Virus record (IMG/VR): IMGVR_UViG_3300026078_000017
Span: 62,001-126,000 of that record
DNA: 64,000 bases
Reading direction: 5' to 3' (one strand)
Shown: positions 1-64,000 of the stretch, piece after piece
How positions within the stretch are numbered: the stretch's first letter is position 1
How the letters are laid out: the number at the start of each line of letters is the position of its first letter
Position numbers and translations under genes: made by a program
The notes under the pieces: model-generated
Database searches by the model: none
The model's input: the letters and a program-made list of their open reading frames with translations, nothing else
What the model was told of the DNA's origin: nothing

Positions 1-707
1 ATGCGATCTTCGAACGGACCACCAGCCTCGGGTGCGTCGAAAATCATGTACTTGACATTTTGCCACTCACTATCCGTGGGAACGAGCTTTCGAACAGCCG
101 AAACTGTTTCCTGGAAACGCTTACGACCAATGAAAAGCTCTCCATCCAGAACAATCTGAGGAAGTTCTGCCTTGAACCAATCCGGAGCATGATATTCATT
201 TCCAAGGCGCGAAATAAACTTCTCACCATCCCACCAAGCACGAACACCATCCAGCTTTTCTGACATCCACATTCCGGTGGGATCTTCATTTTCCCACTTG
301 TGAGCCAGGAGACACGGAGGAGCGGTATCCTTAACCACAGCCCCACCAACTGCCGTGGAAATTTTCCCGGTCTTTGTAAGCTTTGGTCCTACAGGGGTAC
401 TTCCAACCACCACAGCAGGTCCTGTGCCAGTCAGGGCGGCATTGATAGCCGCAGTCATGGGTGCAGCCAAACCCTTGGCAGGAAGGCTCACAGAGCCATT
501 AAAAATCGCCTGAGCCTGAGGGAGAAGGCAAGCAGGGTCAATGTTGGCCTTGATGTGCTTACACACCCGGACGTCAATAGGACCACCCAGGTTTCGCCAG
601 GCAGGACAGGAACAGTCCACAACTCCACCAGTCTTCTTGACGATGTAGGGCTTTTTCCCCGAACCCTGGATTTCTACCTTGTCGCCCTCATTCAAAAATG
701 TGCTCAT
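1..707 (-). CDS. ATP-dependent DNA ligase with N-terminal SWIM zinc finger (3' end runs off the window)
   Basis: Not in the ORF track; translated by hand from ATG at 707: MSTFLNEGDKVEIQGSGKKPYIVKKTGGVVDCSCPAWRNLGGPIDVRVCKHI... then CLLAHKW...WMSEKLDGVRAWWDGEKFISRLGN...LDGELFIGRKRF...KYMIFDAP. KxDGxR, DGEL and FD ligase motifs are present. ATGA overlap with the stop of 704..904. Confidence 0.9.
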   Translation of the reverse strand, partial: MSTFLNEGDKVEIQGSGKKPYIVKKTGGVVDCSCPAWRNLGGPIDVRVCKHIKANIDPACLLPQAQAIFNGSVSLPAKGLAAPMTAAINAALTGTGPAVVVGSTPVGPKLTKTGKISTAVGGAVVKDTAPPCLLAHKWENEDPTGMWMSEKLDGVRAWWDGEKFISRLGNEYHAPDWFKAELPQIVLDGELFIGRKRFQETVSAVRKLVPTDSEWQNVKYMIFDAPEAGGPFEDR

Positions 708-904
708 GACTCTTCTTCCTCAGATTCAGGAACAATAGCATCCTCAACCTTGACTGTCAAACCCTCTACATTTCCAGAGAAATCTGAGATGGTTCGGGTG
801 AATTCATCAATGATTTCCTCGATTTCTTGATCTGCCTGAGGATTATCGGTCATAATGCAGATATTAATACGTCGAACCTTTCGGATTAAGTCACTATTAG
901 TCAT
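704..904 (-). CDS. small acidic hypothetical protein
   Basis: 66-aa ORF downstream of a sigma70-like promoter; its stop overlaps the ligase start (ATGA). Confidence 0.6.
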   Translation of the reverse strand: MTNSDLIRKVRRINICIMTDNPQADQEIEEIIDEFTRTISDFSGNVEGLTVKVEDAIVPESEEEES

Positions 905-910
905 GCCTGG

Positions 911-938
911 AGTGTATCACCAATCATTTTGCTGTCAA
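911..938 (-). promoter_or_regulatory. sigma70-type promoter, TTGACA-N16-TACACT with extended -10 (TGn)
   Basis: Minus strand reads TTGACAgcaaaatgattggTGATACACT; the same layout occurs at 55827-55854. Confidence 0.65.
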
Positions 939-985
939 GCGTCTTCTGACAGTTAATTGACACGCCATCAATATATTTAAATGGC

Positions 986-1450
986 ATGAGAAACACTATT
1001 GACACCAGAGGCTTTATTGAGGAACGGGATGACACAACCGATTCCTTAACCATTAACTCGGGCAATATTACTGTTATTGGTAATTTGACGATTTCTGGTT
1101 CGTCTTCTGTATCTTCTGCCTCTCTTGGAACTCAGTTGAATCCTACATGGATTCCTGATCCAGGCGCAAACAGAGATGCCAACACCACAGCTCTAGTTCT
1201 CTATAATGCTGGCGAAGGTATTAGCGTTTGGAGTCCAACGGCTCTTAGAACTATCGACGTTGTCAGCGCTCCTTCCTCAATGGCATTTACCGTTGTGAAG
1301 ATCAACACTGCCGCAACAGGTATACAGGTTTCGGGTTCTGGCTGGACGGGCAATGGAACTCTTTACAACAGCGACCAGGCAAACTCTGGCTCTTGGCTTG
1401 TAAGACTCGACAAACCAAACAAAATTATCATCACAACTCCTGGAGCTTAA
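986..1450 (+). CDS. hypothetical beta-rich protein, possibly virion-associated
   Basis: 154-aa Ser/Thr/Gly-rich ORF; TATTTA 6 nt upstream; first gene of a plus-strand three-gene cassette. Confidence 0.7.
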   Translation: MRNTIDTRGFIEERDDTTDSLTINSGNITVIGNLTISGSSSVSSASLGTQLNPTWIPDPGANRDANTTALVLYNAGEGISVWSPTALRTIDVVSAPSSMAFTVVKINTAATGIQVSGSGWTGNGTLYNSDQANSGSWLVRLDKPNKIIITTPGA

Positions 1451-1453
1451 TCC

Positions 1454-2998
1454 ATGCCATTTCGAGCTGGACATAGTGCTGGCAGAAAGTCAGTAACACC
1501 ACCATCAGCTCCTGTTATTGCTGGGTCTGTAACTATTGGTAGTAATTTAACTTGGTCCGCTGTTCCTACTGCAACAAGTTACACTCTTTTTCGTAATGGT
1601 GTAAGTGCAACAACAGTAACAAGTCCATATACCTGTGTTGAAGCTGACTGTAGTGGCAATCCAATCACTATTAAAGCAAATAATTCTGGTGGTTCCAGTC
1701 CATCAAGTAATGCATTATCATATTCTCCATCAGGACTTACAAATCTTCGTTCTTGGTTGCGTACTGACTCCATGACGGTTTCTGGAACTAATGTAACTGC
1801 ATGGCTTGATCAAAGTGGTCATGGCAATGATCTTTCAACGCTAGCTACCAGCCCAACCCGCGTCTCCAATTATAATGGAGTAGCAGGAATTTTTGCAATA
1901 CGTGGTGATGGTGCTGCGGCTGGTCTTCGTAAAACTACTTTCGACTGGGGTGCCGCAGTTGACCAGTATACGATTATGTCAATTGGCACCGTAAACTCCT
2001 TGACTGCTGATGCTCTATATTGGCAATATAATGGTGGTGGTTCACAGATTCCATACCTTTATGCCCTAAATGCCTCTAGTGGTTCTGCCAAAATGTTTGG
2101 TCCAGGAAACGTTACTACAACTGGTGTTGAATCTGGTCTTCAACCACAGGTTGTTGTTGCTTCTTGGGATGGAAGTACACAAAAAATTTATGACTCTGCT
2201 CGTCTTGGTAATACATCATCCAACGCAAACGCAGGACCTCCAAACAGTGCTTCGTTCACTGCACTTGGCTCAGCAGTAAACACACTATTCCTCAATGCAG
2301 ATCTTGTTGAAATGGTTGCTATGCGAAAAGCAATCACGCAAAATGAATTGCGTTCATTTTCTTACTATGCACGTTGGAGATATAATATTGCCACGCGTGT
2401 TATTTTTTGCGGCGATTCAATTGTTTATGGTTATGGTCCGCCATATATTGGTGGTTATCGTCCAGAAGTACTTACAGCTTGTACGAATGCTGGCATTAAT
2501 ACACAACAAGTTGGTTCAGTCAATGGTCCAAATGGATTTCATCGAGGTATTGCTGGAGAACAATTGGCAGATGTTGCAGCCAACTTATCAACACTTGACA
2601 ACATTTTAACTACTAATAGTCCATCTCGTCTTGCAGACATTGTTTGTGGAGCTTGGGGTACAAACGATGCATTGGTAAACAGTGGTTCTGATGTAAGTGC
2701 AACCATGTTGACAAATGCTGGTCTTATTATGGATCAGATGAAAATCTCTTTGCCAAATGCCAAGTATCTTTGGCAAACATGTACTCGTCCAACTGATCCT
2801 TCTTTTTCAGGATTGTGGGCATCTATAGATGGCTATAATGCAGGTTTGCCTGCATTGTGTGCAGCTAAAGGCTTCACACTTATTCAAATTCCAAATACCG
2901 TGACTTTCCTTTCGGTAAGTGTCCACCCTGATGTTGCTGGTTATACAACCATGTCTGTTCCTATTGCAGCCGCTGTTATTACAGCTTCAAGAAATTAA
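1454..2998 (+). CDS. multidomain protein: Fn3/Ig-like + LamG-like + C-terminal SGNH/GDSL esterase
   Basis: SWLRTD...WLDQSGHGN (LamG-like start); VIFCGDSIVYG (block I Ser), GIAG, WGTND (block III), VHPDVAGY (block V His). Confidence 0.8.
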   Translation: MPFRAGHSAGRKSVTPPSAPVIAGSVTIGSNLTWSAVPTATSYTLFRNGVSATTVTSPYTCVEADCSGNPITIKANNSGGSSPSSNALSYSPSGLTNLRSWLRTDSMTVSGTNVTAWLDQSGHGNDLSTLATSPTRVSNYNGVAGIFAIRGDGAAAGLRKTTFDWGAAVDQYTIMSIGTVNSLTADALYWQYNGGGSQIPYLYALNASSGSAKMFGPGNVTTTGVESGLQPQVVVASWDGSTQKIYDSARLGNTSSNANAGPPNSASFTALGSAVNTLFLNADLVEMVAMRKAITQNELRSFSYYARWRYNIATRVIFCGDSIVYGYGPPYIGGYRPEVLTACTNAGINTQQVGSVNGPNGFHRGIAGEQLADVAANLSTLDNILTTNSPSRLADIVCGAWGTNDALVNSGSDVSATMLTNAGLIMDQMKISLPNAKYLWQTCTRPTDPSFSGLWASIDGYNAGLPALCAAKGFTLIQIPNTVTFLSVSVHPDVAGYTTMSVPIAAAVITASRN

Positions 2999-3011
2999 GA
3001 AAGAATTTCAA

Positions 3012-4709
3012 ATGCCTTTTAGAGCAAGTCATAGCGCTGGTAGAGCTTCACTCATAACAACTTTAACCAATTTCGTTTCCACACGTTCTGGTATTTTGCT
3101 TGACTCCCAATTTGGTACTGTTTTTGAAACTGGTCAAAGATGTACTTCCTGGACACCTCGTACAGGTGGTTCTGCTTTCACGGCTGCATCCGCAAGTACA
3201 GCTCGTCCAACACTAACCAATGGAAACATGGTTTTTGATGGCGTTGCCAATGTCATGAAGGGAAGCACCGGTTTCTTTGCTGGTACTCTTGGTTGGACTT
3301 GTGTTGTCGTTGGTAAAGCCACAGGTGGTGGCACAGAAAGCTACCTCGTTAATGCTGGTGATGCTAGCAACTATCTAGGCATTTATTGTAGAAACACACC
3401 AGTTTTTGGTGGTGTCATCGTTGGTGCTGGACCAAAGGTAAACGAATACCAAAGTTACAAGGATAGTTCTGGTTGGGGTATTTATGCTGGTCGTGCCACA
3501 TACGCAAATGGCATAAATGCTGTCGCCCCACAAACACTAAATGGTACAACTTTGTTTGGTACTCTTCTTGGTGGCAGTCAAAGCGTGGCAACTGTCACGA
3601 TTCCTTCGACACCAGTTGCTCTTGGAGGCGTGAATGCCAGTGCTGGTACTTTTGCTGCAATGACAGCTCGCTTTATTGTGATGTTTCAAACAGCACTTAG
3701 CGATGCAGACTTAACCACTTTGACAACCTTGTTGATGCAGGTTTCTACTTCAAGAAAATACCAAATCAAAAACGCACCTTATACAGACACCGTTGTTCCA
3801 AATGCTACAAATCCAAACTATGACGTTGTCTCCGAGTTCGCACGTCTTATCTGTTCTACAGACGCAGATGAAATCCAACTTCTGACAACTGCCGTTACTT
3901 CTACGCCTCAATATACCATCGGCTGGAGATTGAATGGCGGTGCAAGAACTGTTGTAGACGTAGGTACGATTGCTTATCCTTTGTTGTCTCTTGGTTCGCC
4001 AGGTACAACAAAAACTGTTGAAATAGAAGTTGGTCCGCAGTCTTTCAACATCACACAACCAAACGCAGGCAACTATCCTACAGAAGCCTGGGTGCCTCCA
4101 GGAAGAAGTCTTTCCTTCGTTCCACAGTCAGCACCAACCCGTAGACTTGTGGCTGTAGGCGACTCTATCTTCACTGGACAGGCTGCTACTCAATATCAAG
4201 CAAGTGGTTGTGCCATTCTTACCAGAAACACCTACCCAGGTCAGGTCACTTACCTAAGTGCTGGTGTTTATTCCTTGTTTGAACTTTCAACACAAAAATA
4301 TGCCAATGTAACAACTCTTGCAAATGCAATAAATGCCCTTGCTGATGGAACTGGAACAAACGAACTTTTGTTGCAGGTTTCTACGAATGATTTCGGCTTA
4401 AGTCAATGGTCAAGCGTTGCCAACTTCCAGACTGCTTATCAAAATCTCCTTACCTTGGTTGGCCCAAGTTTCTCAAAAGTCTGGATTCAAACCGCGGGTC
4501 AACGTACAGACATCCCATCCAACTCCTTTGGACAACTGATTTCTCAGTATAGAACTGCCGTGTCAGGTGCTGCTGTCGCAACAGGCATTGGAACTGTTAT
4601 TGACGGAACAACCTTGTACACACTTACAGGAAGTTCTGACAACTTGCATCCAGCCGCATCTGAACAAATCAACTACGCTGCTAACCTCAAAACAGCCATG
4701 GGTTTCTGA
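3012..4709 (+). CDS. LamG-like + C-terminal SGNH/GDSL esterase protein
   Basis: Start re-assigned from 2919 to ATG 3012 (MPFRASHSAGRAS, matching the previous gene's N-terminus). VAVGDSIFTG, STNDF and DNLHP motifs. Confidence 0.8.
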   Translation: MPFRASHSAGRASLITTLTNFVSTRSGILLDSQFGTVFETGQRCTSWTPRTGGSAFTAASASTARPTLTNGNMVFDGVANVMKGSTGFFAGTLGWTCVVVGKATGGGTESYLVNAGDASNYLGIYCRNTPVFGGVIVGAGPKVNEYQSYKDSSGWGIYAGRATYANGINAVAPQTLNGTTLFGTLLGGSQSVATVTIPSTPVALGGVNASAGTFAAMTARFIVMFQTALSDADLTTLTTLLMQVSTSRKYQIKNAPYTDTVVPNATNPNYDVVSEFARLICSTDADEIQLLTTAVTSTPQYTIGWRLNGGARTVVDVGTIAYPLLSLGSPGTTKTVEIEVGPQSFNITQPNAGNYPTEAWVPPGRSLSFVPQSAPTRRLVAVGDSIFTGQAATQYQASGCAILTRNTYPGQVTYLSAGVYSLFELSTQKYANVTTLANAINALADGTGTNELLLQVSTNDFGLSQWSSVANFQTAYQNLLTLVGPSFSKVWIQTAGQRTDIPSNSFGQLISQYRTAVSGAAVATGIGTVIDGTTLYTLTGSSDNLHPAASEQINYAANLKTAMGF

Positions 4710-4716
4710 AATGAAA

Positions 4717-4738
4717 ATGGCGACCTTTTGGTCGCCAT
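4717..4738. terminator. intrinsic terminator between convergent genes, probably bidirectional
   Basis: ATGGCGACC-tttt-GGTCGCCAT 9-bp stem, with CTTTT on the right and AAAA on the left. Confidence 0.75.
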
Positions 4739-4763
4739 CTTTATCATAAAACTGTGAACTAGG

Positions 4764-5057
4764 TCAATCGTCAACAGCAGCCGTTTGCTGCATCAACTTA
4801 CGTTGTGCTTCTGCTTCCTCATTGAGCTTCATTACCATCTCATTATATGCCGAAACATATTCTGGAGTTACGGTAAGACGATCGTGACGATCCGTTGTGG
4901 GCTCAAGCTGAATTGCACGAAGATGGTCCACAATGTTTGTTCCAGTCAACAGGGACAACTGGACAATCTCACGAATCATGGAGATTGCGTCATCGGACAT
5001 TTGGAAAATGGCACGATTACTTGGAGGCGTTGGGGTTTGATTTTCTTGATCTGACAT
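4764..5057 (-). CDS. hypothetical protein
   Basis: 97-aa ORF in the minus-strand gene string, ending just before the terminator. Confidence 0.7.
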   Translation of the reverse strand: MSDQENQTPTPPSNRAIFQMSDDAISMIREIVQLSLLTGTNIVDHLRAIQLEPTTDRHDRLTVTPEYVSAYNEMVMKLNEEAEAQRKLMQQTAAVDD

Positions 5058-5334
5058 TTCTCGGTTCCTTCTTTGGAAGATTGGTTAAAAGCATTTTAGC
5101 AAGTTTTTCTCTATCTGGATGACTTAAAATAATATCTTCATATTGAGTGTGTTTGCTTGCTGTGTTGCCAAAGACGTACTTGCAGGCAATCCACAGTCTT
5201 TCCCACCATGGCAAATATTGGTTTAACTTCAGTTCCACGTAAACTTCATTGTCCTCAGGGTCATATGTTACAAACATATGATGTGTGGGAGTATGACAGT
5301 TACAGTGGAATGTTTCGATTTGAGGTTCGTTCAT
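5017..5334 (-). CDS. hypothetical protein
   Basis: 105-aa ORF starting 1 nt after the upstream stop. Confidence 0.55.
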   Translation of the reverse strand: MNEPQIETFHCNCHTPTHHMFVTYDPEDNEVYVELKLNQYLPWWERLWIACKYVFGNTASKHTQYEDIILSHPDREKLAKMLLTNLPKKEPRNVRSRKSNPNASK

Positions 5335-5335
5335 C

Positions 5336-5992
5336 TTAGTGACAATATAGGGAATTCAACAGGTGAGTGTCTGAGTCTGTAAACCTAATAAGGTCAAGAG
5401 TGTCAGAACCCTGTGCTGGTTGCGTTGGATACATGATGCTTGACTCAAATGGGTCATGAGCAAGTCCAAGTGCATGACCAAACTCATGAACCAACACACG
5501 GGTTTTACTTGTTGGGTCAGTTACGTTCACCGTTTCAACAACGGCAAACATCCTGCCAGTTGCGCCTCTTACGTGGCGACAAGACCCACCAGCATCAACT
5601 TCAATGCCATTTGGAGCAACCTGTGCTGGTTGATCAAGGGCAACGTTAATGTCTGCCGTCAATCCAGCGCCTGGGTGGAGCCTGAGAACCTCACAACCAA
5701 TCTGGTGATTGACTATGCTGACTGCCTCAGAAACCTCAGAGGAGTCCGGTGGAGCGTCTACAATAAGCGGAATGCGTGCTCTATCCCACTGTAAGTTTGC
5801 AGGAGTTGTACACGGGGCAGTATAATCTGCCGTGCCATCAAGATTCCAGCAAACGCTTAACAAACCTGGCTCTGTGTGAGTCGTAACTCCAACAATCACG
5901 CCAACAATTGCTCCAACTGTCAATAGAGCAAACACCACGTACATTACGATATTTAGAATATTTTTTGTCTTTGTGTCCATATCTGACCTCAA
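5336..5992 (-). CDS. membrane-anchored matrixin-like (metzincin) Zn metalloprotease
   Basis: HEFGHALGLAH (HExxHxxGxxH), Met-turn SIMYP, N-terminal hydrophobic helix IVMYVVFALLTVGAIVGVIVGV. Confidence 0.85.
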   Translation of the reverse strand: MRSDMDTKTKNILNIVMYVVFALLTVGAIVGVIVGVTTHTEPGLLSVCWNLDGTADYTAPCTTPANLQWDRARIPLIVDAPPDSSEVSEAVSIVNHQIGCEVLRLHPGAGLTADINVALDQPAQVAPNGIEVDAGGSCRHVRGATGRMFAVVETVNVTDPTSKTRVLVHEFGHALGLAHDPFESSIMYPTQPAQGSDTLDLIRFTDSDTHLLNSLYCH

Positions 5993-6008
5993 TGGGCCAG
6001 TATGGACT

Positions 6009-7130
6009 TCAAAGAACGCTCTTGTTCAACGACTCAGAAATGATTTTCTCACACAAAAGGTTGAGACGTGCATGGTCTGGTTCCCTAGGAAGAACCGTGG
6101 AGGTTTTGTAAAGGGCGTTGAGTTCCTTTTCCTGGGTGTTGGACCAGTCAATCAGTTTCTCGTAAGACCAAATGCCATGGTTTTTGATAGCAAGAAGTTC
6201 CTCACGGTCATCTGTACGCTTAACCTTGACCTTACCTTCGGTCAAAATCTCCTTGCACATCTTCATCAGACGAACAAGGTGACTTCCATGCTTTGTGTCA
6301 TATCCGAACTTGCGTTCAAGTTCCGCACGCTTTGGGTTACGGGTCTTGAGCCAGTTCTGATACTGATCCCACTCGACCATTTTGGACTTGTAGGCACGTT
6401 CCTTCACAAGGTGGGTCAAAAGGTTGTCTTCAAACCCAAGAGACCGACCAGTTCGAAACCACACGTCATCAGACGTAAGTTGCATCTCCGAGAAGAAATC
6501 GGTGATACATGCCTGTAGGTTGATACGTTGACTTTCATCCAAGACAGACCAGTCGAAGTCAAAGGTTTCGACCTTCTTACGGATCTCAGCCTCAACCACG
6601 CCCATCTGGTCACGAGAAATGGCAGTGAACTCTGGAAGGTCAAACTCGGCACGAGTCGGAGGAGCCTTTGGAGGATTGGAAATCCAACGAAAGTGTGTCT
6701 CAATTCGCTTCAACTGAGCATGAGCATATCCAGAAAATGTGTGCTTTGCCTTCAAGGACAAAAACATATCCTTGTTGTCGAGCAACTGTTGTCCAGCATC
6801 CGTAACATGGATATAGACACTTGGGTCTACATGCAAGACCTCAATGATGTTTGGGTTGCAAGCAGCCGCTAGCTTGAAGAACTTACGAACCTCATAAACC
6901 ACAAGGTCATAAGGGTCTTTTCCTTCTGCCTGCTCAAATCCTGAGTTGTACCCAAGATACACTTCCTTTGGAGCAACACACACACCCTTGACATCAATGT
7001 CAGAGGTTTCCGTGTTCAATCCATAAGCATGAGACCCATGAAGACAAGCAAAAATGGTTCGATCCTTGAGCCACTTTACGTTGCCCGAGTACATCTTCTC
7101 AAAGGAAAGCTGGTCTTTAATGTCGGTCAT
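6009..7130 (-). CDS. predicted nucleotidyltransferase (Pol-beta superfamily, RlaP/Nuc-transf-like)
   Basis: HGSHAYGLNTETSDIDVKGV (GS...DxD), NPNIIE, GYAHAQLKR, GYDTKHGSHLVRL. Confidence 0.85.
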   Translation of the reverse strand: MTDIKDQLSFEKMYSGNVKWLKDRTIFACLHGSHAYGLNTETSDIDVKGVCVAPKEVYLGYNSGFEQAEGKDPYDLVVYEVRKFFKLAAACNPNIIEVLHVDPSVYIHVTDAGQQLLDNKDMFLSLKAKHTFSGYAHAQLKRIETHFRWISNPPKAPPTRAEFDLPEFTAISRDQMGVVEAEIRKKVETFDFDWSVLDESQRINLQACITDFFSEMQLTSDDVWFRTGRSLGFEDNLLTHLVKERAYKSKMVEWDQYQNWLKTRNPKRAELERKFGYDTKHGSHLVRLMKMCKEILTEGKVKVKRTDDREELLAIKNHGIWSYEKLIDWSNTQEKELNALYKTSTVLPREPDHARLNLLCEKIISESLNKSVL

Positions 7131-7528
7131 CTTGGCATTCTACCAGCATTTGGAACTGGTGCAACCAGATAGTGAACTCCTAGTTCCTTTCCTCGGGTAT
7201 TTTTTATCGTGTCATATTCGTGAATAATAAATTGGTGTGTCAAAAGTTCCACACCTTTTTGATAATCACGATAAGACTGTCGAAAATCAATGACATTTGG
7301 AGCTTCTACTTGATCAACATACAAACTAATGTATTCCAAGTAAATGTCTGGTGAAATTCCATAGTAATACTGTAGGTCAACTAGAGTCTCTGGCGTTACT
7401 GGAAACTTGCCATTAAAAAATGCCATGATGCCCACTAAATTGTCAATCACATATGGAAATCGTTTTGTGTCAATGAGGCCAAGTTTTTTGATTGACTTCA
7501 AGGCTTTTTCGTATTGGTTTAGGGTCAT
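7127..7528 (-). CDS. hypothetical protein (paralog of 7525..7974)
   Basis: 133-aa ORF with ATGA overlaps on both sides; FFNGKF motif. Confidence 0.65.
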   Translation of the reverse strand: MTLNQYEKALKSIKKLGLIDTKRFPYVIDNLVGIMAFFNGKFPVTPETLVDLQYYYGISPDIYLEYISLYVDQVEAPNVIDFRQSYRDYQKGVELLTHQFIIHEYDTIKNTRGKELGVHYLVAPVPNAGRMPR

Positions 7529-7974
7529 ATTGTTCTGTCAATGGGGCTTGACACATACCAAGTTTCCAAGTGATGAAATGGCTCTTCTTCTCCAGCGGTC
7601 CAGTGAAAGTGTTCTTCAAGAGTCAACTTGTGGAGCAAAAATGTTCCATCATTTTCTATAACGCAATGATCAAGGACTATTTGAGAATCTATGTCTACGT
7701 TTTTGACATATTTTGAAACCTTGTCTAATATGTCAACTGGCATTATGTTGTAATCAAAATAGAAGTCTCCAAACATAACAACCGACGCTGAGAACTTGCC
7801 ATTAAAAAAGTCCAGATAATTGTGATGGATCATTAGAGAATCATCATCGCTACCAAAATAAAGATAGTCCCCAAACATTTTTGGGTTGGCTAAAAGGAGA
7901 TCTTTTTTTTTAATGAGGTGTCTCGTGGGTCTTGCTGCTTTGTGCTTCTGGCAGATCGATGATTTCCATCCCAT
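7525..7974 (-). CDS. hypothetical protein (paralog of 7127..7528)
   Basis: 149-aa ORF; FFNGKF motif; AT-rich. Confidence 0.65.
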   Translation of the reverse strand: MGWKSSICQKHKAARPTRHLIKKKDLLLANPKMFGDYLYFGSDDDSLMIHHNYLDFFNGKFSASVVMFGDFYFDYNIMPVDILDKVSKYVKNVDIDSQIVLDHCVIENDGTFLLHKLTLEEHFHWTAGEEEPFHHLETWYVSSPIDRTI

Positions 7975-7993
7975 TTGTTTGACAATCTCATTA

Positions 7994-8353
7994 TCATTTT
8001 ATGTTTGGATTATCGTTTTGGGTTTGTAGAACAGCGTTAAGAGCCTTTATGTCTTCTTGTGGTTGTTCGTCCTTTAGGACTCCTAGTAAGGCATATCCGG
8101 CAATGTCCCTGTAAGGACTTTCACCAAAAGCATCCTTCTTGGTTGCGATTCTCTTTAGTTTGTCGAACATGCGGACAATGCAAAGTGCATCCGTGTAAGA
8201 GTCTACTGGAATGCCGTTTGGATATAGGATTTTCAGGAAGTCACCAACTTGCCCGAAACTATTTCCATATGCTGCGTTCTTTTCGTCTACCAATGCACCA
8301 ATCTGCTTGCCCAAGTCTTCGTATTTGTTTCCCATAGACACATCGTAACTCAT
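7994..8353 (-). CDS. nucleotide modification-associated domain (DUF1599/Nmad1-like) protein
   Basis: LVDEKNAAYGNSF...RMFDKLKRI...DIAGYALL pattern; start uncertain (8359, 8353 or 8335). Confidence 0.6.
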   Translation of the reverse strand: MSYDVSMGNKYEDLGKQIGALVDEKNAAYGNSFGQVGDFLKILYPNGIPVDSYTDALCIVRMFDKLKRIATKKDAFGESPYRDIAGYALLGVLKDEQPQEDIKALNAVLQTQNDNPNIK

Positions 8354-8391
8354 AGACACTTTGTTTTCTACGACAAACGCTACTTACATAA

Positions 8392-9402
8392 ATGGCTTCT
8401 TTGACTATTTCCGAGCTTCGAAAAAGAAACAATTTCGAGATATTGCTCAAGAAAATTCAAGAGGGTCAACCCCTAGAACTCATCAAGGAAAAACAAGTTC
8501 AACTTGGTGTAGAAGCGGTCATTATCAAAGAAAGTCCTGAGTTGATTTCAGGTCTTCAGCAACTTGCGGAAGATCCTGAAGACTGCCTTGAAACAGTTTT
8601 TGGAGATCTTGTGAAGAACAAGTGTCTTCTACTGGAAACTACAATTGGCACACACATCACCTCAGGTGCCCTTCAGAAGACATGGGAGTTTGGAAGCCTA
8701 ACTTCAGCCATGGTTTACGAGAAGGAAAATCGTGAACAGAAGAACATTCAAAAGAACCTAAAACAACTAACAGTGTTTGGACTCAAGCCAATCACCTTGG
8801 TTATCAGGAGTCTTGGTGGACACACCTACACTTTTGAAAATGTGGCTGCTGTCAAAAATGCCAACAAGATGACAAAGGGCTGTTTTGGTAAGGCAGACTT
8901 TGACTTCGTAGACCTAGATGGGAATGTGATTTTTAACGCCTCTCACAAGTTCGGTAAGCGACCAAGACACTTTAGACAATGGTCTGGTCTCAAGAACTTT
9001 CACGAGCATCCTGAGGTCAAGCAGTTCGGAGAAGACCTGAAGGTTGCCATCGAAAAGGAACTGGTAGAAACCCTTAAGACCAAGGTTTTCCCTAAGACAC
9101 TTTCATTTGCACGAGCCATTCAGGATAACAATCTAAAGAAACAAGCCATCTTTGGAGAAAATGAAGTCAACTTCGTTATTCAGGGAAGATGTGAATTTGT
9201 TCCAACAGACATGCCTTTTAGGTTCGAACTAAAGGCTGGAATGATCTTAAGTCCAGATGATGATTTAAACCTGCTTGCTGATGGGTATCATCCTGTAATT
9301 CTTGCCAGACGTGGAGACCTAAAAAGAGGAGCGTTTGGCATCAAGGGTTGCAGAGGAATGATTTATCCCAAAAAGGGAAGAGCGATTCACAGATTTATAT
9401 GA
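8392..9402 (+). CDS. hypothetical protein, possible PD-(D/E)xK restriction-endonuclease-like nuclease
   Basis: 336 aa; GKADFDFVDLDGNVIFNASHK followed by FRQWSG resembles a D...SxK catalytic core; TACTTA 5 nt upstream. Confidence 0.45.
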   Translation: MASLTISELRKRNNFEILLKKIQEGQPLELIKEKQVQLGVEAVIIKESPELISGLQQLAEDPEDCLETVFGDLVKNKCLLLETTIGTHITSGALQKTWEFGSLTSAMVYEKENREQKNIQKNLKQLTVFGLKPITLVIRSLGGHTYTFENVAAVKNANKMTKGCFGKADFDFVDLDGNVIFNASHKFGKRPRHFRQWSGLKNFHEHPEVKQFGEDLKVAIEKELVETLKTKVFPKTLSFARAIQDNNLKKQAIFGENEVNFVIQGRCEFVPTDMPFRFELKAGMILSPDDDLNLLADGYHPVILARRGDLKRGAFGIKGCRGMIYPKKGRAIHRFI

Positions 9403-9734
9403 AGTCACGTAGAAAGTTCGGACAAGAAAAGCTTCCAAAACATCAGTGTGAGATTTGTGGGTTCTCCAAGAAGAAAGCCCTGAACTATCATCACATAATT
9501 CCTCAGGCTGACTCAAGGTGTACAAATGACAACACAAACCTTGCTGTGTTGTGTCACTGTTGTCACGACTTAGTTCATGCTGGAGAAATAACGATTATTG
9601 GCGTCTACAGCTCTACAGCCGGACGCCAATTAATGTTCTTTCACAAGGGAACCGAACCTCCTCTGGAACATCAGTTCTGGAAGGTTAAGGAAAATCCCTT
9701 GGTTGTTACTTTGTCTTCCAGTGATAGGCCATGA
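9399..9734 (+). CDS. HNH endonuclease
   Basis: Start re-assigned to ATG 9399 (ATGA overlap). CEICG...HHIIP...N...NLAVLCHCCHDLVH. Confidence 0.85.
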   Translation: MKSRRKFGQEKLPKHQCEICGFSKKKALNYHHIIPQADSRCTNDNTNLAVLCHCCHDLVHAGEITIIGVYSSTAGRQLMFFHKGTEPPLEHQFWKVKENPLVVTLSSSDRP

Positions 9735-10257
9735 TAATGTCTGGCAAGTCCGCTTTTCGGATTTTCTTTGCCCAATAATACGCAAGAAGTCGATGTGTGC
9801 CATCCACAACCATGTCGTCTTTAACAAGGGCTTTGTGAATAGCAGGAAATATTCCTTGCTTTTCAAGTTGCTTAACTAAAGCAAAAATATGAGCCACGTC
9901 AGCTTTGGTCTTCTTTACACCTTTGAATGTAAATCCCGACTTTGTCTTGTGAGCTTTTGCATACTTTTTTGCAAAAGCTTTCATAGAAAACTTCTCAAAT
10001 GGAGACTTCAAATCTCCTACTTCTTTCACTTCCATAGTAACAACTGCCATACCTGTCGAAAATGACATTGTGTCAGCAATCCACTTACGACCTGAAGCAA
10101 AAACACTAAATCTAAGTTGATTTTCTAATGGACTTTGAAGATCAGGAGACTCGATAAGTTTGGGAGAAATCAGTTTGACTTTTTCTGTTAAGGCGTGATC
10201 TCCTTCAAGAACAGAACAAACTGCCGCATGAACCGAACAGTCTCTTACTGTTTTCAT
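9706..10257 (-). CDS. hypothetical protein with ParB/Srx-like C-terminal motif
   Basis: VVDGTHRLLA matches the ParB-N DGxHR motif. Confidence 0.5.
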   Translation of the reverse strand: MKTVRDCSVHAAVCSVLEGDHALTEKVKLISPKLIESPDLQSPLENQLRFSVFASGRKWIADTMSFSTGMAVVTMEVKEVGDLKSPFEKFSMKAFAKKYAKAHKTKSGFTFKGVKKTKADVAHIFALVKQLEKQGIFPAIHKALVKDDMVVDGTHRLLAYYWAKKIRKADLPDIIMAYHWKTK

Positions 10258-10958
10258 TTAAATGGTTCTGCCAGGTTTCCATTTTCATCCTTAAGACCAA
10301 AAGCCTTAAGGGTAACTTCGAACTGACCTGTCTTGTCTACCATCTCAAGCATCTGTCTTGCAAGGTCTCTTACCTCAATCTGAGCATGCATGGAGTATCT
10401 CAAAGTCAAGAAGTGGTAAAATGAACGCCAGTTGAACATCACGTCAGCCTGGATTTGATTTCCATATGGCAAGTAATAACGAGCAGATTCCTTTGCGCGC
10501 TTTCTGTCCATACCCTTAGCTACAAGACGTTCTACTGCTCCATGATAGGTTCTGAGAGAATCCTCAAGGTATTGCACATAAAGCAAAACTTCATCTTCGG
10601 GCCAGTCTTGCGGAACATAGAACTTGTCACTCTTGAGTTCCTTGTATCTTGCCGACTCTCCATTTACCGAAACACCTACTCGGTGTTTGATGATGTGGAT
10701 GTGTGTGGCAATGTCTGTCGTAACCAAGAAGTGAATCGTGGACTTTTCAAATGGAGTCTCGTGATGATTCTCTGCAAGCATCGTCAAAAGTTTTGGCACC
10801 CTCTTCAGTTTATCTTCAGTTAACTCACGACTGGTTGAGGTCCAAGCAGACAAGGCATGCGTTAAGTCTCCACCATAGGTTCCAATGATCTCTACTTTGT
10901 TTTGGTGAATATCCTTGTGAGCTTGTGCAATTTCTTTATAGTCAAATCCTTCACTCAT
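10254..10958 (-). CDS. thyX: FAD-dependent thymidylate synthase
   Basis: HETPFEK, KHRVGVSVNGESARY (ThyX motif, first Arg replaced by Lys), KESARYYLP, NWRS, HAQIEVR. Confidence 0.92.
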   Translation of the reverse strand: MSEGFDYKEIAQAHKDIHQNKVEIIGTYGGDLTHALSAWTSTSRELTEDKLKRVPKLLTMLAENHHETPFEKSTIHFLVTTDIATHIHIIKHRVGVSVNGESARYKELKSDKFYVPQDWPEDEVLLYVQYLEDSLRTYHGAVERLVAKGMDRKRAKESARYYLPYGNQIQADVMFNWRSFYHFLTLRYSMHAQIEVRDLARQMLEMVDKTGQFEVTLKAFGLKDENGNLAEPFK

Positions 10959-11308
10959 TTTGTGTCCTCGATTAATTCTATCTTCTCGATCTCTTCTCTA
11001 AGCAAAAGATAGCCAAGAAGACGTTGATTGTTTGCGTCCTTCTTTACGACATTTAACTCAAGGAAGTCGATATTCGTTGGCTTCAAACCAAGTTGCTGTT
11101 TTCGGATAACAAAACCCTCCACGTATCCTCTTTGAACATCTTGCGAGTCCAAACGTTGATATGTGAGGGATTGTGTTTCGGATATTATTCCGATTTTTCT
11201 TGGATCCTTCAAAAACACTCGTATGAAGTCTCCAGTAAGGAGGTCATCCCATCCATAATTGGAGCTAGTGTTCTTTGAAGAAAAAAGGTTCTTGAGCCAA
11301 TCTAACAT
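10955..11308 (-). CDS. hypothetical protein
   Basis: 117-aa ORF coupled to thyX. Confidence 0.65.
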   Translation of the reverse strand: MLDWLKNLFSSKNTSSNYGWDDLLTGDFIRVFLKDPRKIGIISETQSLTYQRLDSQDVQRGYVEGFVIRKQQLGLKPTNIDFLELNVVKKDANNQRLLGYLLLREEIEKIELIEDTK

Positions 11309-11332
11309 CGGCCAAGTATACAGTGAATCGAC

Positions 11333-11578
11333 TTAGAATGAACCAGAGACCGAACCCGACATAAGCTGCCAGATTTGATTTGCAATATTTTGTTCAAGCT
11401 TGAACACAAGAGTTGGCTTACCACCATCATGAAGGTTCTGAAGCTGAGCAATTGGCACCTGTCTGATGCCAACATAAATGCGCGACACGCCATCTGTGTC
11501 TACAATACGACGTACTGTGTACGAAGAAGTAAGATACGTGTTTGTAAAGCCAAGAAAGGTTGAGTCAGGTGTAGTCAT
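11333..11578 (-). CDS. hypothetical protein
   Basis: 81-aa ORF; TAATTA 5 nt upstream. Confidence 0.6.
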   Translation of the reverse strand: MTTPDSTFLGFTNTYLTSSYTVRRIVDTDGVSRIYVGIRQVPIAQLQNLHDGGKPTLVFKLEQNIANQIWQLMSGSVSGSF

Positions 11579-11586
11579 GATTTTAA

Positions 11587-12237
11587 TTATTCTCCACCAA
11601 TCCCCATTCTTGGAGGATTATGGGAATATGGCTTTCTGTTGAGATTTTTCGAAACCTTTGCCATAACAGCCTTGGGTCCCTTTTGGTCAGAGTCATGACG
11701 ATCCATGTAAACCTCACCACCGCCAACCATGTTACGTCTAATAGAGTTTGTAGCCTTGTGTAAGCCCATCTTATCCAGAACGTTTTCCAGAATTTCTTCA
11801 ACGATTTCCCCAAGATAAGCTTGTGTTTGCTCTGACTCTGGCGTTGGAATGCCAACAAGGTGAGTTGTGATGGTTTCTGCTACATAACGAATCTTTGGTG
11901 GTTGAGCACCTGGCTTGTCTCCTTGCCAGAAGAAATCCCTGATTTGATCTCTGTGTTTTCCGTCATGAGTAACTGGACCGCTGGTTTCTCCGAAATTGTT
12001 AAAGTTCTCATCTGCGAGAGTACCGCCTCCATAAGGGGCAAGTAATGCTGCACCAGCAGAAACGCCATTAGCTTCTGAAACTTTCTTTTTGTCACCAGAC
12101 CACATAGTCTTGTGAGCTGGACCCATGTCCATTCCAAGGGGAGCACCACCAGTTGCACTAACTGCACCTGTTCCTACAGCGTTAAACTCGTCCAACTCTT
12201 GTTGAACCAGTTCCTCTATTAGTTGTTTAATCCCCAT
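11587..12237 (-). CDS. hypothetical protein with capsid-type leader
   Basis: MGIKQLIEELVQQELDE N-terminus; several internal [ILV]xE sites. Confidence 0.7.
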   Translation of the reverse strand: MGIKQLIEELVQQELDEFNAVGTGAVSATGGAPLGMDMGPAHKTMWSGDKKKVSEANGVSAGAALLAPYGGGTLADENFNNFGETSGPVTHDGKHRDQIRDFFWQGDKPGAQPPKIRYVAETITTHLVGIPTPESEQTQAYLGEIVEEILENVLDKMGLHKATNSIRRNMVGGGEVYMDRHDSDQKGPKAVMAKVSKNLNRKPYSHNPPRMGIGGE

Positions 12238-12859
12238 GTGTCATTCCTAGGTCGATACAGACGAGTCTGTTGTCTGGCGTAATACCCCAATGATCAAATC
12301 TGTCAATGTCGTCCATTCCAGCTTTTGTTAAATAGACGAACTTCCTGATAAGATCTTTTCCTCGTTTTGTAGGACGAACCTCATCGGCTTCTATGGGTTT
12401 CTTCTTTTTTTCGAATTCTTGAAATGCCTGAGCAGGGTCTTTTGGGGAGTTGTAGTTCTTCAGGAAGTCACCAAAGTGAATCAGCCAGTTTTCCGTAAGT
12501 CCGGTCGAACCAGTGAAGTCTTCATTTGTAGGCCATGTTTGTGCCCGTTCCACAATCATCCAGGCAAAATGTGGGTCATGGTCATAAATGACAGGACAGA
12601 AGTCCTTGCCAAAAGTCTCAAAGGCAGAGAACTCCATGGAACTTTGTTGAGCATCTGAGGCTATTTTGAGAACTTTGGTTGGAGTCAAGGCATAGGCAGT
12701 TCGTGCCATTCCATGCCCCAAAAGGACGAGTCCTGACTGTTTTGCATAGGCATTTCGTTCTTTATAGTTCCGAAGCTGCTTAAAATGCTCAAAGTCGAAG
12801 GATGCACCCTCGAAACTCTCCACAATTAAGGCTTCTAGGATTTCGCTTAGGAGTCCCAC
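12227..12859 (-). CDS. atypical protein-kinase-like protein (paralog 1)
   Basis: LLGHGMARTAY (Gly loop), KVLKIA (beta3 Lys), MEFSAFE (helix C Glu), DIDRFDHWG, IDLG (DFG-like). Confidence 0.7.
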   Translation of the reverse strand: MGLLSEILEALIVESFEGASFDFEHFKQLRNYKERNAYAKQSGLVLLGHGMARTAYALTPTKVLKIASDAQQSSMEFSAFETFGKDFCPVIYDHDPHFAWMIVERAQTWPTNEDFTGSTGLTENWLIHFGDFLKNYNSPKDPAQAFQEFEKKKKPIEADEVRPTKRGKDLIRKFVYLTKAGMDDIDRFDHWGITPDNRLVCIDLGMTHGD

Positions 12860-12867
12860 TCGGTTAA

Positions 12868-13542
12868 TTATACCGGCAAACCCTTGGAACGAAGAATTGC
12901 TTGCAACTTTTGCATGGAATCTTGTGGATTCTTGTGCAAAATGGCAATTCCGCCAGCGCTTTCAAACTTGGTCGTGTACTTGGTACGGTCATCGATCAAA
13001 ATCGAGTTAGGATTTGCGTACTTGTCCTTGTCCTGAGTACACACGAACTTGTCGAACATCCCAGGAAAATGGGAATCCATCCACTGTCGCTTTTCCTGCA
13101 TACAGCGTTCAATGTTGTTGTCTACAGGTGCCGTGAGAATACTTGGCTTACGACCAGTCATGGCTGCTGCCTGGGCAAGCATTTCCTTTGCTCCTGGCAT
13201 TTCTGGAAGATTGGCAAAGAAGCCCTCACGACCCGTCAGGGCGAACTTCTGTTCACGGTAGTGCTGCCATGCCTTCTTGAGAGCCTTGAGTCCAGGATCG
13301 GCTTGAGGACCCGCCAAACGCTTACGAAGCTCATCATCCGTGATGTGCATCAGGTCCGGGAAGTTTTTGAGCAATGCCATGTAGGTGTCACGTGCCTTTC
13401 CAGCACGTGGGTTTCCATCCAACACGCCTTGGTCGAAATCCGCCAGAACGCCATCCATGTCAAAGTAAATGACAGGCTCATTCAAGATGGACATTTCTGC
13501 CTCAACAATATTCTCGACCAAAATCTTTAATTCATCACTCAC
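12868..13542 (-). CDS. HAD-family 5'(3')-deoxyribonucleotidase
   Basis: IYFDMDGVLADF, ILTAP, EKRQW, ILIDDR. Confidence 0.88.
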   Translation of the reverse strand: MSDELKILVENIVEAEMSILNEPVIYFDMDGVLADFDQGVLDGNPRAGKARDTYMALLKNFPDLMHITDDELRKRLAGPQADPGLKALKKAWQHYREQKFALTGREGFFANLPEMPGAKEMLAQAAAMTGRKPSILTAPVDNNIERCMQEKRQWMDSHFPGMFDKFVCTQDKDKYANPNSILIDDRTKYTTKFESAGGIAILHKNPQDSMQKLQAILRSKGLPV

Positions 13543-14735
13543 AGAGCAAGTCTCCTAAAAAGTTCTGTTTCTCTACGTTCTTGTTCTTGTCCAAGCTCTT
13601 TACCAGAGAAACCCTGAGCCTGCAACTCAATTCCGGTTACTGAGTGTTCAAACTTGATAAATGCCTTCACCAAGTGGTCCTCAGGTTTTCCAACCATGTG
13701 GGAAAATTGGACCAAATCAGAATCTGACAACCGGGAGTTTTTGAAAAGCTTCTTTAATTTGTATGCATTCATCACAGAAAGTGACAAAAACATCGACAAA
13801 AATGACACTTGTGCCACTTCGTCCGCAGGGTATTTTAACTGATTGAGTTTGTTCATGAGAACCTTCCAAGGATTCTCTCTAAGCAAGTACCCAAGCATCA
13901 CAGGAATGTTTTTTGATTCCTTGAAGTCACGTGAGACAAGAAGTCCCGGAAAAATCTGTTCCCACAGATTGTACTCGGAAATCAGGTGAAAGAACTGAAC
14001 CACTGACTTGGCACTTTTGATGCCTTTCAAAAATTCATCCCTGATACGTTCGCCAGAAACTCCCTCAAGAGAGTTATTGGCCTTGATGGCTTGAGAAGTT
14101 GCGGGATCAAGTCCAGAACCAACTCGTGCAGCAAATCGAATTGCCCTGAGAATACGAAGTCGATCTTCATCGAATCGTTCTTCTGGTGAACCCACGGTAC
14201 GAATGACACCCTTTTCGATATCACCCATTCCACCAACATAGTCTACAATCTCTTGTTTCTCGATGTCGTAAAACAAGGCATTGATAGTCAAGTCACGACG
14301 TTGAACGTCCTGGTCGATACTGGTAAATGACACAGCATCTGGACGGCGTCCTTTTCCAATGTCCTGGCGGAAGGTGGCAATTTCGTACTCGTTTCCCTCG
14401 GGAGTGATAACTTTTACCACACCAAAGGACTTACCCACCTCCAAGATTTTGTAAGCAGGATTCTGTCTAAGAATCCCAACAACGTCATCCGGTTGAGCGT
14501 CTGTGGCAACGTCTAGGTCTTTTGGAGGCAGTCCCATGAGTGCATCACGAACAGACCCACCCACAAGGAAAAACTGTTTTCCGGCAGACTGAAACATCTT
14601 CGAAATCTGAAGAAGGTCTTCAGGCAGTGGAATATGAAATGACTTTCTTACCGGCTCAGCAGAAGACTCAGCAAGGATTTCATCAACATACTTGTTGACA
14701 AACTCAGACAGAAGGATTTCATGGGGTTTCTGCAT
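13539..14735 (-). CDS. cca: CCA-adding tRNA nucleotidyltransferase (class II; poly(A) polymerase family)
   Basis: LVGGSVRDALMG, KDLDVAT, RRDLTINAL, EDRLRILRAIRF, SGERIRDE. Confidence 0.9.
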   Translation of the reverse strand: MQKPHEILLSEFVNKYVDEILAESSAEPVRKSFHIPLPEDLLQISKMFQSAGKQFFLVGGSVRDALMGLPPKDLDVATDAQPDDVVGILRQNPAYKILEVGKSFGVVKVITPEGNEYEIATFRQDIGKGRRPDAVSFTSIDQDVQRRDLTINALFYDIEKQEIVDYVGGMGDIEKGVIRTVGSPEERFDEDRLRILRAIRFAARVGSGLDPATSQAIKANNSLEGVSGERIRDEFLKGIKSAKSVVQFFHLISEYNLWEQIFPGLLVSRDFKESKNIPVMLGYLLRENPWKVLMNKLNQLKYPADEVAQVSFLSMFLSLSVMNAYKLKKLFKNSRLSDSDLVQFSHMVGKPEDHLVKAFIKFEHSVTGIELQAQGFSGKELGQEQERRETELFRRLAL

Positions 14736-15552
14736 TTTCTTGCTTTACGAGATTTTTGAAGGTCCAACCAATGATTGCTAGGTCAAAGGCTACTCTGAAC
14801 TTAAGAGGCTTTGTTTGTGGTGTCTCAACTGTGGAAGTTTGTTCACATCCAAGTTCATAAACAAATGTTTCTGCTGTAGTTTTGTTGGCATCCTCAAGTT
14901 GCCACACACCCTTTTTCCTAGAGACTCCAACGGCTTCTTGAAGATTGTAAATAGCCCCTCTGTTCTTCTGATTGCGGAAGAGGTAAGGTTCATTGTCCTT
15001 TATAGTAGTATCCTCGTGAAAGTCAAGGAAAAACGTTGGATTGAACTTGATTATTTCCTTACGGATATCCGTGACGTACTTTGGAGGACGAACCTTGGCA
15101 AACTTAAATCTTGACTTGGTCTCATTTTTGCTTATCCAGACTGAGTTGAGGTTGATCTTGTTGTTCTCTTTACGCTGTTTGTTGTTCCAGGCGTCATGAC
15201 CAACAAGAGGAGAAATCATCAAGGAGAAGTCCTTGCTTATCAGGGCACCTTTTGGGGTATTTTCTAACCAGGTCAAAAGAGCAATTGGACCAGCACGTTC
15301 TTCTCCGTGAATACCTGCATTAAACAATACCTTTTGGGGTCCTTTACCCAAGAAGTACACAGATCTGCCAAATCTCATACGTTTAGCGCGAAACCCATGA
15401 ACCTTTGCTGCCTTGTCAAAGCGTTTCATGAAGCTTTCGGCAGACAAGTTGTTTATTTTGTACAGTTTTGGCAAAAAACCTTCAAGTTTTGCCACTTCTG
15501 TAGTAACAATTCTCTTTCTCCATGCAGATTTGGTTCGGGGAGTGATTGCCAT
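14719..15552 (-). CDS. M14-family Zn carboxypeptidase/desuccinylase-like protein
   Basis: AGIHGEERAG (HxxE), NLN, FLDFHE, VETP. Confidence 0.75.
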   Translation of the reverse strand: MAITPRTKSAWRKRIVTTEVAKLEGFLPKLYKINNLSAESFMKRFDKAAKVHGFRAKRMRFGRSVYFLGKGPQKVLFNAGIHGEERAGPIALLTWLENTPKGALISKDFSLMISPLVGHDAWNNKQRKENNKINLNSVWISKNETKSRFKFAKVRPPKYVTDIRKEIIKFNPTFFLDFHEDTTIKDNEPYLFRNQKNRGAIYNLQEAVGVSRKKGVWQLEDANKTTAETFVYELGCEQTSTVETPQTKPLKFRVAFDLAIIGWTFKNLVKQENAETP

Positions 15553-15605
15553 AAAGGTAACTATGGCAACCTCGTTCCCAGGGGACGCATTTTTGGAGAA
15601 GACTT

Positions 15606-15697
15606 TATAAGCCCCTATAAGCCTTCAGGTTTTTATAGGTCGAGACCTACCGGGAAACCCTTTTGGGGTTTCCTAGAGCTATCTGAAGGCTTATAGG
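15606..15697. repeat. nested inverted-repeat element (three-way junction or cruciform)
   Basis: Perfect 15-bp arms 15614-15628 and 15683-15697 enclosing hairpins 15636-15649 and 15653-15673. Confidence 0.8.
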
Positions 15698-15703
15698 CAT
15701 ATT

Positions 15704-18190
15704 TCATCCACACTTGCTGTGTCCGCAGTCTTGGCAGGACACACAACCCTCTTGGTATATCAGTTTAATAGAACCGCAGTTTGGACACTTCTTCTCAGAA
15801 GCCTTGGTGCCGTCCTTGATATAGTGCTTTAGAACTCTGGACATTGCCCTGGAGAAAGAGAACAGGTCGTCTTCCTTTTCTGAACCCTTCTGGAGCTGTT
15901 CCACGATAAACTGAACAGGTGACCCATGTCTCAAGGCAAGAGAAATAGTTCTGGTAAATGCAGAGTGAGTTGTGTTGTTGAAGGACTGAGCAATGTCCTT
16001 TACGATCGTCTCGTCCTCTGGACCCTTTTCGTAGTCATAGTGGAAGTCATAACGTGCCACAGGATTTTCCTGACCATTATGTTTGACGATCTTTCCTGTC
16101 TTCACTCTCTTTGGCATTGAGATGTGTTTTGACAAACCACCAAGAACCTCATATGGTTTTCCATCATACAAGCCAACGAACACCGTCCATTTTTCGCCAT
16201 TCACCGTGAGACTCATAACGTCACATGGAAGTTCCTTAGGTCTCTTTGGAGCATGACGATCCGTAAACTCTTGCTTGTCGTCTTTCTTAGCAGAAGATGA
16301 GGAAGTCTCAGTAACGAGCACACCCGTACGACAACCATCACGATACACAGTCACACCCTTACATCCAGATTCCCATCCGGTCATGTAAATGTCCTTGATG
16401 ACATCAACGGTTGTGTCACTTGGAACGTTTGTTGTGTTCGAAATGCTATGGCAAATCCACTTCTGTGCAGCAGCCTGAACTTTTACCTTGGCAACCCAGT
16501 CAATGTCATTTGCACGTGACTTGAAGTATGGAGAGTTTTCTACGCCAGACTTTCCAGAGACTTCCATCCACTTTGCATATTGGTGATGATAGACCTCATA
16601 CTCTTGCCACTTGTCACCCATGTCATCAATGAAGTCAACTCTGGCTTCCTTGTCATTTGGGTTGATTTTCTTGCGGCGCTTGTAAACGACCTCGAATGCT
16701 GGCTCAATGCCAGAGGTTGTTTGTGTGAGCATCGAAACAGAACCTGCTGGAGCTGTTGTCGTAAGTGCCACATTTCTTCTGCCAAACTTTTTCCACTTTG
16801 CAGCAAGGTCTTTGTCCTGAGAAAAAATCCTCTGCAAGAATGGATGATCTTTTTCTAGCTTGTAGTCGAACGCAGGGAAACATCCGCGCTCTTCTGCCAT
16901 GTCGACAGTTGCCTGATAAGCTCCCATAGCCAACAAACCATAAACCTTGTCGGTCATTTCGATAGACTCTGGTGAGCCATAACGCATGCCAAGAGCTGCG
17001 AACATGTCACCAATAGCCGTTAAACCAAGACCTGTGCGTCTACCACGTGTGCAAGCTTGCTTAATCTTGTTCCACAGGTTGCGTTCAATTGCCTTGACGT
17101 CTTCTGGCTCAGGGTCGCTTTCAATCTTTGCAAGGATTTTATCAACACACTCAAGCTCAAGGTCAACAAGGTCATCCATGAGTCTCTGAGCGACAATCAC
17201 ACACTCCTTGAAGTCTTTTTCCAAGAACTCTGCATTTTTCTTAAATGGGTTCTTCACGAAGGACAGAGCATTTACCAAAAGGAGTCTGCATGAGTCATAA
17301 GGACTGAGAACAATCTCACCACATGGATTTGTGGAAGTCGACTTGAACTCTGCGTAACACTCGGTTGGAGTCTCTCTCTTGACGGTGTCCCAAAATAACA
17401 ATCCAGGTTCTGCGGAAGCGTGTGCACCCTCAATAATCTTGTCCCAAAGTTCACGAGCACTTGTCTTCTGAGAAATGATTGGAGTTTTTGAGTCTACAGG
17501 AAAACGAAGTTCGAAGTCTTCATTGTTTTTCACTGCCGTCATGAACTCATCAGACAGACGAATAGAAATGTTGGCGCCCGTTACCTTCTTGAGATCTCTT
17601 TTGATCTTCACGAAGGTTTCAATCTCGGGATGATGAACCGAAATTGTGAGCATCAAGGCTCCTCTGCGACCACCCTGAGCAACCTCACGACAGGTGTTGG
17701 AGAATCTCTCCATGAACACACCAATACCATCTGTGGTTTTTGCAGCGTTGGAAGTAGCAAGACCTCTTGGGCGAATGGTGGACACGTCAAAGCCAACACC
17801 GCCACGTCTCTTCATCAACTGAGCTTCTTCCTGGTCTGTCTTGAGAATGCCACCATAAGAGTCATATGGGCTCTCAATAACGAAACAGTTGCTCAAGGAG
17901 ACTGTCTGATATGGATTACCAATACCAGACATAGGAGAACCCTGAGGGATTATGTACTCAAAGTTCTTCAACCACTTATAGATCTCTGCTTCTGAAAGTG
18001 CGTTCGGATATTTCTTTTCAATCCTGGCGAACTCCTTTGCAAGTCTCTTGTGCATGTCATCTGGAGTTGGCTCCAAAATGTCACCAAGTGGTTGACTTGT
18101 GAGTGCATACTTGCCAAGAAAGACCTCTGCCGCTAACTTGTCTCCATTGAAATATTCGGTTGACTTTTTTAATGCTGACGTGTAATCCAT
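15704..18190 (-). CDS. nrdJ: adenosylcobalamin-dependent (class II) ribonucleotide reductase
   Basis: SLSNCFV, GGVGFD, TNPCGE, TTTAPAGS, C-terminal CPNCG...CQDCGHSKC Zn ribbon; no adjacent nrdB. Confidence 0.93.
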   Translation of the reverse strand: MDYTSALKKSTEYFNGDKLAAEVFLGKYALTSQPLGDILEPTPDDMHKRLAKEFARIEKKYPNALSEAEIYKWLKNFEYIIPQGSPMSGIGNPYQTVSLSNCFVIESPYDSYGGILKTDQEEAQLMKRRGGVGFDVSTIRPRGLATSNAAKTTDGIGVFMERFSNTCREVAQGGRRGALMLTISVHHPEIETFVKIKRDLKKVTGANISIRLSDEFMTAVKNNEDFELRFPVDSKTPIISQKTSARELWDKIIEGAHASAEPGLLFWDTVKRETPTECYAEFKSTSTNPCGEIVLSPYDSCRLLLVNALSFVKNPFKKNAEFLEKDFKECVIVAQRLMDDLVDLELECVDKILAKIESDPEPEDVKAIERNLWNKIKQACTRGRRTGLGLTAIGDMFAALGMRYGSPESIEMTDKVYGLLAMGAYQATVDMAEERGCFPAFDYKLEKDHPFLQRIFSQDKDLAAKWKKFGRRNVALTTTAPAGSVSMLTQTTSGIEPAFEVVYKRRKKINPNDKEARVDFIDDMGDKWQEYEVYHHQYAKWMEVSGKSGVENSPYFKSRANDIDWVAKVKVQAAAQKWICHSISNTTNVPSDTTVDVIKDIYMTGWESGCKGVTVYRDGCRTGVLVTETSSSSAKKDDKQEFTDRHAPKRPKELPCDVMSLTVNGEKWTVFVGLYDGKPYEVLGGLSKHISMPKRVKTGKIVKHNGQENPVARYDFHYDYEKGPEDETIVKDIAQSFNNTTHSAFTRTISLALRHGSPVQFIVEQLQKGSEKEDDLFSFSRAMSRVLKHYIKDGTKASEKKCPNCGSIKLIYQEGCVSCQDCGHSKCG

Positions 18191-18221
18191 TTCAAATCCT
18201 ATTAGTCCACTCCACCTGATC

Positions 18222-19697
18222 TCATGAGTTGCTGGTGAGAGTATCTAGTTTCTCTATTTTGACTGAGTCATTTTGACTCTGCTTGTAAATTTGTCGCAGT
18301 TTGGAAACTGCACCATTCACATTCGTCTTGCGTTCGTTGTTATTGAAGTTGTTTTGGCTTGAGGTAGAAGGACTTTCCATCGCTTCCATTTCCATCTCGC
18401 CAATAATCTTCAACTTCGACTTTGCAGTATCGAGGTGAATGTTGTACTGAATACCATCTTTACCGGCACGATTCTTTGCGATAAACAACGTGCCAAGTCC
18501 GGTGGACTTCAGTTCGGGCTTTCTGTGTAGACCCAAGATGACGTCACAAGCGTGACTTTGTCCATAGGACTCTGCCATGTTTGTCATGTCAATGAAATCA
18601 GACTTCGCGCCCTCTTTGTTCGACTGAGTTGCAGTCCAAATTGGAACGTTAAGTTCCTGAGCAAGTCCACGAAGTTCTTCGAAAATGCGCTGAAGCTCCA
18701 TTCTTGGAAGGTCATACTTTTCGGTAGATCTCATAATACCAGAATAGTCCACGAGAACCAAGTCTGGCTTAAAGCCTGTAAGAGCAAGCCTGTCGAGGTG
18801 GTTTCTCAAGGTTTCCACAGTTGCAGTACGAGTTGGGAATTCCTTGATAATCAGCTTGCCGTAGTTATCCAAGTTGATTTTATAGTGCTCTTTGATTTTG
18901 TCAATGTTCTCTGAACATTCCAGAGAATTGAGATCGCAGAGATAACTGTCATAACGAACTCCCATGATTCTCTCACGAAGTTCAAAAGAGTAATGAACAA
19001 CATTTTTCCCACGTTTGATTGCCTCTGCACCAAATCCAATAAGGACGTGACTCTTACCAACACCAGACATGGCGATGATTGTACCAATTTCTCCAGCACC
19101 AAGACCACCATTCAAAATCTGCTTGGCATCCAACTCAGGAATACCAGTTTTCACGGGACTTCTGAATGTCTCTGAGTAACGAGTGTCAATGTCACAACCA
19201 AGTTCAAGACCTGGCGTGGTCGTCATACCGGCTGCCAGAGCCTCTTTGATGATCTGAGCTACCTTGTCATACTTCTCGTTGACAATAAGCTCCACAGACT
19301 TTTCTAGAGCCATCTGAAGCCCTTGCTTCTTGCAGAACTCCAAGGACTTTTCTTTTACATAAGGAAGGTCACCAAGATTTTCATTCTTTGCAACAAGAAT
19401 CAAGAAATTGTGAATCTGCTGACGAAGAATTGCATCTCTGTCTGACTTCAGTTCATCCACCAACATTGTCCTGAGAAGTTGATCCGAAGGAAACTCCTTG
19501 AATTGCTTGTGGTATGTAACATATCGATTTGCAATCATCTTGAGATATGCATGTTCGAAGTAGTTAACGTCAAGAATTTCGGCAAACTGAGCTGCCCAAA
19601 TCTTGTCTGCAATCATTGCTTGGACGATTTTTTCTTGAAACGACTTGTCAAAAGTGAAATGTTTACCTTGCGTTTTGTCCTGATTTTGTGTGGACAT
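18222..19697 (-). CDS. dnaB: replicative DNA helicase (DnaB/T4 gp41-like)
   Basis: AMSGVGKS (Walker A), SFEL, LVLVDY (Walker B), ATQSNK, KNRAG. Confidence 0.88.
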   Translation of the reverse strand: MSTQNQDKTQGKHFTFDKSFQEKIVQAMIADKIWAAQFAEILDVNYFEHAYLKMIANRYVTYHKQFKEFPSDQLLRTMLVDELKSDRDAILRQQIHNFLILVAKNENLGDLPYVKEKSLEFCKKQGLQMALEKSVELIVNEKYDKVAQIIKEALAAGMTTTPGLELGCDIDTRYSETFRSPVKTGIPELDAKQILNGGLGAGEIGTIIAMSGVGKSHVLIGFGAEAIKRGKNVVHYSFELRERIMGVRYDSYLCDLNSLECSENIDKIKEHYKINLDNYGKLIIKEFPTRTATVETLRNHLDRLALTGFKPDLVLVDYSGIMRSTEKYDLPRMELQRIFEELRGLAQELNVPIWTATQSNKEGAKSDFIDMTNMAESYGQSHACDVILGLHRKPELKSTGLGTLFIAKNRAGKDGIQYNIHLDTAKSKLKIIGEMEMEAMESPSTSSQNNFNNNERKTNVNGAVSKLRQIYKQSQNDSVKIEKLDTLTSNS

Positions 19698-19847
19698 ACG
19701 TTCTCCTTGGGTGGTTATCTTTTATTTTAGTTGTTGAGAGGACTGGCTATAGGTTAATGCCTATCCATATTCACTTAGACCAACCATCGTCTGTTTAATG
19801 ATGCTGCTCGAACCGTTTCTTCCAAAAATTTCTGAAAGAAAAAGTTG

Positions 19848-20891
19848 TCACTCGACGAGGGTTGTTTTAAACAAAATGGACAGTCTATCGTAGTCAACAT
19901 CCGTGACCACTCCTGCATCAATCATAGTACGAATCAATCCGAGTTTATTCATGTTTGGTTTGAAGTTATCTAGAGCAAAATCAACCTTTTGTATCTGACT
20001 TGCACTCAAGGTTGAAGAGTCAAGATACATCAGTTGCCAATTTCTTTCTAAGATAGACTTCGAGGTCAAAACGTCTGAATATGCTTTGATTTTCGACTTG
20101 CCGTCCACTTTTTCTTGTGAATACTTCATAATGTCCTCAACTTGAAGATCCACAGTGGTGTCGGCAAGAATAGGGAATCTCTTGGCAGCGGTTTTCAAAC
20201 CAATACCGTCGATTCCAGGAATATTATCTGAATTATCTCCAACTAACGTTCTTGCAAGGCAAAAGTTTCGTGGAGCTATATTGTGCTCGGTAAGAATTTT
20301 CTCAGCAGAAACCAAAATTTTCTTGCCTGGGTCGTAGATTTCTATGCTTGGGTTTTCCAAGAGCTGATAGAAGTCCTTGTCAGAAGACACAAGTACCTTT
20401 CGAGCATTCTCTTGCGCGAACTTGTTTCTCAACAAGTAGGAGATAATGTCATCACACTCTGTTTCACCCACATAAATCTGACAGACTGGAAGTTGCTTGA
20501 TGATCTGTGTGAGAAGGTGAAGTTGCTTGAGTTTGTTCTGTGTGTCTGAGAGCAGCCAGGCACGCTTGGAGTCATCCTTGTTGATGTCCTTGAAGGTTTC
20601 CTTGTCCTTGGCTCTATTGGCTTTGTAGCCTTCGTAGATTTTCTTACGACGTGGAGAAGCTCCACCTTGTTCCCACACCACGACCATTTTCTTTGGAACG
20701 AAGTTGTTGGTGAGGAAGTTGAGATACTTCAAAAACCCAACAACACCACCCACAGGGTCTCCACTCGTCGTTGTTGTCTCGTTTACAACGAACATCCGAA
20801 TAAAGATGTTCATGCCGTCGACAATCAAAATTGGACGTTCGGTCTTGTGATTTGGTTTAAATGTTAGGTTTACTGGTGTCATGTGTTCCAA
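19848..20891 (-). CDS. 5'-3' exonuclease / flap endonuclease (T4 RNase H-like)
   Basis: LIVDGMN, YKANR, ECDDII, SSDKDFYQL, LVGDNSDNIPGIDGIG. Confidence 0.92.
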   Translation of the reverse strand: MEHMTPVNLTFKPNHKTERPILIVDGMNIFIRMFVVNETTTTSGDPVGGVVGFLKYLNFLTNNFVPKKMVVVWEQGGASPRRKKIYEGYKANRAKDKETFKDINKDDSKRAWLLSDTQNKLKQLHLLTQIIKQLPVCQIYVGETECDDIISYLLRNKFAQENARKVLVSSDKDFYQLLENPSIEIYDPGKKILVSAEKILTEHNIAPRNFCLARTLVGDNSDNIPGIDGIGLKTAAKRFPILADTTVDLQVEDIMKYSQEKVDGKSKIKAYSDVLTSKSILERNWQLMYLDSSTLSASQIQKVDFALDNFKPNMNKLGLIRTMIDAGVVTDVDYDRLSILFKTTLVE

Positions 20892-21085
20892 CGACTTTCT
20901 CTGGCTTCGTTAAATGGAAGACTCAACAAAACGTACTCATGGTTCTCATCTTGTCTGAGAGTCTGTAAAGCCTTCTGGCATTTACGTTTGTGGGTAAAGC
21001 CTGCAACCAATCGACCTGTTCCCGACTGAAGGATTATGTGAACAAATCGAGTGGAAGCAGCCTTTTTCCTTTTACGATCAATCAT
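20879..21085 (-). CDS. hypothetical protein
   Basis: 68-aa ORF overlapping both neighbours. Confidence 0.5.
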   Translation of the reverse strand: MIDRKRKKAASTRFVHIILQSGTGRLVAGFTHKRKCQKALQTLRQDENHEYVLLSLPFNEARESRWNT

Positions 21086-21327
21086 TGATCCTCATCAAAG
21101 TGGTTGTAAGAAACACGATCAAATTGTTTCTTGATTAGATCTCGTTGTGTTTGTTCGAATTTTGCTAGTCTTTCGAGCATGACAGCGTACTTCTTCGCAA
21201 GAACTGCATTCTTTGGACTCTTGATGAGCCTAAGAAGTCTTGCAGCATCTCTCATCCTCTCAGGTGTGAAGTCGTTTTCTTCTTGATCCAACATAAATTG
21301 GACAAGTGATGATTTTTCGTCCATCAA
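21082..21327 (-). CDS. hypothetical protein
   Basis: 81-aa ORF with ATGA coupling. Confidence 0.55.
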   Translation of the reverse strand: MMDEKSSLVQFMLDQEENDFTPERMRDAARLLRLIKSPKNAVLAKKYAVMLERLAKFEQTQRDLIKKQFDRVSYNHFDEDQ

Positions 21328-21794
21328 ACCAAAACTCCTCTCCAGGACAATCCATAGCGACTAGAAGAATGTGGTGGTAGGGGATATATCTGCAAAGGCT
21401 GATATATGTACACGGTTTGACCTGGTTGAGAACCTAACAAGTATTCCTTTACCAGCTCTTCGGAAAATTCACTTATGTTAGATGCGGAAGGATCAGCTTC
21501 TACTTTTTCGAAAAGCTTGGAAGTGACATTTTTTATGTTGTGAACTTCTGCAATATGAGCCCTGTCATCTTTGCCGATAAACGCAGGTAAGTGTACGCCT
21601 TCAACAGAAGGCAAGTGCAAAGGAATTTGTGCAACTATCTTGAGAACCAAGTCGTTCAAGTCTGACAAGTGTGGATAATCCAACAAATATCTTGCTTGAT
21701 TTTCAAGCAGAAGCGCAGGTGTGTCTTGCTGATCTTGAGTCAAACGTTGATCGACATATCCTGCTTTAACCCATTTTTCTGTGGTCTTATTCAT
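21324..21794 (-). CDS. miniature major-capsid-protein-like protein
   Basis: EKW..AG...LLENQARYLL and YIYQPLQ...SRYG match the N- and C-terminal motifs of the MCP at 59539..61455. Confidence 0.6.
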   Translation of the reverse strand: MNKTTEKWVKAGYVDQRLTQDQQDTPALLLENQARYLLDYPHLSDLNDLVLKIVAQIPLHLPSVEGVHLPAFIGKDDRAHIAEVHNIKNVTSKLFEKVEADPSASNISEFSEELVKEYLLGSQPGQTVYIYQPLQIYPLPPHSSSRYGLSWRGVLV

Positions 21795-22396
21795 TGTCCT
21801 GAACTTCCGAAACCAGCACTACCACGGACAGACTCCGTGGTCTTGTTTGTCTCTTCCATAAGAACTTCACCCGCAGTTCCCACTTTATAAACCACAAGTT
21901 GGGCGATGCGATCACCTCTCTTGAAAGAATAACTGGTTCCAGAACCAGATATCCAACTAAAGAAGTTACACGTCAACACAACGAACATTTCACCACGATA
22001 TGTTGGGTCAATAATCCCACCGACAGGAAAAATGCCTTTTGCTGACAAACCTGAACGTCCTTCCATTTTAAGGAAAATCCTGTTCCTCTCAAGGTCCATT
22101 GTTGGCATGTCTGCCAACTGAATACCTGTCGAGATTTTTAGGGTCTGTCCATGAGAAATGACAAAATCCTGGTCACAGAACACATCAAACCCAATATCGC
22201 CCTCACGGACAGCATGTGGGATTTTTGCGGTCTCCGTCAAGCGTTTAAACTTGATTCGGATAAAAGGATCCGCCTTGGGAATGTTTGGAGCAAACCAATT
22301 TGGATCCTCTGTCTTGTAAGAGGATTTTGCCACGGGTTCCTTTTCGGTAAGTCTTATCGACTCATTGGGATCATGGTTTCCTAGTGTCTTTGTCAT
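21791..22396 (-). CDS. dut: trimeric dUTPase
   Basis: GDIGFD, GRSGLS, GIIDPTYRGE, GDRIAQL, RGSAGFGSSG; ATG at 22396 preferred over TTG at 22402. Confidence 0.93.
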   Translation of the reverse strand: MTKTLGNHDPNESIRLTEKEPVAKSSYKTEDPNWFAPNIPKADPFIRIKFKRLTETAKIPHAVREGDIGFDVFCDQDFVISHGQTLKISTGIQLADMPTMDLERNRIFLKMEGRSGLSAKGIFPVGGIIDPTYRGEMFVVLTCNFFSWISGSGTSYSFKRGDRIAQLVVYKVGTAGEVLMEETNKTTESVRGSAGFGSSGQ

Positions 22397-22398
22397 AA

Positions 22399-23637
22399 TC
22401 AAGCCTCAGCAATGTCTCCAGCAGACTTGTTTGCCACTTCTGCTGCTTGCACTTCCTCAATAGAGTCGGTGTTTACGCCCTTGAGCGTTGGGTGTTCTTC
22501 CTGAAGAGGCTTCATGATGTAAGCCTCGTCCATCAAACCATCCAAAAATGGCTTATAGACCTTGTCTGCCAAAATCTCGTCAAAGTTGGACTTGTTAAAC
22601 TTCTTTTCCACAATGGACTTTCCATCCTTAGAAATCGAAAGTGTCTTCCAGGCCGAAACACCATCAACCGAAACCTTATGACCATTTACCATAGCTGGTC
22701 CATTCTTTTCGCAGTGCTCACGAAGGAAGTCGAAAATCTGTTCGTGTTCCTTGATGCCAACACCGAAGTGGATTTCGAAAGTGCACTCACGGAATGGACG
22801 TGCAACCTTGTTCTTGATGGTTTTTGCAGTTACCTGAATACCGATAACCTGTCCATCCTTGTTTTCAAGCTGCTTACCACCTGTGAGCTTGATTCTGGTG
22901 GATGCCGAGTAAGGAATAGCCATACCACCTGACGTGGTCGTTGGATCTCCGTACATAACGCCAATCTTGGTGCGTTGCTGACTTACAAGCATAAGCAACA
23001 CCTTCTGACTCGAAATCACGTTGGCGATTTTTCTCATGCCCTTGGAAAGCACACGAGCCTGAAGACCAATTGTGTTCTGGTCATAGTCACCCTCAAGTTC
23101 AGCCTTTGGAGAAGACTGAGAAACCGAGTCCCAAATCACGATAACAGGAACATCCTTTGTCATCGAGCGAGCCTTGGTAATCGTGCTTTCGATAACCGAC
23201 AGAATCTCTTCTGTGCAAGCCGTCTGAACGAACACGAAACGCTTGGAAATATCAATACCAAGGTCTGCAAGGTTGTCGATGTTTGTTGCGTTCTCTGTGT
23301 CGACGTACACGCAAATGCCACCCATCTGCTGAACAGAACGAGCTGCCGCAAAACACAAGTGACTCTTACCCAAGCCTGGCTGTGCCTGGATTTCTACAAT
23401 ACGTCCTTCTGCCCAACCACCGCCATTGCGATTGCCAATAACATAGTCAAGCTGACGAGAGCCTGTGGAAATCCACCGCTTGATTTCTGTCGGTGCGTCA
23501 TCGGATGCAAGGTTGAACGCGATGTTGGAGCCGTGCTCCTTGTTCAACTGTCTAATAAGTTCTTGCGAGAAGTCGTCATGCTGCTTCATGCTTGCTGCTG
23601 ACTCATAATCTGGCTTTTTTGTTGTCTTTGGTCCCAT
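22399..23637 (-). CDS. recA: RecA/UvsX-like recombinase
   Basis: ISTGSRQLD, AQPGLGKS (Walker A), YVDTENA, IWDSV, SQQR, TTSGGMAIPYSASTRI, KNKVARP. Confidence 0.93.
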   Translation of the reverse strand: MGPKTTKKPDYESAASMKQHDDFSQELIRQLNKEHGSNIAFNLASDDAPTEIKRWISTGSRQLDYVIGNRNGGGWAEGRIVEIQAQPGLGKSHLCFAAARSVQQMGGICVYVDTENATNIDNLADLGIDISKRFVFVQTACTEEILSVIESTITKARSMTKDVPVIVIWDSVSQSSPKAELEGDYDQNTIGLQARVLSKGMRKIANVISSQKVLLMLVSQQRTKIGVMYGDPTTTSGGMAIPYSASTRIKLTGGKQLENKDGQVIGIQVTAKTIKNKVARPFRECTFEIHFGVGIKEHEQIFDFLREHCEKNGPAMVNGHKVSVDGVSAWKTLSISKDGKSIVEKKFNKSNFDEILADKVYKPFLDGLMDEAYIMKPLQEEHPTLKGVNTDSIEEVQAAEVANKSAGDIAEA

Positions 23638-23697
23638 TGAATACCTCTGTCTTAGATTCTAACCGTTTGTCATTCTTACATAAACCCGTTTGAGTAC

Positions 23698-23722
23698 AAA
23701 AAAGCCCCAAGAAGGGGCTTTG
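23698..23722 (-). terminator. intrinsic terminator after the SSB gene
   Basis: Minus strand AAGCCCC-ttctt-GGGGCTT followed by TTTT. Confidence 0.75.
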
Positions 23723-23784
23723 ATGTAACCGTATGTCAACCTCTCACTTTTCAGTAAGATGAAGACAACCCTATTTTGTGTGAA

Positions 23785-24606
23785 TCACTCGATGTCTTTG
23801 AAAGCTGCATCGACGTCGGCAACTGCCTTGTCGGAACTTTCTGTTTGACCGCGAGATGTACCCTCAACCGTAACCTCACCAGCAACCTGTTCACCAGACT
23901 GAATAGCAAGGAAGTTGTCACGAATTTGGACAAGTTCATCTGCCGACTTAACCTGTGCCTTGAAGTATGCCTCAAAGTTTGGAACAGTCTTCATGAGAGC
24001 CTCAACCTGCTCCTTCTTTGGAAGAAGTTTCGAAGCCTTTCTGCGTGGCTGCAACTTGATTTCCTTCACAGGGAAGTTGTTGAAAGTTTTGTCAGTTGCC
24101 GAAACGGTGACCGTGAAGTCATAGCCGTTATCTGCCGAGAACATGTCTTCATCGGCATAATCTGGGTGAACGAGGATTCCGTAGATATCCTTGCAAAGCT
24201 TTGGAGACAACTCCCAAACCTGCAAACCCTTTTCCTCTTCGCCACGGATGATGATTGCTGCGTAGTAACGCTCTCTTGGCGTAAGCTTTTTACGAACCAA
24301 CCAAGCCTCACGGGACTTGTCTTTTGCAAGCTCCATTGCTGCTTCCTTGATTGGATCTTCCATTCCGAACTGCGAAGGAGCTACAAAGCGTCTTTCCGAA
24401 AGTTCTTTGTTGTCGTAGTACGACACTTCATAGAATGGCTGTGCAAGTGGATTGCCAGAACCATCAAGCAATCCGACGAATCTTACGTCGTATGTGCCGA
24501 TGCCGAGTTTTGCCCAAGTGATCTTCGCTTTTTCGGTGGTTGACTTTTGGTTTCCAGTAAGCGACGTGATCTTCTCTTTGATGTTGTTTAACGTATAGCT
24601 ACTCAT
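23785..24606 (-). CDS. single-stranded DNA-binding protein (T4 gp32-like)
   Basis: DVRF...QPFYEVSYY, RERYYAAIIIRGEEEKG, GYDFTV, acidic C-terminal tail DAAFKDIE; adjacent to recA. Confidence 0.8.
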   Translation of the reverse strand: MSSYTLNNIKEKITSLTGNQKSTTEKAKITWAKLGIGTYDVRFVGLLDGSGNPLAQPFYEVSYYDNKELSERRFVAPSQFGMEDPIKEAAMELAKDKSREAWLVRKKLTPRERYYAAIIIRGEEEKGLQVWELSPKLCKDIYGILVHPDYADEDMFSADNGYDFTVTVSATDKTFNNFPVKEIKLQPRRKASKLLPKKEQVEALMKTVPNFEAYFKAQVKSADELVQIRDNFLAIQSGEQVAGEVTVEGTSRGQTESSDKAVADVDAAFKDIE

Positions 24607-24685
24607 TGTGTTTTCTCCTAATAAAAAGCCGGTATAAGGTAGGACCGGACTAGTTCTAAGTATGTTGAACAGACCCTAAGTTGTA

Positions 24686-25051
24686 TCAAGTTTCTTCAGA
24701 ATTTTGAGCTTGGAAACCCTTGAAATCATTGGGTTTTTTGTTCTCAAATTCAGCGGTTTTTGGCATCAAATTGTAGACTGATTTCAACACGTTAATGGCG
24801 CCTTCCATTCCGTAAAGAATCTTTGGAAGATCATCCTTGTCCAAGGTGCCAGCATCGATCTGATCTTGAAGACCTTGCATGCTAATAACGATGAGTCTGT
24901 CGAAATCCTCATTGGAATTTCTGTACTCCCACACTGCTACACCAGCCTTCTTCTTTTCAGAAGGGGCAACAGGTGCAGTCTCTGTTGGGGTCGTCTCAAA
25001 TAGGTCAATTTTCTCAGTGGGTGCAGTGTTTATAGTTGTTTCGTCGCTCAT
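24686..25051 (-). CDS. hypothetical protein
   Basis: 121-aa ORF coupled to the polymerase-domain gene. Confidence 0.65.
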   Translation of the reverse strand: MSDETTINTAPTEKIDLFETTPTETAPVAPSEKKKAGVAVWEYRNSNEDFDRLIVISMQGLQDQIDAGTLDKDDLPKILYGMEGAINVLKSVYNLMPKTAEFENKKPNDFKGFQAQNSEET

Positions 25052-26223
25052 AGTTTATTTCCAGACATCCAAAAAACCTGATTTGCAAAACCGGGAATGT
25101 CTTTAGAGCCAAGACTACACAGCTTAGGGATTAGATGTTCAACGTCATTGTGCACATCCAAAATCAAAGCATCATGCAACAGGAAAATTGGAGCTATGAC
25201 TTCTAAGGAATTTGGGATGCTTGCAAGTTTCTCAAGAATCTTCTTGAATCCTAACAAGGCAACGTCCACAGCCGTTGACTGAATGTAGTAGTTTAAAAGC
25301 GCGTGGGGCTTGCCGTCCTCGGGGGTGAGGTGTCGGCAGTAGAAAGTTCGAAGATGCCTACAATCGGTTTTTACGTAGCCCTGGGACACGAATTGACGAA
25401 GGTCGTCAATCCCGAAGAAGTCATTAACCATTTCAACGACCTCATCAGGGTCTCGAATATTATGTTTCTCAAGTGCCTCAACCGTCAGAGACTTGGATTG
25501 TCCATAAAGCTGACTCAGGACAATCTGTTTGATGTTGTCACGAGAAATGTCCTTTGACATTTTCAGTGTCTTGAGTGCATATGAATATACATCTTTTGGC
25601 ACTGGCTCTGTGATCTCATATTTCAATATCTCCATAAGTGGAGGATAACCAATTAGAAGAGAGTTTAAGATATATGATTTAAGACTTAGAGCCACACGAG
25701 GTTCAAGGGAAGTAAAATCTAAATACCAAATAGACCCTTTTTCACCAAAGCGACTGGTAATGATGTCCCTGAATTTCTTAGGCAAAAGCAGAATGTTTGG
25801 TCCTGACTTGATTTTCATCCTACCTGTTACACTCTCATTTAGAGAGTAAGTTGGCACAGGCAAAAATCCATATTTGTCAGGAGTCCAATTTAGAAGATGT
25901 TGACGGTTTTCTGGATTTACCGAGTGCATCTTATGCTTGACGAAGTTTATTTTTGCGGGTTGCAAGTAGTCAAACACGGAATTTGTCTTGGAGTAGATTT
26001 CCTTGTAATAATCTATATCTGTCCCAATTTCCTCTAGGGCTCCAGACACTTGATTGTCATGTTGGGTTTTTGCCTGACGATAAATGTCTGTCGGCAAAAT
26101 GCTTTCCCACGGTAGACTTCCTGAGGTGTGAGGAAGAACCGTTCTCATCATTTTTTTGTAGTGTTCGGGTATGGTATCAGGTAAGTGCTTTCCATACACC
26201 TTGAAAATGTCATTATGATTCAC
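25048..26223 (-). CDS. family A DNA polymerase, polymerase domain only
   Basis: TGRM, YLDFTSLEPRV (motif A), RDNIKQIVLSQLYG (motif B), NYYIQSTAVD, LLHDALILD (motif C); only 391 aa. Confidence 0.8.
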   Translation of the reverse strand: MNHNDIFKVYGKHLPDTIPEHYKKMMRTVLPHTSGSLPWESILPTDIYRQAKTQHDNQVSGALEEIGTDIDYYKEIYSKTNSVFDYLQPAKINFVKHKMHSVNPENRQHLLNWTPDKYGFLPVPTYSLNESVTGRMKIKSGPNILLLPKKFRDIITSRFGEKGSIWYLDFTSLEPRVALSLKSYILNSLLIGYPPLMEILKYEITEPVPKDVYSYALKTLKMSKDISRDNIKQIVLSQLYGQSKSLTVEALEKHNIRDPDEVVEMVNDFFGIDDLRQFVSQGYVKTDCRHLRTFYCRHLTPEDGKPHALLNYYIQSTAVDVALLGFKKILEKLASIPNSLEVIAPIFLLHDALILDVHNDVEHLIPKLCSLGSKDIPGFANQVFWMSGNKL

Positions 26224-26253
26224 AAGTAGAGTCTACCTGAGGAATTATGACTT

Positions 26254-29200
26254 TTATTCTCTTGGAACTGCGGCACCTGTTGCTTGATCGGAAGAGGTTG
26301 CATCCTGAGAGGATTCTCTCAAGGCAAGGGCAGCATTATTCACACGCTCAATAAGAGAACGATATGTGCCATAGGCGTCAAGTGGAGCAAGTCTTGCTTC
26401 TGTGTTAAACTCACCAGCAGAAATCCTGTGAGAAATACCTACAACACCGTAAATGTTGTCAACGGAGGTTCCAGTCTGGAAGTCAATGAAGAACTGTTGA
26501 GCAAAGTCAATAAATGGACAACCAAAAGTCGTGAGTGACAACTCACATGGGATAATCTGAAGAGGTAAGCCTCCAGGTTGTTCACCATTGGCATCAAGTT
26601 GAGAGGTTTGATAGGATCTCAACATGTTGACGGTTGACAAAGCTGCATCCTGAATGGATGTCAAGTTTGCCTGTTTGATTGTTGTACCTTGAGCACCAAA
26701 GATGATGTAAGGCATGGTTCTTCTAAGGAACTCTTTCAAAACTGGAGTTCCTCCTCTGATACGATACATCTCACTATCTGGAATACGTTCAATCAAACCA
26801 GCAGAAGATGCTGCGTTGATAATTTCGTTTGCTGCCTGAACTTGGCTTTCAATGACACCTTCATCGCCACCAGAAAGATTTGGAATACCCGAGATATTTC
26901 TTATTTCTTCTTCTCTTGCGGCTGCAATCAAGGCGCCTTGTGTTTCATAGGCAGTTGTCTGTCTGTCAAACACGTGAATTCTCAAAATTGTCTTGAGGGT
27001 ACCTGTGTCATCAACGTCTCCCTCTCTGTCAATACGCTGAGGAAGACACTCAAGGTAGAAGTCCACCTGAGGCATTCTGAAGGAAGCATCTGGAGTTACG
27101 CCCTGAAGAAGTCTTTCGATACGATTCTGAAGTTCAACAGAGTCGACCGTAGCTTCAGTGGTTGAACCACCACCGTCTGATGACACACGTCTAAACAAGG
27201 CACCATCTCGACCAGCAGTAAACAAGCCATATGACCTAGCTGCATGGTCATCAATGACAGTTGTGGCAATGAACTGCAAGAAGTCCTGAAGGTTCATGTT
27301 GGCTGAACGTGACAAGTTCTCAAGTCTGGTTCTCATGTAGTTCTCATAGAAGAATCTAGTGTCAACTATGAAACTGCCAATATTCAAGTTGCGGGCATAA
27401 CCTGCACCACCATTGAACGGATAGAAGATGAACTGAATGTCATCAAACTTTCTTGTCATGGCAAGAGGTTCACCAACAAACAAAACCAAAAGCTTAGCAA
27501 GAGAAATGTCTTGTGGAACGCCACGCAACTCAGAATCCAGGGTTGCTCCCGTACGTGTGTCGGCATGTCCTCTGGAGTCTCGTCTCTGGGCAGTCAAGGA
27601 ACCAGAACGGGCTCTTGCCAAATAAGGATGGTCCTGAAGAGCATTGGCTCTCAAAAATGGATCTGGAGTTGTGCTCAAACGAACCATCTTAGCTCTAATG
27701 GCTTCTTGCACAGTGCGTCTAATGGCGTTTACAAGCCCTCCTGAGGTAGAAGAGCTGCCGGTACCACTAGCACTGCCATAAAGCTCCTCAAGGCTTACAG
27801 AGAGCTGCCTTGCGGCTTCGCTGCCAGTAGACCCAGCTCCTCTTTGGGACAAGGTCCTTTGAAACTGTCTAAGTTGGGTTCTAAGGTTGTCATCTAATAT
27901 GATGTTATTGCGTGCATCTTCAGCGGCATCCAAGATTTGGATACCACGAACTTCAACGGAAGATGGACCACTTTCCTGACCAAAGATTCTTCTTCTGTAG
28001 TTGCCAATGGTTTCGGAGAGTTCACGAATTCTAGACAAAACCTGATTTACGTTACCAGTTTCATCTGTGGAAATGGTTTCAGAAGAAGCATCAGAACCAC
28101 CACGCATGGCAAGTTCAAGGGTAATGTCTACAAGTCCACCATCCTGGAAGGTAAGGCTTGAGTTGACAATACCATATTTTTCTCTGCATCTCATGGCATT
28201 AATCAACTCAGCATAGTAGTTGTTAATTGCCTCAGTTTGAATGTTGGCTTCTGGGTGATTCCAGCCATATTCAACCATGAGTTCTGTACGAGCATAAAGG
28301 TCAGGACGAATGAGGTTGGCAATTTCAGCAAGACGTGAACGATCATGCAAAATGAAGTTGAGTCGAGCAGTCTTGAACGACATAAGACCAGTACTTGGAG
28401 CTACATCAACCGTAAGTTCTTTCAAGGTCAACAAAGGTTGGAACTTGTCCAAAATTGGGTTAACTCGGTCTGGGTTGTTGTAGAACTCATTGCCATTCAC
28501 CAGAGTTTGGGGGCTTGTGAATATTTCCATGCCCGTTTGGGTATAGGTTGTATTTTGTTCTGTAGGTTCCTGACCTTCCAAGAAGTCTGCATTGCGAACT
28601 TTGTTGGCAAGAGCAATTGTCGACCTAACGTTACCTGAGTCTGAGTCTACTTGAACATTTCCTTCCAAGAATCTAAACAAGGAGATATTCTCCAGTCGAC
28701 CATTTTGAGAAATTGGACTACCAGGAGTAAGAAGCTGAATATTCAAGTAAGGAACTGCCTTGGCTAGTTCAATGGTTGGGATGCCATTAAGAAAAACCGA
28801 AATAGCATTGATATTACGTCCTGTTGGGGTGATTCGAACGTTGTTGACCTTGATGACAGACAAGTGAGGAGAAATGTCCTTGTCTGGGTTATTTGGGTTG
28901 CTGTTGATGAAGCTGTTTGCCAAAACATCATTCATGGACACGGTATTTTCCGCACCATTCAAGTTGGCACCCTCTGGACCTGTGATTTCGATGAATCGAT
29001 TTATTCTTTCCTGGAGTCCACCAGACTCTCCAGACACAGGTGCTCCAGCATCACTACCTTCCGCCGTTTGAGGAGCCGTCATGGTATTGTTGATTTTGTC
29101 AACAAGCTCATGCATCAAGTAGGCACCTTCAGAGGTATCTACGATTGCAGCTACAAGATCAGTGATTTCTTGTGGAGGTGGAGGTAAGTCGAAGTTGGCA

Positions 29201-29337
29201 GTTGTGGAGTTGGCACCAACGATGCCTTGCAGTTGTTCAAGCGCAATTCGACCAGCAAGATCTCTGGCCGTATAAAGGCCAAAGTATTTTGCTAGTCTAT
29301 TTGTAGCTGCATATAGTTTTTGTTGGTCGTTTGGCAT
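26254..29337 (-). CDS. baseplate hub-like structural protein
   Basis: 1027 aa after the LysM/gp53-like gene; hub-like motifs VEYGW, YGIVNS and C-terminal YGVVGISHRISAGEFNT. Confidence 0.5.
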   Translation of the reverse strand: MPNDQQKLYAATNRLAKYFGLYTARDLAGRIALEQLQGIVGANSTTANFDLPPPPQEITDLVAAIVDTSEGAYLMHELVDKINNTMTAPQTAEGSDAGAPVSGESGGLQERINRFIEITGPEGANLNGAENTVSMNDVLANSFINSNPNNPDKDISPHLSVIKVNNVRITPTGRNINAISVFLNGIPTIELAKAVPYLNIQLLTPGSPISQNGRLENISLFRFLEGNVQVDSDSGNVRSTIALANKVRNADFLEGQEPTEQNTTYTQTGMEIFTSPQTLVNGNEFYNNPDRVNPILDKFQPLLTLKELTVDVAPSTGLMSFKTARLNFILHDRSRLAEIANLIRPDLYARTELMVEYGWNHPEANIQTEAINNYYAELINAMRCREKYGIVNSSLTFQDGGLVDITLELAMRGGSDASSETISTDETGNVNQVLSRIRELSETIGNYRRRIFGQESGPSSVEVRGIQILDAAEDARNNIILDDNLRTQLRQFQRTLSQRGAGSTGSEAARQLSVSLEELYGSASGTGSSSTSGGLVNAIRRTVQEAIRAKMVRLSTTPDPFLRANALQDHPYLARARSGSLTAQRRDSRGHADTRTGATLDSELRGVPQDISLAKLLVLFVGEPLAMTRKFDDIQFIFYPFNGGAGYARNLNIGSFIVDTRFFYENYMRTRLENLSRSANMNLQDFLQFIATTVIDDHAARSYGLFTAGRDGALFRRVSSDGGGSTTEATVDSVELQNRIERLLQGVTPDASFRMPQVDFYLECLPQRIDREGDVDDTGTLKTILRIHVFDRQTTAYETQGALIAAAREEEIRNISGIPNLSGGDEGVIESQVQAANEIINAASSAGLIERIPDSEMYRIRGGTPVLKEFLRRTMPYIIFGAQGTTIKQANLTSIQDAALSTVNMLRSYQTSQLDANGEQPGGLPLQIIPCELSLTTFGCPFIDFAQQFFIDFQTGTSVDNIYGVVGISHRISAGEFNTEARLAPLDAYGTYRSLIERVNNAALALRESSQDATSSDQATGAAVPRE

Positions 29338-29338
29338 G

Positions 29339-29626
29339 TTAGCCTATGAATTTTTGCACATCTGCAAGTTTAGGAATTTTGATTCTTGTACCTGGAGGAG
29401 CCTGAAGACCCCAACCCACGTCACTTGCGGCAGCAATAATCCACCACAAAGATGAGTCTCCATAGACTTGACCAGCAAGAATGTCGAATCTCTCAGCTTC
29501 ATCCAAGTAGGTTTCGTCAAAACGAATGTTGCCAGCCTTGATGTTATTTCTGATGATAGGAATGCAGTAACTTGTTCCATAAGAGAAACCAAGTCCAAGA
29601 ACAGGTGTTCTAGCGTATCTCTTCAT
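29339..29626 (-). CDS. LysM-like baseplate wedge protein (gp53-like)
   Basis: ERFDILAGQVYGDSSLWWIIAAAS...PGTRIKIP. Confidence 0.8.
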   Translation of the reverse strand: MKRYARTPVLGLGFSYGTSYCIPIIRNNIKAGNIRFDETYLDEAERFDILAGQVYGDSSLWWIIAAASDVGWGLQAPPGTRIKIPKLADVQKFIG

Positions 29627-32600
29627 GAGTTCCTCCTATTAGCACCAACAGTGATTTGTGTATTTTGTCTATAATCTGTCTCTTTGGCTGCCAAGTCAGC
29701 TTGACTCTTTCTTGTAGCGTTCTTAGTAAGAGAACCAACGTTATACACAGGAGCGTTGTTGAAGCCGTTATGGTCAAGACCTGGCTGAAGGTCATGAATA
29801 GGATCAAACTGGAAGCTGATCTTCACAAGTTTTGGAGCACGATTGTTCAGGCCAACAGTTTCCCAAGGGAACTTCTGGTCGATGTTCATGGAGAAGTTTC
29901 TGATAAATCCAGCAAGACCTCTGCCTCTGACGGATTCAAAGGACTTGAAGATTGGGTTTGGATTGTCGCCTGTTGGCGTGAAGAAGGCATCAATAGCCTG
30001 TCTGTCATCACTTGCATCAGATGCTTCAAGGTCTGTAGGATTGATACCAGCTTGTTGCTGTGCCTGTCTTTCGATTTCAGGTTCATAAACTGCCAAGGCA
30101 GGACGGTTTCCCAAAATAGAAACGACAAACTCTCCCTGTTCGCTTTCATCAATAGGGTTGTTGATTCTAACCTTGATGCCACCAAGAGAACCATCTCTAA
30201 ATCTAGCATTTGGATCAACGATTGTAACCAAGGCTGGAGTTGCAAGAATGAGATTGCCAAGAGGAGGACTTGCTCCGTCTTGTGGAAGTGGATCTGAAGC
30301 ACCTTCCTGAAGTACTCTTTCATAGGTGTCATCTGGAAAGGTTGTCAGGATTGGATGAAGGGTTGCAATGTCATTTGCTCTCCAGTCACCGCTTTGCATT
30401 CTGTTACGAATTTGAATTCTGGCACTTTCCAAGTCAGCTTGTTGCTGTTGATTTCTTGCCTGAGCTTGGTTTTGGATAAAGAACTCTGGACTTGCAAGAC
30501 CAAAGACTCTTGCAAGGTCAAACTTGTTGTAGTTCGACTTGAAGACGTCACCAAGTCTAAGACGAATGAGAGGAGAAGCTGCTGGAACCTGAGAAAATGG
30601 TTGAATGAAGGAATCATTGCCAAACTGAAGACTTCTACCTTCTGTGTACTGTGGGTACAACAAGGTAATCAGTTTGTCAATTTTGAACCACATGTCATCG
30701 AAGTCGTCTGTGTTCGTTGCAACAACAGCAAATCCAACGTTAATCTGTCTTTGAGTATTTTTGTAGGTCAATACTTTACCGACACGACCATAACCCTCAT
30801 TTTCTGTATAGTCCACGGTATAGGTGTCAGAAATGTCATCCAAGAAAGCATGGAATGAAATAATTTCGTTTGTTCTCAAGTCATGGAAGTAAAATGGCAT
30901 GTAGTCTGCCTCAAGATAGTCTTCCATTCTTTCGACTTCTTCAGCAGAGAACCTTCCTGTGTCTGAGGTTTTAAATCCCTTCTCTGCCGTGAATGCAGAG
31001 AATCTTCCATCGTCTCCATCAAGACGATTTGCTGCTGTCTTGATTTGGTTTGGAAGGAGATACATCGATTTTACAGTATTGCTACCCCAGGCAAGTCGAT
31101 TGCCGAATGTGTCGCTAAGTCTCTGCTTGGCATGAAGAACACCAAGCTTTGGGAATGTTGCTCCATCTGGGTCCTGACCAATGTCATTGATTTGATCAAT
31201 GATGGTAGTCTGATTTGTGATGCTGTAAAATGCTGCCTCTCCAATAAGAGCCAAAATATTCATGAACTTCAAAATCGGAGAGTTATTGATCTGTTGAACG
31301 TAGGTTACTGCGGCTGTTCCAACGTCAACCGCAACAGCTCCAGTACCACCAAGATTTGGGTCAACGTCATAAGCCTGACGATGTAAGCCGGCACTGTCAG
31401 TAGAAATAACATTTGTCAAAAGATCGCTGGTTGTTCTAAGAAGATTTCTGAACACGGTGTTATACCAACCAGCCGATAACTGAATGTTGTTGCTGTTTGC
31501 AATGACAAGTTGATTCGTGTTGTCAGTTCCAAAGAAAACCGAGATACCCTTTTCTACACACTTGAAATATGGGTACTTTGTTTTGACTAGATTAATGACG
31601 CTGTAGTCCTTGTATGGACGATATGTGGCACTGTCATCCTGTTTGCCTTCATGACTTCCAAGTCTCAGTTTTCGTGCTTGGGATGGAGACACGTTGTTGG
31701 TGATAGCGTTGGTAGAAAGAAGTTTTTGTTCTTGTTCTACGGCATTGAGAACCGTGTACAAGGTCTTTACCATACCAGCAACGGTGAGAGCCAGGAGTTG
31801 TGCACTAGCCACGCTAGATGCCGACAAAAGTCCAGCAAAAGGAACCAAAGGGTTATTGGTGTTACCATGAGACAAAATGTCTGGACCCTGAAGTTGCTTG
31901 TTTCGAATTTCCTTGTTGTATGTTGGCTCAAGGTCATTAAGGATTTTGACCTGGTCAAAGCGTCCGACAGGAACTCTTTGTCCAAGTCTTGCCAAGCCTG
32001 GTGCTGATGCCATTTGATTTGCACCCATAGCCAAAAATGGATCACTCAAGTCCTTTGGAACGCTAATCTCTCCAGAAGCATTTAACAGAGTTGTCAAACC
32101 GAAGTTCTTCAACTTGTCGATAGGAATGGAAACGAAGTCACTTCCTTCGCCATCAGCTTTTTGCGGAAACTTCTGAGGAACGTGTTGACCAAGTTTTGGT
32201 TGAACGATTAGTGAACCGATGGTATTTTGAACACCTTCAGCTTGACCTGAAGCAAAGGCTGGACTAGACTCAGCAAATCTGTTGTTTGCAAGCATGGTCT
32301 TTTCGATTCTCTGTGGAACTTCAGCATTTCCACCCTTGGAATCAATGTCGCGAAAATAGTCATTGCCTGTTTTCTCAGTGCTGTCTGACTTACCCTTTTT
32401 GATTTGAAACTTTGTGTCAGTGTCTAAGAGACCTGACTCACTTGAGTGTTCAAAGATAGAACGAGCTTGTTGACCAGCATCTGTGGATGCCACGTCATCC
32501 ATGTAGGTCTTTACGGCATTGGAGTTGACGTCAGAAATTGGAGCCGGGTTTCCTGAAGGAGTTCTCTGCTCAAAAATGGTAGAGTCTCCACTGATAGGAT

Positions 32601-32772
32601 AGTCGTTTTTGTAAACCTGTTGGGTTTGGTAGGCAAGATAATCCCCAAGACGCTTTCTTTCCCTTGGGACAAGATCGTCTGAACCAATGACTTGCTTTCC
32701 CTGATCCGACTTTGTCGTCTCTGGAAGCGGTCTTGGTGGGACATTTGGATCCGAATCTGATAGATCTGCCAT
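29623..32772 (-). CDS. baseplate / tail-tube initiator-like structural protein
   Basis: 1049 aa between tape measure and LysM genes; FHAFLDDISDTY...GYGR...YKNTQR tube-like segment. Confidence 0.5.
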   Translation of the reverse strand: MADLSDSDPNVPPRPLPETTKSDQGKQVIGSDDLVPRERKRLGDYLAYQTQQVYKNDYPISGDSTIFEQRTPSGNPAPISDVNSNAVKTYMDDVASTDAGQQARSIFEHSSESGLLDTDTKFQIKKGKSDSTEKTGNDYFRDIDSKGGNAEVPQRIEKTMLANNRFAESSPAFASGQAEGVQNTIGSLIVQPKLGQHVPQKFPQKADGEGSDFVSIPIDKLKNFGLTTLLNASGEISVPKDLSDPFLAMGANQMASAPGLARLGQRVPVGRFDQVKILNDLEPTYNKEIRNKQLQGPDILSHGNTNNPLVPFAGLLSASSVASAQLLALTVAGMVKTLYTVLNAVEQEQKLLSTNAITNNVSPSQARKLRLGSHEGKQDDSATYRPYKDYSVINLVKTKYPYFKCVEKGISVFFGTDNTNQLVIANSNNIQLSAGWYNTVFRNLLRTTSDLLTNVISTDSAGLHRQAYDVDPNLGGTGAVAVDVGTAAVTYVQQINNSPILKFMNILALIGEAAFYSITNQTTIIDQINDIGQDPDGATFPKLGVLHAKQRLSDTFGNRLAWGSNTVKSMYLLPNQIKTAANRLDGDDGRFSAFTAEKGFKTSDTGRFSAEEVERMEDYLEADYMPFYFHDLRTNEIISFHAFLDDISDTYTVDYTENEGYGRVGKVLTYKNTQRQINVGFAVVATNTDDFDDMWFKIDKLITLLYPQYTEGRSLQFGNDSFIQPFSQVPAASPLIRLRLGDVFKSNYNKFDLARVFGLASPEFFIQNQAQARNQQQQADLESARIQIRNRMQSGDWRANDIATLHPILTTFPDDTYERVLQEGASDPLPQDGASPPLGNLILATPALVTIVDPNARFRDGSLGGIKVRINNPIDESEQGEFVVSILGNRPALAVYEPEIERQAQQQAGINPTDLEASDASDDRQAIDAFFTPTGDNPNPIFKSFESVRGRGLAGFIRNFSMNIDQKFPWETVGLNNRAPKLVKISFQFDPIHDLQPGLDHNGFNNAPVYNVGSLTKNATRKSQADLAAKETDYRQNTQITVGANRRNS

Positions 32773-32780
32773 GAACTTAA

Positions 32781-32945
32781 CTATTTGGTAAAGGACTTCC
32801 TGAGAGGGATTACAACATTTTGTTCAAATTCGGTCAAAAGGTCACGGGTTGCTTTTTCGGCCAATTTTCTCTCTTCATCTGACATTTCGGACAAAAGTCT
32901 CTGATATTCAGGATTTTCAATAAGTTCCTTAAGAGTGTCTGACAT
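32781..32945 (-). CDS. small helical hypothetical protein (54 aa)
   Basis: Not in the track (under 60 aa). MSDTLKELIENPEYQRLLSEMSDEERKLAEKATRDLLTEFEQNVVIPLRKSFTK; TAATG overlap with the tape-measure stop; fills the gap exactly. Confidence 0.65.
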   Translation of the reverse strand: MSDTLKELIENPEYQRLLSEMSDEERKLAEKATRDLLTEFEQNVVIPLRKSFTK

Positions 32946-35900
32946 TATCTACCTCCACCACCTGGACGTGACATTATTCTAGAGTTTGGTCTCTCAACCA
33001 AAACTCGTTCCATTTCCTGTGCATCAATGTTGACAGTTACGTTCACGTCAATGTTAAAGTCTCTGTTACGGATTGTAATTTCTTCACTGTCACCAAGACC
33101 AAGTCTACCTGCAAGTGCCTTGAGAGACGTGTTGATGTTTACTGGTTGAATTGCACCAAGATCCGTTGCAATAGAGTTGACCTGTTCAACCATCGCAGAG
33201 ATATTTGTGCTAAGGTGTTGGAATGCCTCACTCTTGAGAACTTCAGCGTTTGCCTGAATGCCCGTTGCAAGGTCATTGAAGTCAATATCACGAATAACAT
33301 TCAAGGAACTGATGCCCTTGGAGATTTGTTCAAGTTTAGCTGCTGGATTACCTGCAATGTCAGGGATGTTGTTAAATGTTCCAACCATCTGTCTGAAGAA
33401 TGCAGGAAGAGAAGCTGGGTGTGCTGCGTCATCATAGAACAAACTAATAATAGTTCCAAGACGAGCAGTAATTTGTTCATATTGTCCTTGGGTACCTTCA
33501 CTCAAGCCATCATACAAAGACTTGAGGGCTGGAGGAAGGCTGACAACAGCTTCAATCATTCCCTTGATTGCATTAACACCAGAAATAAGGTTTGCTGCAT
33601 CACCACGAGAAAGACCAGTGAATAATCCCTTGGTGCTTTCAATCAAACTGGTTATGACATCTCTGATACCGTAAAGCATTGTGCCAACGATAGCTCTGAT
33701 TGTGCCGATTGCAGCTCCCTGGGACTCCGGAGAGACACCAGAAACCAATGTACCGAGTCCTGCCACTGTGTTACCAATCGTGGCAATAGCCTCAAATGCG
33801 GATTTTAGAACAGGGGCAAGTGTACTGAGACGACTTACGTCTCTTTCACTCAAACCAGAGACTTGAGCAACCATCGTTTGAATGAGAGTTGTCATCGAAG
33901 AAATAAGACCACCACTTCCACCTGTGAAAATGTTGGTGAGAAGAGTGTTGATAATGTCTGTTACTGCTGGAAGTCTTGCAGAAAGTTCTTCTGTAGACAA
34001 TCCTGAATATTGTTGATTGATGACAATCAACAGACTTCTGGACAAGTTGCCAATAATTTCCAACATGTGTCCAACAGCCTCAAAGCTTCTAAGGGCATTT
34101 TCGGAGAAACCTCCACCTGTTGCCAAGTTTTGGAACTGTTCAACGACAGCCTTCAGGATTCCCTTCAGGGAACTTCCAAGAACTGTCACGAACAAACTTA
34201 GACCATTTAGACGTTCATCTATATTTGAACCAAACAGAGAATTGTCTGCCTGAAGTAAACTGTCCGGAGGTTGAAGGTTCTTCAGGAGTTCTCCAATGCT
34301 TGTCATGATTCTTCCGAAGAGTTCAGCCTTCTGAAGTTGTTCTGGAGCAACTGCAAGAGAGTCAACCTGACGAATCACTCCCTTAACCAAGTCCATCATC
34401 TCATGACCCAAGGTTTCAACAGTCTTTCTAACCGCAGCCAAGGAGTCGATTTGTTGTTGGGCCGCATTTCCGGTAAACCAACTCCAAATAGAAGAGTGAG
34501 ACGTTGACTCAGAAATGCGAACAATCATTCCACCAAAATCACTTACAGCCGAAAGAACCGTTGTAAAAATAGAAAGTCTACGATCAATGTCTCCAGGAAT
34601 CGACATGTGACTGATGGACTCAATAATGTGGTTGATTTCCTCAATCATTGCTTCAGAGGTTGCAGCGATTGCGGCAATACCAGCAACAGCAGCAATAGCT
34701 CCAACACCAGAAGTTGCGATAAACAAAGCACCTACTGCTGTAGCAGCAATCAAAATACCTGCGGCAGCAGCAACGAAGATTCCGCCTGCTTCCATGGCCT
34801 GAACGGCATTATGAAGTTGTCTGTCATCAAATCCACTCAAGGACTCAACAGCATACACGATACCAGCAGTCATTGCGGCAGCAAAGAGACCAACTGCTGC
34901 CAAACCAATAAGAGCACCAGGCAAGCTACCTTGGATCAAGTTACCTGCTTGACTTACAAGAGCCACAGCTCCAGCAATTTCAATCATTACCAAACCAGCA
35001 GCACCAAGTACTGCGGCAGAACTCAACATTTGTGTGGGTGTGAGATGTCTTGCTCTCATAAGTTCTGCAAGACCCCAAATGCCCAAAACGATAGCTGCTA
35101 CACCGATCGCAATGACAGCACCAATTTGCAACATTCTGGGAATTACGGAAGCATTGGCAGTTGCAGAAGCAGCTTGTGCAGCAGCACCAGCTTCACCAGT
35201 TGCCACAGTTGCGGCAGTTGCTGCCTGGATAGCCTGAGGATTTGCCACCGAGCCAATGATGGACGTAAGACCACTCTGTGCAGCTTGTCTTACGGCAGTG
35301 CCTGCAAAGGCTTTTGTAAATGCCTCAATAAGACCCTTAGTCAAGGATCCTCCAACTGCACTTACCAAACCACCAATGAGGGCTCTACCAAAAGCAGGAC
35401 CAAACAACAACAAAGAAATTGCGCCTGCATGAGCCACAAGGAAGTCTCGTACTCTCGGCCAGATTTCTTGTTGCCACAAGTCCTCAAGAGCTGCCACAAG
35501 TGGCGGCCAAGCAGCTTTAATGGCTTCCAATATTGGTTGGAATAGTTCCATGATGAAAGACAAGGCACCTGAAGCTTCTGCTCCACCACCCAGACTCTTT
35601 CTTCCCGACAACAAGTCAGTTATAAGACGTATACCAGAAGTTATGCCCTTGGCAGCTTCTGTAATAAGTCCTGCGATAATAACGCTCATTGCCTTGGAGA
35701 ACTTTCTCACGCCATCCAAAATACCTCTGCCGGCTGCTGTTGAGCCATTGAAGTAATTCCAGAACATTGTCTTGAGACGTTCCATCAAGTTCTTGAAGGA
35801 ATCTCTTCCTGAGGTGCTTGTGAGACTAGAAAAGAAGTCTCTGAAAATGGTACGAAGGCTCTTCGTCATTTCTCGGAAACGATTTCTGTCAAAAAGGTTG

Positions 35901-37522
35901 TCGAGTCCCTTCAGCACTTGCTGAATGCCAGGGAACATTTGTACGAATGCTTGACCAACAGATATACCTGCCAGATACGTTTGTCGCAAGGCCAAACGTA
36001 TGTCAATCATTAATTTTCGGAATTCCCTACTTCGTATTATCCCTCGTTCGAATCCTTGGAAGAATCTTTCAAAGAATCCTCCTGCACCCATACTACCGGA
36101 TTTAACCAAACGTTCAATAGCTCCAGCAATTTGCTGAAGAGCTTCTGCTTGGGTAAGTTGTGACTTACGAGCAGCATCAGATTTCTTTTTAACCTGCTCA
36201 TAACTCTGACTTTGGTTCTTTTGACTAAAGACAAGGTCCAGGGTACTGTCCTCCAAACCTGTCTGTTGTGCCAAAAGGGCACGCTCTTGACGTGTCATGT
36301 TTTCAACAGAACGTCCTGCGGCAAAGAATGCCTTTCGGATTTGTTCTGTTCGTTCTGCGGGGTCCTGTGCCTTAAGAAGTTGCAAGGCATCAAGCTGAAG
36401 ACCAAATGCCTGAGTAAGTTGAGAAGCTGACCTTGCAGCATCCTCAAAGTTGTCAAACTGGTCAATAACGCCAAGAAGACCCTTGACTTCAACACCAAGT
36501 CTACGGGCATAGACAGAAATCTGAGTAAGAATCTGAGGAGCCATACCTCCAAAGTGTTGGAAGTCGTTCATCATGTCGCCCACGTCCTGAGAGACTTGGG
36601 CGGCGGATTGTCCGAACTCATCCGCCAGTTGAACAGAATAGTTGGCTATTTGCCGGGTGACTTCGGTTAGGTCTTGTCCTAGAGCTTGCGCTCGTATACC
36701 AACGGCTTTTTGTCCTTCCTCCGTTAAGTGCAGACCTTTAAAGTATGCACCCACCGCCTCACCGTTCTTCATGAACTGTGTAGCAAGGTTGGCAAAGGTA
36801 TTTCCCATGTTTTTGGCGAACTCGGCTATGGTTTTCAGTCGTTCTGCCAATCTACCAAAGGTTCTCCATACACTGAGTCCCGTGTTGGCAAGTTCACCCT
36901 TCATTCCTCTAGAAATGTCAATAATGGCATTTGCAGAAGACTTTCTAAGGTCACCGAACTCCTTACGGATGTCCTCAAGAGCCTGACGAAGACTGTTGTC
37001 ACCTCCACCCTGACTTGCGAAGTTGATGAGGTTTCCAAGGATTTTGAACGGGAAGCTAATAACCGACAGAGCCAGTTGTCCCAGAGCTTCTATGGCTGTG
37101 GAGGTCGTAGACCCGAATAGTTGTAGAGCATGTGAGGTTCCACTTATACCTGCCGTAAATCCTTCCCAAATACCACTAAAGGCAGCAAACTGTGGCAAAA
37201 GCTTCACAGCCTGTTTTAAGGAACCCACAAGTCCTTGACCGCTTGTAAGGCTTTTTTTGAGAGAATTGGTGAAATTCTTCATTGTGTTGCCACCACCGAG
37301 TTTATCAGCGGCTTTAGCAGCATCTTCAAGGGTTTTTTGTTGTTTTTCGAGATTTCCAACAGTATTGCTGGAAGTGTTGTTCATTTGAGACAGGGAGTCA
37401 GAAATTTGACGCACTATGTCAAGCTGACTTTTCAGCGACTTAGTCTGAGCTTCCACAAGAGAATTCATGTCCTCTTGCAGTTGTTTCAATTGTTCTGCGA
37501 TTTTAATATTGTCTACAGCCAC
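32945..37522 (-). CDS. tail tape measure protein
   Basis: 1525 aa, helical, Ala/Gly/Leu-rich with hydrophobic mid-segments; lies between the chaperone and baseplate genes. Confidence 0.85.
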   Translation of the reverse strand: MAVDNIKIAEQLKQLQEDMNSLVEAQTKSLKSQLDIVRQISDSLSQMNNTSSNTVGNLEKQQKTLEDAAKAADKLGGGNTMKNFTNSLKKSLTSGQGLVGSLKQAVKLLPQFAAFSGIWEGFTAGISGTSHALQLFGSTTSTAIEALGQLALSVISFPFKILGNLINFASQGGGDNSLRQALEDIRKEFGDLRKSSANAIIDISRGMKGELANTGLSVWRTFGRLAERLKTIAEFAKNMGNTFANLATQFMKNGEAVGAYFKGLHLTEEGQKAVGIRAQALGQDLTEVTRQIANYSVQLADEFGQSAAQVSQDVGDMMNDFQHFGGMAPQILTQISVYARRLGVEVKGLLGVIDQFDNFEDAARSASQLTQAFGLQLDALQLLKAQDPAERTEQIRKAFFAAGRSVENMTRQERALLAQQTGLEDSTLDLVFSQKNQSQSYEQVKKKSDAARKSQLTQAEALQQIAGAIERLVKSGSMGAGGFFERFFQGFERGIIRSREFRKLMIDIRLALRQTYLAGISVGQAFVQMFPGIQQVLKGLDNLFDRNRFREMTKSLRTIFRDFFSSLTSTSGRDSFKNLMERLKTMFWNYFNGSTAAGRGILDGVRKFSKAMSVIIAGLITEAAKGITSGIRLITDLLSGRKSLGGGAEASGALSFIMELFQPILEAIKAAWPPLVAALEDLWQQEIWPRVRDFLVAHAGAISLLLFGPAFGRALIGGLVSAVGGSLTKGLIEAFTKAFAGTAVRQAAQSGLTSIIGSVANPQAIQAATAATVATGEAGAAAQAASATANASVIPRMLQIGAVIAIGVAAIVLGIWGLAELMRARHLTPTQMLSSAAVLGAAGLVMIEIAGAVALVSQAGNLIQGSLPGALIGLAAVGLFAAAMTAGIVYAVESLSGFDDRQLHNAVQAMEAGGIFVAAAAGILIAATAVGALFIATSGVGAIAAVAGIAAIAATSEAMIEEINHIIESISHMSIPGDIDRRLSIFTTVLSAVSDFGGMIVRISESTSHSSIWSWFTGNAAQQQIDSLAAVRKTVETLGHEMMDLVKGVIRQVDSLAVAPEQLQKAELFGRIMTSIGELLKNLQPPDSLLQADNSLFGSNIDERLNGLSLFVTVLGSSLKGILKAVVEQFQNLATGGGFSENALRSFEAVGHMLEIIGNLSRSLLIVINQQYSGLSTEELSARLPAVTDIINTLLTNIFTGGSGGLISSMTTLIQTMVAQVSGLSERDVSRLSTLAPVLKSAFEAIATIGNTVAGLGTLVSGVSPESQGAAIGTIRAIVGTMLYGIRDVITSLIESTKGLFTGLSRGDAANLISGVNAIKGMIEAVVSLPPALKSLYDGLSEGTQGQYEQITARLGTIISLFYDDAAHPASLPAFFRQMVGTFNNIPDIAGNPAAKLEQISKGISSLNVIRDIDFNDLATGIQANAEVLKSEAFQHLSTNISAMVEQVNSIATDLGAIQPVNINTSLKALAGRLGLGDSEEITIRNRDFNIDVNVTVNIDAQEMERVLVERPNSRIMSRPGGGGR

Positions 37523-37571
37523 AGACTAATCCAATCGACTCATAATTACATCTCAGTTGGAGTTTAGAGCC

Positions 37572-37925
37572 ATGTTAAAGAAAAAACCAGAAACCCTTGA
37601 TGAAATAATCCTCTCAGAAGCCAAAAAGGCCAAGGCTAGAGAAACCCTTATTACTGAAGGCAGTCTTTCTACAACTGGAAAGATTTTGTTTGCCTCGGTC
37701 GCTGCATACCTCGCTGGCAAGATAGCCTCTGGGTCATTTTTAAAGCTCCGTGGCAAGCCTGAGGAGCTTCGTGCAATGGCAGACGCTATCGTGGCTTCCA
37801 AAGCCTTCCTGGACGAACTGAAGCGTCCTGGAGCCACCATTGACAGCGTTATTGACAAAATGAACCTAAAGAACGTCACAACTGCCAAGTTTAAGCAGAT
37901 TACCGGTCAAAACTGGCCATTATAA
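37572..37925 (+). CDS. hypothetical protein with capsid-type leader
   Basis: ATG at 37572 preferred; TLDEIILSE...LITE leader; C-terminal TGQNWPL. Confidence 0.7.
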   Translation: MLKKKPETLDEIILSEAKKAKARETLITEGSLSTTGKILFASVAAYLAGKIASGSFLKLRGKPEELRAMADAIVASKAFLDELKRPGATIDSVIDKMNLKNVTTAKFKQITGQNWPL

Positions 37926-37941
37926 CTTTTATAGGTCAGCA

Positions 37942-38502
37942 ATGTCAGACTCAAAACTGCAATATAAGAAGATTCGAGAAAAGAAGTTCAAGCTCCTTGA
38001 TAAAGAGTCTGGCTATGACAAGCACATTGTTTTAAAGTCCTTCGAAATGCCAAATGGCATGACAGAGAACTTCTTTATCGACGACAACAAGAGTTCTGTG
38101 CAGATTTTTGCCATAACCGATGATGAACAAGTCTTGTGTGTCAAACAGTTCCGAGCTGGACCCGAGAAGGTTCAACTGGAAATCCCAGGTGGCGGATTGG
38201 AAGACGGGGAAAATCCACAAGAGGCAGCAGCAAGAGAACTTTTGGAAGAAACCGGGTATGCCGGTTCTGTACCTGTGTTTCTAGCTGCCTTGGACTATTC
38301 CCCATATTCTTCTGGCAAGAGATACATGTACATGTGTACCGAGTGCCAAAAGAAAAAGGAACTCGACTTGGATCCAAATGAGTTCCTTGAAGTAGTTCTC
38401 GTTCCCTTGGAACAATTTAGAAAACTAATGATTGAAGGCAAAGTAAGAGGTCATGACACAGCCTACATGGGGCTTGACAGACTTCATCGTCTGTCATTTT
38501 AG
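37942..38502 (+). CDS. NUDIX hydrolase (ADP-ribose pyrophosphatase-like)
   Basis: Nudix box GGGLEDGENPQEAAARELLEETG; KQFR...LEIPGG typical of ADPRase/NudF. Confidence 0.9.
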   Translation: MSDSKLQYKKIREKKFKLLDKESGYDKHIVLKSFEMPNGMTENFFIDDNKSSVQIFAITDDEQVLCVKQFRAGPEKVQLEIPGGGLEDGENPQEAAARELLEETGYAGSVPVFLAALDYSPYSSGKRYMYMCTECQKKKELDLDPNEFLEVVLVPLEQFRKLMIEGKVRGHDTAYMGLDRLHRLSF

Positions 38503-38778
38503 AATTGTCGACCTCTAAGTTTTGCTGGTACCTGTGGGCGAAGTTTGCCCTGAAGAGACCTAATGTCTGGAGTGTTGTGATGAGCTGCCTTTGATGGAGG
38601 TTCTTTACCTTCCTTGGAAGCTTTCTCAAATTCTTCGTTCAGTCGTTTAATCAACCATCTTCGGTATGTAAGAGGGAAGTTGTAAAACGTCACCCAATCC
38701 ATACCGAAGTAGTAAGATAGCGCAAAGAAGGGCTCAAGAATTAGGAGTTCACGATTTTCTGGCGTTGGGCCAAAAAAA
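38499..38778 (-). CDS. tail chaperone C-terminal extension (gpT-like), probably reached by frameshift
   Basis: The open frame crosses the T7 run at the end of the chaperone: FFGPTPENRELLILEPFFALSYYFGMDW...RRWLIKRL; its first ATG (38702) has no clear SD. Confidence 0.6.
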
Positions 38779-39630
38779 GCTCGGACCGAGTGGCAACGGC
38801 ATGACCTCCCAGTGTTCACAGTTCTTACATGTGAAGTCAAACTTCATGTCAATACCTGGTTCAATTTCATCCATGTACTGACGAAGTGCAATGGAGTCCT
38901 TTGCTGGCATGAAGGAAATGAACTGAGCAAGTTTCGTCTTGTCCTCAATACCTCCAACCGACACAATCGAGTGAAGCAAACGAGTTGTGACAATGTTGTC
39001 ATTTTGAATGCCACGCTTTTTCTTAGCTTCAAGCGTTGCCAAAATCTCTTCTTCTTCCTTGCCTGTCAAGAACTTAAAAATAACTTCCTTCTTGGTTTGT
39101 GGTAAAGTAAAGGAAAACTTGTTGACGCCTGCCTCAATAGGAGATGCCTTAAGGTCCTTCACTTCAAGACCATTGAGGTCTACAGAAATCTCGTTCTTCT
39201 GTTCGCACTTTGGACAATCCATGGAGCCGGCATACTCAGCACCATAACCAAGAATACGAATGGCAATCATGAGGGCGTTTCTGTCGCCACCAATGAGGCT
39301 CTGTACGTCCACGCCATCTGTAACGATACAGGACTTGATAAGTTCGGAAATAACGGTACCCTTACGAATAAGGGCGCGAGACATAAGAATGTCTTCTTCT
39401 CTTGTGGTCATACCACGGATGTCCACAGTCTGTTGCATGTGTAGTGGACTATCAAGAGGATAAATCACACCACCGCTTGGAAGTGGTACTGCGGAGACTG
39501 GAATATCCAACCCGAAGTCACGCCTCATGACCTCTTCTTTTGAAATCGAATTTGCTGAAGATGCTCTTTCAGCAGCTTCTCTTGCTGCAAAAATTGCGTT
39601 CTTCGTCTTGCGGTCATCTTCATCTGACAT
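38749..39630 (-). CDS. tail assembly chaperone / T4 gp26-like baseplate hub assembly protein
   Basis: VPLPSGG, MTTREEDIL, GDRNALMIAIR, CPKC...CKNC, ending LGPSFFWP; upstream of the tape measure gene. Confidence 0.75.
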   Translation of the reverse strand: MSDEDDRKTKNAIFAAREAAERASSANSISKEEVMRRDFGLDIPVSAVPLPSGGVIYPLDSPLHMQQTVDIRGMTTREEDILMSRALIRKGTVISELIKSCIVTDGVDVQSLIGGDRNALMIAIRILGYGAEYAGSMDCPKCEQKNEISVDLNGLEVKDLKASPIEAGVNKFSFTLPQTKKEVIFKFLTGKEEEEILATLEAKKKRGIQNDNIVTTRLLHSIVSVGGIEDKTKLAQFISFMPAKDSIALRQYMDEIEPGIDMKFDFTCKNCEHWEVMPLPLGPSFFWPNARKS

Positions 39631-39639
39631 AAATTAAAA

Positions 39640-39678
39640 ACTCCTAGTTCACTGGTTGTAGCGTACTAGGAGTAAATA
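39640..39678 (-). promoter_or_regulatory. TATTTA motif plus 9-bp hairpin that sequesters the SD; may also act as a terminator
   Basis: Minus strand: TATTTA CTCCTAGT-N16-ACTAGGAG TTTTT aattt ATG. Confidence 0.6.
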
Positions 39679-39711
39679 CATTTGTCTTTAAGTTTTGGGA
39701 AAGATAGGATT

Positions 39712-40014
39712 TTACAACTTAGACATGTCTAGCATGTCTTCTGTAGAAGGTGTTGGTTGTTCTGGTTTTGGGTTATGGCTTTTGTGAAGTTCAAGGGTTG
39801 CAACAGCGGATTTAAGAAGAGCAAGTGCTTTTTCAGGATCTCCACCGGCTCCTGCCATGGCGGTCATAATCAAGCTCCAGCGTCCTTTAAGTTTGCCTTG
39901 AGCCTGAAGGAGTTTCATTTTCTCCCAATCAATACCGAACATTCCGGCTTCCTGAAGCTTTTTGTCAACTGCCTCTCTAATGAGAGACCTAAGTTCTGTA
40001 AGGGAAATTTCCAT
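39712..40014 (-). CDS. hypothetical protein with capsid-type leader
   Basis: MEISLTELRSLIREAVDKKLQE N-terminus. Confidence 0.7.
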   Translation of the reverse strand: MEISLTELRSLIREAVDKKLQEAGMFGIDWEKMKLLQAQGKLKGRWSLIMTAMAGAGGDPEKALALLKSAVATLELHKSHNPKPEQPTPSTEDMLDMSKL

Positions 40015-40040
40015 ATTAGTTCAAATAAATGGTTAATATT

Positions 40041-40529
40041 TCAGTACTGAAGAACAGCGTTATCAAAGCGAATGGTAAGTGCGATTTCTGTCTGATCAGA
40101 ACCTTCGTAGGTAATATCGTTAAAGTTAGCTTCCTGTACCCAGGCGCCCTTGATATCCCAAAGCTGAATGACTGTACCAACTGGATCAAGCATTTTAATC
40201 TGAATGTCACGCTTGTAGAAGTCAGCGTAACCAGAACGACCAGTTACCGACTCGAAGCAAAGACGAATCCACTCCATAACCTGCTGTGCACCCGATGGAG
40301 CAATGGCATCATGGAGAGTTACAGCCATCGTACCGAAGGTTGTCTTACCAGCAACATAACGTGTGGAGTTAATCCAGTTAATTGCCACTTCTTCTGTCGT
40401 GATCGTTGGACGAGCAGCGGTTTTTACCAAAAATGCGTCAACGCCTTCAATCGCAAGCAAGAACTGACGTTTTGCAATCGGTTGAAACTTCGTTGGAAGC
40501 ATCTCTGTTACATCTAAGGTTGTTGCCAT
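40041..40529 (-). CDS. tail tube protein (T4 gp19-like)
   Basis: PIAKRQFLL, AARPTI, YVAGKTTF, QQVMEW, ADFYKRDI, WDIKGAW, LTIRFD; 162 aa downstream of the sheaths. Confidence 0.88.
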   Translation of the reverse strand: MATTLDVTEMLPTKFQPIAKRQFLLAIEGVDAFLVKTAARPTITTEEVAINWINSTRYVAGKTTFGTMAVTLHDAIAPSGAQQVMEWIRLCFESVTGRSGYADFYKRDIQIKMLDPVGTVIQLWDIKGAWVQEANFNDITYEGSDQTEIALTIRFDNAVLQY

Positions 40530-40577
40530 AATCTTTTATTTCTCTCCAATATTTCTAAGTATTGTTCTCTAGGGGTT

Positions 40578-41555
40578 TTAAATCCACTCGAATCCAAGGT
40601 TATCCATAATACTAGAAGCCAAATTCTCAGCTCTTTCGCAGACACCCGCAAACTCTGGGTCCTCGGACTGACAGTCTGCCAAAGCCTGAACGACTACTTT
40701 CATACCCTCTGGTGTGGACATTTTAGCCTCAGCCTCATGTGGGTTAAGTCCTGCAACTTCCATTGCAACTTCAAAAGCCTCACGGTCAGAACGACCAAGC
40801 TTCCAGTGCCAACCATTTGCCATTGCCTTGTGCCAAAGCTCTTCAGAAGGCATTTGTCCCCAGGTCATTTTGGCCAAATAGCCATGTTCATGACGGTCAT
40901 AGGGTTTTTCTGAAGGCTCCTCAGCTAAAGGGCTGGCTGCCTCTCCCATCTCATCAGACATTCCAAGCTTTTGCTTGAGTTCTGCCTTTCTGTGTTCGAG
41001 AGATTTTCTGGTCATGCCAGAAAGCATGTTGCTACCAGAAAGTTGGGATTCAATTCTCTCAAGTTCTGTGTGTGGATCTTCGCCTGGGTCAACATTGTGG
41101 TTATAACCCATTTCTTTACCAAGTAGGTCAAGTTCATCTGGGCCAAGTTCATTCAAGTCATCGGCAGTTGCCAAAATCTGGACGCCTGCAAGTGGAACAG
41201 CCTGCATTTTAATGCCATCACGGGTAATAGCAACCTTGTCACCACTAACCTGAACGACATAACCTGTCTTGCCATGGAATGCCACGAGGTCGCCTTCTGC
41301 TGGCATTTCACCCATGGACTCACGGAGCATCCTATTTTCCTTCAAACGGGCTGAGATGGCTTCCTTGACCATTGCACGAAGGTGTTCTACGGTAATCTTT
41401 TGAACGCCTTCATTTTGAGACTTCTCCTTGTCGTCCTTGATTTTCTCACGACGATCAGAAGCACTTTGCTTGGACTTGTTGAGTTGCAAGGCAACTGCCT
41501 CACGAACCATTTTCTGGAGTTCCTGAATGGAAACTTTTGTTACTTTTTCTGTCAT
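40578..41555 (-). CDS. hypothetical protein with two capsid-type leader motifs
   Basis: KVSIQELQKMVREAV and KITVEHLRAMVKEAI repeats. Confidence 0.7.
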   Translation of the reverse strand: MTEKVTKVSIQELQKMVREAVALQLNKSKQSASDRREKIKDDKEKSQNEGVQKITVEHLRAMVKEAISARLKENRMLRESMGEMPAEGDLVAFHGKTGYVVQVSGDKVAITRDGIKMQAVPLAGVQILATADDLNELGPDELDLLGKEMGYNHNVDPGEDPHTELERIESQLSGSNMLSGMTRKSLEHRKAELKQKLGMSDEMGEAASPLAEEPSEKPYDRHEHGYLAKMTWGQMPSEELWHKAMANGWHWKLGRSDREAFEVAMEVAGLNPHEAEAKMSTPEGMKVVVQALADCQSEDPEFAGVCERAENLASSIMDNLGFEWI

Positions 41556-42241
41556 ACTCTTGCTCCTGCGAAACCAGGCGTTGCGGGTTCATCTTCTGCA
41601 TCTACAACTCTTGAACCTACTACTCTTGGAGTTGCTTCTGGTCTATAACCTGCCAAAGCCTCAGCATCCTGTTCAAGGTTGTAACCCTGAGTACCTGCCT
41701 CTTTTGCCATAGCAGAAAGATATACTTCAATTCTCTTCTTCTCTTCCATCAAGGCATTATAGAACATGCCTACGACCTGAAGAACCTCACGCTCATACTT
41801 GCCTCTGGATTCCTGAGGAAGCGAGTCAAGCAAGTTGTAAAACTTACCAAAAAGGTCAAAAACGGAGTTTTGGAGAGTGTTGATTGCTTGTGAACTTCTA
41901 ATGGCATCTGCCTTGAAACTTGTTACTTGCTTTCTGGCATTTGCAATCGTCTTGTCCAACAAACCCTGGACCTGTTTAGGATCCGAGGTTCTGTGCTGAG
42001 GATCAACAAGGACGTTCTTGTTGTAGAAGTCCTTAGCTTTCATGTCGGCACCTAAATACTTGTTCTTGACCCAGCTCTTGGCTCTGTCAATCCAGTCAGC
42101 CTCATTGAGGTCCAACATTTCATTGATAAGAACAACTCTGTTTTCAAGCATGATTCTTTGAACCTGCTTGTTCTCAGAAAGTGCCTTTTTGACTGACTCG
42201 TTTATGGTTGCCTTAAGCAAGGCGGGTGTAACTTTGCTCAT
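41552..42241 (-). CDS. hypothetical protein with capsid-type leader
   Basis: MSKVTPALLKATINESVKKALSE...LINEMLDLNE. Confidence 0.7.
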   Translation of the reverse strand: MSKVTPALLKATINESVKKALSENKQVQRIMLENRVVLINEMLDLNEADWIDRAKSWVKNKYLGADMKAKDFYNKNVLVDPQHRTSDPKQVQGLLDKTIANARKQVTSFKADAIRSSQAINTLQNSVFDLFGKFYNLLDSLPQESRGKYEREVLQVVGMFYNALMEEKKRIEVYLSAMAKEAGTQGYNLEQDAEALAGYRPEATPRVVGSRVVDAEDEPATPGFAGARV

Positions 42242-42252
42242 TTGTTATCCAA

Positions 42253-45252
42253 TCAAGTAATGTTGAAGTTGCCTTGGTTCGTAAGTACGAATGTAAGGTC
42301 CAAGAACTCAAGGGAACGAACTGGGACAATGAAAATCTTACCACGAATGGTCTTGTTCTCAATATCCACCTGTGTGGTTGTGGTTGTGTCAATCTTCACA
42401 AGGAAGGACTCAACACCCTGCTGATCTTGAACCTTCTTCAAGATAGGCTGGCAAAGTTGCTGGAATCTTGCAAGGGTGGATGCACGGTTTGGTTCAAACA
42501 AGAATCTGTTTGCAACCTTACGGATTTGACGACGAAGGCTAAGAAGAAGACGACGTACGTTGACTCTTTCAAGCGCACTTGGCGTTGCAAGAAGCGTCTT
42601 CTGACCCCAAACAACCGTACCCTCGGAACCTGGGAAGGCGACGATTGGGTTAATGTTGACTTGGTAAAGGTCATCCATGTTTCCACGGGAAAGTTTCACA
42701 GCAGCCTCTTGAGTTGTGTCAAGAGCACCACGAGAGAAACCTGCTGGAGCAAACCATGGGAAGGCAACAGCGTCGTTCTTGGAGAATGCACCAAGGACAG
42801 CAACAGAAGGAGCAACCTCACGAACTACGTTCGAAAGCTGATCTCTCAAAATCACGTTAGGGAAGTATGCAGCACCGAAGGAGCTGTTAAGACCACGACC
42901 TGTGAAGTTGTTGACAGTATTTCTTACAGAAATGATTTGGTCTTGTCCACCAACCATTGTGTGAGCCTGCGAGTCAAGTTCTTCAATGTCCATCAAATAA
43001 ATGGCATCGAAACGATTTTCTGCGACTGCAAGAGCCTGGTCAGTAAGGTATCTGTGACGGATACCTGGAAGTGTCATAATTTGAATGTCAAGCTCAGATG
43101 TGTCGTTCATGATGGACAAGGAACGCTCATAAGCCTTAACGGTTGGACCAGAAGACAACAAACGGTTACCGTTGTTGAGTTCTTGAACAACTGCTGTGTT
43201 GCTCATGTACTGACACTCACGATCGAAGATTCTTACACCGTCAAATCCGCCTTCAACAAAGAAGGAGAACTTGGCTACCTGGCGAACCGTTGGGTCTGCA
43301 AGGTCATCAACTGTCAAAGCACGGGTAAGACCAACCGTGTCGGTTGTGATGCCGCCAGCACGAACGTAGGTCCAGTTCTGGAGGTTGTTCATGTCTGGGG
43401 AGTTGCTTGCCGCAATGTAAGGTACCTTGATTTTCTCAAGGGAGAACAAGTTGTTGTTAAATCTGTCAGCATCCAAGATGCCGTTGCTTGCTGTGTCAGC
43501 CACGCCCTCATTGTCTCTTACAACAACGCTCTGCCAGTCTGTGTGGAAGTTTGGCAAATATTTTGCAAACGAACAAACGGAAGTGTCTGGAACAAGCGAT
43601 GCATTCGACTCAGAGATGGAAATAACCTTTTCGAACTGAACACCCCAATAAAGAGCACGGTCACCAATTTGGTTACCAGATGCACCACGGGAGAGGTTTC
43701 TACGCATTGGAACTGGTGGTTGTGCAAGGTTGAACCATGGGTTCGAAGCAACCAAGTTCGTTGCGTCTGCATAACCGCCCATTGGGCCTGTACCAGAAAC
43801 CATCAAGTGTTGATTTCCTCTGAAGCCTACTGGAAGTGCTGTTGGGTCAACGTTTGCGTCATTTACGCCAGAAGCAACTTCAACACGAATGTACTTGGAG
43901 TTATTTGGGTAGTCGCCATCAACAACAAGCTTCTGTTCGCCATTTGCGGCTTCGAAGTTATAGAATGTGTGGTAGTTACCAATAACACGTGCAACGTAGT
44001 TGTCAGCATTTGGATCAAGGGACAAACCTCTCCACTGCTCAAGAACTGCACGGCTCTTGTCTGTGTCGGTTCCATCACGAACAAGCAAGTCGAACTTACC
44101 ATAAAGGTAGGTGTCGCTGAGGCTTGGCGAGATATTTTCGATGGAGATTTTTACTTTACCAGTTGTGTAAGCACCGTCATCCAAGGTGTGAACCTTGAAC
44201 AAGTTTTGTGGCTTGCCACCAAAGAGCTGGGATGTTACCCATGGGCTCTTTGCTGTTCTAAATCTGTCTTCGAAGTTTTCAAAGTTAGGAGCTACGGTTG
44301 AACCAGAGTTTCTTGTCTGGGAACCTGTGAGCAAGAATGCTGCTCTTTCAAGACCGGCCGAACTGGAGACGATTGCACCAGCGCCTGTTACGACTGCAAC
44401 TGATGGGTAAATGTCCCAGGAGTTGTAGAGAACGTAACCAGCCTGTTCAAGGCGGAATGGGTCTTTGTTGAAAATGCTACCGAAGTAGTTTGGTGCTGTT
44501 GGGTCAAAGGATGCCGTAACAACGTTTGGATAAGAGAGGTCCAAACCACGATGACCATTAAGGAGCATAACGAACTCTTGTTTGGAGTTCGCAAGATTTA
44601 CAGAACCTGTCTGACCACCACGGATGTTTGCACCAGCGGCTGCAAGAGTTGTGGATGGAGCTGAGTTTGTACCAACCGAGTCTGAAAGTGTCAAAACGAC
44701 ACCGGATGCTGCCATGATCATGCCACGGACAACTGGAAGACCAACACCAACTCTACCTGCCTCAGAGAACCATGTCGAGCCATTGGACTCGGACATGAAA
44801 GCACCGATCATGTACATTCTGCCAAGAGGACCGACATCGGTACCCGAGGATGTAACTGCATAAGCATTGTAGCCAAGAGCACCAGAAAGGACGCTTTGTG
44901 GCTGTTGATCACCGACTACGAAACCTGCGTTTGTAACCTTGCCCTTGTTGTTTCCAGCCGTTGTACGTGGGTCACCAGTACCAATACCAAGAACACGAAG
45001 GAAGGTTGCTGCCTGAGCATTTCTAAGCCACTCAGATACTGCTAAAGGACCATTTACTGCGCCGTCTGTTGTCTTACCGAACACAACAATAAAGTCTTGT
45101 GTCGTTGGAACAGTCATTGGCACGAATGCTGGTCCTTTCTGAGCAGAACCAACAACACCAGCAGGGATACCCACTGGTACAAGTGCTGTCGGACCAGTCA
45201 AGTTTATTGTTCTTGCTGATACGCCCGCTGATTTGAAGTTTATCTCAGTCAT
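42253..45252 (-). CDS. contractile tail sheath protein (copy 2)
   Basis: GVVGSAQKGPAFVP, PWFAPAGFSRG, INPIVAFP, VWGQKTL, RVNVRRLL, FEPN. Confidence 0.93.
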   Translation of the reverse strand: MTEINFKSAGVSARTINLTGPTALVPVGIPAGVVGSAQKGPAFVPMTVPTTQDFIVVFGKTTDGAVNGPLAVSEWLRNAQAATFLRVLGIGTGDPRTTAGNNKGKVTNAGFVVGDQQPQSVLSGALGYNAYAVTSSGTDVGPLGRMYMIGAFMSESNGSTWFSEAGRVGVGLPVVRGMIMAASGVVLTLSDSVGTNSAPSTTLAAAGANIRGGQTGSVNLANSKQEFVMLLNGHRGLDLSYPNVVTASFDPTAPNYFGSIFNKDPFRLEQAGYVLYNSWDIYPSVAVVTGAGAIVSSSAGLERAAFLLTGSQTRNSGSTVAPNFENFEDRFRTAKSPWVTSQLFGGKPQNLFKVHTLDDGAYTTGKVKISIENISPSLSDTYLYGKFDLLVRDGTDTDKSRAVLEQWRGLSLDPNADNYVARVIGNYHTFYNFEAANGEQKLVVDGDYPNNSKYIRVEVASGVNDANVDPTALPVGFRGNQHLMVSGTGPMGGYADATNLVASNPWFNLAQPPVPMRRNLSRGASGNQIGDRALYWGVQFEKVISISESNASLVPDTSVCSFAKYLPNFHTDWQSVVVRDNEGVADTASNGILDADRFNNNLFSLEKIKVPYIAASNSPDMNNLQNWTYVRAGGITTDTVGLTRALTVDDLADPTVRQVAKFSFFVEGGFDGVRIFDRECQYMSNTAVVQELNNGNRLLSSGPTVKAYERSLSIMNDTSELDIQIMTLPGIRHRYLTDQALAVAENRFDAIYLMDIEELDSQAHTMVGGQDQIISVRNTVNNFTGRGLNSSFGAAYFPNVILRDQLSNVVREVAPSVAVLGAFSKNDAVAFPWFAPAGFSRGALDTTQEAAVKLSRGNMDDLYQVNINPIVAFPGSEGTVVWGQKTLLATPSALERVNVRRLLLSLRRQIRKVANRFLFEPNRASTLARFQQLCQPILKKVQDQQGVESFLVKIDTTTTTQVDIENKTIRGKIFIVPVRSLEFLDLTFVLTNQGNFNIT

Positions 45253-45310
45253 TTTTTCTCTTCCTTGAGCTTTTTCTAAGTATTGGCCTGATTTACTTTA
45301 ATATCCCCTA

Positions 45311-48300
45311 TCAGACGAACTGAATACCGCTATTTGTGATAATGAAATCGATAGCAATGAACTCAGCAGCGCGAACTGGAACCACCTTAATGGAGGCATT
45401 CATTCTGTTTGCCAAAACATCTTGGGAGGTGTTGTTACGTTCGTCACAGATGATTTCGAATCTCTCGATACCATCGCGGATTTGAACAGTTGACAAAATA
45501 GGCTTAACCAAGTCAACGAATCTCTGGCGAAGTGCCGGAGTAAGCTGTTCGAAGATAAGGCTATTACCAGCATTTACGATTTGTTGCTTAATGCTGATAA
45601 TCATTCTGTTCACGTTGATGCTCTGAAGGGCAGTTCCTGCCTGTTCAAGCGTCTGTTGGGAGAAGATTACAAATCCCTCATTTGGGAACTTGGTGATTGG
45701 GTTAATTCTAACTGCGTAAAGTCTTTCACGCTCAGGCTGGTTGACCTTGCTTGAGGTGTTGGTTACGAAGTCAAGGGCTGCACGATTGAAGCCGGCAGGC
45801 GCAAACCATGGGTAAGCTACCTTGTCGTTAAATCCGATTGCTGCAAGAGCAGCAACAGAAGCTGGAACCGTTACCTTGCGGTTGTTGTTGACAGTGTCTT
45901 CCAAAACGATATTTGGGAAATATGCAGCAACGAAGTTGTTGTCAACTGCACGAGACTCAAACATGTCTGCCGTTCTGTTATTGGAAGCGTATCTTGTGGT
46001 GTCACCATCGAAAATACGAATGGAGTTGGAGTCGTAGTAAGGAACGTCCATCAAGTACTCAGCCAAACCGTAGTTTTGTACTGCTGTACCAATGTAGTCC
46101 GTTACAAGAGGGTCTCTCTGACCTGGAACTGCCAAAATGTTGATGTTGCTTACGAATGGATCCGTAATAAGAGCACCTGCCACACGGTAAGATGCAACAG
46201 CGTTGTTCTTTCTGGATGTACCCGACTGATTTACTGCGAAACCGGTTGGGATATACGCAGAATTTGCGCCACCGCCAGTTTCGGCAGATGTACCCTTGTC
46301 GGTCATGCGTGCCTGCTCTTTGTCAAGGATGTTCAAACCATCAAAACCACCATAAAGAACTGTTGTGAACTTGGAGTAGTTTGAGAAACGGTTGAATGTC
46401 GTAGCGTCACCGTTCTGCAACAATGTTGCAAGAGTAATACGGTTCATGTACGTGTCGTTGATCTTGTAGTCACTTGGGTTTGGCTGACCATTTCTGATAT
46501 AAGCCGCTTCCTTCATGTGTTGGTCTGCGGATGCAGTCAAGTCTGTGATTGCAGCGTTACCAAAGGCAACTCTTGCAAGAGAGAACTTGTTATTGTTGAA
46601 TGCGTCTGCCTGAGAGCCCGTTACAAGCACGTCAAGCTTCTTGATACCAACGAACTGGGTGTATGCACCAACAAGGTGATTGATTTCGCCATTGACGTTG
46701 GTGTTCAACACGTCATTGTTATTTCTGGTAACCTTAACACCCCAGTAAAGGCGTGCGTCAGCAATTTCAGTTGGACCTGGTGTACCGATTGGACCGATTG
46801 CAGAAGTGATTGCACCACGAGTAACCTTAAATCTGAAAGGAAGTGGTGGAACGATTGCGCCAAGCAATCTTGCTTGTGTGGAACCAACCGTACCCGAGGC
46901 TGCCAATCTCGTAAGAGCTGGAATCGAGGAAGTTGTGTCCGTAAGAAGTGGGTTTGTGTCGATTGTGTTTACGCCACGGTAACCGAATGGAAGGCATTTT
47001 GCTGGAATGACCTTGTCTTCAACACCCTTGGACATGTTCACACGGATGTAGTTCGAACGGCTTGGGTACTTACCAGTCTTTACCAAACGACGGTCGTCTT
47101 CATTTTCAACGTCAAAGTTGAAGAAGACCTTTGTGTTACCAATGACACGACCAACATAGTTGTCCGAGTCTGGGTTAAGGTTGCAGTTGTTGAACTGTTC
47201 CAAAATCTGGATGTTTACGTCATCGTCATCAAACGAGCGAACCAACACTGCGAACGTTCCGTAAGGATTTTTTGGATCTGTGGATGCCTGTACGTTTGCA
47301 ACAGATGCCTTGATTTTGCTATTGCTGTATGCGCCATCATCCAAGCTTTCAATCTGGAAGAGGTCGTACTCTGCAAGACCGAAAGGCTGTGAAATGATCA
47401 TTGGGGTTGCTGGGGTTGTGAATCTTGTGTCGAAACGACCAAAGGCATTTCTGAATACAAGAGAAGTGTCACCAGACGTCTGAGACGTGTTGTCAGAACC
47501 GGATGCAATGCACACGGAAACAGAGCTTGTAACAACCGAAGCAATTTCGTTATCTACAGCGAAATCAGCATAAAGCAAGTGCTTTTCGGCACCAAACTTG
47601 ATTGGATCACGGTTGAAGACCTTAGCGAAATAATCCTTGGAACTTGGGTCAAAGGAAGCTGTGAAAATCTTGATGCCAGTGTTGCCATCGGCTGTACCGA
47701 AAGAACTACCGGCAGAACTCGAAATAACCACCTTAATCTTACCATTGGTATCTGGGGTTGCAAGGTCGTCAGTAAGATTTGAGAAAGACTGGTTGGTGTC
47801 GAGAATCATAATTCTCGTGTCGCTTGCAGCAAACAAAATACCACGAACCAAGTTTACTTCATTAGAAGAACCTGTCGTGAAGAAGGAACTGTTGTCAGAG
47901 AACATTGGGAAACCGGCGACTTCTGTGCCAGTTACAACGTGTCTTGCTGTGATGAACTGAACCGAGTGATTGTGACGATTGTCAACGCCAGGGTTTACCT
48001 GGGAACCACTAAGCTTGAAACCTGCGTTGAGTACAGTACCCTTTGTACGGGTTGCATCCATGTCTGAAGATGTTTCGTTTGCACCTGCACCCAAAGTACG
48101 GATGAAGGTAAGAGCAAACTTGTTCTTCAAAAAGAGATTAACACCGTATGGTGCTGGTAATTTGGAATCAAGCGTACCGAATTTCGTGTTGAAATCTGCG
48201 AAAGAACCAACTGTGGTTGGAACGAAAGCGGGACCTTTTTGGGAGGTTCCGATTACGCCAGCCGGGATACCAGTTGGACTCTGTACTTCGACAGTAAGAT

Positions 48301-48349
48301 CGATTTCTCTGTCGAAAAATCCGGGTGCTTTAAAGATTTGTTCTGCCAT
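45311..48349 (-). CDS. contractile tail sheath protein (copy 1)
   Basis: FKAPGFFDREIDLT, GVIGTSQKGPAFVP, PWFAPAGFNRA, INPITKFP, FEQL. Confidence 0.92.
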   Translation of the reverse strand: MAEQIFKAPGFFDREIDLTVEVQSPTGIPAGVIGTSQKGPAFVPTTVGSFADFNTKFGTLDSKLPAPYGVNLFLKNKFALTFIRTLGAGANETSSDMDATRTKGTVLNAGFKLSGSQVNPGVDNRHNHSVQFITARHVVTGTEVAGFPMFSDNSSFFTTGSSNEVNLVRGILFAASDTRIMILDTNQSFSNLTDDLATPDTNGKIKVVISSSAGSSFGTADGNTGIKIFTASFDPSSKDYFAKVFNRDPIKFGAEKHLLYADFAVDNEIASVVTSSVSVCIASGSDNTSQTSGDTSLVFRNAFGRFDTRFTTPATPMIISQPFGLAEYDLFQIESLDDGAYSNSKIKASVANVQASTDPKNPYGTFAVLVRSFDDDDVNIQILEQFNNCNLNPDSDNYVGRVIGNTKVFFNFDVENEDDRRLVKTGKYPSRSNYIRVNMSKGVEDKVIPAKCLPFGYRGVNTIDTNPLLTDTTSSIPALTRLAASGTVGSTQARLLGAIVPPLPFRFKVTRGAITSAIGPIGTPGPTEIADARLYWGVKVTRNNNDVLNTNVNGEINHLVGAYTQFVGIKKLDVLVTGSQADAFNNNKFSLARVAFGNAAITDLTASADQHMKEAAYIRNGQPNPSDYKINDTYMNRITLATLLQNGDATTFNRFSNYSKFTTVLYGGFDGLNILDKEQARMTDKGTSAETGGGANSAYIPTGFAVNQSGTSRKNNAVASYRVAGALITDPFVSNINILAVPGQRDPLVTDYIGTAVQNYGLAEYLMDVPYYDSNSIRIFDGDTTRYASNNRTADMFESRAVDNNFVAAYFPNIVLEDTVNNNRKVTVPASVAALAAIGFNDKVAYPWFAPAGFNRAALDFVTNTSSKVNQPERERLYAVRINPITKFPNEGFVIFSQQTLEQAGTALQSINVNRMIISIKQQIVNAGNSLIFEQLTPALRQRFVDLVKPILSTVQIRDGIERFEIICDERNNTSQDVLANRMNASIKVVPVRAAEFIAIDFIITNSGIQFV

Positions 48350-48378
48350 GCGCTTCCTCGTAGGATTTAAATATGATG

Positions 48379-48415
48379 AGGGGGCTACCCAACCTTTGGT
48401 TAATTAGAGCCCCTT
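48379..48415. other. intergenic stem-loop (terminator or processing site?) between two TANTTA motifs
   Basis: GGGGCT (48381-86) pairs with AGCCCC (48408-13); inner AACC-ttt-GGTT. Confidence 0.4.
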
Positions 48416-48435
48416 AAAGTGATTCCCAAATATTC

Positions 48436-49686
48436 TCACTTATCCTCCGACAATAGGAATTCTTGCAAAGTCGCTATATCTGAGGCCGAATACACAGTTT
48501 CTCCCTTTCGTTGATTTCGTTCAATCTTTTTGATATATTTTGTACACTTTTTGCCCGTAATTGGGTCAACAAAGGTCTTTTTGAATAAAAACTGTTGATT
48601 TGTTGTCGGAGCTTGTTTGGTAGCTGCTTCCTGATTTATGTCGCTCAGCAAGAATTTGCTGTCGTTGGGGTTGACAAGAGGAGGAACCGTCAAATCGCGG
48701 GGACTTAGAATGTCTCCTGTTGGGGCTTCATTGATTTCAAAGGAAATGGTTGGAGCACTTAGGTAACGTCTAATAGGCACTGGGTTAGCTGGTCCATTTG
48801 GGGCCAAAACGAATCCCTTTACCGTCATGGTAAAACTATAACGGATGATTCTTTCATTATTGGAAAAATCATCAAAATTGTCCTCCGAAGAAAGGGTGTC
48901 GTCTACATAACCCATAAACCAGTATCCCTTGTCGGTTCCAAGGCGGAACATTTTGCCCTGAGGTAAGAAGGAAGACATGAATGTCTCAATAAGGTAGTTC
49001 ATGTGCTGGTGATAGGAGGTCCAAAAGGTGATCTCATAGGTTGCCGTAAAGAACTGAGGTTGAGGGATTGTAAAAATCTCAAAGATGTTCTGTCCTAGGT
49101 GTGGAGACAACAAAGCTCCATTAAGAACATCATGGTCATTTGCTAGACCCTCAATTTTCTTTGTATCTGTGGATCTTGGTAGATCTGGGATATTTTTGAA
49201 GGCATATTTGTTCAAAAGACCCTGAAAGTCCTGATCTTCTGGAGCTAAACGACGCTTTATGACAAGATCTCCAGTAAACTGGTTCATACCACGAGCTGTG
49301 ATGTCATCATCCGTCTGTTGAATGCCAGTCCTACGGATAGAGATGGCAGGAAGTAACAAAACCTGATTTTTATCTCTTGGTGGGCGAAGCTTCTTGGCAA
49401 GAGCGAACTTTTCACCAGTTGCAAAGATTACTTGTGGCTTTTTAAGATAAATCGCCTCTTGTCCGCCACCATAGGTTTGAACAGAAAACTTGATAGTTTC
49501 ATTGAACAAGGCATGAAGTCCCTTGTCACAGTCCTCAATGCCACACGGAGGAATGGTGTAGGTCTCAGATGCAGCTCCACCGCCATCAGCATAACCGCTA
49601 GGTAGATTACCTAACGTTTCTCCTGGCTTAGGTTCAGGAATGTTATGACGTGTTATGTTAGTATCACGTGGTGGTGAAATCGGCAT
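48436..49686 (-). CDS. tail completion / sheath stabiliser (T4 gp15-like)
   Basis: LPAISIRRTGI, YEITFWT..HQHMNYLIE, RIIRYSFTMTVKG; between neck and sheath genes. Confidence 0.6.
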   Translation of the reverse strand: MPISPPRDTNITRHNIPEPKPGETLGNLPSGYADGGGAASETYTIPPCGIEDCDKGLHALFNETIKFSVQTYGGGQEAIYLKKPQVIFATGEKFALAKKLRPPRDKNQVLLLPAISIRRTGIQQTDDDITARGMNQFTGDLVIKRRLAPEDQDFQGLLNKYAFKNIPDLPRSTDTKKIEGLANDHDVLNGALLSPHLGQNIFEIFTIPQPQFFTATYEITFWTSYHQHMNYLIETFMSSFLPQGKMFRLGTDKGYWFMGYVDDTLSSEDNFDDFSNNERIIRYSFTMTVKGFVLAPNGPANPVPIRRYLSAPTISFEINEAPTGDILSPRDLTVPPLVNPNDSKFLLSDINQEAATKQAPTTNQQFLFKKTFVDPITGKKCTKYIKKIERNQRKGETVYSASDIATLQEFLLSEDK

Positions 49687-49704
49687 ACCTATAAATAGGT
49701 ACGC

Positions 49705-50631
49705 TTAGGCTCTTCGTGCTGGACGTGCCGTTTTCACTGAATCTTGTGGAGGTCTTGGAGCTGCTGGTTCTTGTGAGGCAGGCTGCTGTTGAGACTGTTG
49801 TCCAACCAAGCCCTGAGGTTCTTCTGGAGTCTGTGATTGACCTTCTGGTGGAGCTGTGTGATCCATGGCATGACCTGAAGGGGTGTAGTACTTACCAGAA
49901 ACCTCACGAGTAAATCCATAGTCAAGCAAGACAACTCGACCATCTGCGGTGTATCCGTAGTGACCAATGGTATTGTCATCGGCTGCATCAAATCTAGCAA
50001 CGTCACCCACAGACAAGCTTTCGCTGACCAACATCATCATGGTCTTAACGAAGGGACTTTGAGCAGCTTTCTGATATTGGTCTACTCTACGTTTTGTAAT
50101 CAAGTAGATTTGTTTACTTGCGTGTTCTGCTTCTATTTCTTCAAGTCTCTCCTGCCACTTGGCAAGGGTTGCCTTAAGGTAGGCATCTGGGTTGCTTTGA
50201 TCTTCAGCTTCATTCCATCCGCGAATGACATCCACGTAAGTAGTAAATGACAAACCTGTGAGTTGTTGAAACTGGTCTGCGGACCTGAGAGGGTTTGCAA
50301 TTTCTGACACAAGCCAGGAGAAGGCAGTTTTGTCCCAGTCAAAGATAGCAGTGACTACACCCTTTGTTCTTGGGTCTCTAAAAATGTCATACTCTGCACG
50401 GTTCTGTGCAAGACCAGCTTTATTGATGGCGATCTTGAGAACCTTGCCACCACTGAGAGCAAATACCGCTCTAGAAGAACCATAACCCATTTCTGGAAGG
50501 TTCTGTTTGGCATAGTCAATTCTTAGATTTGGAGAACCAAGGGTTTTGAACTGAGCAAAGTTGAACTTACGAAGAACTTCCGAAATGGCTTCTTCTGTGA
50601 GTTGTTCTACTAGTGTCTTTAAAATACTCAT
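49705..50631 (-). CDS. atypical protein-kinase-like protein (paralog 2)
   Basis: MGYGSSRAVF, KVLKIA, QNRAE, WLVSE, GHYGYTADG, LLDYG. Confidence 0.72.
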   Translation of the reverse strand: MSILKTLVEQLTEEAISEVLRKFNFAQFKTLGSPNLRIDYAKQNLPEMGYGSSRAVFALSGGKVLKIAINKAGLAQNRAEYDIFRDPRTKGVVTAIFDWDKTAFSWLVSEIANPLRSADQFQQLTGLSFTTYVDVIRGWNEAEDQSNPDAYLKATLAKWQERLEEIEAEHASKQIYLITKRRVDQYQKAAQSPFVKTMMMLVSESLSVGDVARFDAADDNTIGHYGYTADGRVVLLDYGFTREVSGKYYTPSGHAMDHTAPPEGQSQTPEEPQGLVGQQSQQQPASQEPAAPRPPQDSVKTARPARRA

Positions 50632-50637
50632 ACGTCC

Positions 50638-51438
50638 TCAGTAATGCTTTCTCATGACTTCCATGGTTGCACCGAAGTCGAGAATTCTAATCTGTCCATC
50701 TGCCGTTCTACCAAAATGATTTGGGAACAAGTCATGTGGATTTAACTTGTGGGTATACTTCATGTTGTCAACATCAATCCAAAACTTGTGAGACAGTGGG
50801 TCATTAAGCAAGTCTTGTAGTTGATGATATTTCTGTGTGTATTTTTGCAGAGTACTTTGGGCATGAGCAAGATCCCACTGAGAAGTGTTTGGATCTGCCT
50901 TGGCTTTATTCAACTTGAGTTCCCAGTTTCTGATGTCGATATCGTAAGTGTCAAGCCAACCCTCAACAGTTTCTGGAGTTTCCAATATTACAGTCATCCA
51001 AAACTTTGGATCTATGTGGGTGTATTTCTCAAACTCTTCCCACTGAATTTCCTTGACAAGTTCTGAAATGAGCCACTTATAGTCAGGACTATAGTCAAAG
51101 ATTCTTGTAACCAAGGAGTTATCCTTGTTGTGAGTGAAAATCTCAAGCTCAGCTTGATTTTGAGAAATGCCTGCTGGATTCAGAGCAACCTTAAGAACCT
51201 TGCTTGAACTCAAGGCAAATGCCACACGAGAAGAACCTCTACCAAGTTCTGGAAGAAACTTCTTGGCATAGACAATCTCTGGGTGTTCCTTGCCAAGCCA
51301 AGCAAAGTCTTCTTCTTCGGATCTGTTACTAGGACGAACGTCTCCAGCAGAAATTTGCTTAAAGGTATTCAAGTTGAAGCCTCTGAAGGCTTCAGCAATT
51401 AACTCGTGAATCAGGTTTTCTAAAATACTGACTTTCAT
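50638..51438 (-). CDS. atypical protein-kinase-like protein (paralog 3)
   Basis: LGRGSSRVAF, KVLKVA, QNQAE, WLISE, DLFPNHFGRTADG, ILDFG. Confidence 0.75.
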   Translation of the reverse strand: MKVSILENLIHELIAEAFRGFNLNTFKQISAGDVRPSNRSEEEDFAWLGKEHPEIVYAKKFLPELGRGSSRVAFALSSSKVLKVALNPAGISQNQAELEIFTHNKDNSLVTRIFDYSPDYKWLISELVKEIQWEEFEKYTHIDPKFWMTVILETPETVEGWLDTYDIDIRNWELKLNKAKADPNTSQWDLAHAQSTLQKYTQKYHQLQDLLNDPLSHKFWIDVDNMKYTHKLNPHDLFPNHFGRTADGQIRILDFGATMEVMRKHY

Positions 51439-52124
51439 TCATCCTCGTCATTGTAGAAGGAACTTGCCTTCTTGTCAGGGTCCACACTAACAACTCTTGG
51501 TCCTTCCCCAAGAGCGATTTCTGCCATGTCTTCCTTGAGACGCTCGTGCATTTGTCTGACGTCTCCAGTAGCGCCTTCCAAGGAGGTTTCACCCAAACCA
51601 CGTTGCTGTTCGAAGGTCTTTTGAACTTGTGTTTGTTCGTAGTTGCCCTTGGAATCCTTGTTTGGTGGGAAGAAGTTCTTTGGGTCGAACTGACCAAGAC
51701 GGGCTGGTTGTCCTAGAACCTTATAGCCAACTTCATACTCTTCCTGACCAAAGATGTTTCCAATAACCGTGAAAGAGGCAACTTCAAATGCCTGGTCGGC
51801 AAACGTAAAGAAGTCACCTTCATAAAGAGTGAATCCCTTGTCAATCAAGTCACGAGCCTGAATGAACACTTCAATCTGAGCCGTCTTTTCAAGACCGAAT
51901 CTATTGCTTTTGATTTCTGCCTGAGGCCAAGAAGCCAAAACCGGAATCTTGATTGGATTATCAAAAATCTTTTGTACTGCCTCTTCATACACGGGGTGAA
52001 TTCGAGTCTTCAGTGTGCTGACAGGATAATAGTTGATCGTCTGACCAACAACGTCCTTTACGAATTCCTTCGTAACGTCATTGATGAAGTGAATCTCACG
52101 TGATGTAATAAAGAGACGTGCCAT
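51435..52124 (-). CDS. neck / head-closure protein (T4 gp14-like)
   Basis: GQTINYYPVS..KTRIHPVYEEA, EGDFF; position in the head-tail junction block. Confidence 0.55.
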   Translation of the reverse strand: MARLFITSREIHFINDVTKEFVKDVVGQTINYYPVSTLKTRIHPVYEEAVQKIFDNPIKIPVLASWPQAEIKSNRFGLEKTAQIEVFIQARDLIDKGFTLYEGDFFTFADQAFEVASFTVIGNIFGQEEYEVGYKVLGQPARLGQFDPKNFFPPNKDSKGNYEQTQVQKTFEQQRGLGETSLEGATGDVRQMHERLKEDMAEIALGEGPRVVSVDPDKKASSFYNDEDE

Positions 52125-52385
52125 TTAGCGTAAATACCTTGCTCCCTTTTGAAGTATCTTGAGAGCCTTTCTAAAAAATACCTGTGCCTGTTGAAGTTCT
52201 GCGGTACGAATCTCCACTGCTTGCTTTTCAAGTCTTGACATCTTAGTTGTGTCTACAGGTGGAAGATTTGTTATTGTGTTTATGAGTCTGTCGACCTCTA
52301 ACTCGATTCTGTTGATCGACAACTTGACTTCATTATTTTCCTTCTTTGTCTTAGCGTACTTGTTTTCCAAAAATGACTTGAGCAT
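52125..52385 (-). CDS. hypothetical protein
   Basis: 86-aa ORF filling the gap between the neck genes. Confidence 0.6.
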   Translation of the reverse strand: MLKSFLENKYAKTKKENNEVKLSINRIELEVDRLINTITNLPPVDTTKMSRLEKQAVEIRTAELQQAQVFFRKALKILQKGARYLR

Positions 52386-52388
52386 GAT

Positions 52389-53657
52389 TTATCCCATTCT
52401 AATGATGTATGCCGGTGGCATTGGGAGATAGTTCATTTGTTTCTGAAGGCTTTCGGCCAAAGTTGCTTGTTGTTCGGCAAGGTTTGCATAGGTAAGTCCA
52501 TCCAAAGTTGCACGAAGTCCACCATCTCCATTAAGGAGACTATCCTTGTCTTCCCTTGCTTGTTCAATCAAATCATCACCATTTAAGGTAAGTTCGCCAG
52601 AAGGAATTGGGAAGTTCTTGAACTTGCTTCTGATCAAACCAAGAAGTTCCTTTGCAAGTGCAAGAGTGTACTCATAAATCCAGTTTCTCGACCAAGGGTT
52701 AAGAGACTTATAGTCAATCAAACCAAATGGAACGTTGGCAGGATTGGACACACCATAAATCGTTGCATCTGGGAAAGACTGGAACACGTTTATATTACCA
52801 AATGGCAAGGCAGACCCAGAGACAGAACCTGTAATCAACAACTCTGGAGCTGGAGACATTGGGTAGGAAATACGAATCCACAACTTGTCATTATAGCCAG
52901 GAACCATGTTACTTGGAACTGGTAAAATACGAATGTGACGACCAGAGATTCTGTAGGAGTAGTGAGAACGTCTCACGCGACCAGCAGCTTCCAACATACC
53001 TGCTCTAAGAACGTCCTCAAACAACGGAAGAACATAAAATCTGGTATCTGGGATGTAGGATTCAACTGGCAAACCCTGAGCAACAAAGTTACTTGCAAGG
53101 TTTGAGTTAAACACATACTGAAGTGGTGCAAAGTGGTACACCTCATGGATTTTCATTTTTCCGGCAGTTCCTGAGGGCATCAGGGCAGCAAGGGGAGTTC
53201 CTGAGTCATCCTTGAGTTCTGTGTAAAGGTCATAGTCCTGACGACCCATGTCAAGGGTAATGGAACCTGAGTAGGTGTCTTGAATGCCACCAAAGCCAAC
53301 CTCGGCAGCATATGGTTCAGCCTGACGAACAAGGAATTCTAGGGTAGGTCTGACGTAGGTGTTCGTAAGGTTAATACTGGAAAGATTGGTGTTTGTATTT
53401 AGGGAACCTGTAGGGGAACCCAAAAGGCTTGAAAGATTGCTTTTTGCCTGGTATTCTATCATCAAAGCATTGAAGTTCAGGGTAGCTTCTTCAAAACATG
53501 CCCATATTTCCTTTTTTGTGAGTTCAACCGACAAAACATCTTCACCAAGTTTTCTAAGGACGAAAACAACAACTTTATCAGCATCCACCTGGTATGCTGG
53601 GTCTGAGTCAAAGAAACCAAACGGGGTTGGTTTCAAAACGTTCATGAAGTTTGCCAT
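52389..53657 (-). CDS. neck / head-tail adaptor protein (T4 gp13-like)
   Basis: LSVELT...CFEEA, YTLALAKELLGLIRSKF...PIPSGELTLNGDDL. Confidence 0.7.
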   Translation of the reverse strand: MANFMNVLKPTPFGFFDSDPAYQVDADKVVVFVLRKLGEDVLSVELTKKEIWACFEEATLNFNALMIEYQAKSNLSSLLGSPTGSLNTNTNLSSINLTNTYVRPTLEFLVRQAEPYAAEVGFGGIQDTYSGSITLDMGRQDYDLYTELKDDSGTPLAALMPSGTAGKMKIHEVYHFAPLQYVFNSNLASNFVAQGLPVESYIPDTRFYVLPLFEDVLRAGMLEAAGRVRRSHYSYRISGRHIRILPVPSNMVPGYNDKLWIRISYPMSPAPELLITGSVSGSALPFGNINVFQSFPDATIYGVSNPANVPFGLIDYKSLNPWSRNWIYEYTLALAKELLGLIRSKFKNFPIPSGELTLNGDDLIEQAREDKDSLLNGDGGLRATLDGLTYANLAEQQATLAESLQKQMNYLPMPPAYIIRMG

Positions 53658-53687
53658 TATTGTGCTTCCTCGTACGAGGGTAATTAG

Positions 53688-54245
53688 ATGAATACACCAA
53701 GCATTATTACAAATAAGAAACTATGCGTTTTTGATTTTGACTTCACCCTTGTGGCTTCAGAAAAGCAGTATATCACTGTTTATCATGAAAATGGGGGACA
53801 AACAGTTCTGGACAGCTTCAACTGGTCAGAATATCAACAAAAACCAGGGGACAAGTTCGATTTCTCAGAATTTGACTACCTGAACAAACCCGAAAAGATT
53901 GAACAGCCTTGGAAGACCTTCCTGGACCGAATGTGGTCCAATGGGTATGACCACACCTATATCCTTACCGCCAGAGGCTCCACAGTGCCCCTAGAAAAAT
54001 ACTTTGATGACCATGGCATACGAGTACAGTGCGTAGGCATCGGAATCCCTCCTGGGGCGAATAACGGTCACTACAAGGCTAAGTGGATTGAAGATAAAAT
54101 CCAAGAGGGATTTTATGGTACCGTGGAGTTCTTTGACGACCGAGATGACTGTGTTACACATGTTGGTGAACTAGGTCAGAAATATCCACATGTTAAGTTC
54201 CACGTGTGGCAAGTGACAAATGGAGAAATGAATAAATGCTTTTAG
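53688..54245 (+). CDS. HAD-superfamily phosphatase ('Swiss Army Knife' RNA-repair HAD-like)
   Basis: VFDFDFTL (motif I), ILTARG (motif II), KAKWI, VEFFDDR (motif IV). Confidence 0.8.
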   Translation: MNTPSIITNKKLCVFDFDFTLVASEKQYITVYHENGGQTVLDSFNWSEYQQKPGDKFDFSEFDYLNKPEKIEQPWKTFLDRMWSNGYDHTYILTARGSTVPLEKYFDDHGIRVQCVGIGIPPGANNGHYKAKWIEDKIQEGFYGTVEFFDDRDDCVTHVGELGQKYPHVKFHVWQVTNGEMNKCF

Positions 54246-55099
54246 AAATCGCTGTTGGTGATGCTTATGGTGCCGGGTTTGAGTTCGCTTCCAAGGACAG
54301 ACTCAAAGAACTAAACAATGACCTGAAACAGTATTATCCACATAATCTGCCTGGTCATTTACCACCTGGCTCTTATACAGATGACACCCAAATGTCAATT
54401 GCCATTTCTGAGATGATTTTGAATGACACTCCCTGGACCGTCGAAAATCTGGCACAGAAGTTTGTTGAGGTCTACAAGAGAGACCCAAGAAATGGGTATT
54501 CCCGTAAGTTTCAAGAAATCCTTGACAAGATTACCACAGGTGACGAACTGAGAGAGAAGATTATTGCTAACTCAACTGCCTGTGGGTCTGCCATGAGAGC
54601 TGTGCCAATCGGACTTCTCAAGTACGAACAAGAAATTATGGAAAAGGCTCATATTCAGGCAAGCATCACACATAACACAACAGATGGTATCATGTGTGCA
54701 AAGGCTGTGGCTCTTGCGGCACACTATGCAAGAACGTATCAACAGTGTAGCATTAATTCCTACCTCAACTGGCACCTCAAGTCTGAAATAGACTGGACAG
54801 GGTGGGAACCTGGCACTTACGTAACGTCAGCAGGCATGCCAGTAGTTCGGGCTGCTATTTCTGCCTGGAAACGCAACACAAAAATGTCGGATATTCTTAA
54901 GCAGTGTGTTGCTTATGAGGGTGACGTAGATTCGGTCAGTGCAATTGCTCTTGGCATTGCCAGCCTAGACAAGAAAGTAGAAAAAGACCTACCCGCCGTC
55001 CTCGTGGATAACCTTGAGAACAACGGGTTTGGTCGAGACTACTTGATTGAACTTGACAGGAAGCTTCTTACTCTTCCACGACTTCAAGATGCTGGTTGA
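54236..55099 (+). CDS. ADP-ribosylglycohydrolase (DraG/ARH family)
   Basis: IAVGDAYGAG, YTDDTQM, GSAMRA, ITHN, GDVDSVSAIA. Confidence 0.92.
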   Translation: MLLEIAVGDAYGAGFEFASKDRLKELNNDLKQYYPHNLPGHLPPGSYTDDTQMSIAISEMILNDTPWTVENLAQKFVEVYKRDPRNGYSRKFQEILDKITTGDELREKIIANSTACGSAMRAVPIGLLKYEQEIMEKAHIQASITHNTTDGIMCAKAVALAAHYARTYQQCSINSYLNWHLKSEIDWTGWEPGTYVTSAGMPVVRAAISAWKRNTKMSDILKQCVAYEGDVDSVSAIALGIASLDKKVEKDLPAVLVDNLENNGFGRDYLIELDRKLLTLPRLQDAG

Positions 55100-55817
55100 T
55101 ATAACCCCTGTCCTCAGAGAACAACGGGATTTCATCATCAACACCCCATTTTGAGCGTGGAGCAACAGAATCTGCAACCAAGTAGGTTTCCTTGACGATG
55201 CACCTTCCACGCTTCTGGTAAGTTGGGTAGTTTCCCCAATTCTTTCCGGTCTTGAGGAAAATCATTTCCTGAAGTTCGGCACTATTCTTGCCATCAAGCT
55301 GAGAGTGCGAGTACAAGGACCGAGCAACCATCTGAACAGAGTTTCGGGTTGCATCCTGCTGACGCCACAAGAAATAGTTGCAAACTTCACTCTCGGGCAA
55401 AACAAATGCCCGAGCATCAAATGCTGCAATCTTGGTTTCTCCGAAAATGGTTGGACTCAAGGCAGTCATGTATCCAGCAGCAATGGAAGCGGAAACCGAA
55501 ACCATTTTCTGGATCTGGTTTTCAAACCAAGGTGTGGATGAAAATCGCTTGTAGTTGTGAACCAAGACCGAGATTTCATCAGACTGCACATAAGCAATCT
55601 GTGCACCCTGAATCTGCTCACACAAGGCAATCCCAACATTATCCATTGCCGAGATGAGACGTTCATCAAATGGACGCTCACAAGAAGCAGTGTAGGTGTG
55701 AAATGCCTTGCCGTCGATTCGAAGAATGACAGGCATGCGAATTGGAAGAGACTGTCTGAAAGCCCCTTCATAGATTTTCATTCGGTCGCCAAGTGAGGTT
55801 TTATCTGATGTTCCCAT
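55068..55817 (-). CDS. thg1: tRNA(His) guanylyltransferase-like protein (Thg1/TLP)
   Basis: RIDGKAFHTYT, YVQSDEIS, QKMVS, FDAR, YFLWRQQDATRNS, KRG. Confidence 0.93.
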   Translation of the reverse strand: MGTSDKTSLGDRMKIYEGAFRQSLPIRMPVILRIDGKAFHTYTASCERPFDERLISAMDNVGIALCEQIQGAQIAYVQSDEISVLVHNYKRFSSTPWFENQIQKMVSVSASIAAGYMTALSPTIFGETKIAAFDARAFVLPESEVCNYFLWRQQDATRNSVQMVARSLYSHSQLDGKNSAELQEMIFLKTGKNWGNYPTYQKRGRCIVKETYLVADSVAPRSKWGVDDEIPLFSEDRGYINQHLEVVEE

Positions 55818-55826
55818 AGAAGGAAC

Positions 55827-55854
55827 AGTGTATCAGACATCATCAAATGGTCAA
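55827..55854 (-). promoter_or_regulatory. sigma70-type promoter for thg1, TTGACC-N16-TACACT with extended -10
   Basis: Minus strand TTGACCatttgatgatgtcTGATACACT; same layout as 911-938. Confidence 0.6.
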
Positions 55855-55858
55855 GAAC

Positions 55859-56725
55859 TTATTTCAACTTCACCTTACGGATTACTTTTGCGTAAGGTGC
55901 ATAAAATACAGTTGTACCCTCTGTGTTATTTAGGACGCTGATAGGTCCCTGAGGTTCAACCTCATAAACTGCTGGGTGTCCTCCAAGGGAGTGAACTGCT
56001 CTTCCTGCATAAATTAAGGCAGATCTTGGGTCTTTCGTGAAGAAAACCACATCAAGATTTTTCTTTCTTCCCTTCTCGGAAACCTTGTTGGTCTTGGAAG
56101 GAGGAAGGATTAGACTTCCAGGTTTGAAGTCATGAGAAGTCCCATGATAATAAACCGTGTGAGTGTTTTGATGTAAGTGACTTGCATCTTTTGGTTGATC
56201 GTCTTCACCCATAATAACTGCTGCTGAAGCTGGAGTGTTTGCTTCTGGATCCATGTCTGCCCAGTCTGTAGATTCTCCAAAAGGCATGTTGTGTTGATCG
56301 TAGGAATATTTTCTAAAGTCCTTGAATGGATCGTGTCTGATTTTATCATTCTTGGAACGAAGATACTTTGCCAATCCTCTACGATAAGCATGACCGAATG
56401 GAAGAAAGGTCATCCACCTTGTCCACTTGTCAAGTTTCTCCATGTCAGAACGGTTAAGCGTTGCTCTACCTTTTCTTTTTGTTAAGAGTTTGTTGATCAA
56501 CACGTCAATCTGAGCTTCCTCATGAGAAGCCTGTTGAGGTGTCATGGATGTGTCACGAAGTTTTTGTTTTGCCTTCTTCAAGGTTGACACCATGTGATCA
56601 TCTCCAGGAGTCATAAATGAGTCAGGACCAATGGTTTCAAAAACCATCGGAACTTCTTCTGTGATAACTTCCTTGACAATCTCTTCAATCAAGGCATGAA
56701 GAGACTCTTCGATCATTTTGGTCAT
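55859..56725 (-). CDS. leader-bearing protein with C-terminal Arr-like ADP-ribosyltransferase domain
   Basis: YYHGTSHDFKPGSLILP...VFFT...VYEVEPQG resembles the rifampin ADP-ribosyltransferase pattern FYHGT...PGDL...Y...IYxVEPTG. Confidence 0.7.
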   Translation of the reverse strand: MTKMIEESLHALIEEIVKEVITEEVPMVFETIGPDSFMTPGDDHMVSTLKKAKQKLRDTSMTPQQASHEEAQIDVLINKLLTKRKGRATLNRSDMEKLDKWTRWMTFLPFGHAYRRGLAKYLRSKNDKIRHDPFKDFRKYSYDQHNMPFGESTDWADMDPEANTPASAAVIMGEDDQPKDASHLHQNTHTVYYHGTSHDFKPGSLILPPSKTNKVSEKGRKKNLDVVFFTKDPRSALIYAGRAVHSLGGHPAVYEVEPQGPISVLNNTEGTTVFYAPYAKVIRKVKLK

Positions 56726-57342
56726 TATTTGTGCTTCTTGTTGTAGCGTGCCCAGGCGATCTGAAATGGACGAGGGGAATCCTCTCCGTACTTCTTCTTA
56801 AGGGCTAGAACCATGTCCTCAAGCCCTGGAGGTGCCTTCTCTGTCATAACTTGTTTGACAGCCTCATCAACCATTGCCTTAAGAGGGTCTTTTGCTTCTG
56901 GCATTCCTGGCTTGGACTTGGAAAGAATCTGCATCAAACCTTCTTTCTCTCGGATTGTCTTTGTGATAATCCCAAGAGCAGTGTTCATTTGGTCTTTTTC
57001 TTCTGGAGTTTGAGCATTCCCCAAGGCATCCATGATTTCCTGACGAACCTTCTCGTCTTCACCCATCGTGGTGAGAATATCACGAACAAGGTAGTTACTT
57101 TCCGCTTCCTTACCAATGTCGTCCATTGGATTTTCCTTGAGTTCATGACCAGTTTCGGCTGCATGTTGCATAGCCTGGTCACCATACTTTTTACGACCAA
57201 TAGAAGCAGCAACTGCTCCAGGATTGGTTACGCCCTTCTGGTGCGCAAGAGAACGCTTTAGTTTGTCAAAACCCATGTGCTTTTCCTGAATGGTTCTGTC
57301 AATCAGGGCTTCAAGAACATTTTCAAGTACAATCTTTTTCAT
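56725..57342 (-). CDS. hypothetical protein, probable internal head protein with small basic modules
   Basis: Leader ending TIQE; modules HMGFDKLKRSL...IGRKKYG and EKAPPG...QIAWARYNK. Confidence 0.7.
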   Translation of the reverse strand: MKKIVLENVLEALIDRTIQEKHMGFDKLKRSLAHQKGVTNPGAVAASIGRKKYGDQAMQHAAETGHELKENPMDDIGKEAESNYLVRDILTTMGEDEKVRQEIMDALGNAQTPEEKDQMNTALGIITKTIREKEGLMQILSKSKPGMPEAKDPLKAMVDEAVKQVMTEKAPPGLEDMVLALKKKYGEDSPRPFQIAWARYNKKHK

Positions 57343-57410
57343 TTGAACCTCAAACTACGTCCATAAATAGGGTTTTCAAATGGAAAGGGCTACCAAAGTA
57401 GCCCGTTCTA

Positions 57411-58004
57411 TCACAGTTGTTTTGCTAGATGTTTGATTCGAGAACGAACCAAGGCATGCTTGTCAATCCTTGGTTTTTGTTCCTTTTTAGCTTTGGTTAT
57501 GTTTTTAGTAGAGTCTACGGTTGTTATCAGGACTTCCTTGTCTCCATCTTTTCCACAAAATCCACTTTCAGAAGTTTCGCTGTTTACAACAAGCTCATTT
57601 ACAACTGAGAAGGCATTGGGAATCTCTTTTTTCTCATATTCCTCTGTGAGATGGTCAATCAGTCTCCGTGAAATTTTAGCAGTATGGTAGCCTGTTTCAT
57701 TAGCAGAAACGATAGAAGGATTCTGTTCTCTCTCATACATGAAAGATGGATCTTTCCCTGCCTTGATTTGGTCTAAGACCTCTGCGCTTTCTAAGAAGAC
57801 CAAGGCAAGGTCTCGAAGCTGATTGGCTGTAAAGCCATTATAGTCTTCTCCTCGCACTTCCATTTCTGTAGAAAATGCTCCCATAGAGCCATTTTGGATT
57901 TTAAGGACAGCCTTTGTAGGATGTTTAATGTGTCTTTCTACCAGAATCGTCACGCCACTATTTCCGGTATGAATATACCGGGATTCAATTACCAATTCAC
58001 TCAT
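57411..58004 (-). CDS. hypothetical protein
   Basis: 197 aa with strong SD AAGGAG. Confidence 0.75.
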   Translation of the reverse strand: MSELVIESRYIHTGNSGVTILVERHIKHPTKAVLKIQNGSMGAFSTEMEVRGEDYNGFTANQLRDLALVFLESAEVLDQIKAGKDPSFMYEREQNPSIVSANETGYHTAKISRRLIDHLTEEYEKKEIPNAFSVVNELVVNSETSESGFCGKDGDKEVLITTVDSTKNITKAKKEQKPRIDKHALVRSRIKHLAKQL

Positions 58005-58106
58005 GTTGTTTCTCCTTGGTTAGGGAGTTGTCCGTAGACAACCTTACCCCGAAGCCTGGATAGGGCTTCATCAGAAAGAATGACTTGAGCAGCTTGGAAA
58101 GTATAG

Positions 58107-58781
58107 TTACTTGATTTTTGGCAATCTTAGCTTCTGCAAAAGCCAACTATAATCCATCTGTTTCAAACTAGTATCTATTTTTGGACAAAAAGTCCAATTG
58201 TTTCCTGTGTTAAAATATGGTGCATTTGGTGGAATTATAACTTCATCCAACCAAATAATTGTTGTTTCTTCAAAATAATAACCATCTTCTACTTTGCTTA
58301 AAAAACGAGGACATGCTAAACAAATTAGCTCATCAGGATTGTAATTGGCAATTACAACATGATCAGGTTTTTGATAAGAAGCAACACTAGGAGGCAAATT
58401 TAAATGATTTATTCTTTTTTGAGGCCAAAAAGGATGTAAATCATATGCAACTCTAAATTCTCCTGGAACCGAATGATCTTCTCTCCATATAGAAATTTTT
58501 CGATGGAGATCAAACAAATGTGGATGTTGTCTAAACTTTATTTGCAAATTTGGTTCTGTTTTTGTGAGAAAGACACATGAAACATTAACAAAATTACCAG
58601 ACCAATCAATTTTTGATTTTATTAGAGGTATTAATGAAGTATTGACAAGTTCATCAATAATTTTCCATTTTTTACTCCTTGGCATTTTCCCAAAATCAAT
58701 TAGTTCATTCAATTCTTCTTTAGTAAGGTGTGTAAAAGTAACCAAAACTGGCTCAATTTGGAGATTAAATGGTTTTTTCAC
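58107..58781 (-). CDS. hypothetical protein (AT-rich)
   Basis: 224 aa; a hand-counted 60-nt line is about 30% GC. Confidence 0.65.
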   Translation of the reverse strand: MKKPFNLQIEPVLVTFTHLTKEELNELIDFGKMPRSKKWKIIDELVNTSLIPLIKSKIDWSGNFVNVSCVFLTKTEPNLQIKFRQHPHLFDLHRKISIWREDHSVPGEFRVAYDLHPFWPQKRINHLNLPPSVASYQKPDHVVIANYNPDELICLACPRFLSKVEDGYYFEETTIIWLDEVIIPPNAPYFNTGNNWTFCPKIDTSLKQMDYSWLLQKLRLPKIK

Positions 58782-59439
58782 TTTTCACCCATCCACCACT
58801 GCTCTTAACCTTACCCCTGACCATCAAGTGCAAAGCCTTGTAAGAGAGCCCTCTCTGAAGAGCAAACTCTCTTAAGGAGCCTGTGACTTCTACAGTTTCT
58901 TGTGTGTTCTTGTTCACAAGAGTTACACCAGCCGAATGTCCTGCCCATAACCCATTTTTGCAGTTCTCTGCTGCCTTTGCACGGGCTTCTGGTGTTCTCT
59001 TGGCTATGGCACTTGCCAAAGCTCTTTTGGTTTTTACCTCAAGAGATGGAGACTTACAACGTTTATCTGTTAAAGGGTTTGGTGGCTGTTTGGCTCTTGA
59101 ACCCATTCTATTAGCTCTTGCTTCTTTTTCAATGTTGTAGCAATGCTTTTGGTTATCATAGTGTTTATCAAGATAGGTCTGTTCAACCGCAAGACAGTCT
59201 TCTGTTGTTCCTTGTACTATCTCAAGTACTTCAAACAGAAAATTCTCTTGACCACACTTTACGAAGTCATTTTGAAGAAATGAGTTTGTGTGCGTTCCTC
59301 CCATTAAGTTATTGAAATGGTTGTTCGCTCTTTTATAGAAGCACTTGGTACTACCAAAGTATCGTCTCCCATTTGAGAGATTCAAAATTCTATAGACGCC
59401 ACCATCACTAGCATTTGCAGAACCATAAAGTCGTTTCAT
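58765..59439 (-). mobile_element. free-standing GIY-YIG homing endonuclease (Seg-like)
   Basis: GVYRILNLSNGRRYFGST..FYKRANNH...FEVLE...EQTYLD...YN; C-terminal helix-turn-helix-like segment. Confidence 0.85.
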
Positions 59440-59481
59440 AGAAGAAAGTATGATTCATGTCTAGTGATTTGGACATGAAAA

Positions 59482-59503
59482 AGGCGAGGGATTAGCCTCG
59501 CCT
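59482..59503 (-). terminator. intrinsic terminator after the major capsid gene
   Basis: Minus strand AGGCGAGG-ctaatc-CCTCGCCT followed by TTTT. Confidence 0.8.
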
Positions 59504-59538
59504 CTTCAAACTCTAGAGTCCGTTAGGACCCACCAAAA

Positions 59539-61455
59539 TTAGATGACGTTCATGTCGAGAACGGTGACAGTTGCGTAGAAGTCTGCGCGAACCATCTTTT
59601 TGCCGTAGCGAGTCATGATACCCTTACGTGGAGTGAAGTCCTCCTGAGCGTAAATAACTGGTGTCAAGATGAGTGGAACGTATGGTGCGTAAATGTAACC
59701 CGACTCAAGGAAGGTGTTACCCTTAAGACCAATCAAAATGCGGTTTGCTGGGAAGTATGGGTCCTTGTAAACCGTGTAACGGTTGTTAAGGGTACCTGCG
59801 GACTCAGCGCCGAGTGTCATGCTGTCTTGGACTTGACCATCTGTGTCAATCTTGTAGGACGACTTGTAGGTCTGCAAGTGCTCAAGGATTGTGCAAACGT
59901 CTGGGGACGTTACGATGAAGTTTGCAGAACCGCGAAGCGTCTTACGTGCGATTGTGTTTGCTGCATCGGTAATAGTCTCAAGGAGCGTCTGGTACCAGTC
60001 TTGGACGTTGACGTAAGCTTGTGGGCCTGCGGACAATGCCGAAGAGTGGAGCGCTTCTGCGCCAGTCTGCTTGTTAACGATCTTACCTGGAGCGCGGGAC
60101 CAGTAAAGGTTTGCTGCGTTTGCCTGTGTAAGAAGGTCGTTGAGGATTTCACGGTCGATGTCGAGCGTGATGTGCTCAGAAAGAATGTTTGTCAATTCAA
60201 CTTCAACGTCGATGTTGTAGAACGCTGTAAGGTCTTGTGCCATTTCTGGTGACCAACGTGCGCGCAACTTACGGGTTGTTGCTGTTACTGCAACGGACTC
60301 AATCTTGATGTCAATCTCTGGGATGACAGGCGATGGAGGGTTGATTGCGAAATCAGTTTCGAACGAAGGAATCGTAAGAGTCGAACCATCGGAGTTAACC
60401 GAAAGTGCGTCAGAGATTGCAGCCGAAGCTGTTACCTTTGTTGTTGCTGTTGCGTTTGGCTGTGGAGCTGTACCACCGTTTGCCACGCGAATGACGAACT
60501 GAATGTGGGAGCCGCCGATTGGGTCTGGTGTGAACAAACCAGATGTTGGGTCCCAAGAACCGCGCTTGTTGAGCTTACGGAGGTTGAGAACGCCGTTACC
60601 ACCTTGATACTGATCGCCCCATGCAGTTGCCGAGCCTACTGCTGAACCGAAACCAGTGATTGCAATCTGCTCAAGCGAGTTGAGGTCTGCGCCACCGATG
60701 TTTGCAGTTACTTCAGATGCGGACATGTGAAGGAATACAAAGTCAAGGGCGTTGTTTGCAAGGTCAACTTCCATCTTGGAGTCGAAAAGAGCAAAACGTG
60801 CGTTGAAACCAACGAACTGTGCGCTTGTGCCAACGACTGCCGTTGTGCCAGTTGTCCAGATAGAACCCGATGCCCAGTAACCAACAGAGTCGGTCGTTGC
60901 ATTGAGGTTAAGGCTCTGCTTGTGAACCTTTGTGAAACCTGTGCCTACAAGGTCGTACTGACCACCAGTTGCAAAGGAGCCAGAACGAATTCTTGCGCCA
61001 ACTGGGTTATTGTAGATGGAGTCACCCTTCTTGTAGGTCTCGTTAACGGAGGAGTTCGACAAGTTTACACCTGCGTCGCCACCAACGTTGTTACCATACA
61101 TGTAATCGAGATAGAACAAAAGACCCGATGGCAAGCTCATTGGCTGCACGGAAACGACTTCATTTGCAATCAAGCCGGCGAATACACGACGGACGATTGG
61201 GAATGCGACGTTTGTGAAACCAGCTACTTGACCACTCGACACGAGGTTTGCACCACCGGTCGACAAAGCATTGGACTCACGAAGGAGTTCTGCTGCTTGG
61301 TTTTCAAGGAGACGACTCATCGAGTCACGGGTGTTGCCCTTGAGACCCGAGAGAAGACCTGTTTTGTCCCACTTCTCGTTAATGCGTGGCATGTCTGCGC
61401 CGAGGGACTTTCTCGAAACGCCTTCTGCAATCATGTCTAATGAAAATGACTTCAT
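59539..61455 (-). CDS. major capsid protein (T4 gp23-like)
   Basis: LLENQ, VSVQPMSLPSGLLFYLD, TRKLRARWSPEMAQDL, IDREIL, GYIYAPYVPL, TPRKGIMTRYG. Confidence 0.96.
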   Translation of the reverse strand: MKSFSLDMIAEGVSRKSLGADMPRINEKWDKTGLLSGLKGNTRDSMSRLLENQAAELLRESNALSTGGANLVSSGQVAGFTNVAFPIVRRVFAGLIANEVVSVQPMSLPSGLLFYLDYMYGNNVGGDAGVNLSNSSVNETYKKGDSIYNNPVGARIRSGSFATGGQYDLVGTGFTKVHKQSLNLNATTDSVGYWASGSIWTTGTTAVVGTSAQFVGFNARFALFDSKMEVDLANNALDFVFLHMSASEVTANIGGADLNSLEQIAITGFGSAVGSATAWGDQYQGGNGVLNLRKLNKRGSWDPTSGLFTPDPIGGSHIQFVIRVANGGTAPQPNATATTKVTASAAISDALSVNSDGSTLTIPSFETDFAINPPSPVIPEIDIKIESVAVTATTRKLRARWSPEMAQDLTAFYNIDVEVELTNILSEHITLDIDREILNDLLTQANAANLYWSRAPGKIVNKQTGAEALHSSALSAGPQAYVNVQDWYQTLLETITDAANTIARKTLRGSANFIVTSPDVCTILEHLQTYKSSYKIDTDGQVQDSMTLGAESAGTLNNRYTVYKDPYFPANRILIGLKGNTFLESGYIYAPYVPLILTPVIYAQEDFTPRKGIMTRYGKKMVRADFYATVTVLDMNVI

Positions 61456-61490
61456 ATTCTTATCCTTCTTGAGGTTACTTGTTGTAAGTA

Positions 61491-63869
61491 TTACTTGCGA
61501 TTCTTAATTCCTGCCAAAAGCTGCCAACGTGCTGTTTCGATCTCGCCAGCCTTAGGCTGTGCGCTCTCGGTCAATCTTGCGCTTCCTGTCGAAGTAGGCT
61601 TCGAAGCCGAACCAGACAATTGGGTGGAAGATGTGCTTTCTGCGAGGATTTTCTTGATCTTGGTATAAGTCTCTTTTGCTTCTGCAAGGCTCTTAGCTTT
61701 GTCAAAATACGAAGCAATTTTTTGCTTCTGCGTCTTGGTCAAATCTTCACGAACTGCAAACTTGGAGACATACAAAGCCTTAGCTGTAAGAAGCTTAGAC
61801 TCTGAAAGTTGTGACTGGAGTGCTTTGACAGTTGTTGCTGCCTTAGCGATTACTGCTGCTTCTGTAAGAGGCTTTTTGGTAGAAGCTGGCTTCTTGGACT
61901 CCATTGGCATCTTAGATTCATCTTTACCTGGCTTGTCCTTGTCCATAAGCATGGAGGATGCGTCGTCGTCGTCTTTGCCTGCGCCCATCTCTGGTGCAGA
62001 GTCGCCGTCATCGCCTACAAGGTCAATACTAAGTGCATCGTCATCACCGGCACCGGCTGCTGCGCCCATTGCGTCGCCTGCTACTGGTTCTGCCGAAAAC
62101 TCTTCTGTTGCGCCATTAAGGAGAGCCTCAAGGTCATCAACGTCAATTTGGAAGGTAAGTTCTACTTCACCACCGCCAGCGCCTGCCATGTCATGCTCGC
62201 CACCTGCTGGTGCGTCTTCCATTGGCATCTTGGATGGACCTGCGCCCATTGGAGCTGCTGCACCTGGGGTGCCCATTGAGGTTGCATCCTCATTTTCCAT
62301 ACCACATTCCTTAAGTTCGGACTGTGCTGGAGCCTTGCCGCCTGCTGGCTTCTGGGAACCTTGATCGCCTTCTGGAACCGAAGGTGGCTTAAGGTGACCA
62401 TCTTTATCTGTACCCTTGAGAGCCGATTCTTTCTTTACGGCTGCAAGACGACGGGAAAGATTTTCCTTACGGAGTTTTGCAACTGCCTCACGGAGTTCCT
62501 TTTCGTCAAACTCAAGAATCGAGTTGTTACCCTTTTTGTCAATAAGAGCCTCACCAGAGTGAACCTTTGGAGAAGTGTTCTCTGCGCCCTTTGTCTTTTC
62601 GCCGTCACCGAAGTTAGACGATGCTGGTGCGGACTCTGCGATACCTGCACCTGGCTCCTTGATAAGAGCGTCTGGGTTGTGAACTCTTGGAGTCTTTGTC
62701 TGTGCATCACCCTCAACCTTGCCATCACCGAAGTTCGAGGATGCTGGTGCATCTTCACCAAGGAGGGACTCGGCCATATTGGACATTTCGCTGTCGTCTG
62801 CCTTTGGAGCTTCACCTTCTTTGAACAAGTCAACGCCAGGTGCTACGCCAGATGTCTTTTCTGCATGTGCAGTTGCTTTATCAGCGGTTGCTGGTCCGAG
62901 TGCGTCTTCCTCGAAAAGCTTTGCTGCAAATTCTTTGAGAGTGGTCATCGATGCTCCTTTATTCTCTTTGTAACTAGTAGTTGATTCTGCTTCATTCAGT
63001 TTCATGAACAAAAATTCAAGCTTATTTTCGGCCAAGCGAGCCTTTTTAGATGAAATAACGTCTTCATTGACCATCTCATCCAGTTTTTCACACAAGGTAA
63101 ATAGTTTCGATTTCAACGATTCTTTTACCAACATAGGTACGTTGCCCTTGAAATAAAGATAATCAATCTTTTCGGCAACCACGCGAACTTCTTCTTTGAA
63201 GCCAAAAATCTTAGCCTCACCAGCAACTACTGGTGTTGGTTCGTTTTCGTCTTCTGGGTTTGTTGGAGGAAGACCTGTTGGCGACGTTGGCGCCTCTGGG
63301 CCTTGCGTTGGTGCGGTGCCGGTTGGTCCGATTGGAGCCACAGGAGCAGGCGCAGCAGGTTGACCAGAACTTGCGTCAACCGGAGAAGCAGGGGGCGAAA
63401 CCATCTCAGGACTTGCTGGCGCATTAGGTGTTTCTCCTTGCGCACCAAGAGAATCCATGCCTCCCGCAACTGGAGGAGCTGCCTCAGCGCCGCCACCACC
63501 AAGTGAGAAAAGCTGCTGGAAATCTACGGTGATTTTGCCTTCATCATCTGGCATTGGCATTCCTACCAAACCATCCGATGGAGAGATTGGGGCAGCATTT
63601 GGCATGTCACCAGGGGTCATTGTAGGTTCCTCAGGAGAAACCTCGGCAGAAGACAAGGAAGCAAGGTCGCCTGTGTCTGCAACGCCGTCTATTCCACCAG
63701 GTGCATCTTCTTCACCAAACAAAAATCTGCTTGCGTCAGCAGCTTCTGTGGCGATCATTTTCTTGATCACTGGGGCTACAGCCTCGATGATTTTGTTTCT
63801 TGCATCGATCTCGGCTATTTCTTTGAGTTTCTTAGCCTCAATAATTGATTGTTTGTAAAGCTCGCTCAT
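61491..63869 (-). CDS. prohead core / scaffolding protein
   Basis: Acidic, Pro/Gly-rich; directly upstream of the MCP; many [IL]xE sites; C-terminal RWQLLAGIK. Confidence 0.8.
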   Translation of the reverse strand: MSELYKQSIIEAKKLKEIAEIDARNKIIEAVAPVIKKMIATEAADASRFLFGEEDAPGGIDGVADTGDLASLSSAEVSPEEPTMTPGDMPNAAPISPSDGLVGMPMPDDEGKITVDFQQLFSLGGGGAEAAPPVAGGMDSLGAQGETPNAPASPEMVSPPASPVDASSGQPAAPAPVAPIGPTGTAPTQGPEAPTSPTGLPPTNPEDENEPTPVVAGEAKIFGFKEEVRVVAEKIDYLYFKGNVPMLVKESLKSKLFTLCEKLDEMVNEDVISSKKARLAENKLEFLFMKLNEAESTTSYKENKGASMTTLKEFAAKLFEEDALGPATADKATAHAEKTSGVAPGVDLFKEGEAPKADDSEMSNMAESLLGEDAPASSNFGDGKVEGDAQTKTPRVHNPDALIKEPGAGIAESAPASSNFGDGEKTKGAENTSPKVHSGEALIDKKGNNSILEFDEKELREAVAKLRKENLSRRLAAVKKESALKGTDKDGHLKPPSVPEGDQGSQKPAGGKAPAQSELKECGMENEDATSMGTPGAAAPMGAGPSKMPMEDAPAGGEHDMAGAGGGEVELTFQIDVDDLEALLNGATEEFSAEPVAGDAMGAAAGAGDDDALSIDLVGDDGDSAPEMGAGKDDDDASSMLMDKDKPGKDESKMPMESKKPASTKKPLTEAAVIAKAATTVKALQSQLSESKLLTAKALYVSKFAVREDLTKTQKQKIASYFDKAKSLAEAKETYTKIKKILAESTSSTQLSGSASKPTSTGSARLTESAQPKAGEIETARWQLLAGIKNRK
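62606..62750 (-). repeat. internal 40-aa-period repeat in the scaffold protein
   Basis: APASSNFGDG encoded twice, 120 nt apart (62606-62630 and 62726-62750). Confidence 0.85.
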
Positions 63870-63901
63870 GTATTGCCTCGCCCGTTAATTACTGTACAGA
63901 A

Positions 63902-64000
63902 TTACGGTTCTCTGCTGGAACGACCAAAAATTAAATCACCGATGCGTCTTGCACCGATTTTAGCAGATGTTCTGCTTGGACTTTCAAGACCATTACCTAC
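63902..64000 (-). CDS. 3' end of an upstream hypothetical protein (truncated by the window)
   Basis: VGNGLESPSRTSAKIGARRIGDLIFGRSSREP* read by hand; TAA at 63904-63902. Confidence 0.6.
   Translation of the reverse strand, partial: VGNGLESPSRTSAKIGARRIGDLIFGRSSREP

What the first reader, a model, noticed from the sequence alone, without database searches (positions are those of the whole stretch)
38499..39630. Probable +1 programmed frameshift (U7) giving a G/GT-type tail chaperone pair
Seen: the chaperone ends AGC TTT TTT TGG CCC (SFFWP; A7 at plus 38772-38778). The +1 frame reads TTT TTT GGC CCA and stays open about 90 codons to 38499, with protein-like sequence well before its first ATG. 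Both tRNA-Phe could re-pair perfectly after a +1 slip. Known: G/GT frameshifts upstream of tape-measure genes are widespread but mostly -1 (lambda, P2), with -2 in Mu. A +1 event would be the unusual variant.
Basis: partly seen in the sequence, partly recalled or inferred. Interest (0 to 1): 0.65.

Follow-up and report, generated by a model that had tools for sequence, protein, structure and literature searches.

The report
Conserved +1 frameshift in tail chaperone
A jumbo phage's tail-assembly chaperone gene (a relative of phage T4 gene 26) almost certainly makes a second, longer protein by a programmed +1 ribosomal slip on a run of seven U's, and the same slip site and extension recur in dozens of related uncultured phages.

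Summary
The 293-aa minus-strand ORF 38749-39630 ends ...SFFWPNARKS*. The +1 frame is open for 92 codons from the T7 run (38772-38778) to 38499.

The ORF belongs to the T4 gp26 family (PF12322). It lies between the tail tube gene and the tape-measure gene of a 320-kb phage. The top three fold matches of its N-terminal domain include two tail assembly chaperones.

Of 70 non-identical relatives (48-88% identity), 67 keep a slip-competent site: TTT TTT TGG, TTT CTT TGG, TTC TTT TGG or TTT CTA T. All 67 also keep a conserved ~90-codon +1 extension. Codon periodicity switches from frame 0 to +1 exactly at the site. Most relatives have no start codon that could serve the extension.

In the three exceptions the T-run is broken. 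Each instead carries a second, tandem gp26-like gene with the extension fused in frame, at the spacing a +1 slip (not -2) predicts.

More distant family members reach the homologous extension by -1 on T_TTT_TTC. T4 itself has no extension.

Verdict: a programmed +1 frameshift giving a G/GT-type chaperone pair, supported by comparative evidence only. None of the 14 annotated phage records I examined annotates it, and I found no description in the searchable literature. No protein or RNA data exist.

The parts
38749..39630 (-). 'G' ORF: 293-aa protein of the T4 gp26 family (PF12322, phrog_150 'baseplate hub'). It is read here as the tail assembly chaperone and ends 7 codons after the slip site at TGA 38751-38749.
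   Evidence: PF12322, 66 bits against a cut-off of 24.5; 1333 relatives. AF2 model pLDDT 85. Top fold matches are the HK97 TAC 2ob9 (Z 6.0), 3fgx (5.7) and YqbN 3klu (5.7); the next unrelated row scores 3.6.
38767..38778 (-). Slip site core TTT TTT TGG CCC. The U7 run is at 38772-38778. Proposed event: the P-site tRNA-Phe moves from UUU (38775-38773) to UUU (38774-38772), so the A site reads GGC instead of UGG.
   Evidence: All 12 positions are near-invariant in 65 unique relatives, including wobble positions (information 1.55-2.0 bits against 0.03-0.8 for neighbouring wobble positions). Variants are listed.
38499..38777 (-). 'T' extension in the +1 frame: 92 codons (FFGPTPENRELLILEPFF...KLRGRQF) plus TAA. 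The predicted G-T fusion is 376 aa (residues 1-284 of G plus these 92).
   Evidence: 38-sequence alignment, 57% mean column identity, conserved from its first residue. AF2 model: three helices followed by a disordered basic tail, pLDDT 77. Single copy in the 320-kb genome.
38749..38840 (-). Overlap window in which the frame change must occur in this phage: from the upstream +1-frame stop (just before 38840) to the 0-frame stop at 38749. Relatives narrow it to between 1 codon before the first Phe codon and 6-9 codons after it.
   Evidence: L071 has a TGA in the +1 frame ending one codon before the first Phe codon; the 0-frame stop lies 6-9 codons after the first Phe codon in all loci.
40041..40529 (-). 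Tail tube protein gene (gp19-like), upstream in the same orientation.
   Evidence: phrog_4542, 3.6e-30. (PF06841, below the cut-off).
32945..37522 (-). Probable tape measure protein gene (1525 aa), downstream in the same orientation.
   Evidence: phrog_1272 tail length tape measure, 3.3e-07. Relatives have tube, gp26-like gene, extension and an annotated tape measure in a row.
37942..38502 (+). NUDIX hydrolase gene on the opposite strand. It converges on the extension and overlaps it by 4 nt. It is not part of the frameshift system, but it separates the chaperone from the tape measure gene.
   Evidence: A convergent gene of similar size follows the extension in relatives L005, L006, L008, L012, L015 and L017.

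Best explanation
Gene 38749-39630 (-) encodes the tail assembly chaperone of a T4-type contractile tail and is a member of the gp26 family. Most ribosomes terminate at TGA 38749 and make the 293-aa 'G' form.

A fraction of ribosomes slip +1 on U_UUU_UGG. The peptidyl-tRNA-Phe re-pairs from UUU to the overlapping UUU while the A site waits at UGG. The ribosome then reads GGC and continues for 90 more codons, giving a 376-aa 'GT' form with the junction ...LGPSFF-GPTPENR...

By analogy with lambda gpG/gpGT, both forms would coat the tape measure protein through the shared G part. The extension is a small three-helix domain with a basic tail ending in a conserved RRF-like motif, and it would recruit another tail component.

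Shown here: the site, its conservation, the frame switch in conservation, and the existence of natural in-frame G-T genes. Inferred: that the ribosome (not RNA polymerase) slips, the efficiency, and every binding function.
For: Anatomy.

Family and position: PF12322 at 66 bits; tail tube upstream and tape measure downstream; the order tube, gp26-like gene, extension, tape measure in cultured phages.

Fold: of 48,161 chains, the top three matches are the HK97 tail assembly chaperone 2ob9 (Z 6.0, 83 residues), 3fgx (5.7) and prophage YqbN 3klu (5.7). Unrelated rows start at Z 3.6.

Conservation: all 120 best protein relatives stop 1-12 residues after F[FL]WP, which reads FFWP in 118 of them, and none is a fused ~376-aa form. 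67 of 70 non-identical loci keep a slip-competent site and a ~90-codon +1 ORF. TTT is strongly preferred at the site although TTT and TTC are used about equally elsewhere. The three-base periodicity of conservation shifts from frame 0 to +1 at the site.

No independent start: 42 of 70 loci have no start codon in the +1 frame between its upstream stop and the site.

Natural control: L031, L049 and L035 have broken runs (TTT TTC TGG or TTC TTC TGG) and no extension. Each has a second tandem gp26-like gene with the extension in frame, with junction ..HSFFSLSSDYRE.. and the same spacing as the +1 product.

+1 rather than -2 or transcriptional slippage: the variants TTC TTT TGG (three separate origins on the quick tree) and TTT CTT TGG (prfB-like CUU_U) keep the YUU_U element but not a long T run.

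No second copy of G or T lies elsewhere in the genome.
Against: There is no protein, ribosome-profiling or RNA evidence. Only DNA metagenome runs hold this sequence.

No known +1 stimulator was found. The A-site codon is a sense codon (UGG) at an ordinary frequency (11.9 per 1000). The phage itself encodes tRNA-Trp. There is no conserved Shine-Dalgarno-like element 3 nt upstream and no conserved RNA structure.

One relative (L072, TTT CTA TGG) and L004 (TTT CTA TTC) fit only a slip one codon earlier (UUU_C), so the exact slipping codon is not uniform.

Fold Z-scores of 5.7-6.0 are moderate. The extension's partner is unknown; the complex test with the tube protein gave no verdict. The loci are related, so counts are not independent events.
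Confidence: 0.85

Rival explanations
1. A -2 ribosomal frameshift on the U7 run (as in phage Mu) reaches the same frame and gives ...SFFFGPTPENR, with one extra Phe.
For: The -2 and +1 frames are the same frame. In the window's T7 run, tRNA-Phe could re-pair perfectly two bases back.
Against: In TTC TTT TGG relatives (L050, L052, L056, L057, L073, L084) a -2 move from UUU lands on UCU. The in-frame paralogues have FF, not FFF, with the same spacing from the CxxC motif to the LEPFF motif as the +1 product.
Confidence: 0.05
2. Transcriptional slippage: RNA polymerase drops one U on the T7/A7 run, producing an mRNA subpopulation in which G and T are in frame.
For: Homopolymer runs can cause polymerase slippage. 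One distant relative (RsoM2USA) has a T9 run at the site.
Against: Ten relatives have TTT CTT T and seven have TTC TTT T (runs of 3-4 T) and still keep the extension. So a long run is not what is conserved; the YUU_U element is. Seven is short for efficient slippage (my own knowledge, not tested here).
Confidence: 0.05
3. Two separate genes: the extension is translated on its own, from ATG 38702, from TTG 38840, or by re-initiation after the TGA.
For: An ATG exists at 38702, and Met at that position is common in relatives. GenBank records annotate the second ORF as a separate small hypothetical protein in several phages.
Against: The 25 residues upstream of that Met are as conserved as the rest. 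42 of 70 relatives have no start codon between the upstream +1 stop and the site. Some relatives lack Met there (for example the YYGGF.. group). The in-frame fused paralogues show that the domain works attached to a G-like body.
Confidence: 0.04
4. Assembly or sequencing error in a homopolymer: the real gene is one continuous ORF.
For: Homopolymer length errors are common in some sequencing chemistries.
Against: The same frame arrangement appears in about 80 independent metagenome contigs, in 120 of 120 protein relatives and in isolate genomes. This includes sites with no homopolymer (TTT CTT TGG).
Confidence: 0.01

Closest known systems
Lambda gpG/gpGT and the conserved tail-assembly-chaperone frameshift of long-tailed phages (Levin 1993; Xu, Hendrix and Duda 2004, as summarised in PMC5009743)
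   Same: Two overlapping ORFs lie between the major tail/tube gene and the tape measure gene. The second ORF lacks its own start. A slippery run sits in a short overlap. The short and long products share an N-terminus. The N-terminal domain has a TAC-like fold (HK97 TAC is the top match).
   Different: The direction is +1 on U_UUU_UGG instead of -1 on G_GGA_AAG-type heptamers. The G part is about twice as long (293 aa, two domains joined by a four-Cys zinc ribbon). It belongs to Pfam PF12322 rather than to the named TAC families. In this clade an opposite-strand NUDIX gene and a 111-aa ORF sit between it and the tape measure gene.
Phage T4 gp26 (baseplate hub assembly protein; PF12322 'T4_baseplate')
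   Same: Same Pfam family (66 bits). T4 gp26 also ends a few residues after a C-terminal CxxC...FF motif (..CPECGKTHAHVIRGLKEFFELL*).
   Different: T4 has no extension. Gene 25 follows directly, and neither alternative frame is open past the site. T4 instead makes a second product, 26', from an internal in-frame start. The review PMC5009743 states that G-T frameshifting is conserved in long-tailed phages 'except T4'.
E. coli prfB (RF2) +1 frameshift at CUU_UGA, and +1 shifting of tRNA-Phe at UUU-pyrimidine sites (the latter from my own knowledge)
   Same: A single P-site tRNA slips forward one base onto an overlapping cognate or near-cognate codon. The TTT CTT TGG relatives carry exactly the CUU_U element of prfB.
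   Different: The A-site codon is a sense codon (UGG), not a stop. No conserved Shine-Dalgarno-like stimulator lies 3 nt upstream. There is no autoregulatory logic.
Other gp26-family members with a -1 site: E. coli Asteriusvirus vB_Ec-M-J, Salmonella SD-6_S16, Pseudomonas PA5oct, Agrobacterium Atu_ph07, Xanthomonas XacN1, Ralstonia RsoM2USA
   Same: A homologous C-terminal Phe-Phe position, a 0-frame stop a few codons later, and a 55-90-codon extension with a similar helical, basic character.
   Different: The extension lies in the -1 frame and the site is the classical heptamer T_TTT_TTC (T7 in XacN1, T9 in RsoM2USA). None of the GenBank records I examined annotates it as a frameshift.
Archaeal myovirus HSTV-2 chaperone frameshift ('very likely +1', PMC5009743) and the Listeria phage PSA +1 frameshifts in capsid and tail genes
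   Same: These are precedents for +1 recoding in tailed-virus structural modules.
   Different: They involve unrelated proteins and different sites (PSA uses CCC_UGA). I could not read the HSTV-2 paper, so its site was not compared.

Membership tests
G/GT-type tail assembly chaperone pair | The gene lies between the major tail/tube gene and the tape measure gene, in the same orientation. | tested here: met
   Tube 40041-40529, chaperone 38749-39630 and tape measure 32945-37522 are all on the minus strand. A NUDIX gene on the other strand and a 111-aa ORF intervene. Relatives have the three genes adjacent.
G/GT-type tail assembly chaperone pair | A second ORF overlaps the 3' end of the first in another frame, lacks its own start, and has a slippery sequence in the overlap. 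| tested here: met
G/GT-type tail assembly chaperone pair | The frameshift is -1 on an X_XXY_YYZ heptamer. | tested here: not met
   The extension is in the +1 frame and the -1 frame is closed. The review PMC5009743 also lists a very likely +1 case, and -2 is known in Mu, so -1 is typical rather than defining.
G/GT-type tail assembly chaperone pair | Both the short and the fused long protein are made, at a set ratio. | not testable with these tools
   No RNA or protein data exist. Indirect support comes from three relatives that encode G and an in-frame G-T as two genes.
G/GT-type tail assembly chaperone pair | TAC fold of the G part. | tested here: inconclusive
   Top three of 48,161 chains are HK97 TAC 2ob9 (Z 6.0), 3fgx (Z 5.7) and YqbN 3klu (Z 5.7), covering residues 25-138. 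These stand clearly above the next unrelated row (3.6) but are moderate in absolute terms. Foldseek gives probability 0.47 for 2ob9.
G/GT-type tail assembly chaperone pair | G binds the tape measure protein, T binds the tail tube protein, and neither is in the virion. | not testable with these tools
   The one complex prediction (extension with tube protein) returned no verdict.
T4 gp26 family (Pfam PF12322, T4_baseplate) | A match to the family profile above the curated threshold. | tested here: met
   PF12322: 4.4e-18, 66.2 bits against a cut-off of 24.5, profile positions 13-208 of 219. phrog_150: 9e-22. Direct profile-to-T4-gp26 comparison is weak (E 0.011).
prfB-type +1 programmed frameshift | A P-site codon that allows +1 re-pairing (CUU_U or UUU_U). 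| tested here: met
   UUU_U in the window. YUU_U in 66 of 67 relatives that have an extension.
prfB-type +1 programmed frameshift | A slow A site (stop or rare codon) and a Shine-Dalgarno-like stimulator 3 nt upstream. | tested here: not met
   The A site is UGG (11.9 per 1000 codons) and the phage encodes tRNA-Trp. No conserved purine-rich element lies upstream.

The most novel reading that the evidence does not exclude
The whole gp26 family (PF12322) is the long-missing G/GT-type tail assembly chaperone of T4-type contractile tails. Its conserved C-terminal Phe-Phe codons act as a universal slip site whose direction has switched between -1 (T_TTT_TTC) and +1 (UUU_UGG, CUU_UGG, UUU_C) during evolution. 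T4 is the exception that lost the extension. The +1 clade would then be a large natural series of sense-codon +1 frameshift sites that work without a stop codon, a Shine-Dalgarno element or RNA structure. Their efficiency might be tuned by the phage's own tRNA-Phe, tRNA-Trp and tRNA-Gly genes.
Probability: 0.45. Interest if true: 0.75.

Novelty: new variant of a known kind. Interest (0 to 1): 0.62.

Why it matters
Tail-chaperone frameshifting is one of the most conserved recoding events in viruses, and T4-type phages have been cited as the exception. This site ties the T4 gp26 family to that system and shows a +1 version conserved across a large clade of soil and freshwater jumbo phages. It comes with a built-in natural control: lineages that replaced the slip with a duplicated in-frame gene and then lost the T-run.

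In practical terms, hundreds of jumbo-phage genomes mis-annotate the extension as a tiny hypothetical gene or miss it altogether. For the recoding field, it offers a family of +1 sites at a sense codon with no recognisable stimulator. Cultured relatives carrying +1 sites (Flavobacterium phage immuto, Microcystis phage Mel-JY01, Bacillus SP-15/HSE3) allow direct tests, and E. coli Asteriusvirus carries a -1 site for comparison.

Tried and rejected
- blastn of the region and tblastn of the extension against 50,697 phage records found nothing.
- Pfam and PHROGs found nothing for the extension.
- A profile of the G part against PDB sequences found nothing meaningful.
- hhalign of the extension profile against T4 gp51 found nothing.
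- RNAalifold on 64 aligned sites gave no consensus structure. The window's own downstream fold is no better than shuffles (z -0.9 to +0.3).
- Complex prediction of the extension with the tail tube protein gave no verdict. It is not evidence either way.
- Sequencing-run search found only DNA metagenome contigs (rhizosphere, soil, freshwater) and no RNA. Read laying was therefore not run, because contigs cannot show slippage variants.
- A second 'CTT TGG' site with an open +1 frame elsewhere in the genome (C1:38822, minus strand) was examined and dropped. The frames involved do not look like real genes.
- TAG recoding, suggested by a tRNA with a CUA anticodon, was checked. The standard code already gives about 85% coding, and making TAG a sense codon gains no more than making TAA one. 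Both stops relevant here are TGA and TAA.
- The HSTV-2 paper could not be read.
- The careful tree did not finish, so only the quick tree is cited.
Full report
**What is in the window**

On the minus strand, the ORF 38749-39630 encodes a 293-aa protein ending ...MPLPLGPSFFWPNARKS*. The DNA at its end reads AGC TTT TTT TGG CCC AAC GCC AGA AAA TCG TGA. The T7 run is at 38778-38772. The +1 frame reads GCT TTT TTT GGC CCA ACG and stays open for 92 codons, counted from the first Phe codon, to TAA at 38501-38499. Its first ATG is at 38702, 25 codons into the open frame.

**Context**

The window is part of a 320,479-bp virus record, estimated 81% complete, from a rhizosphere metagenome. The minus strand carries a contractile-tail module in this order:
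- two tail sheath paralogues (45311-48349 and 42253-45252);
- two unknown ORFs;
- a tail tube gene (40041-40529, phrog_4542, 3.6e-30);
- a 100-aa ORF;
- the gene in question;
- a 111-aa ORF;
- a 1525-aa protein matching tape measure phrog_1272.

A NUDIX gene on the plus strand (37942-38502) converges on the extension.

The 293-aa protein matches Pfam PF12322 'T4_baseplate', the T4 gp26 family, at 66 bits against a cut-off of 24.5. It also matches phrog_150 'baseplate hub'. The extension matches no family.

**Fold**

An AlphaFold2 model of the 293-aa protein has pLDDT 85. It was aligned to 48,161 representative PDB chains. The best matches were:

| Chain | Protein | Z | Model residues |
|---|---|---|---|
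| 2ob9 | HK97 tail assembly chaperone | 6.0 | 37-133 (83 aligned) |
| 3fgx | uncharacterised Bacillus protein | 5.7 | 25-138 |
| 3klu | YqbN | 5.7 | 42-130 |
| 5ir0 | Vibrio PICI-like element ORF19 | 5.0 | 169-258 (second domain) |

By my own knowledge, YqbN is the XkdN-type chaperone of a Bacillus prophage tail module. The next row scores 3.6. Foldseek also singled out 2ob9, with probability 0.47. Four invariant cysteines (C139, C142, C268, C271) form a zinc ribbon. The Z-scores are moderate, but the top matches include two tail assembly chaperones (one identified from my own knowledge), which fits the gene's position.

The extension is predicted as three helices (6-24, 28-33, 36-56) followed by a disordered basic tail (pLDDT 77).

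**Conservation of the site**

The word search found 1333 relatives. The best 120 (51-87% identity, from contigs up to 461 kb) all end 1-12 residues after an F[FL]WP motif, which reads FFWP in 118 of them. None is a fused ~376-aa form.

Eighty IMG/VR loci at 48-77% identity were fetched. Including the window, L001 and L004, they give 70 non-identical genes. Of these, 67 have a +1 frame open for about 82-96 codons from the site, encoding a conserved protein: FFGLTPEDKE...LEPFFLL.YY.GM.W...YN.PV.YKRWLI.RI.KEI.K...PSKA.HHNTPD.RAL.GK.R...P.KLRRFT.

The site occurs in these forms (all rows):

| Site | Occurrence |
|---|---|
| TTT TTT TGG CCY | most loci |
| TTT CTT TGG | 13 rows, one clade |
| TTC TTT TGG | 7 rows, three places on the quick tree |
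| TTT CTA TGG | L072 |
| TTT CTA TTC | L004 |

Phe codons elsewhere in these genes are TTT 364 and TTC 324. At the site, codon 1 is TTT in 63 of 70. Per-column information is 1.55-2.0 bits at all 12 core positions, including wobble positions. Neighbouring wobble positions score 0.03-0.8 bits. Upstream of the site, the weakly conserved position of each triplet is the third base of frame 0. A few codons downstream, it becomes the third base of the +1 frame. That switch is the signature of a change of reading frame at this point.

**No independent start**

In the +1 frame, the nearest upstream stop lies 1-10 codons before the first Phe codon in 48 of 70 loci. In L071 it ends one codon before the first Phe codon. 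The 0-frame stop lies 6-9 codons after the first Phe codon in all loci. In 42 of 70 loci there is no ATG, GTG or TTG between the upstream +1 stop and the site. The 25 residues before the window's first Met are conserved as protein. So initiation at 38702 or re-initiation after the TGA cannot explain the conserved coding.

**A natural control**

The three loci without an extension are L031 and L049 (TTT TTC TGG) and L035 (TTC TTC TGG). These are also the only ones whose second Phe codon is TTC. In each, the first gp26-like gene is followed by a second, diverged gp26-like gene of about 345-350 aa. That second gene carries the extension in frame...C..C.H.E....IPTNHSFFSLSSDYREMVFLEPFFLLGYYFGM...KLRRF*.

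The spacing from the CxxC motif through FF to LEPFF is identical to that of the predicted +1 product of the window (...C..C.H.E....LPLGPSFFGPTPENRELLILEPFF...). A -2 product would have one extra Phe.

On the quick tree, the first genes of these three loci nest among T7-bearing loci (L008, L012, L015, L017) that have no second paralogue. The two different run-breaking changes suggest that the slippery run decayed at least twice once an in-frame GT gene existed. This shows that the G-T fusion is a real, selected protein, that G alone is also kept, and that the T-run is maintained only where it is needed.

**Mechanism**

The element common to 66 of the 67 loci that keep the extension is YUU_U followed by GG. 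A P-site tRNA-Phe (UUU) or tRNA-Leu (CUU) can move one base forward onto UUU. This is perfect re-pairing for Phe. For Leu it gives the G-U first-position pair used in prfB (CUU_U, discussed in PMC10885494).

L072 and L004 fit only a slip one codon earlier (UUU_C). So the slipping codon may be either Phe codon where both are possible.

Other mechanisms are disfavoured:
- A -2 slip is disfavoured by the TTC TTT TGG variants and by the paralogue spacing.
- Transcriptional slippage is disfavoured because runs of 3-4 T suffice in 17 relatives.

No conserved RNA structure or upstream Shine-Dalgarno-like element was found. UGG is not rare (11.9 per 1000), and the phage encodes tRNA-Trp, tRNA-Phe and tRNA-Gly(GCC). 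What sets the efficiency is therefore unknown. The steps 'ribosome slips', 'low efficiency' and 'the extension recruits another tail protein' are inferences by analogy with lambda gpG/gpGT (PMC5009743).

**Wider family**

More distant gp26-family genes in cultured phages show the same architecture at the homologous Phe-Phe position:

| Direction | Site | Phages |
|---|---|---|
| +1 | T7GG | Microcystis phage Mel-JY01 |
| +1 | TTT CTT TGG | Flavobacterium phage immuto |
| +1 | TTC TTT CGT | Streptococcus GXN1, Bacillus HSE3 |
| +1 | CTG TTT CAG | Streptomyces LuckySocke |
| +1 | TTT TTT CAC | Bacillus SP-15 |
| +1 | TTT TTT AGT | Listeria LIS04 |
| -1 | T_TTT_TTC | E. coli vB_Ec-M-J, Salmonella SD-6_S16, Pseudomonas PA5oct, Agrobacterium Atu_ph07 |
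| -1 | T7 | Xanthomonas XacN1 |
| -1 | T9 | Ralstonia RsoM2USA |

None of these records annotates a joined CDS. The second ORF is either a small 'hypothetical protein' or absent.

T4 gp26 ends ...KEFFELL* at the same motif but has no extension. It is followed directly by gene 25 and has an internal in-frame start, 26'.

**Literature**

The Atkins 2016 review states that G-T frameshifting is conserved among long-tailed phages 'except T4'. It also states that the archaeal myovirus HSTV-2 very likely uses +1 (PMC5009743). Searches combining gp26, tail assembly chaperone, frameshift, jumbo phage and PF12322 found no description of this site. The library covers only open-access papers and bioRxiv, so an earlier report cannot be excluded.

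**Verdict**

This is a G/GT-type chaperone pair made by a +1 frameshift in a T4 gp26-family gene. It is conserved across a large clade of uncultured jumbo phages. A natural gene-duplication control is present, and -1 versions occur in sister lineages.

It is a new variant of a known kind, established here by comparative genomics only. Confidence that a programmed frameshift makes the fusion is 0.85. Confidence that it is +1 ribosomal, rather than -2 or transcriptional, is about 0.9, conditional on a frameshift occurring. Confidence in the chaperone function is about 0.7.

Noticed in passing
window 37942-38502 (+): A NUDIX hydrolase gene lies on the opposite strand. It converges on the chaperone extension and overlaps it by 4 nt, so it sits inside the tail module between the chaperone and the tape measure gene. 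A convergent gene of similar size follows the extension in relatives L005, L006, L008, L012, L015 and L017, so the arrangement is conserved in the clade.
   Followed up: partly
window 42253-45252 and 45311-48349 (-): Two tandem tail sheath paralogues of about 1000 aa each. Both match phrog_23 and phrog_10581.
   Followed up: no
G000:C1:139981-140057 (outside the window, same genome): The genome has 38 tRNA genes. One has a CUA anticodon (ARAGORN calls it tRNA-Pyl), which makes it a potential amber suppressor. The standard code already gives about 85% coding, and TAG-as-sense gains no more than TAA-as-sense, so there is no sign of genome-wide TAG recoding.
   Followed up: partly
L031 3385-4431; L049 1029-2075; L035 about 3445-4493: Three IMG/VR relatives carry a tandem second gp26-like gene with the extension fused in frame, and have lost the slippery run in the first gene. 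This is a natural replacement of a frameshift by a gene duplication.
   Followed up: yes
L090 (Atu_ph07), L091 (PA5oct), L092 (vB_Ec-M-J), L097 (SD-6_S16), L093 (XacN1), L095 (RsoM2USA): Cultured jumbo phages have an unannotated -1 site (T_TTT_TTC, T7 or T9) at the end of their 'baseplate hub' gene, with a 74-91-codon stop-to-stop frame in -1. The E. coli, Salmonella and Pseudomonas phages would be easy experimental systems.
   Followed up: partly
window 39712-40014 (-) and 37553-37888 (-): Two small ORFs (100 and 111 aa) flank the chaperone gene within the tail module. Neither matches Pfam or PHROGs.
   Followed up: no
L085 3803-4429 (T4 gene 26): T4 gp26 ends with the same ..EFF.. motif three residues before its stop, but has no extension in either alternative frame. 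Its second product, 26', comes from an internal in-frame start. This may be a different way of making two related proteins.
   Followed up: partly

Follow-up and report, generated by a model that had tools for sequence, protein, structure and literature searches.

T4 Alt, ModA and ModB are textbook host-takeover ADP-ribosyltransferases (ARTs), and we know of no phage-encoded eraser for such enzymes. The question of whether a phage may carry both activities is raised by a 64,000 nt stretch of viral DNA (IMG/VR record IMGVR_UViG_3300026078_000017, positions 62,001 to 126,000; here the window), in which an ART, an ADP-ribosylglycohydrolase (ARH), a HAD-like phosphatase and a Thg1-like polymerase are encoded within 3 kb. 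The DNA belongs to a jumbo myovirus of the T4 superfamily, 320 kb in size and of rhizosphere-soil origin; the sequencing runs containing the sequence were exclusively DNA runs (rhizosphere, soil), with no RNA runs among them, and DNA near-identical to the window was not found in isolate phages. A preliminary description of this DNA had proposed either a reversible modification switch, with an injected writer and a later eraser, or a counter-defence kit. The relevant features, in window coordinates, are:

37942..38502, + strand: NUDIX hydrolase, 186 aa, NudE/ADPRase-like; 16 kb from the slot, antisense to late genes
52389..53657, - strand: gp13-type neck protein, downstream slot border; homologues with PF26809 Phage_T4_gp13, 68-82% identity
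53668..53679, no strand: palindrome CCTCGTACGAGG, giving a GAGG Shine-Dalgarno on both strands; lies in the 30-nt spacer from which gp13 and HAD diverge
53688-54245, + strand: HAD-like phosphatase, 185 aa, motifs I-IV; untagged, antisense to late genes
54236-55099, + strand: ARH, 287 aa, DraG/Tri1-sized; first 10 nt shared with the 3' end of HAD
55068-55817, - strand: Thg1-like 3'-5' polymerase (249 aa) of the bacterial TLP type; runs towards ARH, the two 3' ends sharing 32 nt
55859-56725, - strand: ART ORF, 288 aa, Arr-clade; Arr-ms PF12120 and phrog_2110 matches
55862..56158, - strand: Arr-clade ART domain, residues 190-288 (PF12120, Foldseek, profile alignment)
56297..56509, - strand: residues 73-143 of the ART protein, a basic helical middle domain (net charge +11) specific to this lineage
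56651..56725, - strand: ART N-terminal acidic amphipathic tag MTKMIEESLHALIEEIVKEVITEE with several L/I-x-E sites; candidate capsid-targeting sequence or gp21 propeptide
56725..57342, - strand: p205, a small tagged protein that evolves fast; its stop and the ART start share 1 nt
57364..57370, - strand: CTATTTA, 28 nt ahead of p205; candidate core of a late promoter
57387..57404, - strand: terminator-like hairpin (7 bp, 5 GC, then T-rich tail) closing the upstream unit
59539..61455, - strand: gp23-type major capsid protein, upstream slot border; homologues with PF07068 Gp23

The four open reading frames named in the preliminary description were recovered at exactly the same positions, with the same identities and with catalytic motifs that appear intact. 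They occupy a variable slot between the gp23 (major capsid) and gp13 (neck) genes, in two opposite-strand units, p205 - ART - Thg1-like on the late-gene strand and HAD - ARH on the other. The order Portal_T4 - Peptidase_S77 - Gp23 - slot - gp13 - sheath was kept in all relatives examined (given L numbers below), and the 59539-61455 product matched T4-superfamily major capsid proteins in tblastn. A gp21-type prohead protease is encoded by the phage itself (93 bits). An Rfam scan of the window found no RNA family, and a repeat search of 52-59.6 kb gave only short, chance-level matches.

Slot content was compared among related phages, eight of which had a complete slot. All eight had the HAD gene and the N-terminal module of the ART, seven the ART domain, five Thg1 and four ARH; ARH was found in 4/7 slots with an ART domain and 0/1 without. 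In that one slot (L010), a VWA-like 403-aa gene takes the place of the ART domain and Thg1. Co-occurrence of the four genes, put forward earlier as a check on a functional link, was therefore seen in part: the full set is present in 3/8 slots, but ARH is missing from four and Thg1 from three. The relatives combine the genes in different ways, which points to an accessory slot of modular content, not to a four-part machine with a set membership. Among isolate phage records, the ART domain was found in at least 610, Thg1 in 164 and a slot-type ARH in 23, suggesting that the ART family normally works without either; as ARH is also missing from half of the ART-bearing relatives, an eraser is evidently not required by this family.

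The description of the ART as Arr-like was borne out. Residues 192-264 match PF12120 marginally above the cut-off (26.2 bits against 25; 28.6 bits in the genome search), and the protein matches phrog_2110 (7.6e-27). The predicted structure of the domain (pLDDT >90) found Arr as its best Foldseek match (2hw2, E 1.1e-4, then 9iaf, 1.7e-4; prob 1.0), whereas KptA/Tpt1, RES and pertussis toxin gave only E 0.2-0.9. A PDB sequence search with the full-length protein returned nothing useful. In a profile alignment with Arr-2 and Arr-ms, the F/Y-H-G-T, E-x-G-R and VEPxG segments are kept; for the Arr triad H19-Y49-D84, the His is invariant, Tyr49 corresponds to an invariant Phe and the Asp84 region is unalignable. 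The Glu of 'VEP' is absent from the T4-like short ART forms. The domain falls in the Arr clade and is a predicted enzyme, its catalytic competence being assumed.

The basic middle domain that precedes it has 27 invariant columns in 17 sequences and was found in just 12 cluster representatives out of 1.84 billion. It is a separate ORF in L015 and is present without the ART domain in L010; a complex prediction for the split N-terminal module and ART domain of L015, folded without alignments, scored 0.00, which speaks neither for binding nor against it. In RB16 and Aes012, the genes that lie upstream of the short ARTs have no homology to the N-terminal half of the ART.

The N-terminal tag is conserved across the ART family. 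An HMM built from the ART tags alone found 24 non-self matches, seven of which start at residues 2-9 (binomial P = 4.7e-5), the tag itself, like the CTATTTA motif below, having been spotted post hoc. At least six other window ORFs are tagged, among them three paralogues that are kinase-like (phrog_4301; T7-kinase/Pkinase-like by atlas), a nucleotidase-like protein (phrog_2643), p205 and p216, some of which may not be head proteins; HAD, ARH, Thg1 and gp13 all lack the tag. The N-terminus of p205 is MKKIVLENVLEALID, and its homologues keep the tag with the remainder down to 11-28% identity. The capsid-targeting sequence of T4 is of the MKTYQEFIAE type and differs from the acidic amphipathic tag of ~20-25 residues found here. 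In T4, gp21 cuts after L/I-X-E, 10 residues of capsid-targeting sequence are enough to bring a protein into the head, and Alt is ejected after being packaged (PMC9026906). The tag resembles the targeting sequences of the T4 internal proteins in being an N-terminal L/I-x-E peptide on unrelated, fast-evolving proteins (PMC9026906), and about 44% of phage ARTs lie in head-gene contexts suggestive of packaging (PMC9503650). By this analogy, we infer that the tag is a T4-style capsid-targeting propeptide for the gp21-type protease and that the ART is packaged. The comparison with Alt extends to the T4 superfamily, the gp21-type protease and an ART among late head genes. However, Alt belongs to the R-S-E Alt/VIP2 clade, a family that the ART here did not match, and not to the Arr H-Y-D-type clade; only here is there a lineage-specific basic domain between tag and enzyme, and here packaging is a predicted property.

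The ARH is well supported as a family member (PF03747, 1.3e-36; 127 bits against a cut-off of 26.2), with MJ1187, ARH3 and DraG as its PDB sequence matches. The motifs D9, YTDDT 47-51, TH 145-146 and GDxD 229-232 are invariant in 11 homologues and, judged by these, it is a catalytically intact DraG/Tri1-like hydrolase; both NCBIfam equivalog scores are below cut-off (DraG, 57.3 against 337; Tri1, 45.1 against 490). Phage ARH genes are rare, occurring in ~5% of jumbo phages (PMC9503650), and a pattern scan of IMG/VR found no close relatives of this one. Coupling of HAD to ARH, as first described, holds beyond the window: an overlap of 10-11 nt is kept in L008, L014 and L015, and ARH is always coupled to HAD. 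This overlap and the 1-nt overlap of p205 and ART argue for co-expression within each unit.

The HAD protein had no match in Pfam, nothing useful in a PDB sequence search, and a single profile match, to phrog_415 'polynucleotide kinase' (3.2e-6). It belongs to the HAD superfamily by motifs I-IV (DFDFT ... [TS]AR ... K ... DDRxD), which are invariant in nine homologues, and by its Rossmannoid HAD fold. No homology was found to the '5'-3' deoxyribonucleotidases' of RB16, or to the 178-aa neighbour of ARH in L016, another large phage. Its label as an RNA-repair-type enzyme comes from fold ranking only, in which the phosphatase domains of T4 Pnkp and of Pnkp1 are its best structural matches; the neighbourhoods of the wider HAD family showed no RNA-repair context.

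The Thg1-like enzyme (PF04446, 1.7e-27, 96.3 bits against a cut-off of 29.2; phrog_4717, 2.5e-88) aligns over 237 residues (8-244) with the Bacillus thuringiensis TLP 4kgk (4e-72), and both the RIDG and the SDE segment fall within the alignment. A need for it in adding G-1 to the phage tRNA-His was considered and rejected, as G-1 is genome-encoded opposite C73. The sigma70 promoter previously assigned to this gene could not be upheld, being two 9/12 matches in a region where the scan gave 16 promoter-like sites and shuffles 13.1 +/- 3.3. The T4 late promoter TATAAATA has one window copy against 0.62 expected, indicating that it is not used by this phage. CTATTTA has 24 genome copies, of which 10, including one at the portal gene, precede a start on the same strand by no more than 60 nt (~1 expected). 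The copy before p205 is in the same place in L014 and L002, and is missing there in 4/7 relatives.

On the reading tentatively preferred here, to which we give rather less than an even chance, an injected Alt-like ART writer is paired with an untagged, antisense HAD-ARH eraser unit, and Thg1 is independent cargo. The p205 - ART - Thg1-like genes would form a late-strand unit following the hairpin terminator and CTATTTA. The ART would be produced late, have its tag handled by the gp21-type protease and be packed into the head, then enter with the DNA as T4 Alt does and ADP-ribosylate a host target from NAD+. HAD and ARH, translationally coupled, would be made inside the infected cell, where ARH would strip ADP-ribose from a macromolecule, most likely limiting or resetting the marks of the injected ART, and HAD would act on a phosphorylated by-product. 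The Thg1-like gene would be an independent gene for tRNA 5'-end repair, in the same slot by chance. Gene identities, motifs, synteny, the sharing of the tag, orientation and motif enrichment are observations, whereas packaging, timing, targets and the link between writer and eraser are inferred. The earlier idea of an injected writer and later eraser is indirectly supported in that the ART is the only tagged protein of the four and lies in late-gene orientation, with HAD-ARH untagged and antisense, but the optional presence of ARH counts against it, as do the settings of ARH homologues in L016 and Nostoc and the usually unlinked HAD family, described below. DraT/DraG and Tre1/Tri1 likewise combine an ART with a hydrolase of the ARH family whose binuclear-metal site is intact; here, however, writer and eraser lie in opposite-strand units, the eraser is optional (4/8) and HAD-coupled, and the pair is a predicted one. 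If correct, this reading would provide a tractable writer/eraser pair for timed ADP-ribosylation in infection, assign a function to an uncharacterised Arr-like domain carried by at least 610 sequenced phages, and show T4-style capsid targeting delivering several enzyme classes in a distant jumbo lineage.

An alternative that seems somewhat unlikely is NAD+/ADP-ribose housekeeping or counter-defence, in which ARH-HAD, the NUDIX and the phage's NAMPT would clear marks of host ART toxins, or degrade ADPR-derived defence products or signals, and recycle them to NAD+. The ADPRase-like NUDIX gene reported at 37942 is indeed present (PF00293, 1.8e-19), its best NCBIfam match, NudE 'ADP compounds hydrolase' (1e-16), being under the cut-off, and the genome also encodes a NAPRTase-family protein. 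Homologues ~50% identical to the slot ARH are common in bacteria; in Nostoc, one follows a NUDIX in the same operon, and that NUDIX is 29% identical to the phage NUDIX. In L016, the neighbours of an ARH homologue are NAPRTase and CTP_transf_like (NMNAT-type) genes, and no ART is close by. In host systems, ARGs are coupled to phosphatases, HAD included, and ARG-phosphatase-Nudix handling of released ADPr has been proposed (PMC9503650). This tight coupling, with HAD as an option, is shared with the present locus (Iyer et al. 2022, PMC9503650), as are recurrent Nudix and vWA partners (PMC9503650), the latter recalling the VWA-like gene of L010; but those systems are bacterial and proposed to act against viral ARTs (PMC9503650), whereas the ARH here is phage-encoded beside the phage's own ART. 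Also against this alternative, the ARH of this lineage is confined to slots with an ART domain, the NUDIX is 16 kb distant, Macro, 2H or NADAR partners were not found, and phage ARGs have been argued to favour macromolecular conjugates (Iyer et al., PMC9503650). HAD, ARH, Thg1 and ART matched no PADLOC model, and the NUDIX matched PDC-S07 only; the connection to DarTG/CmdTAC suggested in the preliminary description thus found no support.

It is unlikely that the genes have no functional link, with the slot a hot spot for unrelated accessory genes (morons, homing endonucleases) and adjacency reflecting insertion tolerance. Phages with capsid proteins as close as 83-91% identity differ in what the slot contains, the window as well as L003 and L006 have GIY-YIG homing endonucleases, and the substitution in L010 fits the same picture. 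Members of the HAD family occur widely in phages that have no ART, ARH or Thg1, and 59 of 62 HAD loci (>=12 kb) have none of these, nor gp13 or gp23, within 7 kb. However, the overlaps within both units, and the finding of ARH only alongside an ART domain (in a sample of eight), count against this view. Even as a mere cargo slot, the region would map a capsid-neck recombination hot spot.

Decidedly unlikely, as a broader form of the preferred reading, is that the lineage tag loads a whole enzyme suite into the head for injection (the ART, at least three proteins resembling protein kinases, one resembling a nucleotidase, and small hypervariable proteins), and that the untagged HAD-ARH on the early strand ends the action of the injected ART. 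If so, a reversible ADP-ribosylation cycle complete in itself would for the first time be known from a phage, and the Arr-like family of ~100 aa, with members in hundreds of T4-like phages, would gain its first assigned role.

An end-healing kit is highly doubtful. Here a Tpt1/KptA-like ART would act on phosphorylated RNA ends, HAD would serve as 3'-phosphatase, ARH would remove ADP-ribose caps, Thg1 would rebuild tRNA 5' ends and ligases would seal. The adjacency of ART and Thg1 (5/8 slots) recalls bacterial Tpt1-Thg1 operons (PMC8120803), and the Pnkp-like HAD fold, the strongly basic ART middle domain, the occurrence elsewhere of the ART domain fused to Toprim_2 or inserted into a NUDIX, and the three PF09414 RNA ligases and 38 tRNAs of the genome are also consistent with it. 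However, the ART falls outside the KptA family, with no Pfam match to PF01885 (Tpt1/KptA) and Foldseek E values of 0.4-0.9 for KptA/Tpt1, and, unlike T4 Pnkp, the HAD has no kinase domain or ligase neighbour. A genome search found no RtcB or Macro, and the T4 Rnl1-type ligase model had no match in this genome or in the control genomes.

The chance that the ART is a true Arr, modifying a rifamycin-like small molecule and so protecting the infected host, is close to negligible: Arr (2HW2) is the best structural and profile match and actinophage Arr-family ARTs have been read in this way (PMC9503650), but both NCBIfam rifampin_ARR equivalog cut-offs were missed (22.7 against 130 bits; 15.9 against 250), the domain has ~100 aa against ~140 for Arr with Phe for Tyr49, and it is fused to a tag and basic domain within a head-gene module, not in a resistance-gene context, with the Toprim and NUDIX fusions elsewhere.

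One close bacterial homologue of the ARH is encoded beside a 4672-aa Rhs toxin with DUF3990, a position that looks immunity-like and speaks for the preferred writer-eraser reading.

The four ORFs described as an ADP-ribosylation and RNA-repair group were found exactly where the preliminary description had placed them:

53688–54245, (+) strand: HAD-like ORF, 185 aa
54236–55099, (+) strand: ARH, 287 aa, its start overlapping the HAD stop by 10 nt
55068–55817, (−) strand: Thg1-like ORF, 249 aa, convergent with ARH, the 3′ ends overlapping by 32 nt
55859–56725, (−) strand: ART, 288 aa

The identities of three were backed by Pfam and PHROGs, namely ARH (PF03747, 1.3e-36), the Thg1-like ORF (PF04446, 1.7e-27; phrog_4717, 2.5e-88) and ART (Arr-ms match at residues 192–264, 26.2 bits against a 25-bit cut-off; phrog_2110, 7.6e-27). 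HAD had no Pfam match and in PHROGs matched only phrog_415 ('polynucleotide kinase', 3.2e-6); a fold ranking was the sole basis of its 'RNA-repair-type' label, which was not retained. The NUDIX gene at 37942–38502 is real, its product being closest to NudE-type ADP-sugar hydrolases, below the family cut-off. The separate sigma70 promoter assigned to Thg1 consists of two 9/12 matches and was not upheld, a scan of the region returning 16 sites against 13.1 ± 3.3 in shuffled sequences.

The source record (IMG/VR, 320,479 bp, completeness estimate 81%; window at bases 62001–126000), whose sequence turned up in metagenomes from the rhizosphere and from soil, encodes a gp23-like capsid protein; nearest to it are Flavobacterium, Microcystis and cyanophage myovirus isolates and huge metagenomic phages. 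Relatives were obtained via the ART and ARH proteins, and in all of them the gene order was Portal_T4, Peptidase_S77 (the gp21 protease), two small genes, a ~780-aa protein, Gp23, a variable slot, the gp13 neck protein and, further on, the sheath. As the relatives share this Gp23–slot–gp13 order, the four-gene group was placed in the capsid-neck slot. The window phage's genome also encodes a gp21-type protease (93 bits), and an L-x-E site in its capsid protein (LLRE|S) was aligned by eye to the maturation site of T4 gp23.

The architecture of the ART protein was derived from an alignment of 18 family members and an AF2 model. An acidic amphipathic N-terminal helix (consensus L-x-x-L-I-E-E-I-V-x-E) and a variable linker are followed by a helical domain that is basic (residues ~73–143, net charge +11) and strongly conserved, then by an acidic linker and the ART domain, modelled with pLDDT above 90. 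The best structure matches of the ART domain were Arr structures (E 1e-4, probability 1.0), with KptA/Tpt1, RES and toxin ARTs reaching only E 0.2–0.9. In profile alignment to Arr-2 and Arr-ms, the domain keeps H-G-T and E-x-G-R, with an invariant Phe for Arr Tyr49. The most invariant stretch in the wider family is HG[ST]...LPP..T..SEKGRKKNLD.VFFT; some members lack the 'VEP' Glu. As the protein falls far short of the equivalog cut-off that NCBIfam sets for Arr, it is classed as a relative within the Arr clade, not as Arr itself.

The N-terminal part of ART (N-module) was restricted to the window phage's lineage, with 12 cluster representatives among 1.84 billion. It stands alone in the related phage L010 (10001–11764, followed by a VWA-like 403-aa gene) and in proteins P0027 and P0162–P0167, forms a separate ORF adjoining the ART domain in L015, and in P0168 precedes a degenerate ART domain that has lost the His and SEKGRKKNL. 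As the module is kept in P0168, despite its degenerate ART domain, and in L010, which has none, it has a role of its own. In metagenomic proteins elsewhere, the ART domain has other partners, forming fusions with Toprim_2 (P0031) or basic KOW-like regions (P0029, P0032) or sitting inside a NUDIX fold (P0035), and these partners hint at a nucleotide or nucleic acid as the substrate class.

An HMM of the acidic N-terminal tag, built from ART-family N-termini alone, was searched against the ~450 ORFs of the genome, and 7/24 non-self matches started within residues 2–9, where about one was expected (P = 4.7e-5). Tagged ORFs include:

56725–57342: p205, a small ORF whose stop overlaps the ART start
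50638–51438, (−) strand: phrog_4301 paralogue
49705–50631, (−) strand: phrog_4301 paralogue
12227–12859, (−) strand: phrog_4301 paralogue
12868–13542, (−) strand: phrog_2643 '5′-3′ deoxyribonucleotidase'-like HAD with a DMDGV motif
11587–12237, (−) strand: p216, 216 aa, with no matches

The tag was absent from HAD, ARH, Thg1 and gp13. The phrog_2643-like ORF and p216 form a second cluster of tagged ORFs. In p205 homologues the tag is retained and the remainder is down to 11–28% identity. The three phrog_4301 paralogues ('unknown function') look like protein kinases because they contain a glycine loop, VLK, D-x-x-x-x-N and DFG and have T7-kinase, Pkinase, RIO and APH as atlas neighbours. In relatives, the stretch from the neck gene to the sheath genes holds 2–3 phrog_4301 copies in tandem, and the tagged phrog_4301 proteins are possibly injected kinases. 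In T4, gp21 cuts after L/I-X-E, a 10-residue capsid-targeting sequence is enough for head loading, and Alt is loaded into the head, trimmed and ejected (PMC9026906). By analogy, we infer that the tag, which holds several [LIV]-x-E sites, is a candidate capsid-targeting propeptide.

The T4 late promoter TATAAATA is not used by the window phage. CTATTTA occurs in 24 copies in the genome, 10 of them no more than 60 nt ahead of a start on the same strand (about one expected), and the starts preceded include those of the portal gene, a head gene, a gene immediately before the sheath genes and p205. The relevant positions are:

57364–57370: CTATTTA
49698: CTATTTA
64408 and 68624 (window numbering, past the window end): CTATTTA
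53668–53679: CCTCGTACGAGG, a perfect palindrome of 12 nt, within the 30 nt that separate the starts of gp13 and HAD, which diverge

CTATTTA may be the late-promoter core of this lineage, replacing TATAAATA of T4. Upstream of p205, a hairpin (57404–57387), CTATTTA (57370–57364), GAGG and ATG follow in order; CTATTTA is also found at the first slot gene in relatives L014 and L002 and is absent from that place in four others. HAD–ARH is antisense to the late block, and the palindrome supplies a GAGG Shine-Dalgarno on both strands, serving gp13 and HAD. By comparison with T4, the opposite orientation suggests that HAD–ARH is expressed earlier than the late block. ACGAGGAAGC also precedes a sheath gene.

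The window's proteins were compared by tblastn with the fetched loci, and eight phages had complete slots, with capsid proteins 83–91% identical to that of the window.

Gene content of the eight complete capsid-neck slots
Window, L008 and L014: ART full; Thg1 yes; ARH yes; HAD yes
L015: ART split over two ORFs; Thg1 no; ARH yes; HAD yes
L004 and L021: ART full; Thg1 yes; ARH no; HAD yes
L006: ART full; Thg1 no; ARH no; HAD yes
L010: N-module only, then the VWA-like gene; Thg1 no; ARH no; HAD yes

The proposed co-occurrence of all four genes held in the window, L008 and L014, but ARH was present in only 4/8 and Thg1 in only 5/8 slots; HAD and the N-module were found in 8/8 and the ART domain in 7/8. 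Among these eight, ARH was confined to slots having the ART domain, and the HAD stop overlapped ARH by 10–11 nt wherever ARH was present.

Beyond related slots, the genes separate. In isolate phages the ART domain was found in 610 records, mostly ~100-aa stand-alone proteins of T4-like phages, Thg1 in 164, mostly of Bacillus and other phages, and the window-type ARH in 23. The HAD family was represented by at least 278 viral and at least 289 metagenomic loci (33–42% identity), and 59 of the 62 loci at least 12 kb long had no ART, ARH, Thg1, gp13 or gp23 within 7 kb. The T4-like phages RB16 (L011, 3974–4291) and Aes012 (L012, 4064–4402) encode the ART homologue as a stand-alone protein of ~105 aa; its gene, with gp24/hoc/inh and srd/rnlB nearby, belongs to the hyperplastic region, and there too the capsid genes lie just upstream.

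Two units fit the evidence better than one four-part system. The first would be p205–ART, late-oriented and with Thg1 riding behind, in which ART, tagged like a set of other enzymes, would be packaged in the head and injected, as an analogue of Alt from a different ART clade. The second would be HAD–ARH, untagged, antisense and translationally coupled, a layout consistent with intracellular ADP-ribose removal plus a phosphatase step by analogy with the ARG–phosphatase systems proposed for hosts (PMC9503650). A writer/eraser link is favoured because ARH was seen only alongside the ART domain; n is 8, and most of the ART family has no ARH.

The main rival is that ARH–HAD, with NUDIX and NAMPT, processes host-made ADP-ribose marks or ADPR products.

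The ARH catalytic motifs are all invariant in 11 homologues, scores against DraG and Tri1 models were weak, and homologues ~50% identical occur in many bacteria, especially cyanobacteria. A homologue follows NUDIX in Nostoc, adjoins an Rhs protein of 4672 aa with the ART-like DUF3990 at its end in Myxococcus, and lies among NAPRTase and NMNAT-like genes in another large phage. No Macro domain was found in the genome. All four HAD motifs are invariant across nine homologues, and HAD-family loci elsewhere have a DUF2608 match and 2OG-Fe(II) oxygenases and GHMP kinase as neighbours. HAD is a member of a large uncharacterised DUF2608-like family found frequently in myovirus contigs of marine and freshwater origin (L021–L180).

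A role in RNA-end healing is possible. The Thg1-like protein matched Bacillus thuringiensis TLP, a templated 5′-end repair polymerase, at 4e-72, and the genome encodes three PF09414 RNA ligases; RtcB was not found in it. A requirement for Thg1 in G-1 addition was ruled out, as the phage tRNA-His has a genome-encoded G-1 opposite C73.

It is also possible that the capsid-neck slot is a mere cargo slot. It is consistent with a recombination hot spot, fitting the GIY-YIG endonucleases in several relatives, and one lies in or beside it in the window:

58765–59439, (−) strand: GIY-YIG homing endonuclease

Others lie in or beside the equivalent slot of L003 (1040–1936) and L006 (9282–9941). A rifamycin-type role for ART is unlikely.

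ARTs beside head genes presumed packaged, phage ARGs and ARG–phosphatase coupling were already known (PMC9503650). New here are the Arr-clade identity of a presumed packaged ART, its lineage-specific putative delivery module of tag plus basic domain, the tag common to ART and kinase-like and nucleotidase-like enzymes, and a phage-encoded HAD–ARH pair adjoining ART.

Beyond the window, the genome carries 38 tRNA genes and one tmRNA (tag AADNAPLALAA) at 137–166 kb and 0–4 kb. The tRNA region also holds a NAPRTase-family gene (149269–149901) and one RNA ligase (141520–142014; genome coordinates). ORFs read well under table 11 and recoding is not claimed. An amber-suppressor tRNA (anticodon CTA, ARAGORN label 'Pyl') lies at genome 139981–140057(−), outside the window, and TAG stops end 2/60 ORFs in the structural window versus 45/390 elsewhere in the genome.
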